From positions 288,001 to 352,000 of the forward strand of contig OZ223267.1 in assembly GCA_965140585.1 (NCBI GenBank): a stretch of 64,000 nucleotides of DNA. The letters run 5' to 3'. Every line of letters starts with the position of its first letter. Positions within the stretch are counted from its first letter, which is position 1. This DNA comes from Spirochaetia bacterium. GTDB taxonomy: Bacteria; Spirochaetota; Spirochaetia; UBA9216. Below the pieces are notes generated by a model. It saw only the letters and a program-made list of their open reading frames with translations. It did no database searches and was not told where the DNA came from. Of the stretch, positions 1-64,000 are shown piece by piece. Position numbers and translations under genes: made by a program.

Positions 1-2
1 AA

Positions 3-1166
3 ATTGACGGGATAGAACCCGGTTGTGTAGTTGTAGCTTCAGGAAAAACTCTTGAAGTTCCCGTATCCGAAAATATGCTCGGACGGGTTATAGACAGCCT
101 TGGTCATCCTCTGGACGAACGCGGGTCCTATGGAGCCGATACCTGGTACAATGCGACGGCCAACTCACCAAATGCAATGAAGCGGAAAGTCATAAAAGAG
201 CGGATTGTTACCGGTGTGCGTGCAATTGATTTTATGACTCCTGCAGGCAAGGGCCAGCGAATCGGTATATTTTCGGGTTCAGGTGTCGGCAAATCGACAC
301 TTCTGGGAATGATTGCCCGAAATACAAACGCCGATGTAAACGTCATTGCCCTGATCGGTGAACGAGGCAGGGAAGTGCGTGAGTTCATAGAACGTGATCT
401 GGGCCCTGAGGGAATGAAAAAAACCGTACTTGTCGTCTCCACTTCGGATACTCCTCCTCTTTCAAGACTTAGGGGTGCATATACAGCTACAACAATTGCA
501 GAATATTTCAGGGACAAGGGCCTTGATGTGATGCTTCTTTTTGATTCAGTTACCCGTTTTGCCCGTGCACAGCGCGAAATTGGTCTTGCTTCCGGCGAAC
601 CTCCTGCAAACAGGGGTTTTCCGCCGTCGGTTTTTGAACGGCTGCCCAAGCTGCTTGAGCGATGCGGAACCTCTGATAAGGGAACTATAACCGGATTTTA
701 TACGATTCTCGTAGAAGGCGATGACATGGATGAACCGGTTGCCGACAACGTAAGAGGAATACTCGACGGGCATATCATACTTGACCGGGGACTTGCACAG
801 AAATATCACTATCCGGCCATCGATGTCCTGAGTTCTGTTTCAAGGCTTTCTACAGTTGTTGCACAGAAGGATGAGCAGCAGGCTGCAGGCCGTATGAGGC
901 GGCTTCTCGCCGAGTACAGGTCCGCCGAGGACCTTATCAGTGTAGGCGCTTATGCGAGCGGTTCAAACCCGGTTATCGATGAAGCTATAGACAAAATGGA
1001 ATACATCAACGGATTTCTGAGGCAGGAAATTGATGAGCAGGCGCATATAGTGCAGACTTTGAATCTGGCCTCCGCTATCACTGAAATGGATATCGATACC
1101 TCAGTCTACGAATCTAAGGCAGAACAGAATGCAGAAGAGGGAGCAGCTTTAAGTGAAAAGGTTTAA
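3..1166 (+). CDS. fliI: Flagellar export ATPase FliI (5' end lies outside the window)
   Basis: Walker A GSGVGKST, ALIGERGREV and DSVTRFARAQREIGL motifs; frame open back to base 3; followed by fliJ. Confidence 0.97.
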   Translation: MDGIEPGCVVVASGKTLEVPVSENMLGRVIDSLGHPLDERGSYGADTWYNATANSPNAMKRKVIKERIVTGVRAIDFMTPAGKGQRIGIFSGSGVGKSTLLGMIARNTNADVNVIALIGERGREVREFIERDLGPEGMKKTVLVVSTSDTPPLSRLRGAYTATTIAEYFRDKGLDVMLLFDSVTRFARAQREIGLASGEPPANRGFPPSVFERLPKLLERCGTSDKGTITGFYTILVEGDDMDEPVADNVRGILDGHIILDRGLAQKYHYPAIDVLSSVSRLSTVVAQKDEQQAAGRMRRLLAEYRSAEDLISVGAYASGSNPVIDEAIDKMEYINGFLRQEIDEQAHIVQTLNLASAITEMDIDTSVYESKAEQNAEEGAALSEKV

Positions 1167-1593
1167 GTTTAACCTTGAGCGGCTTCTTAAGATTCGGGAA
1201 CATGAGGAGCATGAATGGGAAATAAAGCTTGGGAAAGCTGTCTCGGAGTGTGTGAGAATACAAACCGAGATAGAGCGCCGGCAGTCCGAGATAAGTAAAA
1301 CACTGCTAACGCGCGGCAGTATAAATAACCGAGAGGAAGAGCTGCTTGTTATGGAATTCTATAAGCACAGGATGAATAAGGAAGCCGGTGAGCTTCGGAA
1401 TAAACTAGTCCGGGCAGAGAAGGAAAGGGACAAGGTTAAGGCCGATTTTCTGGAAGTCTCAAAGAACAGGAAAATTCTCACAAAGCTTAAGGAAAAGCGT
1501 GAGAAGGAATACTACAAACAGCAGCTCAAGCAGGAATTTAATAATACTGATGAGATTAATAACAGCCGCGCAGCCGGGCACTATGGCCGTTAG
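1153..1593 (+). CDS. fliJ: Flagellar export protein FliJ
   Basis: N-terminal KRFKFNLERLLKIR, coiled coil, 146 aa, overlaps fliI end, GTG start. Confidence 0.92.
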   Translation: MKRFKFNLERLLKIREHEEHEWEIKLGKAVSECVRIQTEIERRQSEISKTLLTRGSINNREEELLVMEFYKHRMNKEAGELRNKLVRAEKERDKVKADFLEVSKNRKILTKLKEKREKEYYKQQLKQEFNNTDEINNSRAAGHYGR

Positions 1594-1602
1594 GAGGAAA
1601 AA

Positions 1603-2232
1603 GTGGCAAAGATATCAGCCGTAAAAACAGGTTCAAGGGTGGTTGCCCTTATTCTTCTCATACTCATTTTGGTGCTCGGAGGATTTGTATGGTTTGACTT
1701 TCTCGGGCTGATAAATGCGAAAGAACTTGCTTCTCCTCTGCTTCAGAGAGTGGGTATTAATCTCGGCATACCCGATCCGGTGGAAAATGTGGAAGACACA
1801 ATGCTGCTTGAAAAGGAACGCCTCGATAAACTGGAACAGGCTCTCGATTTAAGGGAAAGTGAACTCGATAAACGCGAGGAAGAGATAAAAACCTCTGAAG
1901 ATGAGATAAAACAGATGCTGGATTCCATAAAAGAAAGGGAAACAGCTTTCGAAGAACAGGAAAAATCATTTAACGATCGTTTAAAAGCGTACGACAATAG
2001 AAATACGAACCTTAGGCAGGCAGCGGAGTATTTTGTAGGAATGCCCCCTCAGGATGCTGTCAATATGTTCCTGGAGATGGATGATCAGGATGTAATTGAC
2101 ATTATGAGGGCGCATCAGACAATCAGTGATGAGGCAGGTACCGCATCAATGGTTTCCTACTGGCTATCTCTTATGCCTTCCGATAGGGCGGCAGCTCTCA
2201 ACAGGAAGATGTTGAAGAAACCTGAGAGCTAA
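1603..2232 (+). CDS. flbB: Periplasmic flagellar collar protein FlbB (TM + coiled coil + MgtE-N/MotE-like C-terminus)
   Basis: N-terminal TM with WFDFLG, coiled coil, GMPPQDAV and SYWLSLMP motifs; spirochete position between fliJ and fliK; SD AGGAGG. Confidence 0.85.
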   Translation: MAKISAVKTGSRVVALILLILILVLGGFVWFDFLGLINAKELASPLLQRVGINLGIPDPVENVEDTMLLEKERLDKLEQALDLRESELDKREEEIKTSEDEIKQMLDSIKERETAFEEQEKSFNDRLKAYDNRNTNLRQAAEYFVGMPPQDAVNMFLEMDDQDVIDIMRAHQTISDEAGTASMVSYWLSLMPSDRAAALNRKMLKKPES

Positions 2233-2246
2233 TAAAATGTTGGAGG

Positions 2247-3641
2247 GTGATGTTGATTTCAGCACCTGTACAATTTAATCCGGTAGAAACAGACGCCGGG
2301 TTTGGTACGCTTAAATCCGGGCGAAATGAACAGAATGAAAAACCTGCAGATGAATTCAGCAGGGTATTTGATACTGTTTCTGAAAAAAGTAAGAGTAAAC
2401 CGCCCGGCCGGGAAGCAGAAGCGGCGGAGAATGCTGCAGACAGAGAGGCAGATACCCTGGCTCCGAAGGAAGAAGCTGGAAAATCCGTTAAGGATATGAA
2501 GGCTGAAAAGGACGGGGCGGAAAAAAACGGTACTGCTGTCAGTAATAAAAAGACGGAAAATAAATCAGAGAAGGCAGATTCAGAAAAAAAAGAATCGGAG
2601 AGAAAAAAGGTAAAGGCTTCCGACAGGAAGACTTCAGACGCTGACGAGAATCTCGCCGTTCTTTTTTCAGGAAAACAGATTCTTAAGACGGAAGAAATGA
2701 AAAAATCATCTGCAGAATTTGTCTCCCGCGGCAGCGTCGCCAAAGGCGGTCTTAAAATCTGGACCGGCGAAGAATCAGTTAAAGCTCAGCTTGATGCTAT
2801 GCAAAAGGATTCTGTAAAAACTTCCGCTTCCGAACAGGTCCTTCAGTTTGTTAACTCCGATAAGTCGGATAATGAAAGGACTGATAAAAAAAGCAGAATA
2901 AAAATCGATGCTGATGAACTGAAAACAGCTGCCGGGAAAAAGCCGGGAGTAAATCCATTATCTGCAGTGGCCGCTTCTGATGCAAAAGATTCAAAGCTTA
3001 AAAAGATCGGCGGCGGTGAAGATAAGGCGAAAATCCGAATAACCGATCACCGTAAGAATCACGATACAGCTAAACAGGTCTCTGCTGAAAAGAACAGTTT
3101 TACTGAAAAGATTGATGCACAGGAAGTCAAGACTGATTCCGCAAAGGCTGTAATTGAGCTGAACGCCGAGACAGCAGATAAAAGTACTTCTTCCGGTCCG
3201 GCTTCAGTGAAGTCCAGGGCAGAAACAGTACTCACTCAGCTTAAGGAAGGCGTTAATGCGCAGATTGTAAAACAGGCCGGAATTATTGTGAAAGAGAACG
3301 GGACAGGCGAAATCAAGCTTGTTATGAAGCCCGAAAGCCTTGGAAAGGTAAGAATCCAGCTTTCTCTGAACGATAATCATATAGGCGGCCGAATAATTGT
3401 CGAAAATAATACAGTAAGGCAGATTTTTGAGAGCAATCTTGAAAACCTTTACAAAGCATTCGGAACCGAAGGATTTGAAGCGGGAGCTCTTGAAGTTACA
3501 GTCGAAGGTGACGGTTCTTCAGACAGCCGGCAGTCCTCGGGAAAAGGCTCAGGCCGGCGGATTGTTCAGATGATAGAGGACAGTATTCCGGATGCGGGAA
3601 TCGACAGCTGGCAGGATAATCTTGTCAACCTTGTAGTTTGA
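2247..3641 (+). CDS. fliK: Flagellar hook-length control protein FliK
   Basis: Long charged low-complexity N-terminus; C-terminal LVMKPESLGKVRI domain; precedes flgD; exact start uncertain (2247/2250/2253). Confidence 0.88.
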   Translation: MMLISAPVQFNPVETDAGFGTLKSGRNEQNEKPADEFSRVFDTVSEKSKSKPPGREAEAAENAADREADTLAPKEEAGKSVKDMKAEKDGAEKNGTAVSNKKTENKSEKADSEKKESERKKVKASDRKTSDADENLAVLFSGKQILKTEEMKKSSAEFVSRGSVAKGGLKIWTGEESVKAQLDAMQKDSVKTSASEQVLQFVNSDKSDNERTDKKSRIKIDADELKTAAGKKPGVNPLSAVAASDAKDSKLKKIGGGEDKAKIRITDHRKNHDTAKQVSAEKNSFTEKIDAQEVKTDSAKAVIELNAETADKSTSSGPASVKSRAETVLTQLKEGVNAQIVKQAGIIVKENGTGEIKLVMKPESLGKVRIQLSLNDNHIGGRIIVENNTVRQIFESNLENLYKAFGTEGFEAGALEVTVEGDGSSDSRQSSGKGSGRRIVQMIEDSIPDAGIDSWQDNLVNLVV

Positions 3642-3656
3642 GTAAGGAGAAACTGA

Positions 3657-4088
3657 ATGGATTTTTCAGCAACAATGTCCACACAGGACAAGGCTGTTTC
3701 AGAAGCAATGGTCAACAGCCTTAATGCAGTACTTAAAACAGAGGGCGTTAAGCAGAACTCTCTCGGAAGAGATGATTTTCTGAAAATACTTATCACCCAG
3801 CTTTCCTATCAGGATCCTACTGCTCCCATGGAAGACAAGGAATTTATCTCACAGATGGCACAGTTTTCAAGTCTTGAACAGATGACAAATATGAGTCAGG
3901 AGTTTTCCAAGCTTTCAGGATTTCTTAACAGGAACAGCGCAATAGGACTTATTGGACGGAACGTGACAATAGGTTCAGGAGAAAACACCATTAACGGTCT
4001 TGTTGAAGAAGTGACCGGTAATGAATATCCGCAGGTACTGGTAAACGGGAAATATTATGATTTCGATGACATACAGAGTGTAAGGTAA
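3657..4088 (+). CDS. flgD: Flagellar hook capping protein FlgD
   Basis: [36 protein letters not shown] signature. Confidence 0.95.
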   Translation: [143 protein letters not shown]

Positions 4089-4103
4089 GGGGGAAGCAGC
4101 TAT

Positions 4104-5492
4104 ATGATGCGTTCATTATATTCCGGTGTATCCGGACTTCAGAATCATCAGGTTCGAATGGATGTAATTGGTAACAATATATCCAACATCAATACAACAG
4201 GTTTTAAGAAAGGCCGCGTTAATTTTCAGGATATGCTTTCGCAGAACATGCAGGGAGCTGCACGCCCGACCGAAGAACTCGGTGGAGTTAACCCTAAACA
4301 GGTTGGTCTTGGTATGACCGTCGCTTCAATCGACACAATTCATACCCAGGGTTCACTTCAGTCAACCGGTGTTACAACCGACCTTGCTGTACAGGGAAAC
4401 GGTTTCTTTGTAATGCGCGGAGGAGACAAGCAGTACTACACCAGAGCCGGAGCTTTCGGTGTCGATGAGGGCGGAAGCCTTGTTAATCCTTCAAACGGTA
4501 TGAGAGTGCAGGGCTGGATGGCCGAGACTGTAAACGGTGAAGCCTTTATCAATACAGCATCCGATGTTGGAGACCTTCTTATTCCGGTCGGCGGAAAAGA
4601 CCCGGCAGCTGCCACTACCGAAGTCAACCTTGCCTGTAATCTCGATAAACGGCTGGAGGTTATACCTGAAGGCGCTGGAGATGAAACAATCCGCAGAAAC
4701 ACATGGACTATCGACAAGGATATCTATGACAACTTCGGAAACGTTCACAGGATGAGAGTAAGCTTTACAAAGATCGACGGTACACAGAACAGCTGGCAGG
4801 CTAATGTTGCAATTGATCCGGATGATGAGACCGGAACCAACACTGCAATTGAGATCGGTGCAGAAAATAACGCCACAAACACTTTTACAGTTAACTTCAG
4901 CAATCTCGGAACACTGAAATCTGTAACCGATGCCCAGGGCGATATCCTTGATGCTGATGAACTTAACGTAGCAGTTTCATTTGATGTTCTGGGTGCAACC
5001 GAGCAGGAAGCCGGTATTCCTGTCAGGCAGACTTTCAACCTTAACCTCGGTGAAGCAGGAAGCGTAGTAAACACCGTTACCCAGTTTGCAGAAACAAGTT
5101 CTACCAAGGCTTTCAAGCAGAACGGTTACGGAATGGGATACCTTGAAAACTTCAAGATTGACCAGAGCGGTGTTATTACCGGTGTTTATTCAAACGGAAC
5201 AAACAGAGTCCTTGGACAGGTTGCTCTTGCAACTTTTACAAACCAGGGAGGTCTTGAGAAAGCCGGTGAAACAACCTTTGTTGTAACCAATAACTCAGGT
5301 GACCCAAATATCGGACCTGTAGGTGTTGCCGGTAAGGGTAAGATAATTGCAGGTGCCCTTGAAATGAGTAATGTTGATTTGGCTGAGCAGTTTACAGACA
5401 TGATTGTAACACAGAGGGGTTTTCAGGCTAACTCTAAAACCATAACAACCTCCGACACCATGCTTCAGGAACTGCTGAACCTTAAGAGATAA
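4104..5492 (+). CDS. flgE: Flagellar hook protein FlgE
   Basis: [14 protein letters not shown]-terminal and [13 protein letters not shown]-terminal motifs; 462 aa. Confidence 0.97.
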
Positions 5493-5510
5493 GCGGATAG
5501 ACGGTAAGGT

Positions 5511-5708
5511 ATGATAGAAGTTACGAGACTTAACGGCGAGATTTTTTATGTGAACCCGCATCAGATTGAATACGTTACAGCATCGCCGGATGTTACACTT
5601 ATCATGCTTTCCGGTAAACGTCTGGTAATCCGGGAGGATTACCAGACTGTTTTTTCAAGAATTGTTGAATACAGAAGCCTTATCGGGGCTTTTAAGAACG
5701 AGGAGTAG
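5511..5708 (+). CDS. flbD: Flagellar protein FlbD (SwrD family)
   Basis: MIEVTRLNG...VNPHQIE...PD motif; 65 aa; between flgE and motA. Confidence 0.92.
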   Translation: MIEVTRLNGEIFYVNPHQIEYVTASPDVTLIMLSGKRLVIREDYQTVFSRIVEYRSLIGAFKNEE

Positions 5709-5714
5709 ATGTAG

Positions 5715-6497
5715 ATGGATCTAGCTACAGTAGTAGGATTTGCCCTTGGCATGGGAATGATAATTTGGTCGATTCTTGGCACTGGTGTATCCATGTCAAA
5801 CTTTATAGATGTCGGCTCCTTCGCAATGGTTCTCGGAGGTTCTTTCGCTGCTATCATGATTTCAAATCCGCTTCAGCGATTAATGAAACTCGGCGGTATC
5901 CTGAAGAACGTAATGAATGTAAATAACTTTGAAATTGAAAAGATTATTACAACACTGGTCCGTTTTTCAGAAAAGGCAAGGCGTGACGGTCTTCTGGCTC
6001 TTGAAGATGATCTTGAAGAGGTTGAAGATGAATTCATGAAAAAGGGAATTCAGCTTGTTGTCGACGGTACGGATCCTGAAATTATCAGCACCATGCTTTA
6101 CAGTGATCTGAACCAGCAGCAGGAGCGTCATTCAGCAGGTATTAAAATATTTGAAGACTGGGGCTCTCTTGCTCCGGCATTCGGAATGATCGGTACACTT
6201 GCCGGTCTTATCGGTATGTTGGCGAACCTTGATGACCCGGATTCAATCGGTTCAGGTATGGCACTTGCACTTATTACAACTATGTACGGTTCATTTTTTG
6301 CCAACCTTATTTTTATTCCGATAAAAAACAAGCTGGGTGACCGGGATGCTGAAGAGACCCTGGTGAAAGAAATACTTATTGAAGGTATTCTTTCCATCCA
6401 GTCGGGAGATAACCCCAGAATTCTTGAATCCAAACTTGTTTCCTTTCTGCCTCCTGAGAAGCGTGAGGCTGTTCTTTCTGAGATTAATGCGGAGTAA
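5715..6497 (+). CDS. motA: Flagellar stator protein MotA
   Basis: TM helices, ARRDGLLALE, APAFGMIGTLAGLI, ALITTMYG. Confidence 0.96.
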   Translation: MDLATVVGFALGMGMIIWSILGTGVSMSNFIDVGSFAMVLGGSFAAIMISNPLQRLMKLGGILKNVMNVNNFEIEKIITTLVRFSEKARRDGLLALEDDLEEVEDEFMKKGIQLVVDGTDPEIISTMLYSDLNQQQERHSAGIKIFEDWGSLAPAFGMIGTLAGLIGMLANLDDPDSIGSGMALALITTMYGSFFANLIFIPIKNKLGDRDAEETLVKEILIEGILSIQSGDNPRILESKLVSFLPPEKREAVLSEINAE

Positions 6498-6507
6498 GGA
6501 GTTATAG

Positions 6508-7236
6508 ATGGCCAGACCTCCTAAAAAAGTCAAATGTCCTCCTGCCGGTGCTCCTGAATGGATGAATACCTACGGAGACATGGTTACTCTTCTTCTCTGC
6601 TTCTTTGTTATGCTTTTTACAACCGCAACAGTTGACGGGCACGAAATGAAGCTCGTCATTGCCGCATTCAGCGGACTTGGTCTTCTTGAAGGCGGTAATA
6701 CACTTGAAGCCGGTCATCTTGCCGAACTTGGCAATACAATTGAGTCTCTGCCGTCAATGCAGACAGGCCGAGCTCTTGACCAGGCAAGAAAAAAGGCTGT
6801 CAGTCAGTTTCAGTCAGAAATAAAATCGAACAAGGTTCGTGTAACCATTGATGAACGGGGGCTGATTATCAGCCTTGCGGCCGATTCCTTTTTTGAACCG
6901 GCCTCTTCTGAAATTGATATTGAAGCAGCCAGAGAAACCCTGCAGAAGGCTTCATCTCTCATAAACAGTCTTGAAGATGAGCGAAGATTCAGGATTGAAG
7001 GCCATACAGATTCCCTTCCGACGGATCCGGACGGGGAATGGCCGACAAACTGGGAATTATCTGCTGCAAGGTCTGCCAATGTTCTTCATTACATGGTAGA
7101 TTTCGGTGTTGATGAGAGTAAATTTCAGATAGCGGGTTTTGCTGATACAAAACCCTTAGCTGATAATTCTACGGCTGAGGGCCGTGCATACAACCGTCGG
7201 GTTGATATTGTAATACTTGCCGAGGGGCAATATTAA
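6508..7236 (+). CDS. motB: Flagellar stator protein MotB
   Basis: WMNTYGDMVTLLLCFFVML TM motif; OmpA-like domain IEGHTD...NWELSAAR...NRRVDI. Confidence 0.96.
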   Translation: MARPPKKVKCPPAGAPEWMNTYGDMVTLLLCFFVMLFTTATVDGHEMKLVIAAFSGLGLLEGGNTLEAGHLAELGNTIESLPSMQTGRALDQARKKAVSQFQSEIKSNKVRVTIDERGLIISLAADSFFEPASSEIDIEAARETLQKASSLINSLEDERRFRIEGHTDSLPTDPDGEWPTNWELSAARSANVLHYMVDFGVDESKFQIAGFADTKPLADNSTAEGRAYNRRVDIVILAEGQY

Positions 7237-7239
7237 GGC

Positions 7240-7268
7240 TTTTCACGGCAGAATTTTTCTGTTAGAAT
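7240..7268 (+). promoter_or_regulatory. Candidate internal sigma70 promoter (extended -10) upstream of fliL
   Basis: TG-T-TAGAAT at 7260-7268 with weak -35 TTTTCA 17 nt upstream, in a 55-nt gap. Confidence 0.35.
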
Positions 7269-7291
7269 TTCCTTAATGAACAGGAGTAATT

Positions 7292-7840
7292 ATGGGTGAT
7301 GAAGATATCTATGCCGAAGAGGAAATATCCGGCGGTGATGAACTAGAGGTAGGAGAAAAATCGAGTGCCATAAAAGAACTTCTTCCCAAACTGCTCAAGT
7401 GGGTTGCAGTAGTACTTGTTGCAGTTATCTTTATAGTCACTGTTGTTTTCTTTACTATGAAAATTCTTATGCGGGGTACAACAAATCAGAGTGTGGCTGT
7501 TCAGTCTCCTGAATATGCAACCGAACCTCCGGTTCTCTGGTGGTATGCGCTTGATGAGATACGAACACGTACTGCAGATAAGAATCCTTCTACGGTAATC
7601 ATCAAGGCTAAACTAGGATATGAGTTTGAGAATGCCGATGTTCAGACCGACCTGATTCAGCGTTCCGAGATTATCTATGATGCAATGAGGCAGTTCCTCA
7701 GTTCCAAGACGGCGGCTGAACTGACTCCGCAGACGGAGATGCAGCTGAAGCAGGAAATGAAGGAAAAGATAAATAGACTGTTATCTGCTGGAAAGATTCA
7801 GGAGATAGTTTTTATGTCCTACAATATATTCCAGTATTAA
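7292..7840 (+). CDS. fliL: Flagellar basal body protein FliL
   Basis: Single TM plus C-terminal FliL-type domain (LKQEMKEKIN...IQEIVF); between motB and fliM. Confidence 0.88.
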   Translation: MGDEDIYAEEEISGGDELEVGEKSSAIKELLPKLLKWVAVVLVAVIFIVTVVFFTMKILMRGTTNQSVAVQSPEYATEPPVLWWYALDEIRTRTADKNPSTVIIKAKLGYEFENADVQTDLIQRSEIIYDAMRQFLSSKTAAELTPQTEMQLKQEMKEKINRLLSAGKIQEIVFMSYNIFQY

Positions 7841-7861
7841 AATAAGGCGGAAGAGAGTCTA

Positions 7862-8887
7862 ATGAACGAAGTTTTATCACAGGATGAAATAGACCAGTTA
7901 CTCACAGCTATTTCAACCGGAGATATTGAAACAGAAGAGGTTACCCAGGCCGCGGATCAGCGGAAAATCAAGATCTATGACTTCAAACGTCCGGACAAGT
8001 TTTCCAAGGATCAGATCCGAACAGTTTCAATTATGCATGAAACTTTCGCCCGTTTGACCACAACTGCTTTATCCGCACAGTTGAGAAGTCTTGTGCATGT
8101 ACATGTAGCTTCTGTAGACCAGCTTACATATGAAGAATTTATAAGATCAATTCCGAACCCTACAACACTCGGAATCATAAATATGGATCCTCTGAAGGGT
8201 TCTGCTGTGCTTGAGATAGACCCTGCAATCACTTACTCAATAATTGACCGCCAGTTCGGAGGGCAGGGTGAGGGCACCAAGATATCCAGAGACCTGTCTG
8301 ATATAGAACAGGCGGTTATGGAAGGTATTATCGTCCGAATCCTTGGAAATCTGAGGGAAGCGTGGAGCCAGGTAATCGATCTTCGGCCGAGGCTTGGTCA
8401 GATTGAAACCAATCCGCAGTTTGCGCAGATAGTACCTCCGACCGAAATGGTTATTCTCGTAACACTTGAAACAAAAGTAGGTGAAGTGGAAGGCATGATG
8501 AACTTCTGTATTCCCTATCTTACCATAGAACCCATCATTTCAAAACTTTCAGCCCAGTATATGTATTCTTCAGTACGAAGCGGAGCCACTACTGAGAACC
8601 TGAATATACTGAAAGAACGACTTGCCGCTATAGAAATTCCTATAATGGCCGAAATAGGTATTATGGAGCTGATGATGCGCGATGTGCTTTCGCTTCGCAG
8701 GGGAGATATAATCAGACTTCCCAATACGCGCATCACCGATGAAATGGTGCTCAAGGTTGGTAATAAAGCAAAATTCATGTGCCGTCCGGGTGTGGTCGGA
8801 AAGAAGGTTGCGGTTCAGATTACCGACAGGCTTGAGGATATTGAAAAAGATGAGTTCGAAGAACTCATAGCTGAAGGAGAGGAATAG
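7862..8887 (+). CDS. fliM: Flagellar switch protein FliM
   Basis: LSQDEIDQLL CheY-binding peptide, YDFKRPDKFSK, C-terminal SpoA domain. Confidence 0.97.
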   Translation: MNEVLSQDEIDQLLTAISTGDIETEEVTQAADQRKIKIYDFKRPDKFSKDQIRTVSIMHETFARLTTTALSAQLRSLVHVHVASVDQLTYEEFIRSIPNPTTLGIINMDPLKGSAVLEIDPAITYSIIDRQFGGQGEGTKISRDLSDIEQAVMEGIIVRILGNLREAWSQVIDLRPRLGQIETNPQFAQIVPPTEMVILVTLETKVGEVEGMMNFCIPYLTIEPIISKLSAQYMYSSVRSGATTENLNILKERLAAIEIPIMAEIGIMELMMRDVLSLRRGDIIRLPNTRITDEMVLKVGNKAKFMCRPGVVGKKVAVQITDRLEDIEKDEFEELIAEGEE

Positions 8888-8888
8888 G

Positions 8889-10007
8889 ATGAGCGACGGA
8901 TCATTGTCTCAAGACGAAATTGATGCTTTACTCCAGGGTGGAGATATGGGATTAGGCGGCGCTCCTTCCGGAGGCGGCAGTTCGAATAACGGCGGTCTTT
9001 CTGCTAAAGAAATCTCAGATTTTACCGGTATAATTCAGGAACTTATTCCCAATCAGGCACAGAACCTTTCAAATATGGTCGGTGACAGTGTCGATATGAC
9101 CTCCCCCAAGGTTGAGGTTGTAAGCCGGGATGAACTGATATCATCACTTCCGGGAGAAGTCGTTGAAATCAGTTTGGATTTCCAGGATCAGGTCAGCGGA
9201 AAACATTCATATATTATAGGACCTGAGGCGGCAACTACAATTGCCGGCCTTATGATGGGTCAGGAAGATGTGGAACTCAATGAGGCTGCTCTGTCGGCTA
9301 TTGAAGAAGCAGCTAATACACTTGCCGGATCTGCAGCAACTGTATTCGGTGAGAGAAGCGGTAAGTCCGTACTTACATCACCGGGCTCAACAAAGAGCGT
9401 TTCATCATCCGAGATTGCTTTTCCTGAAGATTCGGTGGTAAAGGTTACCTATCAGACAAAGATAGACGGAAAGGATGCAACAGAATTTGTTGAAGCTTTC
9501 GGCGTTGATATTGTAAAAGGGATTCTAGGAAGTCCCGCAGCTGCCCAGTCGGCACCAAATCCGGGAATGGGAATGGGTATGAATATGGGCGGCGGAGCTC
9601 CTGCCATGGGCGGAGGATTTATGGGCGGTGGAAATGCTGCAGCATCAATGGGCGGTGGAATGGATATGTTTGGTATGGGACAGCCTACTCCCAATGTTCA
9701 GGCTCTTCAGTTTCCTGATCTGAATCCGCATACAGTAGCGGCAGAACAGGGAAATATCGGTCTTCTCATGGATGTTTATATGGAAATGACTGTTGAACTG
9801 GGAAGAACCAAGAAACTTATAAAAGAAATACTCGGTATGGGAGAAGGTACCATAATCGAACTTGATAAACTCGCAGGTGAACCGGTAGATATTCTTGTTA
9901 ATCACAAGCTGATTGCCAAGGGTGAAGTTGTGGTTATCGACGAAAACTTCGGTGTTCGTGTAACCGAAATTGTGTCACCGATTGACCGTGTGGAGGGTAT
10001 GGGCTAG
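8889..10007 (+). CDS. fliY: Flagellar switch protein FliY/FliN (CheC-like + FliN domains)
   Basis: LSQDEIDALL peptide, EEAAN CheC-type motif, C-terminal LLMDV...GEVVVIDENFGVRV FliN domain. Confidence 0.9.
   Translation: MSDGSLSQDEIDALLQGGDMGLGGAPSGGGSSNNGGLSAKEISDFTGIIQELIPNQAQNLSNMVGDSVDMTSPKVEVVSRDELISSLPGEVVEISLDFQDQVSGKHSYIIGPEAATTIAGLMMGQEDVELNEAALSAIEEAANTLAGSAATVFGERSGKSVLTSPGSTKSVSSSEIAFPEDSVVKVTYQTKIDGKDATEFVEAFGVDIVKGILGSPAAAQSAPNPGMGMGMNMGGGAPAMGGGFMGGGNAAASMGGGMDMFGMGQPTPNVQALQFPDLNPHTVAAEQGNIGLLMDVYMEMTVELGRTKKLIKEILGMGEGTIIELDKLAGEPVDILVNHKLIAKGEVVVIDENFGVRVTEIVSPIDRVEGMG
9561..9683 (+). repeat. Met/Gly-rich low-complexity linker in FliY with four ATGGGCGGNGGA (MGGG) units
   Basis: Units start at 9585, 9606, 9621 and 9648, preceded by GMGMGM. 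Confidence 0.8.
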
Positions 10008-10028
10008 AAATAATTTTCGGGAGGGGAA

Positions 10029-10604
10029 ATGAAAAAACTTGCTCTTATTATGGCCGCAGTAATGATGATTATTGCGGTCGACGTATATTCTCAGCAGAAT
10101 TTTACCGATGAAACCACAATAATTCTCGACGAAGAAGCTCCGCAGGCGGAAAATGATGCCGCCGCCGGAGCTTATTTTACGATCTGGGATTTTGTAAAGG
10201 TTATCCTGATTCTCGGTGCGGTTATCCTGATAATATATGCAGTCTTCTTTTTTCTGAGGAGATCAGGCAAACGCGGTTTTCAGGAAAATGAAATAATCAA
10301 TATAGTCTCAAGCAAGGCTCTGACTCAGGGGACCTCGGTGCATATTATTGAGGTTGCCGGAAAATATCACCTGATAGGCTGTGCAGAGTCTTCTGTATCG
10401 ATGCTCTCCGAGATTCTGGATAAGGAATCCATAGATGAACTTAAGCTTAAAGCGCCTCAGGATGCACCGGCAAACAGGAGCTTTTCAGATTTATTCAGCG
10501 GTATTTTCGGGAGCGGCAGATCTTCCGGAGGCAACATCGATGAAAAAATAGCTTCCAACCGAAAAATTTTACAGAATCAGACAGAAAGATTAAAAAAAAT
10601 GTAG
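10029..10604 (+). CDS. fliO: Flagellar export chaperone FliO/FliZ
   Basis: Signal peptide + TM + SVHIIEVAGKYHLIG beta domain; between fliY and fliP. Confidence 0.85.
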   Translation: MKKLALIMAAVMMIIAVDVYSQQNFTDETTIILDEEAPQAENDAAAGAYFTIWDFVKVILILGAVILIIYAVFFFLRRSGKRGFQENEIINIVSSKALTQGTSVHIIEVAGKYHLIGCAESSVSMLSEILDKESIDELKLKAPQDAPANRSFSDLFSGIFGSGRSSGGNIDEKIASNRKILQNQTERLKKM

Positions 10605-10631
10605 CAAAAATACCGGAAAATGTGTTAAAAT
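10602..10631 (+). promoter_or_regulatory. Candidate internal sigma70 promoter upstream of fliP
   Basis: TAGCAA-N18-TAAAAT with extended TG at 10623-10624. Confidence 0.35.
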
Positions 10632-10656
10632 TTGGTTGTCATTACCTGGGGGGGGA

Positions 10657-11445
10657 ATGAAAAAGTTATTGATGTTTCTGTGCGTTGTTACGGCACTGTT
10701 CGTAATAGTACCGCACGGAGTCCATGCGCAGGAAGCGGTAGATCCGGATGCTGCTGCTGGGCTCAACATACCATTTGTAGATCTCACAATTTCTCAGCCT
10801 GAAAATAATCAGGAAGTAGCTCTATCGATTCAGCTGCTTCTTCTTCTTGCTGTGATCACCCTGTCTCCCTCTATTGTAATATTAACGACAAGTTTTCTAA
10901 GAGTTTCAATTATTCTTGATTTTATAAGAAGATCGCTTTCACTTCAGCAGGTCCCCCCCAATACCGTACTCAACGGTATAGCGCTCTTTTTAACCATATT
11001 TATAATGTGGCCCACACTTACGGATGTTTACGACAACGGGTTCAAACCCTTTGCCGATGGAGAGATAGGTGTGGAGCAGCTTTATCAGGAAACTGAAGGC
11101 CCTCTCAGGCTCTTCATGTACAAACAGATGGACGGCAACTACGGTAATATACAGCTGTTCATGAAGATGTCGGATCTTGAGAAGCCTGAAACCGCAGCTG
11201 ATGTTCCTACCTACGTGCTGATTCCTGCATTTATCCTGCATGAACTCACTGTCGCGTTCAAGATAGGAATTCTACTGTTTATTCCTTTCATCATCATAGA
11301 CATGATTGTCGCTTCGACTCTTATGTCCATGGGTATGATAATGCTGCCTCCGGCTATGATCTCTCTCCCTTTTAAACTGATACTTTTTGTTCTTGTTGAC
11401 GGATGGAACCTGATTACACAGCAGGTGATCCTGAGTTTTATGTAG
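10657..11445 (+). CDS. fliP: Flagellar export gate protein FliP
   Basis: TTSFLR, QQVPPN, LIPAFILHEL, MMLPP-like MIMLPP, FKLILFVLVDGW; ATG at 10657 follows a G8 tract. Confidence 0.96.
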   Translation: MKKLLMFLCVVTALFVIVPHGVHAQEAVDPDAAAGLNIPFVDLTISQPENNQEVALSIQLLLLLAVITLSPSIVILTTSFLRVSIILDFIRRSLSLQQVPPNTVLNGIALFLTIFIMWPTLTDVYDNGFKPFADGEIGVEQLYQETEGPLRLFMYKQMDGNYGNIQLFMKMSDLEKPETAADVPTYVLIPAFILHELTVAFKIGILLFIPFIIIDMIVASTLMSMGMIMLPPAMISLPFKLILFVLVDGWNLITQQVILSFM

Positions 11446-11454
11446 GAGTTGCTG

Positions 11455-11724
11455 ATGAGTATAGGATTTGTAACAGAATTAATCAGAGCAGGAGTATTCC
11501 ATGTGCTGATGCTTTCAGCCCCGGTTTTACTTTCAGGGCTTCTTGTCGGTCTGATGATCTCAATATTTCAGGCTACAACCTCAATTCAGGAACAGACTCT
11601 TACTTTCGTACCGAAGATTGCGGCAATTCTGCTTGTACTTGTACTTACGTCGGAATGGATATTTACCTCGTTGAGGCAGTATACCATTGAGATTATTCAG
11701 ATGATACCTGAGATGACAGGCTGA
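11455..11724 (+). CDS. fliQ: Flagellar export protein FliQ
   Basis: SIFQATTSIQEQTLTFVPK signature; SD AGGAG 6 nt before ATG. Confidence 0.96.
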   Translation: MSIGFVTELIRAGVFHVLMLSAPVLLSGLLVGLMISIFQATTSIQEQTLTFVPKIAAILLVLVLTSEWIFTSLRQYTIEIIQMIPEMTG

Positions 11725-11738
11725 AGGGGAGTTTATTT

Positions 11739-12536
11739 TTGACGCTGGCCTATATAGTCGCTGAAGCACAGATTTTTCTACTCATTCTTGTCCGGGTAAT
11801 AGCTTTTATTGAGCTTGCCCCGGTTCTGTCTTCAAGCGCTGTCCCGCAGATCGGTAAAATAGGTCTTGCTGCGTTCACTGCTGCCGCTGTTCTTCCATGG
11901 GTGGTTAAAAGCGGACTGTATGTCATTCCGGAAACCGGCGGCGCCTTTGTTTTTATGCTGCTGGGAGAAGTCTTTATTGGTATAATATTCGGATTTTTTC
12001 TAATAATCATTACTTCTGTATTTCAGCTTGCCGGTCAGTTCTTTTCTACCCAGATGGGGTTCGCATCCTCCCAGGTTTTCGATCCCATGGCTCAGGTACA
12101 GATTCCCCTTATGGGACAGTTTTTCAACCTCACTTCCATGCTTATTCTGCTCTCTATTAACGGGTTTCAGAAGATGTTTCTGGGCGCCGTATATACCGGT
12201 TTCAAAGTCCTTAATATTAGTCAGCTTCTAGTAAACAAGGATAATATCATTATGATGCTGCTGAAAAGCCTCTCAGGTCTTTTTGTGCAGGCACTGGTAA
12301 TTGCGATGCCCATCATGGGGACACTGCTGCTGATGCAGGTGACCATGGGACTTCTCGCAAAGGCCGCCCCTCAGATGAATCTTCTGATGCTGTCGTTTCC
12401 GATGAATATCTTCATCTCCTTTCTGGTTCTGTTTGCCGCCATGCCGTTTATTATCGAGTCTTTTGAAGCAATTCTTGATGCCGGCTTTGAGGGTGTTAAC
12501 CAGATGATGAAAACAGCAATTGGGGTCAGCGGATGA
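11739..12536 (+). CDS. fliR: Flagellar export protein FliR
   Basis: Multi-TM, AGQFFSTQMGF...FDP, KAAPQMN motifs; TTG start. Confidence 0.94.
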   Translation: MTLAYIVAEAQIFLLILVRVIAFIELAPVLSSSAVPQIGKIGLAAFTAAAVLPWVVKSGLYVIPETGGAFVFMLLGEVFIGIIFGFFLIIITSVFQLAGQFFSTQMGFASSQVFDPMAQVQIPLMGQFFNLTSMLILLSINGFQKMFLGAVYTGFKVLNISQLLVNKDNIIMMLLKSLSGLFVQALVIAMPIMGTLLLMQVTMGLLAKAAPQMNLLMLSFPMNIFISFLVLFAAMPFIIESFEAILDAGFEGVNQMMKTAIGVSG

Positions 12537-13714
12537 GTATTTACATCAGCGGCAATTCCGGCAGTTATTCTGTAAACGATGTCCTCAGCAGATACCGCAG
12601 TACTCAGGATTCCGCCTTTGATATACATCTGCAGTGGTTTGCGCCAGAAGACGAAGGCCGTACTGAAGACCCTACAGAGTACAAACTCAGAAAAGCACGT
12701 GAAGAAGGCAAGGTCGCAAAATCTCCGGATCTGACCTCGGCCATAGTTTTGATTTTCTGTATAACAGGACTTGCAGCCTTCGGTTCATCGATGATTACCG
12801 GGCTGCGTGACATGATGTACTTTTTCTTTTCAAAGTCGGCTGAGCTGGATCCTGTTTCTTCAACTGAAACAGGTATGGTTGCGCTTAGATATTTTATAAA
12901 AATTGCTCTGCCGCTTGCCGCTGTAGCATTTACAGCCGCCTTTGCAGGCAATGTCTTTCAGGTAGGCCTTAAATTTTCGGCTAAACCCATTACTCCTGAT
13001 CTAAACAAGATTGTGCCTAAAATCGGTAAATGGTTTCAGAGATCCTTTGCATCCGGAGAAGCTGCATTCAACCTTATGAAGTCCTTTGTAAAGATAATAA
13101 TCGTAGGCGGAATAGCTTTTATAAATATCAGGATGGAATTCGATAAGCTGCTCAACCTTATCAAAATACCCTTTCTCGATTCCTTTTCGATAGTTTCGGG
13201 AATAGCATTCCGGATAATGCTGGAAGCCGCCATATTTATGCTGATTTTTTCAATTGCCGACTACCGCTTTCAGAAAAAGCAGCATATAGACTCTTTGAAA
13301 ATGTCCAAGCAGGAAGTCAAGGAGGAACGTAAGATGACCGAGGGTGATCCTCTTATTAAAAGCAGGCTGCGGGAGAGAATGCGCGATATCATGACCAGGG
13401 ATATGATCAGGAAGATCCCTGAGGCAGATGTTGTAATTACAAACCCGACCCACTTTGCTGTTGTAATGCAATGGGACCGTTCAAAAATGATTGCTCCAGT
13501 TGTAACGGCGAAGGGGCAGGATAATATGGCACTTAGAATAAGGGGCATAGCAACTGAGCATAATGTCCCGATTATTGAAAATAAACCGCTCGCGCGAGCT
13601 CTGTACGCAGAGGTTGAAATAGGCGACGCAATTCCTGAAAACTATTATCAGGCAATGGCGGTAATTCTTGCGGAAGTCTACCGGATGCGTGGTGAAACGA
13701 TGGAGGCTGTCTGA
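12533..13714 (+). CDS. flhB: Flagellar export specificity switch FlhB
   Basis: TEDPT..KL.KAREEGKVAKS, EGDP, NPTH autocleavage motif; ~36-aa N-terminal extension. Confidence 0.97.
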   Translation: MSIYISGNSGSYSVNDVLSRYRSTQDSAFDIHLQWFAPEDEGRTEDPTEYKLRKAREEGKVAKSPDLTSAIVLIFCITGLAAFGSSMITGLRDMMYFFFSKSAELDPVSSTETGMVALRYFIKIALPLAAVAFTAAFAGNVFQVGLKFSAKPITPDLNKIVPKIGKWFQRSFASGEAAFNLMKSFVKIIIVGGIAFINIRMEFDKLLNLIKIPFLDSFSIVSGIAFRIMLEAAIFMLIFSIADYRFQKKQHIDSLKMSKQEVKEERKMTEGDPLIKSRLRERMRDIMTRDMIRKIPEADVVITNPTHFAVVMQWDRSKMIAPVVTAKGQDNMALRIRGIATEHNVPIIENKPLARALYAEVEIGDAIPENYYQAMAVILAEVYRMRGETMEAV

Positions 13715-15840
13715 TGGCTGAAAAAAGACCGGGACTGCAGGGCTTTATAACAAATGCCCTTACCAGCCAGAAAACAGATGTACTTGTAGCTGTAGGTGTA
13801 ATATTCATTGTAATGATGCTGCTCATACCGCTGCCGACTGTTCTTCTGGACCTTCTGATGGCATCAAACCTGGTTTTGAGCATCATGATAATTCTTATAA
13901 CTCTCTACACCAAGAAGGCTGTGGAGTTCTCAATTTTTCCGACCCTTCTTCTGGTGACTACAATATTCAGTCTTGCTTTGAATGTTTCCTCTACCAGACT
14001 TATTCTTTCAAAGGGTGCGGAATTTGACGGAAGAATTGTAACCGGTTTCGCGAACTTCGTTGTCGGGACTTCCGGAAACGAAGGTCTGGTTATCGGTCTC
14101 ATCATCTTCATAATTCTTATAGCGGTTCAGTTTGTAGTTATTACAAAGGGTGCCACCAGAGTTGCAGAAGTTGCAGCAAGGTTCACACTTGATTCTCTGC
14201 CCGGTAAGCAGATGGCAATTGAAGCTGAGTATAATTCCGGGGCCATCACCGAAGATGAAGCAACAAAGAAAAAGGCAGAGCTTCAGAAGGAAGCTGACTT
14301 TTACGGAGCCATGGACGGAGCATCAAAGTTTGTATCCGGCAACGTTAAGATCGGTATTCTTATGACGGTTATCAATATCGTCGGCGGACTCATTGTGGGG
14401 ATGCTCCTGCATGGCGAGCCTGCGTCTTCGGCTTTGTCAAACTATATAACCTTTGCAATTGGCGACGGTCTTGTCAGCCAGTTTCCGGCACTGTTTATTT
14501 CAACAGCTACCGGTCTTATTGTTACAAGAGCTATTTCCGACGGAACCTTCGGTCAGGATATTTCAGTACAGTTTTCATCCCAGGCTCAGATTTACTTTGT
14601 CGGTGCAGCCTTCCTCGTAGTTCTGGGCGTACTGCCCGGTTTTCCGTGGTATGTTCTCATTCCGCTTGCAGCTCTGCTGTTTCTTGTTGGTTTCAGGCTC
14701 AGAAAGAAGGAAGCCAATAAGAAAAGCTTTGAGGAAATGGAGGCCGAATCCGGTCAGCAGGCTCATGAAGCACCGGCAGAAATTTCTCCGGTTGTTCCGC
14801 TTGATCAGTTATCTCTTGAACTCGGCTACGGACTTATTCCACTTGTAGATAAGGACCACGGCGCAGAGCTGCTTGACCGTATAACCAGAATAAGACGCGA
14901 ATCCGCCCTCGAGCTGGGTCTTGTTGTTCCCAAGATTAGAATTGTAGACAATATGCGGCTTGAGCCCGCTGAGTACTGTATAAAGATCAAGGGTGTTGAG
15001 GTCGGTAAGGCTGTTATCAGAGCAGGGCTCTATCTGGCTATAAATCCTGGCAATGTCGAGGATGAAGTCGAGGGCGAGGCAACATATGACCCTACATTTC
15101 ACCTTCCTGCCAAGTGGATTACAGAGGACGACAGGGATCGGGCAGAGAGGGCCGGATATACGGTTGTAGACTCTCCGTCAATTATTGCAACACACCTTAC
15201 CGAGATCATCCGCAAGCATGCACGGGAAATGCTCGGCCGGCAGGAAGTTCAGAAAATCCTCGACACGCTGCGTAATGATTATCCGGCGGTTATTGATGAG
15301 ATTTCAAAGCTCATGTCCACCGGAGAAATACAGAAGGTCCTTCAGGGGCTGCTTGCTGAGCAGGTGTCAATCAGAAATATGGTTCCCATCCTTGAAACTC
15401 TGGCAGACTATGCTTCAGTCACTAAGGAAACCAGCTTCCTGATTGAAAAAGTCCGTCAGACACTTTCCAGGCAGATCAGCCTGCAGTATTCTGACGAGGA
15501 TCGGACAATGAGAGTCCTGACAGTGAATCCTGAGATTGAGCAGCTTATTGGTGAGTCAAGAATCGAAACAGCCTCAGGTGTAATGGCCGCTCTTGAACCG
15601 TCCATTCACCGCAAGTGGATAAACAGTGTTGCAAATGCTATCCACGGAGTTGAGCAGATGGGATTCTTTCCGGTAATCCTCTGTTCCGAGGCTGTAAGGG
15701 CTCTGGTTAAATCGAGTCTTAAACGGGATTTTCCCGGAATAGTGGTTCTTTCAGTGCCGGAAGTAGTGTCGAATGTCAGGGTTGAATCGGTTGGTGAAAT
15801 ATCCTTTGAAGAAAGTTACGAAGAACAAGAGGTTAGATAG
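13714..15840 (+). CDS. flhA: Flagellar export protein FlhA
   Basis: RVAEVAARFTLDSLPGKQMAI and FYGAMDGASKFV FHIPEP motifs. Confidence 0.98.
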   Translation: MAEKRPGLQGFITNALTSQKTDVLVAVGVIFIVMMLLIPLPTVLLDLLMASNLVLSIMIILITLYTKKAVEFSIFPTLLLVTTIFSLALNVSSTRLILSKGAEFDGRIVTGFANFVVGTSGNEGLVIGLIIFIILIAVQFVVITKGATRVAEVAARFTLDSLPGKQMAIEAEYNSGAITEDEATKKKAELQKEADFYGAMDGASKFVSGNVKIGILMTVINIVGGLIVGMLLHGEPASSALSNYITFAIGDGLVSQFPALFISTATGLIVTRAISDGTFGQDISVQFSSQAQIYFVGAAFLVVLGVLPGFPWYVLIPLAALLFLVGFRLRKKEANKKSFEEMEAESGQQAHEAPAEISPVVPLDQLSLELGYGLIPLVDKDHGAELLDRITRIRRESALELGLVVPKIRIVDNMRLEPAEYCIKIKGVEVGKAVIRAGLYLAINPGNVEDEVEGEATYDPTFHLPAKWITEDDRDRAERAGYTVVDSPSIIATHLTEIIRKHAREMLGRQEVQKILDTLRNDYPAVIDEISKLMSTGEIQKVLQGLLAEQVSIRNMVPILETLADYASVTKETSFLIEKVRQTLSRQISLQYSDEDRTMRVLTVNPEIEQLIGESRIETASGVMAALEPSIHRKWINSVANAIHGVEQMGFFPVILCSEAVRALVKSSLKRDFPGIVVLSVPEVVSNVRVESVGEISFEESYEEQEVR

Positions 15841-15843
15841 CAG

Positions 15844-17016
15844 ATGGAATATTTTAAAGAACAGGGCAGTTCTTACATGGAAGCCGTTACAAAGGTTAAG
15901 ACCAAGTACGGCGAACGTGCAAAAATCCTTAATCACCGAAGCATCCGGTACGGAGGCTTTCTGGGCGTTTTCTCAAAGGAAGGCGTTGAGGTTGAAGGAT
16001 ACGTCAACAAGGATACTATGATTCCCGCAATGAGAAATCTTGATGAGGAAAAAAAGAAGATTATTGCCGCAGCCGGTGTAAAACGAGATGATACCCTGTC
16101 CAAAGTTCTTGATATGGTTAAATCCATCGATGAAAAAATAGAATCAGGCAAAACAGGTACTGCTCCTTCAGAGCCTGAATCAATTGAGAAAATTGAACAG
16201 CTTCTTGTTAATAATGATTTTTCCTACAGATTCATCAAAAATATGAAACAACGGCTTAAAAGTGAACTTTCACTGGAGCAGCTGAATGATTTTGATGAGG
16301 TTCAGGAAAAGACTCTTGAATGGATTGGTAAAAGCATCTCTGTATACAGTGATGACCAGCCAAGGAAAAACAGGGTTATCATACTTGTAGGACCAACAGG
16401 AGTAGGTAAGACAACAACCATAGCCAAGCTTGCAGCCTTAAACGGACTTGGAATAAAAGGCGAATCACCGAAAAGTGTCAGACTTATCACTATTGATAAT
16501 TACAGGATAGGTGCAAAGGGTCAAATTCAGACCTATGGAGATTTAATGAATATTCCTGTATCATGTGTTGAAACTATTGATGAGTTAAAAAACAAGATAC
16601 TGCTTTACCAGCAGGCCGATATGATTCTTGTTGACACAATGGGCAGATCTCCCAGGGATTATCAGAACCTTGCACAAATGAGAGAACTGCTTGAGGCATG
16701 CGGAAACAATACAGAAATTTATCTGACCGTAAGCTCCACAACCAAAGCCGGAGATCTGGAGTCCATTTTTCAGGAATTTATGCCTTTTAAATATTGCGGC
16801 GTCATTCTTACAAAGCTTGATGAAACAATGAAACTTGGAAATATAATCAGTGTTCTCAGCGGAAAAGATGTTCCAATAGCGTATCTCACTGACGGACAGG
16901 GAGTACCGCAGGATATAGAAAGAGCTGATGTAATGCGGATATTGAGGAATCTTGAAGGTTTCAGTGTCAATAATGATAAACTGAGCCGTGAACTGGCTGA
17001 AACTTTAACTATTTAA
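15844..17016 (+). CDS. flhF: SRP-type GTPase FlhF
   Basis: GPTGVGKTTTIAKLAA, DTMGRS, TKLDET, GQGVPQDI. Confidence 0.96.
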   Translation: MEYFKEQGSSYMEAVTKVKTKYGERAKILNHRSIRYGGFLGVFSKEGVEVEGYVNKDTMIPAMRNLDEEKKKIIAAAGVKRDDTLSKVLDMVKSIDEKIESGKTGTAPSEPESIEKIEQLLVNNDFSYRFIKNMKQRLKSELSLEQLNDFDEVQEKTLEWIGKSISVYSDDQPRKNRVIILVGPTGVGKTTTIAKLAALNGLGIKGESPKSVRLITIDNYRIGAKGQIQTYGDLMNIPVSCVETIDELKNKILLYQQADMILVDTMGRSPRDYQNLAQMRELLEACGNNTEIYLTVSSTTKAGDLESIFQEFMPFKYCGVILTKLDETMKLGNIISVLSGKDVPIAYLTDGQGVPQDIERADVMRILRNLEGFSVNNDKLSRELAETLTI

Positions 17017-17028
17017 TTGGAGTAACTT

Positions 17029-17901
17029 ATGACTGACCAAGCCGAACAGTTGCGGGAAATGATGAAGGGACGCCAGAATGGCGGTTCTGAAAAAAATGAA
17101 AATAAGACACGTATTATTGCTGTATCAAGCGGTAAGGGCGGTGTCGGTAAAACAAATATATCTGTAAACCTTGCCATAGCCTATGCTCAGCTTGGTAAGA
17201 AAGTAATAGTGCTTGATGCTGATCTTGGTCTTGCCAACGTCAATGTTGCGCTTGGTATTATTCCAAAGCACAATCTGTATCATGTAATCAGAAAACAGAA
17301 AAGCATGAAGGATATTATAATTGACACCAACTACGGTATCCAGATTGTAGCGGGTGCTTCAGGTTTTTCGAAGATTGCAAATTTAAGTGATGAGGAACGT
17401 GATACTTTCATTCATGAAGTTGCCGATCTTTCTATCGCTGATGTTATAATTATCGATACCAGTGCCGGTGTTTCCAATAATGTTCTGGCGTTTATAGCAG
17501 CTGCTGATGACGCAATTATTGTGACTACACCGGAGCCCACGGCTATCACGGATGCATACGGTATAATTAAGATAATTGCCACAGAAATAGACAACATGAA
17601 TCTTTCACTTAAACTGATTGTGAACAGGGTTAAAAGTGTCACTGAAGGCAAGAAGGTTTCTGAAAGAGTGATTAGTATAGCGGGACAGTTTTTAAATCTT
17701 AAGGTTGATTATCTTGGCTACGTATATGACGACCCTTCTGTGTCGGCATCCGTAATAAAGCAGAAACCCTTTATGATTGCAGACCCCGGATGCAAGGCTT
17801 CTATTTGCCTTAAGCATATAGCAGGAAGACTTGAAAAAGTTGAATACAAGGAAGGCGGAGGAGTTTCAAGATTTCTAAAGAAACTTTTCGGCAGTTTCTA
17901 G
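17029..17901 (+). CDS. flhG: MinD-like ATPase FlhG (YlxH/FleN)
   Basis: MTDQAEQLR N-terminus, SGKGGVGKT, DADLGLAN, PEPTAITDAY. Confidence 0.95.
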   Translation: MTDQAEQLREMMKGRQNGGSEKNENKTRIIAVSSGKGGVGKTNISVNLAIAYAQLGKKVIVLDADLGLANVNVALGIIPKHNLYHVIRKQKSMKDIIIDTNYGIQIVAGASGFSKIANLSDEERDTFIHEVADLSIADVIIIDTSAGVSNNVLAFIAAADDAIIVTTPEPTAITDAYGIIKIIATEIDNMNLSLKLIVNRVKSVTEGKKVSERVISIAGQFLNLKVDYLGYVYDDPSVSASVIKQKPFMIADPGCKASICLKHIAGRLEKVEYKEGGGVSRFLKKLFGSF

Positions 17902-17925
17902 ACTATCCGCCAAAGTCGGATTGCC

Positions 17926-17954
17926 TTGACTGCTGAAGTTTTTTGAAATAAGCT
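17926..17954 (+). promoter_or_regulatory. Candidate sigma70 promoter for flgV-fliA-fapA
   Basis: TTGACT-N17-TAAGCT; ATG follows 5 nt later with no SD. Confidence 0.55.
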
Positions 17955-17959
17955 GAAAG

Positions 17960-18667
17960 ATGATGTTTGGAGAAAATGCTTCGGTAAAAAGAAATTTAAT
18001 AATCACCTTTTCCATTTTCGGTTTTGTTCTTTCTATTATAACTGGATTGATTGGAAGGGTTTTCTTCGGCCCGATGATTGGTAGAGCCTTTCTTTTTGCC
18101 CTTGTGTTCGGCGGAATCGGTTTCCTTGTAATTAAAATTGCCGATATCTTTCTTCCCGAACTTTTCCGGCTTGATGATGAAACTGATAATGAAGAACAGG
18201 ATGAGGATGCAGAAGAATCTGATGAAGAAGCAGGTTCTGAAAGCGCTGTAGATATAACTGTAGAGGATGAGGATAATCCGGATTATGTATACAGTCCGGA
18301 TTCAGGTGAGGCTGAGGCTTCGCTTGAGCCCGAAGACCAGACCGGTGAAGATGCAGATGATGATGTAGCTGAACTGGAGGATGCCGGAGACGATGATGCG
18401 GAGGCTTCAGCGGAAAGTAAGCCCGCAAAAGCAGCAGCTCCGGCCGCTGAGCTCTCCGGTTCAGAAAAGGGTAAATCAACTTTACCAGATATAGAAACTT
18501 TTTCAGATGCTTTTGAGCAGGTTACGGAGACTGAAACCGGTGATAACGGATTAAGCAGTATTGACGGTACCGGCTCCGGGCAGGCTGAAATACTTGGAAG
18601 CCTTCATGACACCGATGAAATGGTTAAGGCTGTCAAGTCAGTATTAAAAAAGGACCAGGAAGGATAG
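17960..18667 (+). CDS. flgV: Two-TM protein with acidic disordered tail, probable FlgV
   Basis: Two N-terminal TM helices followed by FLPELF, D/E-rich tail; flhF-flhG-X-fliA position matches FlgV. Confidence 0.6.
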   Translation: MMFGENASVKRNLIITFSIFGFVLSIITGLIGRVFFGPMIGRAFLFALVFGGIGFLVIKIADIFLPELFRLDDETDNEEQDEDAEESDEEAGSESAVDITVEDEDNPDYVYSPDSGEAEASLEPEDQTGEDADDDVAELEDAGDDDAEASAESKPAKAAAPAAELSGSEKGKSTLPDIETFSDAFEQVTETETGDNGLSSIDGTGSGQAEILGSLHDTDEMVKAVKSVLKKDQEG

Positions 18668-18670
18668 TAA

Positions 18671-19459
18671 ATGGATGCAAAACTTCTAAAGAACAAGAGC
18701 GAGGAAGAACTCTGGACTCTTTACAAGAAAAAAAGAGATCCCATTATCAGGGAACTCTTTGTAAAGCAGTATGCCCCCCTTGTGAAGTATGTAGCCGGAA
18801 AGGTTGCGGTAGGGATGCCGCATAATATTGAATTTGATGATCTGGTTCAGTATGGTGTGTTCGGCCTTTTTGATGCAATAGACAAATTCGACCCTGCAAA
18901 ACATGTTAAATTCAAAACATATGCTGTTACCAGGATCAGGGGCGCTATATTTGATGAACTCCGATCGATTGACTGGGTTCCCAGATCTGTTCGCCAGAAA
19001 TCAAGAGAAGTCGAGGATGCCGTACATCGCCTTGAATCGTCACTTGGCAGAGCGGTTTCTGATAGTGAAATAGCCAATGAAATGGGCATGGACCTGCAGG
19101 AGTACCAGAAGACAATACTTAAAATCAGCGGTACCTCCATTATGTCGTTAAATGATGTCTGGTATACAGGCGAAGATAACGATAAGGTGTCTATCGTCGA
19201 CAGCATTGAATCACCGCAGGGCCTTAATCCGGATATTATCGTAGAAAAAGATGAAATTAAACGTGTAATAATCGAAGCAATAAACGAACTTCCTGAAAAA
19301 GAGAAAAAAGTTCTTGTTCTTTACTATTATGAAGACTTAACTTTAAAAGAGATAGGAAAGGTTCTGGAGGTAACTGAATCCAGAGTATCGCAGCTTCACA
19401 CTAAGGCGATTATGCGGCTTAGAGCCAAGCTTACTAACCTTAAGAAAGGAATTATGTAG
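18671..19459 (+). CDS. fliA: RNA polymerase sigma28 factor FliA/WhiG
   Basis: [48 protein letters not shown]. Confidence 0.97.
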
Positions 19460-19462
19460 ATT

Positions 19463-21409
19463 ATGGTTCAATTGTCGGAATTAAGAGAATTTATGCGTAA
19501 GCAGGCTGAATCGGACAGGGCCAGAAAAACCGTCCAGGTCAGCGGTCCGACAATTGAAGAGGCGCTTGAGCAGGCCTGTATTGAACTGGCTCTTCCCCTC
19601 AAAAAGATTGAATATGAAGTTCTTGAAAGTCCCTCAGGTGGTATCCTGGGTTACGGAAAAAAGAACTGCCTTCTGATAGCCTATGAAATAGCAGCGCAGA
19701 AGTCTGATGATTTTGATGAAGACGGATTTGATCTCGATTTTGATTCAGGCCTTTCAAGTCCCGAAGTTCCAAAAGACAGGGACGGCGAAATTATTGTAAA
19801 ACTCAGACAGGAAGGTGTTTTTGTAAAGGTTTACCCGCCTGTTGGAAAAGGAAATCCTGCAACAGAGCGCGATGCGGCAATGAAGATTAAAAGCAGGGGG
19901 ATTACCGAGTATGACCAGCATATGATGGTGAGTGCTGTTAAACAGGCGGATGGTGAGCTGGTCCGAATTGGCGATTACGCATATAATCCGATGAATGATT
20001 CAATCATCTCTGTGAATATTATAGATCTCGAGATGAAAGCTAATATTGTTATTAAAGAGCCTGGTCCGGGCGGTGCAGATGTTAATACTGAAAGCATAAT
20101 CGGCCTTTTAAAAGCCAATGGAATAATCCATGGCATTGATGAGGAAGAGATTGGGCGTATTGAAGATCATCCTGTATTTGATACCGCTCTGCTGGTTGCA
20201 GAAGGTTCGAAGCCCGTTAACGGTAATGATGCACGGATAATTTATAATTTTGACAGTCAGAATCTTCAGGTTTCACTCAAAGAGCGGCAGGGGAAGGTTG
20301 ATTTCAAGGAAATGAACCGAATCCAGAATGTTGTTGAAGGTCAGATTCTGGCCCGAAAGGTTCCTGCTGAGGAAGGTAAACCCGGACGAACTGTAACAGG
20401 AAAACTGCTTCCTGCTAAATCAGGTAATGATATCAGTTTTAACATAGGTAAAAATGTAAAACTTTCAGATGATAAGCAGACAGCGATTGCCGAAATAAAC
20501 GGACAGGTAATCATTATGGGTGATAAACTCACAGTTGAACCGGTTTACCTTGTTCAGGGTGATGTTAATCTTAAATCCGGCGGTAATATAATTTTTCTGG
20601 GATCTGTTATTGTTAAAGGCAGCGTAGAGGACGGTTTTAAGGTTAAGGCTTCAGGAAATATCGAAGTAATGGGTAATGTTGGAAAGTCTGAGATTGATGC
20701 TGAAGGTGAAGTTATTGTTCATCAGGGTATCAACGGAAAGACCGAAGGACAGGTCAGAGCCGGAAAGACTGTATGGTCGAAGTTTATTGAGAACGCAAAT
20801 GTTGAATCCGGTGATCTTGTAGTAGCGACTGACGGTATTATAAACTCAAATGTTGTTTCAAACCGGATGATCGTATGTATGGGTAAGCGTGCTACCATTG
20901 TTGGAGGAAGACTCCGGGCTACAGAGGAAATCCATGCTAAAACACTCGGCTCAGCCTCAGGATCAGAAACCATTCTTGAAGTGGGCTGGGATCCTAAAAG
21001 CAAGGAAAAGCTTGTTAATTTAGAAAAGAATATGGAAAGTCTGAATACTCAGATTGATGATATAGATAGAAACATCCTGACTCTTGAAAACTTCAAAAAG
21101 AAAAAGAAAAAACTTCCTGACGATAAGGAAGAATATCTGGCTGAGCTAAAACAGCAGAAGCAGGATGTTTATGAAGAGACACTCGAAATAAAAGAAGAAA
21201 TAGACAGTATCAAGGAATATCTTGCTTCTCTTAAATATGTTGGAAAAATATCAGCTGCTTCAAAGGTATTCCCCGGTGTAAGGGTAGTTATCAAGGATGC
21301 TCATATGAAGGTTCGTAATGATTACAACAGTGTAACTTTCATTAATGAAGAAGGTGATGTTCATACTGTTAAATATGAGGCTCCTGAAGAAGATTTTTCA
21401 AGGAAGTAG
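19463..21409 (+). CDS. FapA/DUF342 family protein with N-terminal Jag_N-like domain
   Basis: SGPTIEEAL...IEYEVLE..SGGILGYG (Jag_N-like); GDVN..GNI.F.GSVIVKGSV beta-helix repeats; IVGG motif and coiled coil. Confidence 0.85.
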   Translation: MVQLSELREFMRKQAESDRARKTVQVSGPTIEEALEQACIELALPLKKIEYEVLESPSGGILGYGKKNCLLIAYEIAAQKSDDFDEDGFDLDFDSGLSSPEVPKDRDGEIIVKLRQEGVFVKVYPPVGKGNPATERDAAMKIKSRGITEYDQHMMVSAVKQADGELVRIGDYAYNPMNDSIISVNIIDLEMKANIVIKEPGPGGADVNTESIIGLLKANGIIHGIDEEEIGRIEDHPVFDTALLVAEGSKPVNGNDARIIYNFDSQNLQVSLKERQGKVDFKEMNRIQNVVEGQILARKVPAEEGKPGRTVTGKLLPAKSGNDISFNIGKNVKLSDDKQTAIAEINGQVIIMGDKLTVEPVYLVQGDVNLKSGGNIIFLGSVIVKGSVEDGFKVKASGNIEVMGNVGKSEIDAEGEVIVHQGINGKTEGQVRAGKTVWSKFIENANVESGDLVVATDGIINSNVVSNRMIVCMGKRATIVGGRLRATEEIHAKTLGSASGSETILEVGWDPKSKEKLVNLEKNMESLNTQIDDIDRNILTLENFKKKKKKLPDDKEEYLAELKQQKQDVYEETLEIKEEIDSIKEYLASLKYVGKISAASKVFPGVRVVIKDAHMKVRNDYNSVTFINEEGDVHTVKYEAPEEDFSRK

Positions 21410-21411
21410 CT

Positions 21412-21741
21412 ATGTCAGTATCGCCTCTGGACATGCAGATTCTATACAGTAACCTGAAAAACGTCGGGCAGCAGCAGGCTGCTGAGCGTGCATCAGAACT
21501 GGCTCAGCAGCATAAGCAGGCAGATGAATCTGCCAAAAAGTCTGATGAAAAAGATCACCGGGTAGGTGAAGCAAAAGATGTAGACACCGGTATCGATAAG
21601 GTTAATGATAAGGATAAAAAGCAGGAAGAGCAGAAGGGCGCAAAGGACAAAGGTCAGAAGGATGAAGCCCAGAATGATAAGCCTGACGCTGAGTTTTTTG
21701 ATGACCCTGATATTGGACATAATATTGATATTTCAGGATAA
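21412..21741 (+). CDS. Hypothetical charged protein with C-terminal DPDIGHNIDI motif
   Basis: 109-aa ORF, 2 nt after fapA; SPLDMQ N-terminus. Confidence 0.75.
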   Translation: MSVSPLDMQILYSNLKNVGQQQAAERASELAQQHKQADESAKKSDEKDHRVGEAKDVDTGIDKVNDKDKKQEEQKGAKDKGQKDEAQNDKPDAEFFDDPDIGHNIDISG

Positions 21742-21746
21742 TCTCA

Positions 21747-22280
21747 GTGATTTTTAATATTGTTTTAATTCTTATAAATATAATAATTTTCTCTGTCATG
21801 TATATTGTACTGGTCAGACGAATTGACAGACATACTGATACCGAAAGAATATCGGAAAGCATAATAAAAGATCTTGATCAGGTTCTGGCAGAAATAAATC
21901 AGGCAACAAATCGTAATATTATGCTTATTGAAGATAAGCTTACGGAACTTAATACAACTGTGGAGACAGCTGAAGCCAGAATAAAACTTCTAAAGAAGAA
22001 TGAGATGCCCAGACCCGTTGAGATTGAGATTAAGGACGAACCAAAAAAGACCGAACTCACTTATTCCACTATAAATAAAATAACTAATTACAGCGGTATA
22101 GTCTCAACAGTTAAAAGTCAGGTTAAGTCTGAAGAGGGTAATGATTCAAAAAAGAAAATTATAGAGCTATATAAAAGCGGACTTGATTCCGGTCTTATAG
22201 CAGCAAGTCTCGGAGTTAACCGCGGTGAAGTTGAACTGATAATTTCCCTATATAAACAATCAAATTATATTCAGGATTAA
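21747..22280 (+). CDS. Membrane-anchored coiled-coil protein with C-terminal HTH (SwrB/YlxL-like)
   Basis: N-terminal TM, coiled coil, LYKSGLD...IAASLGVNRGEVELII C-terminus. Confidence 0.7.
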   Translation: MIFNIVLILINIIIFSVMYIVLVRRIDRHTDTERISESIIKDLDQVLAEINQATNRNIMLIEDKLTELNTTVETAEARIKLLKKNEMPRPVEIEIKDEPKKTELTYSTINKITNYSGIVSTVKSQVKSEEGNDSKKKIIELYKSGLDSGLIAASLGVNRGEVELIISLYKQSNYIQD

Positions 22281-22281
22281 T

Positions 22282-24102
22282 ATGAAAGATAACCGACTAC
22301 TAAAGACATTTATAAGCGATACAGGCATGCATATAAATAAGATCAATGATCTTCTAATTGCGATGGAGAATAATACTTCTGCACCTGAAGCTGTAAATGA
22401 ACTTTTCAGATATGTTCACTCAATTAAATCAGAGGCGGCTTATCTTGGTATAGACGATATTTCAGAGACAGCACATGATCTTGAAAATATCCTCGAAACA
22501 GTAAGATCTTCATCAACCCGCAGAATAGAAGAGAAGGAGCTTATCATGTTCTGCTATAAGGCTGTTGACCGTATCTCAGAGCAGCTGAAACGGGTTAAAG
22601 TTTCAGCTGTCGGTACCTTAAATAATGTTAGCAGTGAGGAAGAAAAAAAATACACTGATTTCGAAAAACTCCTGCTCAGGGAAGCCGAAGATCGCGATGA
22701 GAAGCTGTATGAAGTATGTTTCGGAATTTCTGAAGAAGAGTCAATGAAGTATGCAAGGGCATATCTGGCACTTAGTAATCTTGAAATGAAATATAATGTA
22801 ATTAAAACTATTCCTGAGCTCGATGAAAATGAGGAGAACTTTCCTGAAGCCATCATTGTAGTACTTTCATCCGGATCTGATGAACAGGAGATTATCAGGG
22901 ATTTAAATATCGATCAAATCAGCAATTTGAGGATTAAAAGACTGATATTTTCTGATGAATACGATGCCAGATTAGTATCCGAAGCTGCTGCTGATTTAGG
23001 TAAAAGTAAAGATAATATTTATAATGTTGATGCTTCAGAGATTGATGAAATAAACGATTATCTGGTTGAGATTCGACGGAGGATATCGGGGCTTTCCGGC
23101 TCATTTGGAGACTCCTCTGAACTGGACAGTATGGAAAATGAACTTAAGGGGTTGGAATCAATTTCAAGCGGTATTGCTTCGCTTATGGATCGGCTAAAAA
23201 TGGTTCAGTTTGCTGATCATTTTGCCTCCTATCGTAGATTGGTTCGGGATCTGGCAGATAAATCGGGCAAAAAAATTGAGCTTTTCATTGAAGGTGATCT
23301 TAAAATTTCAAGGGATTTCGCTGAATACCTTAAAGAGCCAATAATTCAGATTCTTAAAAATGCAATTGTACATGGAATTGAAGCTCCGGAAATGCGAAGC
23401 CGTAAAGGTAAGTCTCCGACAGGCAAAATTACTCTTGCGGTCAGAAAAAACTCAGAGTCTACAGTTATAACTGTCAGTGATGATGGTGCTGGAATTGATG
23501 AAAACATCTACAGCAGTAATGGAATAGGCCGCAGTGAGCATGCTGATGTCCTGAATATTATTTCTCAGCCCGGGTTCAGTTCTCTTGCCGAGAGTAATAA
23601 ACTGGGCGGACGCGGGGTTGGGCTTGACCTTGTTGTCCATGAACTTGAAAAAAAGAAGGGAAGGCTGGAACTTGTTAACAATCCCGGCCAGGGTTGTATA
23701 TTCCGGATGGTTTTCAGTGACTTCCAAAATGAGACTAAATACCTTGTTTTGAAATATCGTGATAATAACTACGCTGTTGAAATGAAACCCGGGATTGAAC
23801 CCGAAACATATAATCCTGCTGCAGTCACTGAAAACGGGATAAATTTTGAGATAGACGGTATCGGGCTGTACTCTCCTGAGGGACGTGTTTCAAATAACGA
23901 CAGTGAGGCTTCAGGCTGTAATACAATGCTTTATATAAAGAATCCAAGCGGTGAGGGCTATGTAGTTTTTGAAGAAGCCCTATTTGAAGTAAAATACGAT
24001 AAAAAAAGGATTGTGAAAACTGAACCTGCAGGAAAGAACTCCAGCTGGGTTAAGGTGGACAGTCAGCCTGCCGACTTCCTTCTGCTTGAAATGAAATTTT
24101 AG
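22282..24102 (+). CDS. Atypical CheA-like histidine kinase (HPt, P2, HATPase, degenerate C-terminus)
   Basis: LFRYVHSIKS HPt; MKYARAYL P2-like; ILKNAIVHGIE, DDGAGID, QPGFSS, GGRGVGLD. Confidence 0.8.
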   Translation: MKDNRLLKTFISDTGMHINKINDLLIAMENNTSAPEAVNELFRYVHSIKSEAAYLGIDDISETAHDLENILETVRSSSTRRIEEKELIMFCYKAVDRISEQLKRVKVSAVGTLNNVSSEEEKKYTDFEKLLLREAEDRDEKLYEVCFGISEEESMKYARAYLALSNLEMKYNVIKTIPELDENEENFPEAIIVVLSSGSDEQEIIRDLNIDQISNLRIKRLIFSDEYDARLVSEAAADLGKSKDNIYNVDASEIDEINDYLVEIRRRISGLSGSFGDSSELDSMENELKGLESISSGIASLMDRLKMVQFADHFASYRRLVRDLADKSGKKIELFIEGDLKISRDFAEYLKEPIIQILKNAIVHGIEAPEMRSRKGKSPTGKITLAVRKNSESTVITVSDDGAGIDENIYSSNGIGRSEHADVLNIISQPGFSSLAESNKLGGRGVGLDLVVHELEKKKGRLELVNNPGQGCIFRMVFSDFQNETKYLVLKYRDNNYAVEMKPGIEPETYNPAAVTENGINFEIDGIGLYSPEGRVSNNDSEASGCNTMLYIKNPSGEGYVVFEEALFEVKYDKKRIVKTEPAGKNSSWVKVDSQPADFLLLEMKF

Positions 24103-24114
24103 TTCAAAAAATTC

Positions 24115-24141
24115 TAAAGTTCAAAGCCGGTTTACCGATAT
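24115..24141 (+). promoter_or_regulatory. Sigma28-type promoter with no credible downstream protein gene
   Basis: TAAA(G)-N15-ACCGATAT versus consensus TAAA-N15-GCCGATAA/T. Confidence 0.7.
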
Positions 24142-24148
24142 TATTTTT

Positions 24149-24212
24149 AGGGTTGAACACCTTATTTGATAATTAACGGTATGCACATAACGTCCAGGCA
24201 TACCGTTTTTTT
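24149..24212 (+). ncRNA. Candidate sigma28-dependent small RNA (~65 nt)
   Basis: Bounded by the sigma28 promoter and an intrinsic terminator; complementary to flaB-flaG intergenic mRNA; ends predicted only. Confidence 0.55.
24175..24212 (+). terminator. Intrinsic terminator
   Basis: AACGGTATGC / 13-nt loop / GCATACCGTT; T run at 24206-24212. Confidence 0.8.
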
Positions 24213-24233
24213 ATGCCTTAAGTCTCCCTTAAT

Positions 24234-25244
24234 CTATACAGGGAGAATACAATTCTCAGGTTTCTTAAAGAAATCTTTATTTTCTTCAAGAATTTCATTA
24301 ATGGTTTCTTTCAGCCCGACTACAGCAGATGCTCCGAGCGGGAGTAACGCTCCTCCTCTGCAAAGATTCAAGATTTGGTCTTCTACGATGGATTTCATTT
24401 CATCTTTGGGAATTGCTCCCAGTTTTAGTGAAGCCATATCCATACCACCGGTTAACACAAGCCGATCTCCATATTTCTTTATAATACTCTCAATATCATT
24501 GATGGTCTGTACAGATGTCCAGTGTTCTATTCCTGCTTCTATCATTGAAGGGATCAGATTTTCGATTTTACCGCAGCTGTGAAACCTTAGAAAAATATTT
24601 TTCTCCTTACCAAACTCGGTCAGCCTTTTAATATGGGGTGCAAGAAGACTGTTCCAGACATCAGTACTGAAAAACTGATTTTCCTGATGGCCCCAGTCGT
24701 CGTGCAGCTCTATCTGATCAACAGGGTAGTATTCAAGGATTTTTTCCATAACTCTAATCTTGTGATCAACTACAGCGCTGAAAAAGTCAGAGGAGGCTTC
24801 AGGTTCGATCAGCAGCGCCATACATGCCTCCGACATCCCCATAAGTGCATGCATTCTTTCAAACGGACCGTTTAAAAGTGTAATATTGGCAAGTTTTTCA
24901 GGTATAAAGATATCTTTGTCTCTTTCTGCAGCAGCAGCCCAGTCTATTGCTTCCAAATCAGGAAATTTTACCTGTTCCTTCCATTTCTTTATATCAGTCA
25001 AAATTGGCGGATATTCATGGCTTACTGTGGCTGCACGTACGTGAGGCTGAAAAACCCAGTGTACCCCGAACCAGTCAAAACCGGTTCCTCCCAGGGCCTG
25101 TTCGATCGAACCGTCGCCGGGAGCCCTTTCTGCAATTTCGGGCGGAATATAGTTGACTTCATCCTGCCTTGCATTAGGAATCCACTCTGGGACCTGATGT
25201 GTCAACACTCTAATATAGTTTTCCTTGGGGGTTAAAGTTGACAT
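24234..25244 (-). CDS. Uroporphyrinogen decarboxylase-family protein (MtaA/CmuA methyltransferase-like)
   Basis: DWFGVHW, GPFERMHALMG, HDDWG, FHSCG, GGMD motifs. Confidence 0.8.
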   Translation of the reverse strand: MSTLTPKENYIRVLTHQVPEWIPNARQDEVNYIPPEIAERAPGDGSIEQALGGTGFDWFGVHWVFQPHVRAATVSHEYPPILTDIKKWKEQVKFPDLEAIDWAAAAERDKDIFIPEKLANITLLNGPFERMHALMGMSEACMALLIEPEASSDFFSAVVDHKIRVMEKILEYYPVDQIELHDDWGHQENQFFSTDVWNSLLAPHIKRLTEFGKEKNIFLRFHSCGKIENLIPSMIEAGIEHWTSVQTINDIESIIKKYGDRLVLTGGMDMASLKLGAIPKDEMKSIVEDQILNLCRGGALLPLGASAVVGLKETINEILEENKDFFKKPENCILPV

Positions 25245-25321
25245 AAGACTCTCCTTTATTTATTCAAAAATGAATTTTCTCAGATGTTTTCAGTATGTTA
25301 AACCTTACCCACGTGGTAAGG

Positions 25322-27148
25322 TCAAACAATTTTTTCAGAAAGTCTTACTAAAGCCTGGCCGGCAAGAATTCGATGGTAGGATGCTGCCTCATAGATTCCG
25401 AAATATAGTTTTTTAGAATTGGAGAGATAATCACCGTCGGTTTTTTCAAGAATTTCATTAAGTATCGGCTGCAGGATGAAACCGGCCAGCTCCTTGGAAG
25501 GAATTAATGAAATACTTCGATCAATTGATTCAAGTTTTTTTAAATATTCCGAAAGTCCCGGAGCATCCAGGCTAATCAGTTTCATAAGCTGAATGGCTTC
25601 ACCTGAGAGGGTTTCAAGGCTTTCACATTCAAGAATCATATTTTCAAGCATCGTAACAATACCTTTCAGCCCATTCTGACCAGATTCTGTACAATCAGTT
25701 ATAACTTTTATTTTAACGTTTTCGATGTTTTCCCTATGTTCCATTGCATCAAGAAGAGCATCTGATGATATGAAATCCATTCCATCTATCTTTATTCCAT
25801 ATGGTGAGAGATTATAGGTCACAGTCTCATTGTCAATTTTTAACTGGTTTTCAAACCACCACTTGTATATTATAAGCCGCTTATCTGTCAGGGTTTCAGT
25901 ACCCGAATTATTTTCTGTTTTAAAGGAGGAAGTACTGTTAAGGTAGGATGCAGTAAGCGAAGATGATGGTGTAAGCCTTGTAGAGGAAATTGCTATCAGC
26001 CTTGAGGAAAGGCTGTTTTTATAATGAGTTTTATTTCCTGGATATCCAAGATCCAGCCCTGCAGCATAGATTTCCCTGCAGCCGAGTCTTCTGGCTAAAT
26101 CCCAGGCACTTGTTGCTACAGATCCTCCGGCACCAAGAACTCCATGAATTCTTACATGTTCTTCAAACAGACTACCTAACGGAAACACAGATTTGCAGAA
26201 GTATACGGGAAGAGGGCAGTTTCTGAAAATCCCCGGGTGGGTTGAGCTTTCAGATACAAGAATACTGCTGCCGCTGAACACGCTGTCAGAAAGGCAGTTG
26301 TCAAGGTGCCTGGAGTTCAGATACTGCGGATCAACAACCACAATAAAATCAGGTGCAATTCGGGCATCCCTGAATGCCCTTACAGCAGTATCAACACAGA
26401 TTATTACAGCTCTCTTTTTCAATTCGGGCATCAAGGGCATTACAGAATCAAGCGAAGGTCCAGCTGCTGCTATTATTGCCGGAATGCCCTGAAAACGGCC
26501 GAACCAAGCACTGATATCCCCTGCATTCATAAGAGTCGGAATGTTGCGGAAAAGATTCCTGACCCAGGATTTACCAAAGCGGTTTATAGTATTACGGTTG
26601 GTTTCCTTCTTTGCTACATATTCATTAATATTTTCTTCCAGCCTGCTGAAATAGTCTTCGTTTATTCCTGACAGCTGTCGCAGTTTAAAGGTGAAAACCG
26701 GAAAAACATCAATCTGTTTCAATATACCCTGTATTGAAGAGGGTTCTGTATCAAGAAGAAAACCGGTTCTTGGTGATTTTATAATTTCAGCAAAATCTCG
26801 TGATTCAAGAGATTTTAAAAATATCCCGGGCTCCGGTTCTGCAATAAGTATTTGAAGATCAGGGTAGTTTTCAAGAAGTGCTTCTATATGATAACCAAGA
26901 CCGAAGCCGAAAACCACACAGATTCCAGAGCCGCTTATACCGCTGTTGCCTGCAAGTCTTGATGCCTCAGCTGCAGGAGCCCTTGAGGAGTGAAGCCAGA
27001 CATTATTAAGCTTTCCTGATACAGCTCCGTTTACACTTACAATAATTTCAAGATCTTCAGATGGTTTGTATCGGGATAATATTTCAGTTTCAAATCCTGG
27101 ATATTTTTCTTTCAGTGCATCAAGGTTTTTTCCGGTAAATACTGACAT
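25322..27148 (-). CDS. Motility-associated factor (Maf, DUF115) glycosyltransferase, probable flagellin glycosylation
   Basis: LHS...P, FGFGLGYH, AAAGPSLD, VVVDPQ, GGSVAT, GLDLGY motifs; ATG 1 nt after the PBP stop. Confidence 0.85.
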   Translation of the reverse strand: MSVFTGKNLDALKEKYPGFETEILSRYKPSEDLEIIVSVNGAVSGKLNNVWLHSSRAPAAEASRLAGNSGISGSGICVVFGFGLGYHIEALLENYPDLQILIAEPEPGIFLKSLESRDFAEIIKSPRTGFLLDTEPSSIQGILKQIDVFPVFTFKLRQLSGINEDYFSRLEENINEYVAKKETNRNTINRFGKSWVRNLFRNIPTLMNAGDISAWFGRFQGIPAIIAAAGPSLDSVMPLMPELKKRAVIICVDTAVRAFRDARIAPDFIVVVDPQYLNSRHLDNCLSDSVFSGSSILVSESSTHPGIFRNCPLPVYFCKSVFPLGSLFEEHVRIHGVLGAGGSVATSAWDLARRLGCREIYAAGLDLGYPGNKTHYKNSLSSRLIAISSTRLTPSSSLTASYLNSTSSFKTENNSGTETLTDKRLIIYKWWFENQLKIDNETVTYNLSPYGIKIDGMDFISSDALLDAMEHRENIENVKIKVITDCTESGQNGLKGIVTMLENMILECESLETLSGEAIQLMKLISLDAPGLSEYLKKLESIDRSISLIPSKELAGFILQPILNEILEKTDGDYLSNSKKLYFGIYEAASYHRILAGQALVRLSEKIV

Positions 27149-27149
27149 A

Positions 27150-29009
27150 TTATTCAAGCTCCAGCAGTATTTCCATTCCCTGTGTGAGTTCAGTTCCCGG
27201 TTCAGGAGTCTGTTTAACTACCCAGCCTTCCCCCGAGAGCTTAAGGCTGAATCGTTTGTCGTTAAGAAGTGGAAGCAGCTGTCTTTTAGTCATTCCGGTA
27301 AAATCGGGAATCGTTTCTTCGACTGTAACTGTTTTGTATTTTGGCACGGATATGTGCCCTGTATGCTCAAGTACGATATCGGTTGTTTTGGGAATACCGA
27401 GATAGGGTACTGTTTCATCAATCATTTTCTTTGCCACCGGAGCAGCAATAGTACCGCCGTAATATGACACACCCTTTGGATTCTGTATGACAACATAAAT
27501 AATCAGTCTGGGATCATCAGTCGGGAAAATAGCCAGACAGGATGCTATATAGTTTTCATCTGAATATGAACCTGTTTTCGGGTCAATGACCTGGCTTGTT
27601 CCTGTCTTTGCAGAAATTCTCAAGCCTTCCGTACGCAGTCGGTGAGCTGTTCCGCCGTCTTCGGTGGCAGTTTCCATCATCAGCAGCATTCCGCGAGCTG
27701 TCTCAGGACTGAATACTCTTCGGACAGGTTCACGTTCAACCTCGTCAATAACCTTTCCGTCGGGTGATAGTATTCGGTCAACAATATGCGGCCGCAGCAG
27801 AACTCCGTCATTTGCAAATACCGTTGCCGCTGAGGCTACCTGTACTGCTGAAACAAGAATTTCCTGTCCGAATGCAATTGTCGGCTTTGATCTGGCCGAC
27901 CACTTTTCAGGGGTTCTTATGAGTCCGGAAGATTCCCCGGGCAGAGGCAGTTGTGTCTGGCCTCCGAATCCTAGGGCAGTCAGCATCTGGTAGAAATCGT
28001 TATTGCTGACTGTATCCGAGGCATAGGCTGCGCCTGCGTTGCAGGAGTATTTTATTATTCCGGCAGGTGTAAGCGATCCATGGGTTCCCAGGCAGCGTAT
28101 GGGTTCAGGAATGGCGTCGTTTTCGTATGTGCCGTCACAGTAGAAGTGTGAGGAAGGGCTTATGCCTCTTAGTTCCATGAATGATGAGATACTGAAAATC
28201 TTCATAATTGAACCCGGCTCATAAGCGGATGAAACTGTCCTGTTCCGTCTCTCGGCTTCAGAAAAATCCCCGAATGTATTGGGATCAAAGTCAGGCATAG
28301 TCGCAGAAGCCAGAATATCACCGTTTCTCGCATCCATTACAACGATCATTACTGCATCGGCTTTATGAACTTCCATTGTTTCAGCAGCGTATTTCTCTGC
28401 GAAGTATTCAATATTTGTATCAACAGTAAGAAAAAGCTGGTTTCCATAGACATCATTCTCATCCCTGAGCTCAGGCTTTGGTGACAGGATATCGTTCATC
28501 GTATATTCAATGCCGTCCAGACCTATATTATCTGTACCTGCATATCCGATTATGTGTGAAGCCAGCCGCTTTTCGGGATAGTTTCTTCCATATTCCTTCC
28601 TGAGATAAACACCTTCAAGTTTGCCTGCTTCCTTGAGCTTGCGGATCTCTTCACTTTCTGTCGGGGTAATTTTTCGTTTTATCCACATACTGTTGTGTCT
28701 GGTGGTAAAACTGACCAGAAGATTATCATAATCGAGGTCGAGTACCGTTGATAGATACTGAGCAGTTTCTTCCGGATTGCTTACATATGGAATCCATGTT
28801 TCAACAGAATCCAGCTGATTCTGAATTGCCAGAATTCTTCCGTTCCGATCAAGAATCGGACCTCTTTCGACGACGGGTTTTGATGTAATTTGGGCGGTAT
28901 CCTGATGATTCAGAACCATCAGTGAAAAGTATTTCAAGACTATTATCAGTAATAATATTGCTGTTACTATGCTGAAAAAAAGAAATCTACGTCCTATTTT
29001 CTTATCCAT
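27150..29009 (-). CDS. Class B penicillin-binding protein (FtsI-like) with C-terminal PASTA domain
   Basis: RGPILDRNG, SIMK (SxxK), SCN (SxN), KTGT, PDFTGM..QTPEPG PASTA. Confidence 0.92.
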   Translation of the reverse strand: MDKKIGRRFLFFSIVTAILLLIIVLKYFSLMVLNHQDTAQITSKPVVERGPILDRNGRILAIQNQLDSVETWIPYVSNPEETAQYLSTVLDLDYDNLLVSFTTRHNSMWIKRKITPTESEEIRKLKEAGKLEGVYLRKEYGRNYPEKRLASHIIGYAGTDNIGLDGIEYTMNDILSPKPELRDENDVYGNQLFLTVDTNIEYFAEKYAAETMEVHKADAVMIVVMDARNGDILASATMPDFDPNTFGDFSEAERRNRTVSSAYEPGSIMKIFSISSFMELRGISPSSHFYCDGTYENDAIPEPIRCLGTHGSLTPAGIIKYSCNAGAAYASDTVSNNDFYQMLTALGFGGQTQLPLPGESSGLIRTPEKWSARSKPTIAFGQEILVSAVQVASAATVFANDGVLLRPHIVDRILSPDGKVIDEVEREPVRRVFSPETARGMLLMMETATEDGGTAHRLRTEGLRISAKTGTSQVIDPKTGSYSDENYIASCLAIFPTDDPRLIIYVVIQNPKGVSYYGGTIAAPVAKKMIDETVPYLGIPKTTDIVLEHTGHISVPKYKTVTVEETIPDFTGMTKRQLLPLLNDKRFSLKLSGEGWVVKQTPEPGTELTQGMEILLELE

Positions 29010-29358
29010 CAGCAAGTACCCTTGAATGACATACCCTTCCTATTATCAGAGTCTGCGGAATCCTTCCATAGTGTCTTGAGTCTGTAGATTCTGGAAGATT
29101 GATGCCGGTGACGAAGACTTCACTGCCTTTGACCGCCTGACACTTTTTTACTGACATCTTGCCGGAAACAGGATCTGAAAATACGATAATATCGCCTTCC
29201 TTCGGGCTGCCGATAAGATAGGCGGCACGGTTGATTATAATAAAACTCTTATCATGCAGCACCGGTTCCATAGAGCTTCCGGAAACCTTTGCAGGTGAGA
29301 AAAAGAAAGATGATGCAATAAGAAGAATACTGCAAAAAAATAAAAAAAACTTCCACAT
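29002..29358 (-). CDS. Compact S26-family (signal peptidase I-like) protease
   Basis: VSGSSMEP (Ser), GDIIVF, SVKK (Lys), STDSRHYG; only 118 aa. Confidence 0.8.
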   Translation of the reverse strand: MWKFFLFFCSILLIASSFFFSPAKVSGSSMEPVLHDKSFIIINRAAYLIGSPKEGDIIVFSDPVSGKMSVKKCQAVKGSEVFVTGINLPESTDSRHYGRIPQTLIIGRVCHSRVLADG

Positions 29359-29402
29359 AATTAAGCGATCTTATAGTAATATGTCGTCAGGAAATTGTCG
29401 AT

Positions 29403-30671
29403 ATGAATATTGTAACTATTATGATTGAATTTATTGACAAACAGAAGATTTACAAAAGACATTCATTCAGCGGTTCCCCGGGCCTTCACATGGCTGCGGG
29501 AGGCATTTTCCCCGATAAAAGTGTTGATCGTTTCCGAAAGAAACAGAGCTTCGTCCGGGGGCTTCCTGCAAGAAAGAAGAGGGTTTCACACCATACGCCC
29601 GAAGAATCAAAAAGCAATGAAAAATCCGCTCCTGCTGTCTCCAGACAGTCGGTAATAAAACGCAGAAAGCTTAATTTCTCAGGTTTCGGCCGATTTTTTT
29701 CCTCTTTGAAAGAAAAGATGTCATTTTTGAGTTTTAAGGTATTTCTGATAACAGGTCTATCGCTTTGCATTCTCGGACTTGCTGCATTTTTCACTTACAG
29801 CTGGATTCAGAATTCGCAGATGTACGATAGTCTTGCTCTTCCGCAGGATGTGAATGTCGATGACGTCCTTTATGAAAACCTTACAGTTGGATATGACGGT
29901 CAGGGCTCAGGTGAAATTGCAGGAATTGAACCAGTACTAATGCTTACAGGTGAGCCTGCATCATATGTAGTACAGCCCGGAGATACTCTTTCAGAGATTG
30001 CAAGAGATAATAACATAAAGATAGGAACTCTTATAAGCTATAACCAGATCTCCGATGTTAGAAGGCTTCTGGTCGGTATGGAGCTAAAAATTCCGGAAGC
30101 GGACGGTATTCCATACGAGGTGAAGGCTGGGGATTCGCTTTCCTCAATTGCATCAAAGTATGAACTTTCAGTAAACAGCCTTCTTGATGCAAACGACCTT
30201 CAGTCTGAGGTTATCGCTCCTGGTGATATGCTTTTTATCCCCGGCGCCGTAATGAACGAGTTTGATTACAAGAAGGCCATGGGTACACTGTTTATATATC
30301 CCACCTCAGGCAGGCTTTCATCAGGCTTCGGGTACAGACCCGACCCGTTCACCGGTCAGCGACGTTTCCACAACGGTGTTGACCTTGCAAACGGTATAGG
30401 AACTAGGATCAGTGCTACGATGTCAGGCCGTGTAGCGGCAATAGGTGAACAGGCAAGCGGATACGGCAAATATATCATTATCAAGCATGCTAACGGCTAT
30501 CAGAGTCTTTACGGACATATGGACAAGATTACAGTTCGCAAGGGCCAGTATATCAGTCAGGGTGAGAAAATAGGTGAGATGGGCAATACAGGGCGAAGCA
30601 CCGGACCGCATCTTCACTTTTCAATCTATAAAAACAATATACCGGTGAATCCGCTAACTTATTTATGGTAA
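29403..30671 (+). CDS. Membrane-anchored LysM(x2) + M23 metallopeptidase
   Basis: TM, two YxVxxGDxLSxIA LysM repeats, HNGVD and HLH zinc motifs; start uncertain (29403/29421). Confidence 0.92.
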   Translation: MNIVTIMIEFIDKQKIYKRHSFSGSPGLHMAAGGIFPDKSVDRFRKKQSFVRGLPARKKRVSHHTPEESKSNEKSAPAVSRQSVIKRRKLNFSGFGRFFSSLKEKMSFLSFKVFLITGLSLCILGLAAFFTYSWIQNSQMYDSLALPQDVNVDDVLYENLTVGYDGQGSGEIAGIEPVLMLTGEPASYVVQPGDTLSEIARDNNIKIGTLISYNQISDVRRLLVGMELKIPEADGIPYEVKAGDSLSSIASKYELSVNSLLDANDLQSEVIAPGDMLFIPGAVMNEFDYKKAMGTLFIYPTSGRLSSGFGYRPDPFTGQRRFHNGVDLANGIGTRISATMSGRVAAIGEQASGYGKYIIIKHANGYQSLYGHMDKITVRKGQYISQGEKIGEMGNTGRSTGPHLHFSIYKNNIPVNPLTYLW

Positions 30672-30709
30672 GAGGAACTTACCATAAATAAGTCCTTATT
30701 CTATGGTAA
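30657..30709. repeat. 16-bp perfect inverted repeat plus a third near-copy arm at the LysM gene 3' end
   Basis: ACTTATTTATGGTAAG-AGGAA-CTTACCATAAATAAGT, then CTTATTCTATGGTAA. Confidence 0.85.
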
Positions 30710-30736
30710 AAGAAATATTGAAATGTGTTGTCTATG

Positions 30737-30767
30737 GGCTGACTTTTTAAAAGTCAGCCTTTTTTTT
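30737..30767 (+). terminator. Intrinsic terminator between convergent LysM and MFS genes
   Basis: GGCTGACTTT/AAAGTCAGCC stem followed by T8; overlaps the MFS stop codon. Confidence 0.8.
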
Positions 30768-32012
30768 GAGGATCATGACGGGTGCAAGGCAAAGAAGATA
30801 TATCAGTGATGAAGCTCTGTATATTGCAGGTGTCGGAATAAAGCCGTCGGAATTATTAAGGACTGTCGGTATGCCGAAATGGTTTATTAAAAATGAACCT
30901 ATAGCCGGTCCGATTATCATCGGCAGCATAACCAGGAATATAAGTCTTACTCCCTGAAACTGTCCCCGGCTTTCTTCCGGCATTAGATTCCGTGCCCAGG
31001 CTCCAAGCACTATAAGCATTAGAAAACCGAAGTTTTTCAGGATCCCGAAAAGCACCAGCAGCGGGAGACTTTTCACTGAGCCGAAAAAGAACTGACCGGC
31101 AGCGGAAATAATAAATCCGGCAACAAGGACAGGAAGCCCGTATCCCTTATCTGATAGTTTACCTATAGGAATTGCAAAAATTATCAGAACGGGCGCTACA
31201 AGGGCTGTGAGAAGCCCTGTAAGGCTTTTGGAGATGCCGATATAGTTGTTAAGGTAGATTATTTCAAATGGACTGACGACCTGCTGGGCAATTGAGGAAA
31301 TTGCTATTGTTACAAAAACAATATACAGCGCCCTGTTCCTGCTTATGACAGAAGGTCTGAAAACCTTTATGAGCTCAATGATAAAAACGCTACGGTTTTG
31401 CATGTTTGAGGGGGTAAGCCCGGGACTCTCCTTCAGCATTGCCGATCCTGTGATGCCGAGTATTAGGACAAGTGCCCCCAGTACAAGGAAAAAAGGAAAA
31501 TAACCCAGTTTATCTATCAGAAGCCCGGATACTCCTGTTCCCAGAACAACCGCGAATACCGGCAGCATCATCAGTATTCCCTCTGTAAGTCCCCTGTTTT
31601 TTTTATTTGTGATATCGGTAACCCAGGCATTGAAAGCAGCATCGTTGGCAGATGAACCGAAGAAAGTCATTACCGCATCAAGCAGTACAACCAGGAAAAC
31701 TGCTCTCTGTATAGTACCGGCCCATCCGGACATGGGAAATACGGCTGTTGAAAGCGCCCACAGAACATATCCGAAAAATATAAAGGGTTTACGCCGTCCG
31801 ATTCTGTCGCTAATTGTTCCTATAATAAGAGTTGTAAGAGTGGCAACTATTGAGCTGACAGCAACCATGACAGCTATCGGTTCGGGATTCGGTGTGATTG
31901 TATCGAATACAAACGTGTTGAACCAGGAGTTTTCCACATTCCAGGCAATCTGACCTCCCAGACCGAGCATAATAATTACAGCTATATTTCTTCCTGAAAG
32001 TCCGTTATTCAT
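30747..32012 (-). CDS. MFS transporter (probable sugar/glycoside)
   Basis: About 12 TM segments, GTISDRIGRRKP and GKLSDK motifs; overlaps the GH2 stop. Confidence 0.9.
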   Translation of the reverse strand: MNNGLSGRNIAVIIMLGLGGQIAWNVENSWFNTFVFDTITPNPEPIAVMVAVSSIVATLTTLIIGTISDRIGRRKPFIFFGYVLWALSTAVFPMSGWAGTIQRAVFLVVLLDAVMTFFGSSANDAAFNAWVTDITNKKNRGLTEGILMMLPVFAVVLGTGVSGLLIDKLGYFPFFLVLGALVLILGITGSAMLKESPGLTPSNMQNRSVFIIELIKVFRPSVISRNRALYIVFVTIAISSIAQQVVSPFEIIYLNNYIGISKSLTGLLTALVAPVLIIFAIPIGKLSDKGYGLPVLVAGFIISAAGQFFFGSVKSLPLLVLFGILKNFGFLMLIVLGAWARNLMPEESRGQFQGVRLIFLVMLPMIIGPAIGSFLINHFGIPTVLNNSDGFIPTPAIYRASSLIYLLCLAPVMILKKKADF

Positions 32013-33768
32013 TGTTTTCGCACCTTTTTAATTCCATATAAATTTCAAGATTCAGTTTCTGAACTGTATTTCTGTCAATTTTAAGCTCCTTGCGATCATA
32101 GGTGTACAGTCCATTAATTTCAATTTCAACATCTGAAAGCTGAGTATAGACGGCAGCAGACAGCCCCCTGCTTATAAGAGGGATAAGCTGTTCCCTGATA
32201 AGCTCGGTGTATTTTTTAGTAAGCTCTTCAGAGGATTTCATTGTTTTATAACCGAATTCTTTTTCTTTATTCCATAACCGTCCCTCAACAGCCAGATTGT
32301 ATCCGCCGTATTCGGAAATAAAATAGGCTCGTTTATCCTTCCTTTTGGGGTCCTTCAGCTTGATGAAGTATACATGCCTGCTGTTAAAATCGCCCCCTCC
32401 CTGATCAAACCAGCCGGAAGTGCGATCAACAAGTCTTGATGGGTCGGAATCTTCTGTAATCCTTCCGATTTCCTGTGAATCAAACTGTCCCCAGCCTTCG
32501 TTAAACGGAACCCACATGACAATCGAAGGATGATTGTACAGGTGGTTTATTAATCCCTTAAGTTCCTCTTTAAAGAATTGACGATTTTCAGCATTTTTTC
32601 TGCCCAGACGGCTACGGCTGTATCTTCCTGTGTCTTTAATCCTGAATCCGAAAAGCAATGCCATCAAGGTAAGCGGGCTGTTTGCTATGTGTCTGCCTCC
32701 GGAAATCATATCCTGAATAACTAGCATACCAAGACGATCAGCATGATAATACCATCTTCTCGGTTCAATTTTGATATGCTTGCGTACAGAGTTAAAACCC
32801 AGCTTCCTGACTGCTTCAATATCAAAGATCATTGCCTCGTCATCCGGCGGAGTCATACCCGATTCAGGCCAGTAACCCTGATCAAGCGGGGCATGCAGAA
32901 AAACTGGGTTGCCGTTTAAAAAAATCCTTTTAAACCCTGAGCTTCCTTCCCTTAGTTCTATTTTTCTAAATGCGAAATACCCGGTTATTGTATCAGCACT
33001 GCTGTCTTTGAGACTTAATCTGAAACTATAGAGAACCGGTTTTGAGGGTGACCAGAGTTCAGGCTCACTGACTCTAAACCGGTTTGTGCCGCCGGCATTA
33101 AATGTTGCTTCTATGATTTTACTGCCGCCCAGCATAATCTCGAGTATTGCTTCACTATCTTTCTCAAGATCAGCAGTCAGTTCTATTTCTGAACTATACG
33201 GATCCGCGGTTATCTTATAAGCTTTAATATGATTGCATAAAGGGACAGCTTCAAGCCAAACTGTCTGCCAGATTCCGCTTGTTGCTGTATAAAAGATTGT
33301 TGCAGGCTTTAAGCTCTGCTTTCCCCGCTGGTTAAAGCTTTCGTCTGAAGGATCTTTTACTGATAGAATTATTTCATTCTCACCCGGAAGCAGATGTTCT
33401 GTGATATCAAAGGAAAAGGGCAGGTATCCGCCTTTGTGTGAACCGGCAGTCTTCCTGTTTACATAACATACGCATTCCCAGTCAACTGCCTCAAAATTCA
33501 GAAGGATCCTCATCTCAGACCATTCTTCCGGAATTGTAAAGACTCTTCTGTACCATAACACTTCATCCGGCAGAAGTTTTCCGCCTACTCCGGACTTTTC
33601 AGTCTCTATAGAGTAGGGAACAAGAATCCTGCCGTTAAAGGTATCCGGAATTATTTGTTCATTATTGTTTATTGTGTAATTCCAGTACCCGTTGAGACAT
33701 TTCCACCGTTCCCTGACCATCTGGGGTCTTGGATATTCAGAATGCGGTATCACTAAGTCTGATGACAA
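32005..33768 (-). CDS. Glycoside hydrolase family 2
   Basis: YPRPQ, LNG.W, FEAVD, H.GGY, SGIWQTVWLE, FNEGWGQ (acid/base), SEYGG (nucleophile); TTG start with GGAGG. Confidence 0.9.
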   Translation of the reverse strand: MSSDLVIPHSEYPRPQMVRERWKCLNGYWNYTINNNEQIIPDTFNGRILVPYSIETEKSGVGGKLLPDEVLWYRRVFTIPEEWSEMRILLNFEAVDWECVCYVNRKTAGSHKGGYLPFSFDITEHLLPGENEIILSVKDPSDESFNQRGKQSLKPATIFYTATSGIWQTVWLEAVPLCNHIKAYKITADPYSSEIELTADLEKDSEAILEIMLGGSKIIEATFNAGGTNRFRVSEPELWSPSKPVLYSFRLSLKDSSADTITGYFAFRKIELREGSSGFKRIFLNGNPVFLHAPLDQGYWPESGMTPPDDEAMIFDIEAVRKLGFNSVRKHIKIEPRRWYYHADRLGMLVIQDMISGGRHIANSPLTLMALLFGFRIKDTGRYSRSRLGRKNAENRQFFKEELKGLINHLYNHPSIVMWVPFNEGWGQFDSQEIGRITEDSDPSRLVDRTSGWFDQGGGDFNSRHVYFIKLKDPKRKDKRAYFISEYGGYNLAVEGRLWNKEKEFGYKTMKSSEELTKKYTELIREQLIPLISRGLSAAVYTQLSDVEIEINGLYTYDRKELKIDRNTVQKLNLEIYMELKRCENNE

Positions 33769-33792
33769 GTATGCCTCCCGGGTACTTTACTG

Positions 33793-36522
33793 CTACTGGT
33801 TAACCCCGCAGCAGTGTTTGTATTTCTTACCGCTGCCGCAGGGGCAGGGATCGTTGCGTCCTACTTTCGGCATACTTCTTTTTACCTGGGTTCCACGAGG
33901 TGTGGCTTCAGCCGCTTCACCCCCCTGGGGTGAACCTCCGCCTGCGAAAGCTCCGAGTTCAGCATGTTTGGTCTGAATATTCAGATCAGGCTTTCTTCTT
34001 TCATCACGATCATAGCGCTTGATTCTTACTTTTATTGCCTTTCTTGCAATATTCAGTTTTATGTCCATGATCAGTTTGTCGAAGATATCAAAACCTTCAA
34101 GCTTGTATTCCAGAAGCGGATTTTTCTGTGCATAGGATCGAAGGTAAACAGCTTCACGCAGTGCTTCAAGGTTTTCAAGATGTTCCTGCCATTTGCTGTC
34201 TATACTTTTCAGGTATTCAAAACGGATAAACTGGTTGAAATTATCTTTGCCTAGTTTTTCTTCTTTTTCCCTGATATCCTCGGTAATATAGTTCATGATT
34301 CTGCTTTGAAGATCTGCCTCGGTGAGTGCGGCAAAATTTTCGTCACCGGGTTCATACATGAAATTCAGCATTAAATCTTCATAAAACTGAGTGACAGCGC
34401 CCGGATTATCTTTGCCGCCGTTTCCACGGAAGGCATCAACTAAATCCTCAGTTATTTCTTCAGCAGTGTCCAGAATCCTCCTGCTGAGATCTGCATTCTG
34501 GGTTATGTCATCACGTTGAGAGTAGATGAACTTTCTCTGTTCATTTAGAACATCGTCAAAGTCAAGAAGGTGTTTTCTGATTTCGAAGTTACGGTCCTCA
34601 ACCCTTGTCTGAGCACGTTCGATTGCCCTGTTTATCAGAGGATGGTAAAGCGGCTCACCGTCCTGCATTCCTGAACGGGCCATTATCGAACGCAGGCTGT
34701 CACGGGCAAAGAGTCTCATAAGATCATCATCCAGACTGAGGAAGAACCTCGATTCTCCGGGGTCTCCCTGACGTCCGGAACGTCCTCTGAGCTGGTTGTC
34801 TATACGCCTTGATTCATGACGTTCAGTTCCAAGAATGTACAGACCACCAAGATCTTTTACCTTTTGATAATCCTGCTTCCATTTTTCGTATTCAGCTTCA
34901 TAGGCTTTCTGAAAAACTTCTTCAGAGGCCTCAGTTCCGGCTTTTTTCCTGGCTCTGAACTCCGGGTTACCGCCAAGTTTGATATCTGTACCACGGCCGG
35001 CCATGTTTGTCGCAATGGTTACGCTCCCTTCAGCTCCAGCTTCGGCAATAATCATTGCTTCACGGGAATGGTTTTTGGCATTGAGCACTTCATGCCTCAC
35101 ACCGCGCTTCATAAGAAGTTTTGAAATTCTCTCTGATTTTTCGATAGAAACAGTTCCTACAAGGATAGGCTGGCCTTTTTCATTAACCCTGGCAATCTCA
35201 TCACATATTGCATTGTTCTTTATTTCTTCGTTGAAATAGATAACATCGTCATCATCATTTCTTGCAACAGGTCTGTTGGTAGGGATAACAACTACATCGA
35301 GTCCGTAGATACTGTTGAATTCCTTTGCCTCGGTATCGGCTGTACCAGTCATTCCCGAAATTTTGTCATACATTCTGAAGAAATTCTGAAAGGTAATTGT
35401 TGCAAGAGTACGGTTTCTTTTGGCAACCTTGATGTGCTCCTTGGCCTCAATTGCCTGATGAAGACCGTCGGAGTATCTTCGCCCATGCAGTATACGGCCG
35501 GTAAACTCATCAACAATCTGTACCTGTCCGGCTTCTACAACGTAATCAACATCCTTTTTATAAAGGGTATGTGCTCTTACAGCCTGTGTAATATAATGTA
35601 TAAGTTCAAAATTTTCATCATTATACAGAGAATCCTTGATAACACCGGCTTTCAGGAAAATCTTTTCAACGTTGTTCAGACCCTCTTCTGTAAAGGTGAC
35701 TTTCTTCGATTTTTCCTCAAGCTTGTAATCTCCTACCGGCTCTTCAGGATATTCACCTGTTTCCGGATCTATATCACATTCTTTGAGCTGATTAACAAAG
35801 GCGTTTACCTGATTGAATTTTCCGGTATCATCATCAGCAGCACCCGAAATTATAAGAGGAGTTCTTGCCTCATCAATAAGGATTGAGTCAATTTCGTCAA
35901 TAATACAGTAGTTATGAACTTTCTGAACACGTCCGTCAGAAGTCCATTTCATGTTGTCACGAAGGTAATCAAAGCCAAGTTCATTATTGGTCCCGTAAGT
36001 TATATCGCACTCATATGCCTTCTTTCTGGCCTCAGGGTCCATATCAGACAGGACTGCGCCTACTTTAACTCCAAGAAGGTCGTATATCGGTGTCATCCAC
36101 AATGCATCTCGTCCTGCCAGGTAGTCATTGACCGTAACGATATGTACACCTCTTCCTGTAAGGCTGTTGAGGTAGGCTGCTGCGACGCTGGAGAGCGTTT
36201 TACCTTCACCGGTTTTCATCTCCATTATCTTTCCCTGATGAAGAACAATTCCGCCAAGCAGCTGTACATCATAGGGCCGTTCACCAAGAGCCCTTCTCGA
36301 GGCTTCTCTGGCCAGTGCATAGGCTTCCGGTAATATGGAATCAAGGCTTTCGCCGTCTTTTATTCTTGATTTAAAGGCTTCGGTCTGGGCAGGGAAGTCT
36401 TCGGATGGAATGCTTACGGCCCAGCTCTCTTTTTCATTGATTTTGTGAAGTATGGGCAGAAGTTCCTTCAGGTCGCGTTCATGCTTCGAGCCCACTATGG
36501 TAGTCAATATTTTTTTGAGCAT
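33793..36522 (-). CDS. secA: Protein translocase SecA
   Basis: [55 protein letters not shown]; SD AGGAG. Confidence 0.99.
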
Positions 36523-36629
36523 CAGATATCTCCTAAACAATTGAATATAATATAATACTATTTTTTTTTATTGTATACATTAACGCGTTTTTTGGAGCCC
36601 TCTGACATAAAACTCATAGAATTGACCCT

Positions 36630-36658
36630 TTGACTAAGAGGTTAACAGATAGTAGTAT
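36630..36658 (+). promoter_or_regulatory. Sigma70 promoter, probably giving a leaderless mRNA
   Basis: TTGACT-N17-TAGTAT-N6-ATG, no SD. Confidence 0.55.
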
Positions 36659-36664
36659 CTTCCT

Positions 36665-37906
36665 ATGAAAATCAGACAGTTCTTACTATGCCTTGGGCTC
36701 TCACTGATGCTCGCAGGACTTGTATCATGCCGTGATGATGAACTCGGTATTCTTGAACGGGAAAACCTGTTCAGTATGGATATCGGAAAAATGGAAGATC
36801 AGCTTTTCATCCAGCAGGAAGACGGAGTCAACGCCAGAGGACGAATAAGTCTAAAGATGAATGACGGTTTTTTCCAGATTTCGAACGGTGATTCTTTCAA
36901 GGTTATGGAGTTCAATTCCTTCGGAGATCTGATTTCATTGTTTTACAATCCATCTGAAAATCCTGAACCTGTTATCATTTCCTCTGAAAAGCGGGCAGGA
37001 ACAGATGTAACTAGAGGTGCTACAACCTATTCCTTCAATGACCCCGGTGATGTCATCAAGACATCAGGAGGAGACCTTCTTGTCAATGACCTTATTTCTG
37101 AAATGAGATGGGAAGATGACGAGAATATTGATGCCAGACTAGATAGAATCGTACTGCGGTTTGATCGCAACGGTGACTTTGTCTCGTATCTCGGACAGGA
37201 AGGCCTTGGCGGAACCCCCTTTCCGTATATACAGTCATTGTATACATCTGGTGATGATGAGGTTGTTGTGGTCACAAGGAACCCCGGAGGCTGGCGTATT
37301 TACTGGTTTACAAGAATGGGCGATCCTCTTTATATGGTTGATTTCAGAAATGAACTTCTTCCATCTCCCGATGGTGAGCGGATAGTTTCTATCGAAAATA
37401 TTTTTCCCGATCCGGACAATCGGATATGCTATCTGAAACTGGATTATTACCTTAGAGATAAGGAAAACAACGATAATATTAAATTTGATAAATCAGTTAT
37501 CTACTGGTACGATCTGGGTGAGCAGAAGTATACAGGAAGTGTTGATCTTCCGCGAAATATCGTTAAATCCGAGGAACCGGTAATTTTTGAGGCCAGGGAA
37601 CATGAATATCTCTACGAATTCCTCGGAGTTGCCCACGGACCATACTTTTATTTGATGAGTCCTGATGAAGGCACCTTCTACCGCCTTGTCGTGCTGTCTC
37701 CGTCCGGACAGGTTGAAGGCCGTGCTCTTGTAAACTTCTCTGATGAGGAAATTTTTTACCGCAGCTATAGTCTGAACCGTGACGGAATTCTCAGCGCTAT
37801 TGTTGTGGGTGAGTACGGAGCTGATGTTGTATGGTGGCGGAGCGACCGTTTTATAGAGGAAAAAGGTAATGAAAATCGTCAGTTCTTCAAGAATGCAGGA
37901 AATTGA
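36665..37906 (+). CDS. Spirochete lipoprotein of unknown function (beta-rich)
   Basis: Signal peptide with LVSC lipobox; KVMEFNSFGDLI and YLGQEGLGGTPFP motifs. Confidence 0.8.
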   Translation: MKIRQFLLCLGLSLMLAGLVSCRDDELGILERENLFSMDIGKMEDQLFIQQEDGVNARGRISLKMNDGFFQISNGDSFKVMEFNSFGDLISLFYNPSENPEPVIISSEKRAGTDVTRGATTYSFNDPGDVIKTSGGDLLVNDLISEMRWEDDENIDARLDRIVLRFDRNGDFVSYLGQEGLGGTPFPYIQSLYTSGDDEVVVVTRNPGGWRIYWFTRMGDPLYMVDFRNELLPSPDGERIVSIENIFPDPDNRICYLKLDYYLRDKENNDNIKFDKSVIYWYDLGEQKYTGSVDLPRNIVKSEEPVIFEAREHEYLYEFLGVAHGPYFYLMSPDEGTFYRLVVLSPSGQVEGRALVNFSDEEIFYRSYSLNRDGILSAIVVGEYGADVVWWRSDRFIEEKGNENRQFFKNAGN

Positions 37907-39344
37907 CAGGGAGAGTATAAACGAATTCGGTTTCGGTGACCTCATTCTTATGGAGAATGCCGGAATAAAAATCCTTGAAGAATCCCTGAAGCTCCCTCAA
38001 TTTACTCAAAATATTCCTGTAATCAGTATAGCCGGCAGCGGTAATAACGGCGGGGATGCTCTGGTAATTGCAAGGCATATCTTTTCTGAAAGACCAAACC
38101 CTGTAACTGTAATTTTAAAATCCGCCTCCGGAAGTCCCGCATTTGAGAAGCAATATCAGATCTGCATAAAACTCGGAATAGAAATTGTTGAATTTCCTTC
38201 AGAGCAGGCAGATGCTCTGCTGTCGGGAAACTGTATAATATTTGACGGGCTGACTGGTACAGGGCTAAAGAGTGCGCTGCACGAATCTGCGGCAGGCCTC
38301 TGCGAAAGGATCAATTCGTCACCGGGGACCGTTATTGCAATTGATATTCCTTCCGGAATAGGTGAACAGTACTGCGGAACATGGCCGGCGGTAAAGGCAG
38401 ATCTTACTGTAACAGTCGGCCTCCCTAAACGTGCACTGTATCTTCCGGCCTGCAGAACATTCTGCGGAGTAATAAGAAGCGTCCAGATTGGTTTTCCTGA
38501 ACAGGTAATTAATTCTGATATTCCCGATGAGGACGGTCTTTATATAAGCCTTACTGATGAAAAAGATATTGAACGCCTGATGCCGGTGCTTAAGGCAGAC
38601 TCATACAAGAACAGCAGGGGCCATCTTGCTGTTTTGGGCGGTTCTGAGGGAACTCTTGGTGCCGCCTCTCTGTGTGCAGAAGCTGCCGCCAGAACCTCAA
38701 CAGGACTTGTGAGTCTTTTCATTGATGAACGGTATTATCCTGTTCTGGCTGCAAAGCATAACTCGGTCATGGTAAAAGTTCTTGATTCTGAAACTGCAGC
38801 GGATAGGGTGGCTTCATTGGCAGCCTCAGCTGTTGGTCCGGGCTGGGGGGCAGGCGATGAACGGAAAAAACTGCTATTAGAGCTGCTTGGAATCAGCAGA
38901 GGCGTTCTGGATGCCGATGCTATTACAATACTGGCACAGATGAAAAAATCCGGTGAAAAGCTGCCTGATCTTGGAAATCGCTGGGTACTCACTCCGCATC
39001 AGGGTGAATTCAAGCGCTTGTTTCCGGAACTCAATCCGGAGCATACTTATACTTCTGTTTATGCTGCAGCCGCAGAACTGAATACGGTTGTTCTGCTCAA
39101 GGGTCATGTGAGTATGATTGCAGCGCCTGATGGACGGATAACCGTGATAGACGGACTATTCCCGCAGCTAGGCACTGCTGGCAGCGGTGATATTCTCTGC
39201 GGTATTATCGGAGGTTACTGCGCCTCGGGCATGAACTGCTACGATGCTGCGGTTCTGGGGGCTCTGGTTCATCTGAGAGCTGGAAAACGCTGTGCTACCG
39301 AGCATGAATGGTTCCCGGCAGATATGATTTTACAGTATATATAA
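37869..39344 (+). CDS. nnr: Bifunctional NAD(P)H-hydrate epimerase/dehydratase
   Basis: LMENAG, GSGNNGGD, AIDIPSG (YjeF_N); GPGWG, LDADA, TPHQGEF, GSGDIL (YjeF_C). Confidence 0.95.
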   Translation: MKIVSSSRMQEIDRESINEFGFGDLILMENAGIKILEESLKLPQFTQNIPVISIAGSGNNGGDALVIARHIFSERPNPVTVILKSASGSPAFEKQYQICIKLGIEIVEFPSEQADALLSGNCIIFDGLTGTGLKSALHESAAGLCERINSSPGTVIAIDIPSGIGEQYCGTWPAVKADLTVTVGLPKRALYLPACRTFCGVIRSVQIGFPEQVINSDIPDEDGLYISLTDEKDIERLMPVLKADSYKNSRGHLAVLGGSEGTLGAASLCAEAAARTSTGLVSLFIDERYYPVLAAKHNSVMVKVLDSETAADRVASLAASAVGPGWGAGDERKKLLLELLGISRGVLDADAITILAQMKKSGEKLPDLGNRWVLTPHQGEFKRLFPELNPEHTYTSVYAAAAELNTVVLLKGHVSMIAAPDGRITVIDGLFPQLGTAGSGDILCGIIGGYCASGMNCYDAAVLGALVHLRAGKRCATEHEWFPADMILQYI

Positions 39345-39357
39345 CAGGAGTTTAAAA

Positions 39358-39897
39358 ATGCCGTCAGAGAAAGGCCGAATGCCGGAAAGCCATACACCCG
39401 GTGAATTTCATTACCACTACGATCGTGAAAAAAGAGAACAGATGCTTTCAGAGGAGACAAAGAACGTTCTTAAGAAAGGCAAATTTCTTACTCTGAACAG
39501 GCGTAATCTTATTATCCTTGCGGACATTGGAATTATTATCCTTTTTACCATGATTTTTGTTCCTTTCAGCATGAACGGTAAAAAGAATGCAAGCTTTGAC
39601 GGCGGGTATAGGGCTGTTTTTAAAGCAAGTGAATTCGACAGCCGGGCTCTTTTAAGTGTCAAAATCAGTTCCGAATCGGATATTGAAAGTCAGGATGGTA
39701 TGGTACGGGTTGTTTTCTCTGTAGAAGGGCAGGCTCAGACTGTTGAACAGCTTGATTTACTGCCTGTTTCTACTGATGAACCGAGATATCTCAGAGCCGA
39801 GTTTCCCATTGAGGGAAATGACCGGATTAAGGTCTTTGCAGAAGTTGAAATCGGAGGAAAATCAAGAGGACTGTCAGCTACTGTAAGGGTACAATAA
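39358..39897 (+). CDS. Hypothetical single-TM protein
   Basis: 179-aa ORF, SD AGGAG, central hydrophobic helix. Confidence 0.75.
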   Translation: MPSEKGRMPESHTPGEFHYHYDREKREQMLSEETKNVLKKGKFLTLNRRNLIILADIGIIILFTMIFVPFSMNGKKNASFDGGYRAVFKASEFDSRALLSVKISSESDIESQDGMVRVVFSVEGQAQTVEQLDLLPVSTDEPRYLRAEFPIEGNDRIKVFAEVEIGGKSRGLSATVRVQ

Positions 39898-39968
39898 ACA
39901 GCGGAGCGCTTATTTTAGCTGAATTCAGCTTAATATCGATACCCTTAATTTATTCCTGATTAATTGAG

Positions 39969-39997
39969 TTGACCAGAGACAGTGTTTAAGATAATCT
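39969..39997 (+). promoter_or_regulatory. Candidate sigma70 promoter
   Basis: TTGACC-N17-TAATCT upstream of 40034. Confidence 0.45.
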
Positions 39998-40033
39998 TTT
40001 ATATATACCATCTTTAAACGGAGAAAGAGGACT

Positions 40034-40435
40034 ATGGTTCAAATTTATTTTCTGTCGATCTTACTGAATCTTCTTGGCGGTTTCGGACTTGCTTCTGAAA
40101 CCATGGTTGAACGTATCAGCGGTCTGAGAATTTTTTCAGATTTCTTTGAAGGCAGAACTACCTTGAAGATAACCGTTGGTATACTTTCATTTATTGTAGG
40201 CATCCTGAAACTTCTGTCATCGATGGATGTTCCGGTGGCCGGAGACCTGCTTCCAGCTCTTGGTAATATTGCAGTAGGTTTTGCCCTTGTTCTTGATTAC
40301 TATAAAGATCGCTCTGAATCCACCAGCAGTGAGAAATTAAACGATTTTTTTGCCAGAAACAGCTCTTTTATTGGAATTGCTGCAGTACTTTTTGGCGTTC
40401 TGCATTTCTTTATACCAAGGGTGCTGCTTCTGTAA
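40034..40435 (+). CDS. Hypothetical 4-TM membrane protein
   Basis: 133 aa, hydrophobic, GDLLPA and LHF.P motifs, SD GAGGA. Confidence 0.8.
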   Translation: MVQIYFLSILLNLLGGFGLASETMVERISGLRIFSDFFEGRTTLKITVGILSFIVGILKLLSSMDVPVAGDLLPALGNIAVGFALVLDYYKDRSESTSSEKLNDFFARNSSFIGIAAVLFGVLHFFIPRVLLL

Positions 40436-40448
40436 TTCGGAATCTGAC

Positions 40449-40829
40449 ATGAAATACTCTGTAGCCGGCGTAGCTGAACGCAATGGAAAGTTTTTTATCG
40501 CTCTAAGAAATCCAGGGACCAGTATAGGTGAGCGCTGGGAATTTCCCGGGGGGAAAATGGAGGAGGGCGAAGGTCATGAACAGGCCCTCATCCGTGAATA
40601 CCGTGAAGAATTAGGAACAGATATTACAGTCGGCAGTTTTCTCTGCGAAGGCGATTTTTCCAACGGAGTATCTGAATACCATCTGGTTGCCTATAATATA
40701 AAACTCAAAGATGACAATCTTGCACTGACTGAACATCAGAAGGTAATGTGGGCATCACTCGAACAGATGGAAAATCTCGATTTTCCTTTTTCTGATAAAA
40801 TAATCATCGATTATCTTCTTTCGAGATAA
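40449..40829 (+). CDS. Nudix hydrolase, MutT/NudG-like
   Basis: WEFPGGKME.GE....ALIREYREELG Nudix box. Confidence 0.92.
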   Translation: MKYSVAGVAERNGKFFIALRNPGTSIGERWEFPGGKMEEGEGHEQALIREYREELGTDITVGSFLCEGDFSNGVSEYHLVAYNIKLKDDNLALTEHQKVMWASLEQMENLDFPFSDKIIIDYLLSR

Positions 40830-41731
40830 CTGATTCTATAATCATTCCTTAATATAAATCCATTCTTCTCATAGAGACGGACTGCCGGAGTGTTTGAGGG
40901 TTTTACAAATAATGTAAGATTCTTTTTCTTCAATACTGAAAATTCTGCTATTTTTCGCAGGACTGCAGACGATACTCCCAGGGAGCGGTATTCAGGCAGG
41001 GTGAAAACACCACCAATCTGGTTCCAGCCTAAACCTTCAGCATTAATGCAGCATGTAGCAACTGGCCTGTTCTGATAGATAGCATATAATACTGTTCTTG
41101 TCTTTATCGTATCAAGAAATCTTATCCGGCATGCAGTTTCATTAAAGGTTGAAGGATCCAGAAGTACTTCTTCAATTTCATAATCTTTGCGCAGCGGCAT
41201 CAGTAAATCAATGTCAGAGGAAACTGCTGTTTTTATTTTTATATCCTGAAGCGGCAGTTCCCTGCTTTTTAACGGAGGAAGAGCTGTAATCAGTGCAGAA
41301 TCTGCAGTGAGCAGTTTATAATCAACAGAATGGGAATTCCTACCCTTAAAAAGTGCAGCAAGCAGCCTGACTGATGAGAGTTCTCCCATTACCGTAAGAT
41401 ATTTCTTTCTGATGTTTTTGCTTCCCTGAAGTACATTGGCAAGCTGCCCGGCTTCAGGGATTGTTCCTTTCGGAAACAGAGGGACAATTATACTGTCATT
41501 TCCTGCAAATACTGCAGCCATAGCCTGTGAATTGCTGTAATAAATAAATATATCGGCATTTTTTAGTTCACCCGCTGCCGGTTTTCCTGCAAGACTAATC
41601 CTTGAGGTCATTGGTACACAGAAATGTTCATAGGGTTCAATAAAACGAAGAAAGGAGGTATATCCGCCCTTTGAGAGCCTTTTCCAGCCGCTTTTATGGT
41701 TATTTTTTTTTAAACTGAATATTTCCTGCAA
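40811..41731 (-). CDS. GNAT-family acetyltransferase
   Basis: IGGVFTLPEYRSLG, LFV...N.PAVRLYEKNGF. Confidence 0.88.
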   Translation of the reverse strand: MQEIFSLKKNNHKSGWKRLSKGGYTSFLRFIEPYEHFCVPMTSRISLAGKPAAGELKNADIFIYYSNSQAMAAVFAGNDSIIVPLFPKGTIPEAGQLANVLQGSKNIRKKYLTVMGELSSVRLLAALFKGRNSHSVDYKLLTADSALITALPPLKSRELPLQDIKIKTAVSSDIDLLMPLRKDYEIEEVLLDPSTFNETACRIRFLDTIKTRTVLYAIYQNRPVATCCINAEGLGWNQIGGVFTLPEYRSLGVSSAVLRKIAEFSVLKKKNLTLFVKPSNTPAVRLYEKNGFILRNDYRISYLERR

Positions 41732-43417
41732 TTAGTTTTCTCCGTGTGTTTCCAGGCTGAGAGGCAGATTTCCCTCCGGCTTGATAGTCCCTGTGAGTGC
41801 CGCAAAGCCGGCATCAATAGATTCACGGCTTATTCCATAAACAGCAATAGCCTTATCGACCCACGGCAGCTCCCTGAGGTACACAGGAGTAAGAACTGAA
41901 AAAACTGCGATTTCAGCCTTGCTGTCCTCAAGTTCCTTAAGTACCTGAAAACCGTTGGGGTTGGCAAGACAGAAAATTACCGTATCATAATTATCAGCTT
42001 TCTTTTTTAGTGAATTCCTTACCGAAGCTTCAGAAGTATAAAAGGGTGAATAATCGAAGCTGAAGGTATCAGCATCTGGATAGGCTTTTTTCCCGGCAGC
42101 AAAGAATCGATCAAGCTGTCCGGCTAGAAGAATCTTTCTGTTTTTCCCGTCTACTGTACTTCCCTCATATATTTCGGTAACTGCGCGATACGCCTGATCG
42201 ATAAAAAAATCCTTTCCTTCATGATTCGGTATATTATCAAGTATATGATCAGGATCCGGAAAAAGAGGAATTGATCCCTCATCTTTCAGATAAGCTAATT
42301 TGGCAGAGATTATGCGTTTTGCAGATGCTCGGACGGTTTCCCGAAAATCTTTATTATTCTTAATCTCTTTAAGCAGATATTCCCAGACCTTCTGATGAAT
42401 TTCTGGAGTCCGTGATACAAGAATGATATCATTGCCTGCCTCAATAGCTGTTTTACAGATTTCAGGTGTATTCATTGAGAGCAGCTGGACACCGTTCATC
42501 ATAAGATCGTCAGTTACAACCAGTCCTTTAAAGTTCAGCCTGTCACGGAGTATGTCATTGAGAAAAAAGGGAGACAGGCTGGCAGGAATTTCAGACCCCG
42601 TTATTTCAGGAAAAGCCAGATGTCCCGACATTATTGCGGGAATATTTTCTCTTACGAGGTAGCGGTAGGGAAGAAGATCTCTTTCCCACATAGTGTCAAA
42701 ATTAATATCAATTATTGGAAGAGCTCCATGAGAATCCTTGTCGGCATCACCATGTCCGGGATAATGCTTTGCAGTGCATATTACTCCCGCTGAATCCATT
42801 CCTTTGAAGTATGCTGTAGACAGCACTGCTGTCAGCAGGGCATCCTGGCTGAATGCTCTGGGGCCGATAACATGAGCTTCTGCATTGGAGTAAACATCGA
42901 CAGTAGGGGCAAAATTCATGTTTATACCCAGCTCTCGGAGCTCCATGCCTATATAATAACCGGTTTTAAAAGCATCATCCGGAATCCTGCTGGCTCCCAG
43001 TGCCATATTTCCGGGTGTTTCTGAGGTTTCAGCCCTTACGTGACGCACCCATCCGCCTTCCTGATCAGTTACAATAAAAAGCGGGATCTGAAGTTCAGTT
43101 TTTCGGGCTGTCTGCTGCATCTCACGGATGCTGCCGGCAAGAGTTTCCAGATCGGCGACATTCCATCCGAAGATTTTGACTCCTCCTATCTCGCGGTTTT
43201 CAATCCAGTCAAGAATATCGGATGAGGGAGTGCCTCCCATATAGCCCAGGAGCATCATCTGTCCCAAAAGCTGTTCATCTGTCATAGATTCAATCAGGCG
43301 GCTTTGAAGTTCATCCTTATTTGTGTTTGTCCAGAAATCGAGTGCTGAAACAGAGGAGTATGCAGAGAACAGTGATAGAAGTAAAAGTAAATAAAAAGTA
43401 CATTTTTTCTGTAACAT
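41732..43417 (-). CDS. nagZ: Exported GH3 beta-N-acetylglucosaminidase (NagZ-like)
   Basis: Signal peptide, DQEGG, KHYPGHG..D.DSH, VTDDL.M. Confidence 0.88.
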   Translation of the reverse strand: MLQKKCTFYLLLLLSLFSAYSSVSALDFWTNTNKDELQSRLIESMTDEQLLGQMMLLGYMGGTPSSDILDWIENREIGGVKIFGWNVADLETLAGSIREMQQTARKTELQIPLFIVTDQEGGWVRHVRAETSETPGNMALGASRIPDDAFKTGYYIGMELRELGINMNFAPTVDVYSNAEAHVIGPRAFSQDALLTAVLSTAYFKGMDSAGVICTAKHYPGHGDADKDSHGALPIIDINFDTMWERDLLPYRYLVRENIPAIMSGHLAFPEITGSEIPASLSPFFLNDILRDRLNFKGLVVTDDLMMNGVQLLSMNTPEICKTAIEAGNDIILVSRTPEIHQKVWEYLLKEIKNNKDFRETVRASAKRIISAKLAYLKDEGSIPLFPDPDHILDNIPNHEGKDFFIDQAYRAVTEIYEGSTVDGKNRKILLAGQLDRFFAAGKKAYPDADTFSFDYSPFYTSEASVRNSLKKKADNYDTVIFCLANPNGFQVLKELEDSKAEIAVFSVLTPVYLRELPWVDKAIAVYGISRESIDAGFAALTGTIKPEGNLPLSLETHGEN

Positions 43418-43462
43418 AGGCTTCGATATTTATACACCAGAAGACGGTGATCAGCAAGAGTT

Positions 43463-43491
43463 TTGACTGGTTAAGGATTACTGAGTATATT
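43463..43491 (+). promoter_or_regulatory. Candidate sigma70 promoter for the MDP-1 gene
   Basis: TTGACT-N17-TATATT. Confidence 0.5.
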
Positions 43492-43535
43492 GTCAGTTGA
43501 ATATCCGTCAGACGGAAGAAAATTATTGGAATATA

Positions 43536-44000
43536 ATGAAGAGATTGCTGTTTGTATTTGATCTTGATTTTACTTTATGGGATTGCGGAGGAACCTGGTG
43601 TGACTGTACCGACCCTCCCTTCCGTGTTGAAAATGGCCGTGTTCTGGACAGCTGTGAAAGACATATTTCATTATATCCGGAGGTTCGGTCTATTCTGCAA
43701 ACTCTGACTGATACTGGACATCATCTGGCTGCGGCCTCCAGAACACACCAGCCTGCCTGGGCGGTACAGCTGCTAAAGCTTCTGCAAGTAGAGCATTTCT
43801 TTGATTACCTGGAAATATTTCCCGGACCAAAGCCTCCGCATTTCAGAAGTCTGAAGAAAAGAAGCGGATTTGCCTATGAGCAGATGGTCTTTTTTGATGA
43901 TGAGCTGAGAAATATTGATGATATCAGTGCTCTTGGAGTTCAGGCTGTCTATGTGGACAGAGGAGTTCACTGGAGTGATGTGGAACCATTTCTGAAATAG
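43536..44000 (+). CDS. Magnesium-dependent phosphatase 1 (HAD IIIC)
   Basis: VFDLDFTLW, AAASRT, K..HF, MVFFDDE.RN, LGV motifs. Confidence 0.88.
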   Translation: MKRLLFVFDLDFTLWDCGGTWCDCTDPPFRVENGRVLDSCERHISLYPEVRSILQTLTDTGHHLAAASRTHQPAWAVQLLKLLQVEHFFDYLEIFPGPKPPHFRSLKKRSGFAYEQMVFFDDELRNIDDISALGVQAVYVDRGVHWSDVEPFLK

Positions 44001-44004
44001 GCGT

Positions 44005-45228
44005 TTACAGCGAATCCTCGGTTATAACATCAAATGTGATTCCAAGTTTTGCAGCTTCATCGATAAAAAACTTCCTTGCATCTGCATCCAGCGCCTCAGG
44101 TGCTATCAGGCCCCTGGTATTTATAACATCGTTTACAAGCATTTTGGTAAATATAAAGGCGCTCTGTCCCGTCAGGTAGGATTCGTGACTAATTCCTGCT
44201 TTTTCAAATGATTCAATCAATCCCGGAGTATTAACATAAACTGTTTTCCTAAGCGGATTTCCGGATTTCGTTCCTTCGAGAATTATCTGAAATGCACCTT
44301 CTTCGGTGATGAGCCCTTCTTCTATTATTTCTGCAATTTCTTCCCTGTACTTGGGTGCCTGCGGTGTCTGGCTGATAACCAGATCAAAGGGGATGTATTC
44401 TGTATTTCCGGAGAGCCGCTTTTCTTTTGAAAGAAAGCCCATATTATACAGGGTTTCAGATACTTCCACATGGGGACCGCCGTATCTGAACAGAATATTC
44501 TTTGCTCCTTTCAGATATTTTTCAGCATTCAGACCCATGGTTATCGGTTCTTCATGGTTATGATCAACCATCCGTATTTCCTTATCGACTCCCGGAAATT
44601 TCATCATAACCGGATTGCCGAATTGGCGGGTGAAAATATGCCTGCCATCTTCAAAACGTATAGGAACTTCTGCCATATCGGCAAATGCCACCTCCGGTGA
44701 CCACCAGAATGGAATAAACCTTTTTGACCAGACACCTTCATAAACATTTATTTCTATGCTGTTAACACTGTCGAAATACTCAGCAGTCTCGCGGCATATA
44801 ACATTTGCAAGTCCGGGTGCGGAGCCTGTGTTCGTAAGCGCGAGGCAGCCAGCTTCTGTAAACTTTACATTCATTTCGGTGAACATGTATCGGGTGGACT
44901 CAACAGCATCAAGGCCTGCTATTTCGGTCATGCAGAGATCCTGATAATTCACCCTGCATTTTAAGGCTGCTTCCATTACAGAAAGGTTAAAATTAATAGG
45001 CAGACCGTTGAGTACTATATCCGAGCCGGTAAACAGTTTTTCAAGTTCAGCAGCTGATTTGGCGTTAATCTGAACCGCAGAAGCTTTCTCCAGTCCCTCA
45101 GTTGCAGCTTCCGCTGCTTTCAGACTGTAATCAGCGCAAATAATTGATTTTACATTCTCTTCTTTATTAAGGAGTTTCGCGGCAGCTGTGCCCTGAGCTC
45201 CTGAGCCGAGTACTATTACCGTTTTCAT
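44005..45228 (-). CDS. Saccharopine dehydrogenase-family oxidoreductase
   Basis: GSGAQG Rossmann fold, YQDL, TGSAPGLANV, HEE, G...PE C-terminus. Confidence 0.85.
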   Translation of the reverse strand: MKTVIVLGSGAQGTAAAKLLNKEENVKSIICADYSLKAAEAATEGLEKASAVQINAKSAAELEKLFTGSDIVLNGLPINFNLSVMEAALKCRVNYQDLCMTEIAGLDAVESTRYMFTEMNVKFTEAGCLALTNTGSAPGLANVICRETAEYFDSVNSIEINVYEGVWSKRFIPFWWSPEVAFADMAEVPIRFEDGRHIFTRQFGNPVMMKFPGVDKEIRMVDHNHEEPITMGLNAEKYLKGAKNILFRYGGPHVEVSETLYNMGFLSKEKRLSGNTEYIPFDLVISQTPQAPKYREEIAEIIEEGLITEEGAFQIILEGTKSGNPLRKTVYVNTPGLIESFEKAGISHESYLTGQSAFIFTKMLVNDVINTRGLIAPEALDADARKFFIDEAAKLGITFDVITEDSL

Positions 45229-45310
45229 AATTTCACCTTCCGGATTTTTGTTTCATCTGATTATATCTGCCTGAAGCTTGCAGATAATTTTCATCTGAAG
45301 TATAATAACA

Positions 45311-45383
45311 ACGAATATAGATTATAGTCAATGTTTATTATATGTAAAACATAAATATAACGATATAAAAAATACGAATATAG
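45311..45383. promoter_or_regulatory. Direct repeats in the divergent Lrp/dehydrogenase control region
   Basis: ACGAATATAG at 45311 and 45374 (63 nt apart), variant AACGATATAA at 45359; minus-strand TTGACT-N18-TATTAT overlaps the first copy. Confidence 0.45.
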
Positions 45384-45398
45384 TAGAAGGGGTGCAGT

Positions 45399-45869
45399 GT
45401 GAAGCCTGAGATCGATGAAATAGATTCAAAAATAATATGCTTTCTGCAGAAAGACGGCCGGATGGCTTATACCAGGATTGCAGAAGAGATAGGTATTGCT
45501 GAAGCGACTGTGAGAACACGTGCCCAGCGGATGATGAAGGACGGCGTTATTGAGATAGTCGCAGTATGCGATCCTGTCAAGGTCGGGTTCGCCATGGCAG
45601 GAAACATGAAGCTGTATATTGAATCGCACAAACTCGATGAAATAGTTGAAAGTCTCAGAAAGATGCGGAATATTACCTATGTCGCTGTAATGATAGGTGA
45701 TTCAAATATAGACTGCGATTTTATTGCCGAATCACTTGAGGATCTGCATCAGCTCGTTTATGAGAAAATTGCTAAAATTAACGGTGTTCAGAAAATCGAT
45801 ACGGCTATTGTCAGCGGATATAAGAAAGAGATTTATGATTACGGAACCTGTTTTCACCGTCCCTCATAG
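45399..45869 (+). CDS. Lrp/AsnC family transcriptional regulator
   Basis: IDEIDSKII..LQKDGR....IA...G..EATVR.R...M...GVI HTH plus RAM domain. Confidence 0.95.
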   Translation: MKPEIDEIDSKIICFLQKDGRMAYTRIAEEIGIAEATVRTRAQRMMKDGVIEIVAVCDPVKVGFAMAGNMKLYIESHKLDEIVESLRKMRNITYVAVMIGDSNIDCDFIAESLEDLHQLVYEKIAKINGVQKIDTAIVSGYKKEIYDYGTCFHRPS

Positions 45870-45877
45870 ATAGCTAT

Positions 45878-45914
45878 AAAAAATCCCCGAAGCAGTCAGA
45901 GCCGCCCGGGGATT
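45878..45914 (-). terminator. Intrinsic terminator of ilvC
   Basis: Minus strand AATCCCCGGGCGG...CTGCTTCGGGGATT followed by a T run. Confidence 0.8.
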
Positions 45915-45963
45915 CAGTATTCTTCCCGCATGGTTAAGAACATGCGAAGAGAGCCTCCTGCAA

Positions 45964-47427
45964 TTAAAGTGCTTTCATTGCAGTCATGTAGCCGCGGAGA
46001 GTTCTTCCGATTACTTCTACCGGATGATTTCTGATTGCATCGTTAACCCTGATCAGCTCAACATTGTCTACTTCATTTTCTCCTGCAGCATAGGTCTTTC
46101 CTATAACATCGGTTGAAACCTTCTTCATGAAGTCTCCAAGCAGCGGAACACAGTCATTTGCAAAGAGGTAGCATCCGTACTCTGCGGTATCTGAAATAAC
46201 CTTGTTCATCTCATAGAGTTTCTTTCTGCTTATAAGGTTGGCAATAAGCGGAGTTTCATGAAGTGATTCATAGTATGCAGATTCAGCCTTGATACCTGAG
46301 TTTGTCATGGTTTCAAACGCAAGTTCAACACCGGCCTTAATCATCGCAACCATAAGAACTCCGTTGTCAAAGTATTCCTGCTCGCTTATGTCCATTGTAC
46401 CTGCCGGAGTCTGTTCGAATGCACTTGCACCTGTTTCTTCTCTCCATGTAAGAAGGTTCTTGTCGTCATTTGCCCAGTCTGCCATCATGGTTGAAGAGAA
46501 TTCACCGCTGATAATATCATCCATATGCTTTGTATACAGTTCAGCCATGATCTCCTTGAGTTCAAGAGAGAGCTGGTGAGCCTTGATTTTAGCAGGATTT
46601 GAAAGACGATCCATCATGTTGGTGATTCCGCCCTGCTTCATTGCTTCCGTAACTGTTTCCCAGCCGTACTGAATAAGTTTTGAAGCGTATGCCTTGTCGA
46701 TCCCCTCAGCTACCATCTTGTCAAAGCAAAGAAGGCTGCCGGTCTGAAGCATTCCGCAGAGAATGGTCTGCTCTCCCATAAGGTCTGATTTTACTTCTGC
46801 AACGAATGATGAGCCGAGAACCCCGGCTCTGTCGCCGCCTGTACCGCAACAGTATGCCTTGGCTATTTCAATACCGTCGCCGTTTGGATCATTTTCCGGA
46901 TGCACAGCAATCAGGGTCGGTACACCGAAACCTCTCTTGTATTCTTCACGAACCTCAGAGCCCGGTGATTTAGGGGCAATCATGATTACAGTGATATCCT
47001 CTCTGATCTGCATTCCCTCTTCAACGATGTTGAAGCCGTGTGAGTAGGAGAGGGTTGCTCCCTTTTTCATAAGAGGCATTATCTTTCCAACAACATTTGA
47101 GTGCTGTTTATCCGGAGTAAGGTTTGCAACCAGGTCAGCCTGGGGAATCATTTCTTCATGTGTTCCAACTGCAAAGCCGTTTTCACTTGCATTGAGGTAT
47201 GACTGTCTTTTCTGTTCAATTGCCTCTTTTCTGAGGGCGTATGAAACATCAAGACCGCTGTCTCTAAGGTTCAGTCCCTGGTTAAGGCCCTGGGCGCCGC
47301 ATCCTACGATTACAATCTTTTTGCCTTTAAGTTTATCCACGCCTGAGAAGACTGATTTATCAAGAAAATCACAGGTTCCCAGCTGTCGAATCTGCTCTCG
47401 CAGTGGAATCGAGTTAAAATAATTCAT
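45964..47427 (-). CDS. ilvC: Ketol-acid reductoisomerase, long (class II) form
   Basis: [43 protein letters not shown], duplicated C-terminal domain; 487 aa. Confidence 0.98.
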
Positions 47428-47456
47428 ATATTTATCCTTATAATATTGTTAAATGA

Positions 47457-47485
47457 AGAATAACTCTTGTATCAGGCCTTGTCAA
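47457..47485 (-). promoter_or_regulatory. Sigma70 promoter of ilvC
   Basis: Minus strand TTGACA-N17-TATTCT. Confidence 0.65.
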
Positions 47486-47487
47486 CC

Positions 47488-47533
47488 TTGCAAATATTGC
47501 AAATATATACATTTATAATTGCTATAAACGCAA
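47488..47533. promoter_or_regulatory. Tandem LysR-type (IlvY-like) operators
   Basis: TTGCAAATATTGCAA (47488-47502) and TTGCTATAAACGCAA (47519-47533), 31 nt apart, abutting the ilvC -35. Confidence 0.6.
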
Positions 47534-47577
47534 ATACAGGTATAGAAAAAAGATCACAATAGATTTAGAATCAATCC

Positions 47578-49059
47578 ATGAAAACTTCTTCAAAACAGGC
47601 ACTGATATCATTTAAAGATGTAAGCATCGTCAGTAAATCCGGACTTAAACTTGAAAAGATGAATTTTGAAATTCCTGCTTCAGGAATATTATGCATTTAC
47701 GGGCCTAACGGTTCCGGAAAGGGGCTTATAAGCGGTCTGATAGACGGCAGTCTTAAACCAGCCAGCGGCGAGCTGATTAGAAGTGCAGAAATTACCCGTT
47801 CCAGTGTTGTTACAGTGTCTCAGGCTGAACAGAAAAAGATCATGGATTATGAGCGATATTTTGATGACAGTGAGTTTATGCAAGGAGCAACGGATCCCGG
47901 AAGAAGTGTAAGAAAGATAATACTTGAAAATATTACAGAAGATGGAAGGATAGCCTTTGAAGAACTGTCTGAAAAGCTCGGAATGGAAAAAATTCTTGGG
48001 CGTGGACTGAGATTTCTTTCAACCGGTGAATTCAGAAAGACAATGATTCTCAGGGGAGCATGTTCATCGCCTGAAATTCTGATTCTTGACGATCCATGCA
48101 CTGGACTTGATATTACCTCACGTGAAGAGCTGCACAGTCTAATTCCTCATCTGCTTGATTATGTCCGGACTGTTATTATTTTTACAGGGCGGTCACATGA
48201 TATTCCTGAATGTGCGGACAGAATCCTCAGAATTGAAAATAGCACTGTGTCTGTTGTTGATGATCGAAGCGGGCTTACCGTAAAATCTTCAGAAATAAGA
48301 AAAGACGGTCTTGAAGCACTTATTGATAATTCTGCAGAAAAGACTGACAGCCAGAAAACTTCTGAACTGATATCGATGACAAATGTAAATTTAAGCTACT
48401 ATGAGGTGCCTATTCTTAAGGATATCAACTGGAGTGTAAAGGCAGGAGAGCACTGGAAACTGAGCGGTCCAAACGGCTCCGGCAAAACCACATTGCTGAG
48501 CCTTATAAATGGAGACAACCCTAAGGCTTACGGACAGGATATTTATCTCTTTGGAAGGAAAAAGGGTTCCGGTGAAAGTATCTGGGATCTAAAAAAGGAA
48601 ATAGGCGTTGTCTCCGGAGCGCTTCAGCATAGTTATCGAATCAGACAGACTGTCATGGAAGTTATTATGTCAGGTTTTTTTGATACTATCGGATTGTATG
48701 ATAAGCCTGAGCTTCACCAGCGAGAAATGGCAGAGAAATGGTGCCGGGGACTCGGTATTATAGAATACAGAGACAGGGAATTTCCCGGTCTTTCCGCCGG
48801 TATCGCCAGAGTAGCGCTTATTGCTAGGGCTATGGTCAAAAAACCGGAACTGCTGATTTTTGATGAACCCTGTCAGGGGCTGGATGATGAAAATTCCAGA
48901 TTTATTCTTGATGCGGCTGAAGCCATAATCAGCAGCCGTCATTCGACTCTGCTTTATGTCAGTCATGATACAGATTTTCAGCTTAAGGGAATTACCCATA
49001 ATCTTCAGCTTGTTCCGCATCCTGACGGCGGCTCGACCTGTGAAATCAGTATGAACTGA
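47578..49059 (+). CDS. modF: Double ABC ATPase, ModF-like
   Basis: GPNGSGK twice, LSTGE.RK, GRKKGSGESIWDLKK.IG, DEPCQGLD. Confidence 0.85.
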   Translation: MKTSSKQALISFKDVSIVSKSGLKLEKMNFEIPASGILCIYGPNGSGKGLISGLIDGSLKPASGELIRSAEITRSSVVTVSQAEQKKIMDYERYFDDSEFMQGATDPGRSVRKIILENITEDGRIAFEELSEKLGMEKILGRGLRFLSTGEFRKTMILRGACSSPEILILDDPCTGLDITSREELHSLIPHLLDYVRTVIIFTGRSHDIPECADRILRIENSTVSVVDDRSGLTVKSSEIRKDGLEALIDNSAEKTDSQKTSELISMTNVNLSYYEVPILKDINWSVKAGEHWKLSGPNGSGKTTLLSLINGDNPKAYGQDIYLFGRKKGSGESIWDLKKEIGVVSGALQHSYRIRQTVMEVIMSGFFDTIGLYDKPELHQREMAEKWCRGLGIIEYRDREFPGLSAGIARVALIARAMVKKPELLIFDEPCQGLDDENSRFILDAAEAIISSRHSTLLYVSHDTDFQLKGITHNLQLVPHPDGGSTCEISMN

Positions 49060-49102
49060 TTTTATCTGAAATTCAAAAATTTATAAAAAACTTAAATATC
49101 TC

Positions 49103-49129
49103 TAAACTGCCTTTTTTAAATTCCGATGA
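49103..49129 (+). promoter_or_regulatory. Sigma28 promoter of flgN-flgK-flgL-fliW-csrA
   Basis: TAAA-N15-TCCGATGA. Confidence 0.7.
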
Positions 49130-49149
49130 TTAAAAAGAGGTATTATCTG

Positions 49150-49650
49150 ATGACTATTAACATACTGAGCGAAAAACTTGCAGATCTCATGGAGAAGGAA
49201 ACGGATCTTATTGAAACCATAAGTACCGAGGAACAGCTTCTCCAGAAAACCCTCGCAGAAAAGAACTGGTCTGAATTGGAAAAAGTTATCTGCAGACTTT
49301 CACCGCTTTCAGCTAAGGTTGAAAAAATTGAATCTGATCGCGAAAAAGTTTTCAATACACTCATGGATGCCTGCGGTAAAAAGGAATCTGAAGGCTTTTA
49401 TGCTGTCGCGATGTACATGGAAGGCGATGTAAAAGAACGCTGTATGGCCTCATACAGAAAACTTAAAGTATCTCTTTTGAAAGTTCAAAGTATAACCGGA
49501 AGTATTGATCAGTATGTTAAGAACGTTGGAAATACAACACAGAAAATTTTAAGTGAAATCTTTCCGTACAGGAAAGGAAGTATATATTCCAGTCGCGGAG
49601 GTACCAGGCCGGTGCACAGCGACCCGATGGTGTTTAACAGGCACTTCTAA
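49150..49650 (+). CDS. flgN: Flagellar export chaperone FlgN
   Basis: Helical protein with C-terminal Y...G motif, directly upstream of flgK; SD GAGG. Confidence 0.75.
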   Translation: MTINILSEKLADLMEKETDLIETISTEEQLLQKTLAEKNWSELEKVICRLSPLSAKVEKIESDREKVFNTLMDACGKKESEGFYAVAMYMEGDVKERCMASYRKLKVSLLKVQSITGSIDQYVKNVGNTTQKILSEIFPYRKGSIYSSRGGTRPVHSDPMVFNRHF

Positions 49651-49661
49651 AGGAGAAGAGC

Positions 49662-51539
49662 ATGCAGTCAACCTTTTCAGGAATTGAGTTGGGAAAACGC
49701 GGTCTTGTATCTCATACAACAGGACTTCAGACTATAGGACATAACGTAACCAATGCCTCAGTAGAAGGCTATTCACGGCAGAGAGTAGAGATGGGGGCTG
49801 TGGATCCGCTTTATGTACCCGGACTCAACAGAGAGAACACTCCCGGACAGATCGGACAGGGTGTTGAAGTTACAAGAATAGAAAGAATCCGTGACATGCT
49901 TCTTGAAAACAGAATAGTCGGGCAGGGCAGTGATGTCGGCTGGTGGGAAACCCGTGATAAATACATCCTGATGGTTGAGCAGGTATACAACGAGCCGACA
50001 GAGTCTTCATTAAGAACGAGGATGGACAAATTCTGGGAATCATGGCAGGAACTCTCCCTCCACCCGGATGAACTTGCCTCACGTCAGGCAGTTCTTGAAC
50101 GTGGAGAAGCTCTGAATAACAGTATTAACTCACGCTACGAGTCACTTGCAGAGATTCGTACAATGCTTAATGAAGATGTACAGGTTACTGTAGATCGGGT
50201 TAACGCGATACTCGATAAAATATCAGCTGTTAATGAGCAGATTGTCAAAGTAGAAGCAATGGGAGACAACCCAAATGATTTATACGATCAGCGTGACCGT
50301 CTGGTTCGTGATATGTCATCAATAATCGATATCTCGACCGATGGACGTGATCCTGATGAATTTACTATTCATACCGGCGGCCTGCATCTAATGCAGGGAA
50401 AGCTCAAACATACACTTGATGCTGTTGCCAATCCGCAGAATGACGGATACCTTGATGTCGTCTGGGCCGATAACGGAGAAAGGGCATATTTTTCTTCCGG
50501 AAGCCTTCCCGCTCTTGTTGAGCTTCGCGATGGAGATGTCCGTTCTGAAATACAGAATCTCGATATGATGGCAGTTAACTTCGTTGATCTTGTAAATGAA
50601 ATTCACAGTAACGCCTGGGGACAGAATGGAAAAACAGGTACTGATTTTTTCAAGGAATATCCTTTTATAAATAATCTTGCCGGAAATTATGACCGGAATG
50701 GCGACGGTGCCTATGATTCAAGCTGGATCTTTAGAATGAACGGTGCCAACAGCCTTGAAGCTCAGGAGCAGATAGGCATAAGAGGTACAATTACGCTTAG
50801 TGCATCGGAAGGTAATAAAACTATCGATTACTTTCCAACAGACAGTGTTCAGGATGTTATAGACCGTATTAATTATTCAGGAAGTGAAGTTACAGCCGGG
50901 TTGAATATGTTCAACCAGCTTACTCTCAAGGGAACTCCGTCAGATGCTATAGATAATCCCGATTTCGTTATCCGATATGTTGAAGATTCAGGCAGCTTTC
51001 TCACAGGATACGCTGGAATACTTGCTGGCTCAGGTCCGGAAGGTGCGTACAGCTGGGAAACAGCAGATGCAGTGAATCAGCTTAGAACCGGTGAAGCAGG
51101 GTACGCCGTAGCTCCGCTCTCTCACCCCTCAGGCTACATGGAACTCACCAATGCAGTTAAAAATGATCCCGGTTCGATTGCAGCCGGATTCGGCGAGAAC
51201 GGAAGAGCTGCAATGCCCGGCGATGGTACTGCAGCACTGGCGATAGCATCGCTGCGCAACAGTTCGGTGATGATTGGTGATGTTCCCGGATTTGATGAAT
51301 ACTTCTCCGCCACTGTAGCTGATATCGGGCTCAGAGGTGAAACCGCCGAGCGTTCACTTGAAACAGAAGAAATAATTATGAAAGAGCTTTCAGATATGCA
51401 GGAATCAATATCAGGTGTAAATATGGATGAGGAACTTGCAGAGATGATAAAATTTCAGCACGGTTATTCCGCTGCTGCGAAGGTAGTTAATACCTTTGAT
51501 GAAATGCTCGATACAATAATCAACAGGATGGGGGTATAA
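49662..51539 (+). CDS. flgK: Hook-associated protein FlgK
   Basis: GHNVTNASVEGYSRQRV, GQIGQGV, PNDLYDQRD, ISGVNMDEE. Confidence 0.97.
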   Translation: MQSTFSGIELGKRGLVSHTTGLQTIGHNVTNASVEGYSRQRVEMGAVDPLYVPGLNRENTPGQIGQGVEVTRIERIRDMLLENRIVGQGSDVGWWETRDKYILMVEQVYNEPTESSLRTRMDKFWESWQELSLHPDELASRQAVLERGEALNNSINSRYESLAEIRTMLNEDVQVTVDRVNAILDKISAVNEQIVKVEAMGDNPNDLYDQRDRLVRDMSSIIDISTDGRDPDEFTIHTGGLHLMQGKLKHTLDAVANPQNDGYLDVVWADNGERAYFSSGSLPALVELRDGDVRSEIQNLDMMAVNFVDLVNEIHSNAWGQNGKTGTDFFKEYPFINNLAGNYDRNGDGAYDSSWIFRMNGANSLEAQEQIGIRGTITLSASEGNKTIDYFPTDSVQDVIDRINYSGSEVTAGLNMFNQLTLKGTPSDAIDNPDFVIRYVEDSGSFLTGYAGILAGSGPEGAYSWETADAVNQLRTGEAGYAVAPLSHPSGYMELTNAVKNDPGSIAAGFGENGRAAMPGDGTAALAIASLRNSSVMIGDVPGFDEYFSATVADIGLRGETAERSLETEEIIMKELSDMQESISGVNMDEELAEMIKFQHGYSAAAKVVNTFDEMLDTIINRMGV

Positions 51540-51544
51540 ACTGA

Positions 51545-52792
51545 ATGAAACGAATCAGTACCTACATGCCGAATGACGATATGCAGTACCGTATGCGGCT
51601 ACAGGAATGGAAGATGGGAGATCTTCAGTCGAAGATCGCAGAGCAGACCCGGGTTAAGGAACTACGTGATGATCCTATCGCTGCAGCTCATTCCACACGA
51701 TATCAATCCAAAATATCACGGTTGACAAGATTTACCGAGAATATTGAAACAGTGCAGAGTGATCACCGTATTGCGGAAGGCTATATCACCAGTGCAAATA
51801 ATATCCTGCTTAGAATTCGGGAGCTGGCCGTGCAGGGCGCCAATGATACATATTCAAAAGAAGACAAGTCCTATATGGCAGAAGAAGTTGATCAGCTGCT
51901 TAATGAACTTGTTGAAATATCAAATGCTACAAACGGGAACGGTCAGACCATTTTTGCAGGTGATAAAAATAAGGGGCTTGCATTCAGGGCGGATTCAGGC
52001 AATGTTCCAGGTGCTTCAGGTACAAGAATTACCTCCGTTGAATATACTGGAACTGTTAACAAGCAGGCTGCTGAAATTTCAGATCATAACCTTATTAATG
52101 TAGATTTTCCTGGAAACAGAGTTTTCTGGGCTGAGCAGCAGCAAATATTTTCATCTGTGAATGCTTCCGAATACAGGGCGCTTGAAGACTCATCAATTCT
52201 TATTGATGGAGAAAAAATTGAAATAAAATCCGGTGATAATATTCATGCAGTAATTTCGAGGATAAACAAGGCTGATATTGCGGTAAAAGCTTCTTTGGAT
52301 CCTGTCACAAGTTCAGTTATTCTTAAGTCTACCATGCCTCATCAGATATGGCTTGAAGACGGGGGTGATGGAACTGTTCTAAAAGATCTCGGAGTAATTT
52401 CCGCTTCAGCGGGCAGCCCTCCAGCCAACATCCATCGTGATGCTCGTGTTTCCGGCGGTTCATTATTTGATATGGTAATCAGTCTACGAGACAATCTATA
52501 TGCCGGAAATACTATCGATATAGGCGGAAAAGCTCTAAAAGGCCTTGATCTCGCTCACAACAACATGTTATCCGAACTTGCACGCCTTGGTGCCGAAGAT
52601 GAGAGAATGCAGGTAGTGAATGAACGCCTTTCTTATGAAATACCAAATATTCAGCAGATGGATTCCAATGCTGTAGATCTTGATTTTGCCGAAGCTATAA
52701 CTGAACTTAAAATGATGGAAAGGACTCAGCAGGCTACCCTGCAGACCGCTGCTAAAATATTAAAACCAACACTGCTGGATTATTTGAGGTAA
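51545..52792 (+). CDS. flgL: Hook-associated protein FlgL
   Basis: DDPIAA, RIRELAVQGAND, DLDFAEAI, PTLLDYLR. Confidence 0.95.
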   Translation: MKRISTYMPNDDMQYRMRLQEWKMGDLQSKIAEQTRVKELRDDPIAAAHSTRYQSKISRLTRFTENIETVQSDHRIAEGYITSANNILLRIRELAVQGANDTYSKEDKSYMAEEVDQLLNELVEISNATNGNGQTIFAGDKNKGLAFRADSGNVPGASGTRITSVEYTGTVNKQAAEISDHNLINVDFPGNRVFWAEQQQIFSSVNASEYRALEDSSILIDGEKIEIKSGDNIHAVISRINKADIAVKASLDPVTSSVILKSTMPHQIWLEDGGDGTVLKDLGVISASAGSPPANIHRDARVSGGSLFDMVISLRDNLYAGNTIDIGGKALKGLDLAHNNMLSELARLGAEDERMQVVNERLSYEIPNIQQMDSNAVDLDFAEAITELKMMERTQQATLQTAAKILKPTLLDYLR

Positions 52793-53253
52793 TGATGTTA
52801 ACAGTAAATACAAAGGCGTATGGAACAATTGAAGTTGATGAGCGCCAGAAGATAACTTTTTCAAATGGACTATTCGGTTTTGAAAACCTTCATGAATTTG
52901 TACTGCTCGATGCTCAGCAGCAGCCTTTTTACTGGTTGCAGTCTCTTGAAGTGAAGGAAACAGCCTTTGTAATGATAAATCCGGGAGTTTTCAGAACAGA
53001 TTACTATCCGGACATAATTTCAGCTGATATGGTTGATCTTCAGCTTGATAATCTTAAAGATCCTTCTGCTCTCATTTTTGCAATTGTAACTATCCCTGAG
53101 AACCAGCAGAAGATGTCTGCCAATCTGCAGGGGCCTGTTATCATCAATAAAGAAAAGAAAATAGGTAAACAGAGTATAACAATTGACTCCTGTTGGAAAA
53201 CGAAGCATTACATTCTTGAGGAACTTGCAGGATCAAGAGGTAAGGCATGCTGA
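52792..53253 (+). CDS. fliW: Flagellar assembly factor FliW (CsrA antagonist)
   Basis: [24 protein letters not shown]. Confidence 0.96.
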
Positions 53254-53480
53254 TACTTACCAGAAAAATAAATGAAAGCATCACCATTGGCGACAATATA
53301 GAAATTTCAGTAGTAGAGATCAAGGGCGATCAGGTTAAAATCGGAATTAATGCCCCTAAAGAAATAAAAGTATTTAGAAAAGAAGTTTATATGGCTATCC
53401 AGAAAGAAAATGAAGAAGCTGCGGCAAGCAGTGCTCTGGTACTTCCTGAAATTACAGATCTAATCCGTGATAAGGAATAA
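53247..53480 (+). CDS. csrA: Translational regulator CsrA
   Basis: [18 protein letters not shown]...[20 protein letters not shown], with C-terminal extension. Confidence 0.97.
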
Positions 53481-53485
53481 ATAAA

Positions 53486-54529
53486 TTATAGATCTTCTAA
53501 AATTTCAAGTGATTCAAGATCTTCATCATTTACCTGAGGAAGATCATCGGCAAGAGCCTGATAGATATCGTTAATAGGATCTGAAATATCAAGAAATACA
53601 TCAATCAGCCCCGGGTCAAAATGTGTTCCTGCTTCTGACTTCAAAATATCAACAGTTTTTTCGTGAGGAATAGCATCCTTATAGCTTCTTTTCATTCTTA
53701 TTGCATCGTAACAGTCGGCAATAGCTGTGATTCTTGCTGATAAAGGAATCAGGTTTTCCGCTAGTCCGAACATATATCCCGTACCATCCCACCATTCATG
53801 ATGTGAACGTGCAATTTCCCTTGCCATTTCATCTGGATAATTAGCCATAATCATCGCACCGTTTATGGTATGTTCTTTCATAATTACCCATTCATCATCA
53901 GTAAGGGAGCCTTTCTTATTCAATATATGATCAGGAGTGCCTATTTTTCCTACATCATGCATGGGTGCAAGAAAGTGAATATTTTCAATATAATCCTGGT
54001 TAATCATGTCGTATCCGGGTTTTCGATGAAGTTCTTCTGCAATTCTTTTTGCATAGGCTCCGACTCTCTTGATATGATTGCCGGTGTCATTATCCTTAAG
54101 CTTAGATGCTTCAAGCAGCCCAAGGTAAGTTTTTCTAAGAAGGGATTTATTCTCATCTGTAATGTCGTCAAGTATACCCAGCAGATTGGTTTGTTCAGCA
54201 TTTCCATGTTCAGTAGAGAAGGGCATTAAAAGCATATTTGCTGTGATTTTTGTAGTGTTACGTGAAAGCATGCCCACTCTGATTTTAGCAGAATATCCGT
54301 TTGAGCTGTTAAGCAGAATACGTGAAACGGTATCGAACGCTGATTCAATTTCAAGGGGGTAGAAATCTTCAGGCAGATAGTAATCCCTGAAAATCCTATT
54401 AGTCCATAAGATCTCAAGTCCGGAAGATAAAAATATTACCGGAAATGAAACATTCTCGTAAATATCAGCATGTCTATGAAAATTTTCAGTCAATTCTATG
54501 TACATCTCAGAACCCGCATAATCACCCAT
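53486..54529 (-). CDS. HD-GYP family phosphodiesterase with PAS-like N-terminus
   Basis: TGNHIKRV, HDVGKIG, HHEWWDGTGYM, ADCYDA. Confidence 0.88.
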   Translation of the reverse strand: MGDYAGSEMYIELTENFHRHADIYENVSFPVIFLSSGLEILWTNRIFRDYYLPEDFYPLEIESAFDTVSRILLNSSNGYSAKIRVGMLSRNTTKITANMLLMPFSTEHGNAEQTNLLGILDDITDENKSLLRKTYLGLLEASKLKDNDTGNHIKRVGAYAKRIAEELHRKPGYDMINQDYIENIHFLAPMHDVGKIGTPDHILNKKGSLTDDEWVIMKEHTINGAMIMANYPDEMAREIARSHHEWWDGTGYMFGLAENLIPLSARITAIADCYDAIRMKRSYKDAIPHEKTVDILKSEAGTHFDPGLIDVFLDISDPINDIYQALADDLPQVNDEDLESLEILEDL

Positions 54530-54544
54530 CTGCTTCGCTCCAAA

Positions 54545-55222
54545 TCAGGTTTTGTTTAAAATTTCAGCATCACTTAATCTGATGTACATCGGTCCAACAT
54601 TATCAGACTCTGCACCATACTCATTAAATTTTTGAAGACCGCATGCAATCATAGCCGAGGATACTCCAGGCTCATAATCAAGATCAAACATGAATCCATC
54701 ATCAAGTGTTTTATATTTGTCTGTAATGCGTTTATGAAAAATTTCGGCACCGGGACCGCAGAAAAGTATGTTGTCACTGACTCTGCATATATTCAGTATA
54801 CTCTCAGCGTCATGATCGTAGTAATCCGATGTTTTTATTGAATTTCGGAATAGTGCAGTATAAAAATTTGATTTTCTGGCATCGATCAGAGGAACTGTTA
54901 TGCCTTTAAAATATTTATGTCTGTAAGCAATTACGTCAAGCAGTGAGACTGCAACGTAGGGTATTTTACTGCCCGCAGCAAGACCTTTCGCTGTTGACAT
55001 TCCTATTCTAAGTCCGGTAAAAGATCCTGGACCAAGTGAACAGACCATAAGATCAAGATCTGAAAATTTAAATCCGGAATCTGACAGTAAACTCTGAATA
55101 TCAGTTGTAAGGTTTTCAGAATGTTTAAGACTGTTACTTCGGTTTATTTCTGAAAAAGTCTTATCTGTTTTTAGTCCTACAGACAAATTTTCTGTTGATG
55201 TATCAAATGCCAGTATATTCAT
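54545..55222 (-). CDS. tsaB: t6A biosynthesis protein TsaB
   Basis: ILAFDTS, GPGSFTGLRIG, IDAR, P.YIR. Confidence 0.95.
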   Translation of the reverse strand: MNILAFDTSTENLSVGLKTDKTFSEINRSNSLKHSENLTTDIQSLLSDSGFKFSDLDLMVCSLGPGSFTGLRIGMSTAKGLAAGSKIPYVAVSLLDVIAYRHKYFKGITVPLIDARKSNFYTALFRNSIKTSDYYDHDAESILNICRVSDNILFCGPGAEIFHKRITDKYKTLDDGFMFDLDYEPGVSSAMIACGLQKFNEYGAESDNVGPMYIRLSDAEILNKT

Positions 55223-55644
55223 AATTCAAAACCTGTTAACTCCACAATACGTTCGCCTCCGGATTCAATTTCAATTACTATCCTTATTATATCTTCCGGA
55301 AGAAGATCTCCTGCTTTTTCACTCCATTCAATTATAGATAATCCATTTCCATAAAGCAATTCATCGGCTCCGAGCAGATAAAATTCTTCAAGATTATCCA
55401 GACGATAGAGGTCCATATGATATAGCGGAATTCTGCCGTTATAGTATTCATTTATAATAGTAAAACTCGGGCTTGTAACAGTTTTCTTTATTCCGAGACC
55501 TGCAGCAATACCTTTGGTCAATGTGGTTTTTCCAGCAGCCAGTCCACCGTCAAGCGCTATTATCATACCGGGTTCTACACACGAGGATATTTTTTTTCCG
55601 AGGGATATCATCTCATCCGCGGATGGTATTTGGAATTTATTCAG
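55219..55644 (-). CDS. tsaE: t6A biosynthesis ATPase TsaE (probable CTG start; ORF track extends to 55686)
   Basis: GGLAAGKTT, VTSPSF, HMDLYRL, IIEW. Confidence 0.93.
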   Translation of the reverse strand: MNKFQIPSADEMISLGKKISSCVEPGMIIALDGGLAAGKTTLTKGIAAGLGIKKTVTSPSFTIINEYYNGRIPLYHMDLYRLDNLEEFYLLGADELLYGNGLSIIEWSEKAGDLLPEDIIRIVIEIESGGERIVELTGFEL

Positions 55645-55900
55645 AGAAAAATCCTTCCTTATGCTTAGTAAGTATGTACTGTTCAAGTTCGTTTTTACAG
55701 TCTATCAAAGCAGCTTCTTTTGCATCTGTAAAATGTATGTAGACAGACAGCATTCCCAGTGCATTTTTTTCAAGAATAATCTCAATTTTGCATTCTTTGG
55801 TATCTTTTATGTCTGAATATACAAGAACCCCATGGTATTCATTGATATAATGAATTGGTGAATCTTTGCGTACTATATTTTTTAATTCAATGAAATTCAT
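55637..55900 (-). CDS. Small hypothetical protein
   Basis: 87 aa, strong SD GGAGG, ILEKNALG motif, upstream of tsaE. Confidence 0.75.
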   Translation of the reverse strand: MNFIELKNIVRKDSPIHYINEYHGVLVYSDIKDTKECKIEIILEKNALGMLSVYIHFTDAKEAALIDCKNELEQYILTKHKEGFFSE

Positions 55901-55936
55901 CCCTTCCTCCGCAGAATTCTATATATATTATAAAGA

Positions 55937-57064
55937 TCAATAATCATAAATGAAAGAGTTTATACTATTTAGATTTTTTTGTGTAACCTTGGTGAACATA
56001 ATATGCATTGTTCCTCCAAGTGGAGACCCCTTTCTAAAGTTTATAACCTTTCCGAAGCACCATATTGAAGAACTATCACCCGTTTCAAACTGCAGCTTTA
56101 TCAAACCGCCTTTTAATACCGGCTTAGTTGATTTTACTGCACATCCGCCTGCCGATACATCAATAAGCGTACCAAGCGAACCTCTGTCGGTTTCAACTAT
56201 TGCCCTTTTTTTTGCTTTTTTTCCAACACCTACAGGAATTACTTTTACCGGATAGAAATATGCCGGCCGGCTGAGTTCTTTTCGTCTGAACCTTCTCTGC
56301 TGGGCTTGTTTAACCTTTCCTGAATGCTGAAGAAGTACACTGGGCATCCCCTTGATATTACTGTATCCGGTGACCTTTGAATCAAATGAAAAACCCTGGC
56401 CGTTTTTCTTCCAGAAAAACACTTTTACAGGAGTCCATTTTTTCCATTTGATTTCTGAACCGAATGAATCAACGGGAAGGGTAGCGCTGAGATAATTCTT
56501 AAGATTGGCGTTTATCTTGGATTGATACCTTCCGCCGTTTTCAGGTGTTATTGCAATATGCTGACCGGTAGGAATGGCTCCGGTTGCCGAGAAGCTTTTA
56601 CCCTTTCCTACATTTCTTTCAATGGCCTGTTTTATTCTGTATACAGTCGTTTTCTGAGCTTCTTTCACCTGTTCTGATGCAACCTGATGTTCAATTTCCT
56701 GAATAGCCTTTCTTAGAAGAGAATCCAGATGACTGGAGTGTGTAAAAACCAGATTAGGATTTGAAGGTTTATAGTTTTCTACTAAATTTACAAGAGTATT
56801 TGCCTGCACTTTTGATAAACCGAGACGCATGGCTCTTTTATGAAATGTCCGCTTGTTAAATTTTCGAGGAACAGGTTTTCTGCCGCTTCCTCTGCTATAT
56901 GAGCTGCTGCTTCTGCTTGAAGATGATGGTTTAATACGGCTTGCAAGTACCATCGCTACAATGATGGCAACAAGTACTATTAGTATAGTCCAGCTTTCAC
57001 CCGGATCACCCTTCTGAATGGATGGCAGAATTTTCTGTAATAAAGGTAAATTTACCATCAACAT
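55937..57064 (-). CDS. Membrane-anchored PilZ-domain c-di-GMP receptor (YcgR/flagellar brake-like)
   Basis: N-terminal TM; QRRFRR (RxxxR) and DVSAGG (DxSxxG). Confidence 0.85.
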   Translation of the reverse strand: MLMVNLPLLQKILPSIQKGDPGESWTILIVLVAIIVAMVLASRIKPSSSSRSSSSYSRGSGRKPVPRKFNKRTFHKRAMRLGLSKVQANTLVNLVENYKPSNPNLVFTHSSHLDSLLRKAIQEIEHQVASEQVKEAQKTTVYRIKQAIERNVGKGKSFSATGAIPTGQHIAITPENGGRYQSKINANLKNYLSATLPVDSFGSEIKWKKWTPVKVFFWKKNGQGFSFDSKVTGYSNIKGMPSVLLQHSGKVKQAQQRRFRRKELSRPAYFYPVKVIPVGVGKKAKKRAIVETDRGSLGTLIDVSAGGCAVKSTKPVLKGGLIKLQFETGDSSSIWCFGKVINFRKGSPLGGTMHIMFTKVTQKNLNSINSFIYDY

Positions 57065-57973
57065 TTACTCCTTTTTAATATTCTGTTCCAGAACGTCAAG
57101 AAGACTCGAAACTCTGGGAGAAATTTCATACTCAAGCAGGTCTCCGACGAGAACACTGTCTCCAACCGAGAATGCTTCTGTAAACTCATTAAGAATTTCA
57201 TTTAATGAAGTAAAATATTCACGTATTGTCATTTCATCAATAACAGCATTGCTGAAATCAAGAACACCTGTATTTTCAAGTATTGTATAAATCCTCAAAA
57301 GTTTCTGGGTAAGCTCTGTAAATCTGATAATGCCGGTAAGCGCTTCTCTGTCTTTCCCTGTCTGCAGGAGAATGGATATATTATTTATATCCTCCAGTGA
57401 TAAACGCAGCACTTTGATAACTGCCGAAAGTTCATTTACCGAGTCTGTCAGCTCTCTGATTCTATCGTTTAATATAATCAAAACTGATTTAATTCTTCCG
57501 AGTATGAACTCTGCGATCTCAGAATTTTCGGGACTCTCGGGGCTGTATGATTTCATAGAACTGAACAGATCCGGATGCTTATCATCAATCAGTTCATCCT
57601 GGACCCCTCCAAGAATTTCGATAAAAAGTTTTTCCGGCATCTCTGATTCGGTCTGGAGCTCATGAAGCAGGGTATAGTTCCCGGCGGTCATGGCCTTCTC
57701 AAAAAGACTGAAATACTGATGCAGCAACTGTATATTTATCAGTAGAAGTTCAATGTGACTTTTAACCTCGATATTTATATTTTGAACCTGGTCAACCGGC
57801 TTGTTTTTACATGAATCATCTTTAAAATCATATGAAGTACCATCATAACTTACAGAAAGCATGTGATAGCCCTCAGCAGATGCCCAATCGGAGAGAGCAT
57901 TGATTACCTCAGAAAGAACTTTTTCAGATTCAAGCTGGAAATCAATTTTATCGTTGTTAATATATATATTCAT
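57065..57973 (-). CDS. Hypothetical helical protein with C-terminal GDLLEYE motif
   Basis: 302-aa ORF directly downstream of fliD. Confidence 0.8.
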   Translation of the reverse strand: MNIYINNDKIDFQLESEKVLSEVINALSDWASAEGYHMLSVSYDGTSYDFKDDSCKNKPVDQVQNINIEVKSHIELLLINIQLLHQYFSLFEKAMTAGNYTLLHELQTESEMPEKLFIEILGGVQDELIDDKHPDLFSSMKSYSPESPENSEIAEFILGRIKSVLIILNDRIRELTDSVNELSAVIKVLRLSLEDINNISILLQTGKDREALTGIIRFTELTQKLLRIYTILENTGVLDFSNAVIDEMTIREYFTSLNEILNEFTEAFSVGDSVLVGDLLEYEISPRVSSLLDVLEQNIKKE

Positions 57974-57995
57974 GTTCTAAGCCGTCCTCCGCCTG

Positions 57996-59993
57996 TCAGT
58001 TGTTATTATTGTTCAGATTATTCAGTGCATTAGAACTCTGCTGCATTGAATTGATATTACCTTCCATGATTGCATACTTATTCTTAAGCTCGGCTTCCTT
58101 GTCTTCCAGTTTTAGTTCATATGAGGCAATATCCCGTTCTGTTCTGGTTATTCTTGAATCAAGACTTGATATTCTGTATGCAACAATGCCGCCGGTTCCT
58201 GTATAAGGTTTAGTATATTCCTGGGTCTTATATGCTGCTCCGTTATCTACAACAAGATCTCCATCACTGTCTATGCCGAAGAGCTCTTTAACAGCTACAA
58301 GATTTTCCGTTAAAGCGCTGTCCAGATCATTTTCATTAATTTCTATATAGCCCCTGAGTTTTGAGTTATTAATTCCGCCGCCGAAACCTGATGAATTGGT
58401 TGATATACCTATCTGCGAAAGCAGTTTAAGGTTATCTCCGGCAGAAGTAGTATACGGCTCCATCATTATATACTGAAGTCGTGATTTCATCTGATTAAGA
58501 GTTGAATCTCCCTGAAACAGACCAAGCCTCTCTCTTGCTGTCTTTTTTTCCTCATCGGAAAAATAATCAATTTCTGATATCAGCCCGCCGTCATTTGAAA
58601 CAAGAATTCCAAGTTCAGCCTGTAATCTGTTATAATTCCCGACAAATTCAATAATTGTGTCTTTAATCAGCTCTCGGTCAGGCTTAATATCAAGTTTTAC
58701 AGCCTTATCACTCTCTCCGTTAATATTCAGAGTGACACCTGGAATAAGATCGTCTATTGTATTGGATGTACGCCTTACTTCTATACCGTCTATTTTTATT
58801 TTTGCATCTGATGCTGTTGATACAGGCCGGGCTGGTTCCCATTCTCCACGTGCATCCGGATCATAAATTTTTATATCAGAAATTGATATTTCCCTGAATG
58901 TGTTTTTATTGAAAAATTTGATTGCATCAGCAGCTCCTGCTGCATCTCTCAGGTTTATTGTAATCGTCTGTTCTTCAGATGTTTTCCTGAATCCAGGCAA
59001 TATAGTTTCTTTTCCGTCAGCAACGAGGCTGAATACCTCAAAATCATCAATTACTTCTGGCGGTTCAGGTTCCTGATACTGAGGCATTTCAACTGTCGAA
59101 TTACTGTTGCTGATAGTTATGCCTTTAAATGAAATACTGCCGGGAGTAAGCTCATCCGGACCTGTGGGCGGGGTAGGTGGGGTCCATTCGCCCTGTTCCA
59201 TTTCATTTACAGTGAAAGTAATTTCAAGTACCATTTTGCCGTTATCTTTTACTGAAGGATTTACAGGTATGCTGCCCTGAGCTCCCGGTTGAAGAACGAG
59301 ATTATTTTTTTCATCAAGTTTGAATAATGTTCCCGCTTCTTCCGGTGTAAGGGCGATGTTGCGCATTGAACTGTCGGATCTTTTTAAAACACCGGCAGAT
59401 ACAGCGAAATCCAGTGCTGTGCCCTCATTGAATATAAGCCTGTTTTCAAGGCCTTCTTTTGTAGACTCTATTAAAATAACGCTTGTATCTGGAGTATCTT
59501 TTATGACTTGCGCATGAAGTAAATCTCTGCCTCTGCTGTTAATTCTGTCAGCCAGTCTTGATAGAGAACCACCTCTGAAATTAAATGAAATCTCCTCTTC
59601 GCCTATTGTAAAGGAATAAGTCCCATCAGGGGCGTCAAAATCTTTATCCATTGAGTCAGATAAAAACCTGTCTGAAGCAGCCATATTAATAATTTTAATG
59701 GTTTTCTGTTCTTCTATTGCATCTCTGCCTACAGTTGCTGTAAGTACATCCTCATCGGAAGATTCTGCGATGCGTTCACTAAACGGGTTTTCAAAACCGT
59801 AGAGTTTCTTTGCCGCGTCTTCAACTTTTGAAATATTTCGGGAGATATCCTGCCAAACTGTCTTTTCATTTTCATACTTATCAAGCTCATCCTGCTTTCT
59901 TTCGAGGGGAATTCTTTCGAGCTCCATGAGTTTGGAGACAATACTGTCGGTATTATAACTGCTTGTAACACCCGGTATAGTTACATCGGACAT
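57996..59993 (-). CDS. fliD: Flagellar filament cap FliD
   Basis: IVSKLMELERIP N-terminus, DAKIKIDG...SNTIDDLIPGVTL, FVGNYN, C-terminal coiled coil. Confidence 0.95.
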   Translation of the reverse strand: MSDVTIPGVTSSYNTDSIVSKLMELERIPLERKQDELDKYENEKTVWQDISRNISKVEDAAKKLYGFENPFSERIAESSDEDVLTATVGRDAIEEQKTIKIINMAASDRFLSDSMDKDFDAPDGTYSFTIGEEEISFNFRGGSLSRLADRINSRGRDLLHAQVIKDTPDTSVILIESTKEGLENRLIFNEGTALDFAVSAGVLKRSDSSMRNIALTPEEAGTLFKLDEKNNLVLQPGAQGSIPVNPSVKDNGKMVLEITFTVNEMEQGEWTPPTPPTGPDELTPGSISFKGITISNSNSTVEMPQYQEPEPPEVIDDFEVFSLVADGKETILPGFRKTSEEQTITINLRDAAGAADAIKFFNKNTFREISISDIKIYDPDARGEWEPARPVSTASDAKIKIDGIEVRRTSNTIDDLIPGVTLNINGESDKAVKLDIKPDRELIKDTIIEFVGNYNRLQAELGILVSNDGGLISEIDYFSDEEKKTARERLGLFQGDSTLNQMKSRLQYIMMEPYTTSAGDNLKLLSQIGISTNSSGFGGGINNSKLRGYIEINENDLDSALTENLVAVKELFGIDSDGDLVVDNGAAYKTQEYTKPYTGTGGIVAYRISSLDSRITRTERDIASYELKLEDKEAELKNKYAIMEGNINSMQQSSNALNNLNNNNN

Positions 59994-60026
59994 CTGTTAT
60001 CAATTCTACCCGTCCCGGGGCCGAAC

Positions 60027-60443
60027 TTAGATAGTCTGGTCGATTATCAGCCCCATAGCTTCTTTCATTTTGGCATACAGCCTTTTAAGCTCTTCAGGAG
60101 GGATCTCCTTGATTACTTTATCGGTTTCTGCGTCAACGACCTTTACGATAACCTGGTCTAATTCCTTGTCTATACTGAATTTGAGTCGTCTATTAAATAC
60201 TTCGGTGATATCTATAATGTCGCGCAGATATTTCTCTGCATCTATTTTTTCGCGTTGTTTTTCTGCATTCTGTACTTCCGCTTCAAGCTGTTTTACAGCT
60301 GTCTGTCGTGCTTCTTCCTGCTGCTTTACGGCCTGTTCCGTCCGTATTTTCACTTTGTTGCTTTCAATTTTCTGAGAGGAAGTGTCTACTCTGCGGTTCA
60401 TAGTAAAAGCACCTGAATTCAGGGCCTGTATGTCCATTTCCAT
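60027..60443 (-). CDS. flaG: FlaG family protein
   Basis: LKFSID....VIVKVVD.ETDKVIKEIPPEE...GLIID. Confidence 0.93.
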   Translation of the reverse strand: MEMDIQALNSGAFTMNRRVDTSSQKIESNKVKIRTEQAVKQQEEARQTAVKQLEAEVQNAEKQREKIDAEKYLRDIIDITEVFNRRLKFSIDKELDQVIVKVVDAETDKVIKEIPPEELKRLYAKMKEAMGLIIDQTI

Positions 60444-60446
60444 AAC

Positions 60447-60606
60447 ACCACTCCTTGGTTGATAATCGAAATGCCTGCATCTCGATTATTTGAATTACCG
60501 GTCGGTAATTCACAGCCACCTATCAAAGCTGCTGGAAAGAATGGAAGGGGGCGCGAGCCCCTCCCCGTAAAATCAGTAAAAAGATAACGTCCAGAAATCT
60601 TTTTAC
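60447..60606 (-). other. Array of hairpins filling the flaB-flaG intergenic mRNA
   Basis: Stems at 60576-60606, 60543-60565, 60491-60512, 60462-60489 and 60447-60459. Confidence 0.75.
60536..60566 (-). terminator. Probable leaky intrinsic terminator after flaB
   Basis: GC-rich GGGAGGGGC/GCCCCCTTCC stem followed by a weak ATTCTTT tail. Confidence 0.5.
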
Positions 60607-60622
60607 AAGAAACAGAATCAAT

Positions 60623-61474
60623 CTATAGTAACTGAAGCACTGACTGGGGTGAAGTGTTTGCCTGAGCAAGCACTGCCGTGCTGGACTGTGTAAGGATCTG
60701 GTTTTTAACATAATCAACCATCTCACTGGCCATATCCACATCACGTATTGATGATTCTGCTGCCTGAAGGTTTTCTGCTGCAATTGCAACACCCTTCGAT
60801 GCAGTTTCGAACCTGTTCTGGTATGCACCAAGATCGGCTCTCTGTTTTGAAACCTGTTTGAGTGCGCTGTCGACAAGTCCGATTGCCATGTTGGCATCTT
60901 CCGGAGTCTGGATTGTGATAGTTCCCTCTCCACCCTGGATATTTTCAATACCAAGAGCAGCAGCTGTCATAGTTCCAATATAGATTTTTTCATTCTGGTC
61001 CATATTGGCACCAACCTGGAACTGCATAATCTGACCTGTAGCAGAATCAGTTGCAAATGCGCCTGTAAGCATATTCATGCCGTTGAACTGCGCGTGTGAA
61101 GCAATTCTGTTAATCTCATCAACAAGCTGTGAAACCTCTACCTGAATCTGCATTCTGTCTTCTTCAGTATAGATTCCGTTAGCCGACTGAACAGAAAGTT
61201 CTCTCAGTCTGTGAAGAATGTCCTGTGTATTAGCAAGATATCCTTCGGTTGCCTGAATGAATGAAACACCGTTTTCAATGTTTCTGTTTGCCTGAGTTAA
61301 CCCGCGAATCTGACTTCTGAGCTTTTCTGAAACAGCAAGCCCTGAAGCGTCATCGCCGCCTTTGTTGATTCGCATACCGGAACTGAGTTTTTCAAGATTA
61401 CCAGTCATCTCAACAGCCTTATTATTAAGCTGTCTACTGGCATAACTTGCACTCAAGTTGTGATTAATTATCAT
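60623..61474 (-). CDS. flaB: Flagellar filament core flagellin FlaB
   Basis: [37 protein letters not shown]; 283 aa. Confidence 0.98.
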
Positions 61475-61496
61475 ATAACCCTCCTTGATAGGTTAA

Positions 61497-61515
61497 GAAG
61501 GCATCCCTTGCCTTC
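61497..61515 (-). promoter_or_regulatory. CsrA-binding hairpin in the flaB leader
   Basis: GAAGGCA-AGGGA-TGCCTTC, GGA in the loop, upstream of SD AAGGAGG. Confidence 0.75.
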
Positions 61516-61522
61516 ATTTTTT

Positions 61523-61638
61523 GCATGGCAGTGCAGTAAACAAGAAGTTACTCGCGCTTCTCCCGTTCAGTATACCTGCACAACAAGGAGAAATTCCGAC
61601 CGTTTGTATAACCGGAAAATCTCCTTCATCCACCATGC
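61523..61638 (-). ncRNA. Candidate multibranch structured RNA between the two flaB genes
   Basis: Outer stem GCATGGTGG/CTGCCATGC enclosing AAGGAGA..TTCCG/CGGAA..TCTCCTT and GTGCAG/CTGCAC arms. Confidence 0.5.
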
Positions 61639-61688
61639 TAGAGGGTTTTTTTCAAAGAACGTAAACTCTACGTAAAAATTATAGCCCT

Positions 61689-62549
61689 TTATCCAAGCAA
61701 TTGCAATACAGATTGTGTTTTCATGTTAGCCTGAGCCAGCATAGCAGTTCCAGCCTGAACAAGAATCTGATTCTTGGTGTAGCTGACCATCTGTTCAGCC
61801 ATATCAGCATCACGAATTCTTGATTCTGCAGCCTGGAGGTTCTCAGCTCCGATGTCGAGGCCTGATACAGCGTATTCAAGTCTGTTCTGGTAAGCACCAA
61901 GGTCTGCTCTCTGCTTGTTAACAGTTTTAAGAGCCTTGTCGATTACACCAATTGACATGTTAGCGCTTTCAGGAGTCTCAAGAGACATGATTTTACCGCT
62001 TCCGATTTCTTTAACACCAAGTGATGTTGAAGTCATTGTACCAATGAATACTCTTTCTCTCTGATCAATGTTTGCGCCGATATGGAACCACATTGAAGCA
62101 GTAACAGTGTTTTCACCGGTTTCCTGTGCAAAACGTCCAGTCAGCATATTCATACCGTTGAACTGTGCATGTGAAGCGATTCTGTCAATTTCATCAACCA
62201 GCTGTGAAACTTCTACCTGAATCTGCATTCTGTCTTCTTCAGTATAAATACCGTTTGCAGACTGTACTGAAAGTTCTCTGACTCTCTGAAGTACATTCTG
62301 AGTAGACTGCAGATATCCTTCAGTAGCCTGAATAAAAGATATACCGTTTGCAGCATTGTCAGAAGCCTGATTGAGTCCTCTAATCTGTGAGCGCATCTTT
62401 TCTGATACAGCAAGACCTGAAGCATCATCGCCGGCTCTGTTGATTCTTAGACCGGAAGAAAGTTTCTCCATGTCCTTTGTTGTAGCAAGGTTTGACTGTC
62501 CAAGAGACCTATTTGCAAACATTGCGCTGAGGTTGTGATTAATAACCAT
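61689..62549 (-). CDS. flaB: Flagellar filament core flagellin FlaB
   Basis: MVINHN start at 62549 after GGAGG; [22 protein letters not shown]; MWFHIGAN; 286 aa. Confidence 0.98.
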
Positions 62550-62572
62550 AAAATCCTCCATGAAATTATATA

Positions 62573-62586
62573 GGGCATCCTTGCCC
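62573..62586 (-). promoter_or_regulatory. CsrA-binding hairpin in the flaB leader
   Basis: GGGCA-AGGA-TGCCC. Confidence 0.78.
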
Positions 62587-62623
62587 AACTCTGCATACTG
62601 CAGAGCTATTAACCAAAAATAAC

Positions 62624-62650
62624 TAAATCAGATTAAAAAAAGCCCGATAA
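62624..62650 (+). promoter_or_regulatory. Sigma28-type promoter on the strand opposite to flaB
   Basis: TAAA-N15-CCCGATAA. Confidence 0.55.
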
Positions 62651-62715
62651 TCTGACTATAGGGGAGAATAGACCGATTTGCATGTCTGAAAAGTCTATTA
62701 CTACCCTTACTTCTT

Positions 62716-62743
62716 TTTTCGACCATACCTATCTTAAACTTGA
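62716..62743 (-). promoter_or_regulatory. Candidate sigma28 promoter of the flagellin operon
   Basis: Minus strand TCAA(G)-N16-GTCGAAAA; best match I found upstream of flaB. Confidence 0.45.
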
Positions 62744-62835
62744 AACTAAATATTAAAAAAATAATAAAAAAAATCGAAAAAAAAGGGAGAAAAGAGAAGG
62801 GGATTCAGTTGTAAAGTAAAATTGTTTAGTGAGTT

Positions 62836-63930
62836 TTATAAACGTTTAAGGTAATCGGCTGCAATTCGGTCTTCAGGAGCAAGCTCAAGAACTTTTCTGA
62901 AGTATTTTTCTGCATTAAGATTATCTTCACTTTTAAAGGAAACAATACCAAGATTTGAAAGAATTTTAATATTTTCAGGTTCCATCTTAAGAGCTGTAAG
63001 AAGGTGATTTCTGCTGGAATCAAGTGCACCGGTTTCCATCAGGCAGATAGCCAGTTCGTTATAGGTATCGACCTGATTAGAACCGTAGGATATAGCCTTA
63101 TTGAAAGCTTCGATTCCCTCTTTATATAGAGACTGTCTTCTGTAAGCCCATCCCAAAAGAAACCAGGCATTCCATACTTCAGGTTCATGTTCAAGAAAAT
63201 CTTTTATAAGAGAGATTCCCTTATCTTCGTGTCCCATTCTGATAGCATCATATGCTTCATAGAATAAGGAGTCAGAATTCTTTTTCTTTGATAGTTCTGA
63301 AACAATAGGTTTTATTTTATCAATTTTCTCTTTATCAGAAGACTTCTCAATAAATATTGTCAGATGTTCCAGTGCTTTATCAAGGTTGTTTTTTTTCAGA
63401 AAAAACAACCCGGAGTTAAAGTGGACCTCTGTTGAATCAGGATATAATGCAAGCAGTTTCTTGTAAGCCTCGAATGCTTTTTCGTTGCAGATATCAGAAA
63501 GTTCTGCTTTTTCAAGAGCCAGGTACGAATCTGCCATTTCTTCATACAGAAGAGCAGTGTTGAGGATTGTTGTAAAATCACCGGGAAGGAGACCTGTAAG
63601 AGAAGTAAATATTTCTTCTGCTAATGCATAATCTTTCTCAGTAGCCTTCGCAATAGCTGCTGATGTGAGTTCATGTTTTATATCCGGTCTGACTGCCAGT
63701 ATCAGCTTCCTGTAATAATCACAGTCCTGATGTTCAGGGTCGTATGCAAGTATTTTTAGAGCTGCAGCGATTATCATCTCCCAGCTGAGGTTATTTATAT
63801 CAGAATAGCCATTGTCCGGGTTGATTTCCACAGGAAGTAGAATTGAAGGATCAATTTCTTTTATGTTGTCTTTATTAATATCTTCCGGCAGTGAAATATA
63901 TACTATGTTCTTTAAAATATCTTCTTTCAT
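62836..63930 (-). CDS. Tetratricopeptide repeat protein
   Basis: Repeated W..LG..Y / A...Y..AL...P TPR patterns. Confidence 0.88.
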   Translation of the reverse strand: MKEDILKNIVYISLPEDINKDNIKEIDPSILLPVEINPDNGYSDINNLSWEMIIAAALKILAYDPEHQDCDYYRKLILAVRPDIKHELTSAAIAKATEKDYALAEEIFTSLTGLLPGDFTTILNTALLYEEMADSYLALEKAELSDICNEKAFEAYKKLLALYPDSTEVHFNSGLFFLKKNNLDKALEHLTIFIEKSSDKEKIDKIKPIVSELSKKKNSDSLFYEAYDAIRMGHEDKGISLIKDFLEHEPEVWNAWFLLGWAYRRQSLYKEGIEAFNKAISYGSNQVDTYNELAICLMETGALDSSRNHLLTALKMEPENIKILSNLGIVSFKSEDNLNAEKYFRKVLELAPEDRIAADYLKRL

Positions 63931-63933
63931 AAG

Positions 63934-63999
63934 TTAACCTGATACCGGAGGCGGTGGTGCTGCCCCGGGTTTAATTCCGGACAAATAGTCGTTGATAAG
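63934..63999 (-). CDS. Probable C-terminal end of a gene entering from beyond the window
   Basis: Open frame LINDYLSGIKPGAAPPPPVSG* stops 3 nt before the TPR ATG. Confidence 0.4.
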   Translation of the reverse strand, partial: LINDYLSGIKPGAAPPPPVSG

Positions 64000-64000
64000 A

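What the first reader, a model, noticed from the sequence alone, without database searches (positions are those of the whole stretch)
24149..24212. Candidate sRNA pairs at two sites with the flaB-flaG intergenic mRNA 36 kb away
Seen: the 13-nt terminator loop contains ATAACGTCCAG (24187-24197). The same 11-mer lies on the + strand at 60584-60594. Because flaB is on the minus strand, its 3' UTR reads CUGGACGUUAU there, and 9 of those bases sit in the loop of the first hairpin after the flaB stop, giving perfect loop-loop complementarity. The sRNA segment ACACCTTATTTGATAAT (24157-24173) also matches 60450-60466 (ACTCCTTGGTTGATAAT) at 14 of 17 positions, so it could pair across the flaG Shine-Dalgarno. 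The two sites are in the order needed for one antiparallel duplex, and the ~117 nt between them folds into hairpins. Rough arithmetic at uniform base composition: some 11-mer match anywhere in the window is expected by chance (~1-2), but one in this 180-nt UTR on the right strand is ~0.002. Inference: a sigma28 sRNA tunes flaG-fliD relative to flagellin, or the flagellin 3' UTR sponges the sRNA. Flagellar sRNA pairs are known in Campylobacter (FlmE/FlmR); I know of none in spirochetes, but novelty is unverified.
Basis: partly seen in the sequence, partly recalled or inferred. Interest (0 to 1): 0.9.

Follow-up and report, generated by a model that had tools for sequence, protein, structure and literature searches.

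The report
Conserved spirochete sRNA kisses flagellin 3'UTR
A small RNA gene with a flagellar-type promoter, conserved across many spirochete families, carries a hairpin loop that is complementary to a conserved hairpin loop just after the main flagellin gene, and the two loops change together in evolution, which points to an undescribed RNA-RNA control step in flagellum synthesis.

Summary
ATAACGTCCAG lies in the 13-nt terminator loop at 24185-24197 and again at 60584-60594, in the loop of the first hairpin after the flaB stop.

In this genome alone the match is not remarkable. The 11-mer occurs 3 times, and the flaB site ranks 10th of 556 by energy.

Comparative data decide the matter. The candidate sRNA has a sigma28-like promoter, a variable 5' part and a terminator hairpin whose loop ends in ACGUCCAG. 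It is single-copy in 92 of 401 genomes of the class by a strict pattern, and more by a covariance model, always between maf and cheA-like genes. The flaB 3'UTR hairpin (loop NN-CUGGACGU-N) is found in 101 of 401 genomes. In 24 loci it sits between flaB and flaG-fliD, followed by a terminator-like hairpin.

The intermolecular helix covaries. A ninth pair is Watson-Crick in 68 of 75 genomes (A:U, G:C or U:A). Double compensatory changes occur at three core positions in five genomes. One genome breaks a pair, and one genus has lost both motifs.

Expression and regulatory outcome are untested. No Rfam family or paper describes this pair.

The parts
24115..24140 (+). Sigma28-like promoter of the sRNA: -35 TAAAG at 24115-24119, a 15-nt spacer, -10 CCGATA at 24135-24140
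   Evidence: Regex hit. The same motif class lies 20-51 nt before the terminator stem in 47 of the 48 of 64 homologous loci that carry it (one lies at 93 nt), against 1 of 64 in the reversed control. A fliA match (TIGR02479, 295 bits) is at window 18758-19435.
24149..24214 (+). Predicted sRNA of about 65 nt. The start is inferred from the promoter and the end from the T-run.
   Evidence: Fold. Homologues. Single copy per genome in 92 of 401 class genomes. The covariance model finds it in 78 of 151 genomes at E<=0.01. No expression data.
24149..24163 (+). Small 5' hairpin of the sRNA. Its sequence varies between genera.
   Evidence: pairs 1-5 with 11-15. The variable 5' parts are seen.
24175..24207 (+). 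Terminator hairpin: arms 24175-24184 and 24198-24207, loop 24185-24197
   Evidence: 98.8% of cells paired. 7 of 10 pairs show changes on both sides. 0 of 500 shuffles reach this (65 sequences).
24189..24197 (+). Conserved seed AACGUCCAG in the 3' half of the loop. In this genus it extends to 24187.
   Evidence: ACGTCCAG is invariant in 91 of 92 strict hits. The rare variants are matched by changes in the target.
24208..24214 (+). U-tract of the intrinsic terminator
   Evidence: A T-run follows the hairpin in all but one of the homologues inspected (G040 has none).
60623..61474 (-). flaB (flagellin core protein), the gene whose 3'UTR carries the target
   Evidence: Pfam Flagellin_N and Flagellin_C. 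In 24 of 24 related loci the hairpin starts 10-45 nt after the end of the FlaB match.
60576..60606 (-). flaB 3'UTR hairpin 1: arms 60606-60597 and 60585-60576, loop UUCUGGACGUU at 60596-60586
   Evidence: A pattern hit in 101 of 401 genomes, one copy each, with 4 control hits. 96.5% of cells paired. 7 of 10 pairs show changes on both sides. 0 of 500 shuffles reach the percentage of paired cells; 1 of 500 reaches the count of doubly-changed pairs (23 sequences).
60586..60594 (-). Target bases CUGGACGUU, complementary to the sRNA seed
60543..60565 (-). GC-rich hairpin 2 (GGGGAGGGGCUCGCGCCCCCUUCC), the likely flaB terminator. In this genome the U-tract is weak (AUUCUUUCC).
   Evidence: It is conserved, and followed by T-runs, in most related loci.
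60027..60443 (-). flaG, the next gene after the two hairpins; fliD follows at 57996-59993
   Evidence: Pfam FlaG, FliD_N and FliD_C. The order flaB, hairpin, flaG, fliD holds in 23 of 24 loci. In the remaining one fliD follows directly.
60450..60466 (-). It is listed because it was proposed. It is not supported as part of the system.
   Evidence: 14 of 17 match confirmed. Not conserved. Rank 1429 of 8821.

Best explanation
24149-24214 (+) encodes a small trans-acting RNA of about 65 nt that belongs to the late (sigma28/FliA) flagellar regulon. It is conserved in many families of this spirochete class.

The functional determinant is the 3' half of the loop of its own terminator hairpin (N-ACGUCCAG). 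This loop forms an 8-11 bp loop-loop ('kissing') helix with the loop (CUGGACGU-N) of the first hairpin in the flaB mRNA 3'UTR. That hairpin lies a few nucleotides upstream of the flaB terminator and of flaG-fliD.

Shown here:
- both hairpins are conserved RNA structures;
- their loops are complementary in the RNA sense in every lineage examined, except one genus that has lost both motifs;
- the intermolecular pairs covary.

Inferred, not shown:
- the RNA is made, and depends on FliA;
- pairing changes the fate of the flaB 3' end.

My preferred mechanism is that the kissing complex creates or masks a nuclease site, for example RNase III on the loop-loop helix. This would set the stability of the abundant flaB message and the ratio of terminated flaB mRNA to flaB-flaG-fliD read-through transcript. 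Equally possible is that the flaB 3'UTR titrates the sRNA.
For: (1) The sRNA is conserved.
- BLAST finds the hairpin in other families (sequences).
- The strict pattern hits 92 of 401 class genomes, one copy each (two in G236), with 0 reversed controls.
- The covariance model R1 hits 78 of 151 genomes.
- Family f35 carries a version with a completely different stem and the same loop.
- An exact 21-mer scan gave 120 or more contigs. The 80 titles listed name spirochaete taxa, except 2 that give only 'bacterium'.

(2) The promoter motif is present in 48 of 64 loci against 1 of 64 in the control. fliA is in the window.

(3) The sRNA stem covaries: 7 of 10 pairs with compensatory change, 98.8% of cells paired, 0 of 500 shuffles.

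(4) The target hairpin is found in 101 of 401 genomes. Its stem covaries: 7 of 10 pairs, 96.5% paired. It always sits between flaB and flaG-fliD.

(5) Intermolecular covariation, ninth pair.
- Among the 48 genomes with both strict hits: A:U 13, G:C 29, U.U 5, G.A 1. This is a hand tabulation.
- Adding 27 genomes gives 68 of 75 Watson-Crick: A:U 26, G:C 40, U:A 2.

(6) Intermolecular covariation, core positions.
- C:G to U:A in G019 and G080 (f10), and independently in G126 (f17).
- A:U to U:A in G050.
- A:U to G:C in G062.
- Two of the three predictions written down beforehand (note) were met.

(7) The cognate contiguous Watson-Crick run averages 9.46 against 7.81 for non-cognate pairs. 0 of 20000 permutations reach this (24 genomes).

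(8) The gene is flipped relative to its neighbours in this family, yet the RNA-sense complementarity is kept.

(9) Family f5 has lost both motifs.
Against: - No expression data. No RNA run is listed for this organism, so the transcript, its ends and FliA dependence are inferred from sequence motifs.
- In this genome alone the flaB site is only 10th of 556 by energy, and the 11-mer count is at chance level.
- The relaxed sigma28 regex is not enriched genome-wide: 220 hits against 237 in the control.
- G012 breaks a core pair (sRNA GACGUCCAG against target CUGGACGCA). This was the third prediction, and it failed.
- Five genomes have U.U and two have G.A at the ninth position.
- G005 (97% complete) has the target but no model hit for the sRNA.
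- The strict target pattern fixes CTGGACGT. Changed targets could therefore be seen only in the 10 genomes where flagellin loci were fetched.
- Related genomes are not independent, so the permutation p-value overstates the evidence.
- An 8-9 bp helix inside an 11-nt loop may be strained. No 3D check was made.
- Nothing here bears on the direction of regulation.
Confidence: 0.75

Rival explanations
1. There is no separate sRNA. The hairpin is only the intrinsic terminator of the upstream gene (cheA here, maf in most families). If the loop pairs with flaB at all, it does so as the 3' end of that mRNA.
For: The hairpin lies 73 nt after the cheA stop, between convergent genes. In most families it directly follows maf on the same strand. 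16 of 64 loci lack the relaxed promoter motif. There are no expression data.
Against: A sigma28-like -35/-10 pair sits between the upstream stop and the hairpin in 48 of 64 loci against 1 of 64 in the control. In 47 of these 48 it lies within a narrow 20-51 nt window (one at 93 nt). In this family the unit is inverted relative to maf and cheA, and it still carries its own promoter. This rival would still need the loop-loop pairing to explain the covariation.
Confidence: 0.1
2. The flaB 3'UTR hairpin is conserved mainly as a protein site, for example CsrA binding to the GGA in its loop. The sRNA acts as an anti-site that competes with that protein, rather than acting on RNA decay or termination by itself.
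For: The target loop always contains GGA(C). This core never varies, even where flanking positions change. csrA is in the window at 53247-53402. CsrA control of flagellin mRNAs is established in other bacteria: abstract of PMC4894983, and the introduction passage of PMC9481697.
Against: The invariant GGAC/GUCC core is equally expected for a G:C-rich nucleation helix. Known CsrA sites on flagellin mRNAs are in 5' leaders (recalled). A CsrA-like hairpin plus Shine-Dalgarno site already exists in the flaB 5' leader.
Confidence: 0.1
3. Both loci are sites for one DNA-binding protein that recognises double-stranded CTGGACGTN, and RNA pairing is irrelevant.
For: On duplex DNA the two loci carry the same 8-9 bp word. 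Co-change of two sites could follow a change in a protein's specificity.
Against: In both loci the word sits in the loop of a hairpin whose stems covary. Its orientation relative to transcription is constant, while its orientation on the DNA differs between genomes: opposite strands in G000, the same strand in G039. Changes at four positions, at least five independent in all, would each need a matching change in the protein.
Confidence: 0.03
4. Chance match of two unrelated terminator-like hairpins.
For: The single-genome statistics are unremarkable.
Against: Both loops are conserved, and they covary, across dozens of families.
Confidence: 0.01

Closest known systems
Sigma28-dependent flagellar sRNAs of E. 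coli (UhpU, MotR, FliX, FlgO). PMC10578931: abstract from the search listing, plus passages read.
   Same: These are small RNAs of the late flagellar regulon that act on flagellin expression. FliX derives from the flagellin (fliC) 3'UTR, so flagellin 3'UTRs are known to carry regulatory RNA.
   Different: There is no sequence or structure relation: Rfam gave nothing. The E. coli RNAs are UTR-derived and were enriched with Hfq. They pair inside coding sequences or 5' regions. Here the RNA is a free-standing gene whose terminator loop pairs with a 3'UTR hairpin loop.
Campylobacter jejuni FlmR (CJnc170, FliA-dependent) and FlmE (CJnc230). PMC11187230: abstract and outline read.
   Same: A FliA-dependent sRNA that tunes filament assembly; two flagellar RNAs with opposing roles.
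   Different: By the abstract, CJnc230 represses flgM and a flagella-interaction regulator at the translation level. No flagellin 3'UTR target or kissing loop is described there. No homology.
Loop-loop (kissing) antisense recognition: OxyS-fhlA, S. aureus RNAIII with rot/coa, CopA-CopT, RNAI-RNAII. All recalled; none read here.
   Same: Recognition between two hairpin loops with a G:C-rich core. It typically needs no chaperone and is often followed by RNase III cleavage.
   Different: Those targets are 5' leaders, ribosome-binding sites or replication primers. Here the target hairpin is in a 3'UTR next to a terminator, and the regulator uses its own terminator loop.
Terminator loops of SdsR, RseX and ArrS acting on a stem-loop of the fepA 5'UTR. 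PMC11979758: abstract and section headings read.
   Same: The loop of an sRNA's intrinsic terminator is the regulatory determinant, and the target element is a distant stem-loop.
   Different: That paper's own section heading says the action is 'likely without base-pairing' and depends on Hfq and RNase E. Here base pairing is what the covariation supports.
CsrA-FliW control of flagellin mRNA. PMC4894983: abstract from the search listing. PMC9481697: passage.
   Same: Post-transcriptional control of the flagellin message through a GGA-containing hairpin loop.
   Different: That regulator is a protein and acts at the 5' leader. Any link to the 3'UTR hairpin here is speculative.

Membership tests
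Trans-acting base-pairing sRNA with loop-loop target recognition | Own promoter, separate from neighbouring genes | tested here: met
   A sigma28-like -35/-10 motif is present in 48 of 64 homologous loci against 1 of 64 in the reversed control. It lies 20-51 nt before the terminator stem in 47 of the 48 (one at 93 nt). In this window it is at 24115-24140. This is motif evidence only.
Trans-acting base-pairing sRNA with loop-loop target recognition | Intrinsic terminator that defines a short transcript | tested here: met
   A 10-bp GC-containing stem plus T7. The stem covaries.
Trans-acting base-pairing sRNA with loop-loop target recognition | Complementarity between exposed loops of regulator and target, kept by compensatory change | tested here: met
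   All 24 cognate pairs have 8-11 contiguous Watson-Crick pairs. The ninth pair is Watson-Crick in 68 of 75 genomes. Three core positions carry double changes in 5 genomes. There is 1 exception, G012.
Trans-acting base-pairing sRNA with loop-loop target recognition | The RNA is expressed as a discrete species | not testable with these tools
   No RNA holder is listed for this organism.
Trans-acting base-pairing sRNA with loop-loop target recognition | Pairing changes target expression | not testable with these tools
   This needs genetics or biochemistry.
Sigma28 (FliA) regulon member | FliA is present and the promoter matches TAAA-N15-GCCGATAA (consensus recalled) | tested here: inconclusive
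   A fliA match of 295 bits lies at window 18758-19435. The promoter motif is conserved at the sRNA. However, the relaxed regex is not enriched genome-wide, 220 against 237, and dependence on FliA has not been shown.
Any Rfam 15 family | Score at or above the family's gathering threshold | tested here: not met
   0 hits at gathering score over the whole window. Only chance-level hits of 21 bits or less appear in E-value mode at both loci.
CsrB/RsmZ-type protein-sponging RNA | Several GGA motifs in exposed loops of the RNA itself | tested here: not met
   The sense sequence of 24149-24214 contains no GGA (read). The GGA is on the target strand.
Cis-antisense RNA | Encoded opposite its target | tested here: not met
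   The sRNA and target are 36 kb apart here, and about 32-103 kb apart on shared contigs elsewhere.

The most novel reading that the evidence does not exclude
The flaB 3'UTR (hairpin 1 plus terminator) is itself released as an abundant 3'UTR-derived RNA. It and the sigma28 sRNA would then form a mutually titrating pair. The kissing helix would also occlude the GGA loop from CsrA, so that flagellin mRNA abundance, the CsrA-FliW checkpoint and read-through into flaG-fliD (filament length and cap) are coupled by one 9-bp RNA contact. This circuit would be conserved across a bacterial class that lacks a classical Hfq-type sRNA network.
Probability: 0.12. Interest if true: 0.9.

Novelty: new variant of a known kind. 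Interest (0 to 1): 0.82.

Why it matters
Post-transcriptional control of spirochete flagellin is known mainly through CsrA/FliW in Borrelia. None of my seven literature searches turned up a sigma28-dependent sRNA or a flagellin 3'UTR element in spirochetes, and Rfam has no model for either hairpin.

This pair would be a widely conserved, chaperone-independent-looking RNA-RNA contact. It uses a terminator loop as its seed and a 3'UTR hairpin next to a terminator as its target. Both are uncommon in bacterial sRNA biology.

The pair sits exactly at the junction that sets how much flagellin is made relative to FlaG (filament length control) and FliD (cap).

The natural compensatory variants (AUGUCCAG/CUGGACAU, ACGUCCGG/CCGGACGU, UCGUCCAG/CUGGACGA) give ready-made designs for mutant and rescue experiments.

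Tried and rejected
Expression. The look-up of sequencing runs listed no RNA holder, only one DNA-type run. Read laying was therefore not used, and nothing is concluded about expression.

Whole-genome target ranking.
- A crude whole-sRNA ranking was dominated by the weakly folded 5' region, and the flaB site was not in its top 500.
- A loop-only ranking with accessibility put the flaB site 10th of 556, at -11.3 kcal/mol. Rank 1 was the self-antisense site and rank 2 a site inside a 599-aa ORF on contig 7.
- Thermodynamics in one genome therefore does not single out the target.

Second site at the flaG Shine-Dalgarno. Cognate pairs were no better than non-cognate pairs. In that test my regex picked the wrong region for G010, so effectively 11 clean genomes were compared.

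Sigma28 regex genome-wide. Not enriched, 220 against 237. Only its conservation at the sRNA locus counts as evidence.

Depletion of CTGGACGT in the genome. The count is 20, and 8 of 60 permuted 8-mers are as rare. No claim is made.

New complementarity in family f5 (G014). The best duplex is -13.6 kcal/mol, and 12 of 300 shuffles are as good. It is treated as loss of both motifs, not as a new pair.

Outside the class. The covariance model scored 151 genomes of the phylum sample. Only G000, one class member and one hit that scores on both strands passed 1e-4. The RNA was not found outside the class in the genomes searched.

Rfam. Nothing.

Rows dropped.
- The target-stem alignment used 23 of the 27 loci examined. 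L028 and L037 failed my hairpin filter. L032 and L117 were left out because their loop lengths differ.
- The sRNA-stem alignment A3 used the 65 sense hits at E<=2e-6. It left out L115 and L075 (weaker hits) and the f35 variants, which the model does not match.
- A first alignment, A2, was discarded because it also held antisense hits.

Supplementary files of papers were not consulted. Supplementary motif lists of PMC5737381 could in principle contain this hairpin, and I could not check them.

Full report
**What is at the two places**

The stretch 24100-24235 lies between a cheA-like gene and a convergent URO-D-like gene.
- The cheA-like gene is 22282-24102 (+), with Hpt, P2 and HATPase_c domains.
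- The URO-D-like gene is 24234-25244 (-).

This stretch holds three features:
- a sigma28-like promoter, TAAAG-N15-CCGATA, at 24115-24140;
- a small 5' hairpin;
- a 10-bp hairpin at 24175-24207, with a 13-nt loop ACAUAACGUCCAG (24185-24197) followed by T7.

Thirty-six kb away, flaB (60623-61474, -) is followed on its mRNA by several elements:
- hairpin 1 at 60606-60576, loop UUCUGGACGUU;
- a GC-rich hairpin 2 at 60565-60543;
- two further hairpins;
- the flaG Shine-Dalgarno sequence and start codon (start codon at 60443-60441), then fliD.

The 11-mer identity on the + strand is exact.

**Is it more than chance in this genome?**

Not by itself.
- The 11-mer occurs 3 times in 4.85 Mb, and the reversed control 5 times.
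- A loop-only energy ranking with accessibility puts the flaB site 10th of 556.
- One useful fact stands. Of the 20 copies of CTGGACGT in the genome, 18 are inside long ORFs. The only non-coding ones are the flaB 3'UTR and the sRNA's own antisense.

**The sRNA is a conserved gene**

- BLAST of 136 bases found the hairpin at 82-100% identity in other families of the class. The extracted sequences show the same build: a promoter motif, a variable 5' part, then AACGGUAUGC, a loop ending in ACGUCCAG, GCAUACCGUU and a U-run.
- A strict pattern hits 92 of 401 class genomes. Each has one copy (two in G236), and there are 0 reversed controls.
- A covariance model of the hairpin hits 78 of 151 genomes at E<=0.01.
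- Outside the class, nothing convincing was found in a phylum sample.
- On 65 sense hits the stem is 98.8% paired. Seven of 10 pairs show changes on both sides, and 0 of 500 shuffles reach this.
- Family f35 carries a version with an entirely different stem (…GUCCGUAAG / ACUUACGGGC) and the same loop. The loop, not the stem, is therefore the conserved determinant.
- A sigma28-like motif lies 20-51 nt before the stem in 47 of the 48 of 64 loci that carry it, with one at 93 nt. The control gives 1 of 64.
- fliA is in the window at 18758-19435.
- The gene always lies between maf (MptE-like/Maf_flag10) and a cheA-like gene. In most families it follows maf. In this family the unit is inverted and follows cheA.
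- An exact 21-mer scan of a species-level genome collection returned at least 120 contigs. The 80 titles listed name spirochaete taxa, except 2 that give only 'bacterium'.

**The target hairpin is conserved too**

- The pattern AGAU-N(1-4)-CUGGACGU-N(1-3)-AUCU occurs once each in 101 of 401 genomes, with 4 control hits.
- On 23 sequences its stem is 96.5% paired, with 7 of 10 pairs changed on both sides.
- In 24 of 24 loci it starts 10-45 nt after flaB. It is followed by flaG-fliD in 23 of 24; in one locus fliD follows directly.
- Between the hairpin and flaG lies hairpin 2, which carries a T-run in most genomes. flaG often starts within about 30 nt of that T-run. flaG-fliD is therefore probably reached by read-through. 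This last point is inference.

**The two loops covary**

Ninth pair, defined as the base 5' of ACGUCCAG against the base 3' of CUGGACGU:
- Among the 48 genomes with both strict hits: A:U 13, G:C 29, U.U 5, G.A 1. There is no A.C or G.U (hand tabulation).
- Twenty-seven further genomes bring the total to 68 of 75 Watson-Crick: A:U 26, G:C 40, U:A 2. They are: 11 with variant stems; G031 and G022; five from f35; and nine from fetched flagellin loci.

Changes inside the 8-bp core. These were looked for without a target pattern, by fetching every flagellin locus of 10 genomes:
- G080: sRNA AAUGUCCAG, target CUGGACAUU.
- G019: sRNA GAUGUCCAG, target CUGGACAUC.
- G055, same family: sRNA GACGUCCAG, target CUGGACGUC.
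- G126, another family, whose congeners keep ACGU: sRNA GAUGUCCAGU, target ACUGGACAUC.
- G062: sRNA GACGUCCGG, target CCGGACGUC.
- G050: sRNA AUCGUCCAG, target CUGGACGAU.
- G023: sRNA UACGUCCAG, target CUGGACGUA.
- G069: sRNA AACGUCCAG, target CUGGACGUU.

Before looking, I had written three predictions in a note. Two were met (f10 and G062). One failed: the G012 target reads CUGGACGCA, which leaves 7-8 pairs.

G014, and by its sRNA also G051, has lost the motif on both sides.

Across 24 genomes the cognate contiguous Watson-Crick run averages 9.46, against 7.81 for non-cognate pairs, and 0 of 20000 permutations reach this. Kinship inflates this figure.

**What is not supported**

The second site at the flaG Shine-Dalgarno is not supported.
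- The sRNA 5' part differs between genera.
- Cognate pairs are no better than non-cognate pairs.
- The site ranks 1429 of 8821 in this genome.

**Mechanism**

- Shown: two conserved RNA hairpins whose loops are kept complementary.
- Inferred: transcription by FliA-RNA polymerase, and formation of a kissing complex on the flaB 3'UTR next to its terminator.
- Inferred effect: a change in 3'-end stability or processing, or in read-through into flaG-fliD. Titration of the sRNA by the abundant flaB message is equally possible.
- Speculative: interplay with CsrA. The invariant GGAC core of the target loop and the csrA gene in the window leave this open.

**Comparison with what is known**

- Rfam has no match.
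- Seven full-text searches found no spirochete sigma28 sRNA and no flaB 3'UTR element.
- For PMC9481697 I read only passages. They mention a sigma28 promoter for T. denticola flaB2 and CsrA, but no sRNA.
- Nearest analogues by logic:
  - E. coli MotR/FliX (passages);
  - C. jejuni FlmR/FlmE (abstract);
  - terminator-loop action of SdsR/RseX/ArrS (abstract and headings);
  - classical kissing-loop antisense systems (recalled).

**Verdict**

- Its first site is strongly supported as a selected RNA-RNA contact.
- Its second site is not supported.
- The function remains to be tested.

Noticed in passing
window 61600-61665 (-), between the upstream flagellin gene (61689-62588) and flaB: A conserved non-coding element follows the first flagellin gene: GUUCUUUGAAAAA..CCCUC, then a hairpin of the form AAGGAGAnnUUCCGG…CCGGnAAnnUCUCCUU. 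Similar sequence follows the corresponding flagellin gene in G012, G055, G019, G062, G126, G023 and G069. It could be a terminator, a leader or another regulatory RNA.
   Followed up: partly
window 61480-61530 (-), flaB 5' leader: A small hairpin with a GGA-containing loop (GGCAAGGGAUGCC) lies just upstream of the AAGGAGG Shine-Dalgarno of flaB. From memory, this layout is like the two-site CsrA operators on flagellin leaders in other bacteria.
   Followed up: no
window 62133-62140 (-), inside the upstream flagellin gene: A second CUGGACGUU, complementary to 9 bases of the sRNA seed, lies in the coding region of the neighbouring flagellin gene. Among the loci inspected, only the same-genus genome (L025) shows it at this position, so it is probably incidental.
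   Followed up: partly
window 60543-60565 (-) and related loci: The apex of flaB 3'UTR hairpin 2 keeps a CGCG-containing motif (GCUCGCGCC, GACGCGCC, AUCGCGCC, GUCGCGCC) across families, although the rest of the stem varies. This is more conservation than a plain terminator needs.
   Followed up: no
window 60462-60512 (-): Two extra perfect hairpins lie between the flaB terminator and flaG: GAAUUACCGACCGGUAAUUC and AUAAUCGAGAUGCAGGCAUUUCGAUUAU. They lengthen this intergenic region in this genus and its sister genus. Most other families go from terminator to flaG within about 30 nt.
   Followed up: no
window 24234-25244 (-): The URO-D-like gene between the sRNA and maf was found only in the two genomes of this genus. 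In sister genera maf directly abuts the sRNA.
   Followed up: partly
window 22282-24102 (+): The cheA-like protein (606 aa) hits Hpt, P2 and HATPase_c in Pfam, but no CheW-like or dimerisation domain at E<=0.001.
   Followed up: no
L132, L134-L137 (family f35: G044, G071, G197, G241, G312): The f35 version of the sRNA is longer. It has two 5' hairpins, including a conserved GUGUUCAACAG stretch, and a different terminator stem. The covariance model misses it. The true distribution is therefore wider than the counts given.
   Followed up: partly
G000 contig 7, 133881-133893 (L003): The third genomic copy of the 11-mer lies inside a 599-aa ORF. It ranks 2nd in the energy list. It is probably chance, and its conservation was not examined.
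   Followed up: no
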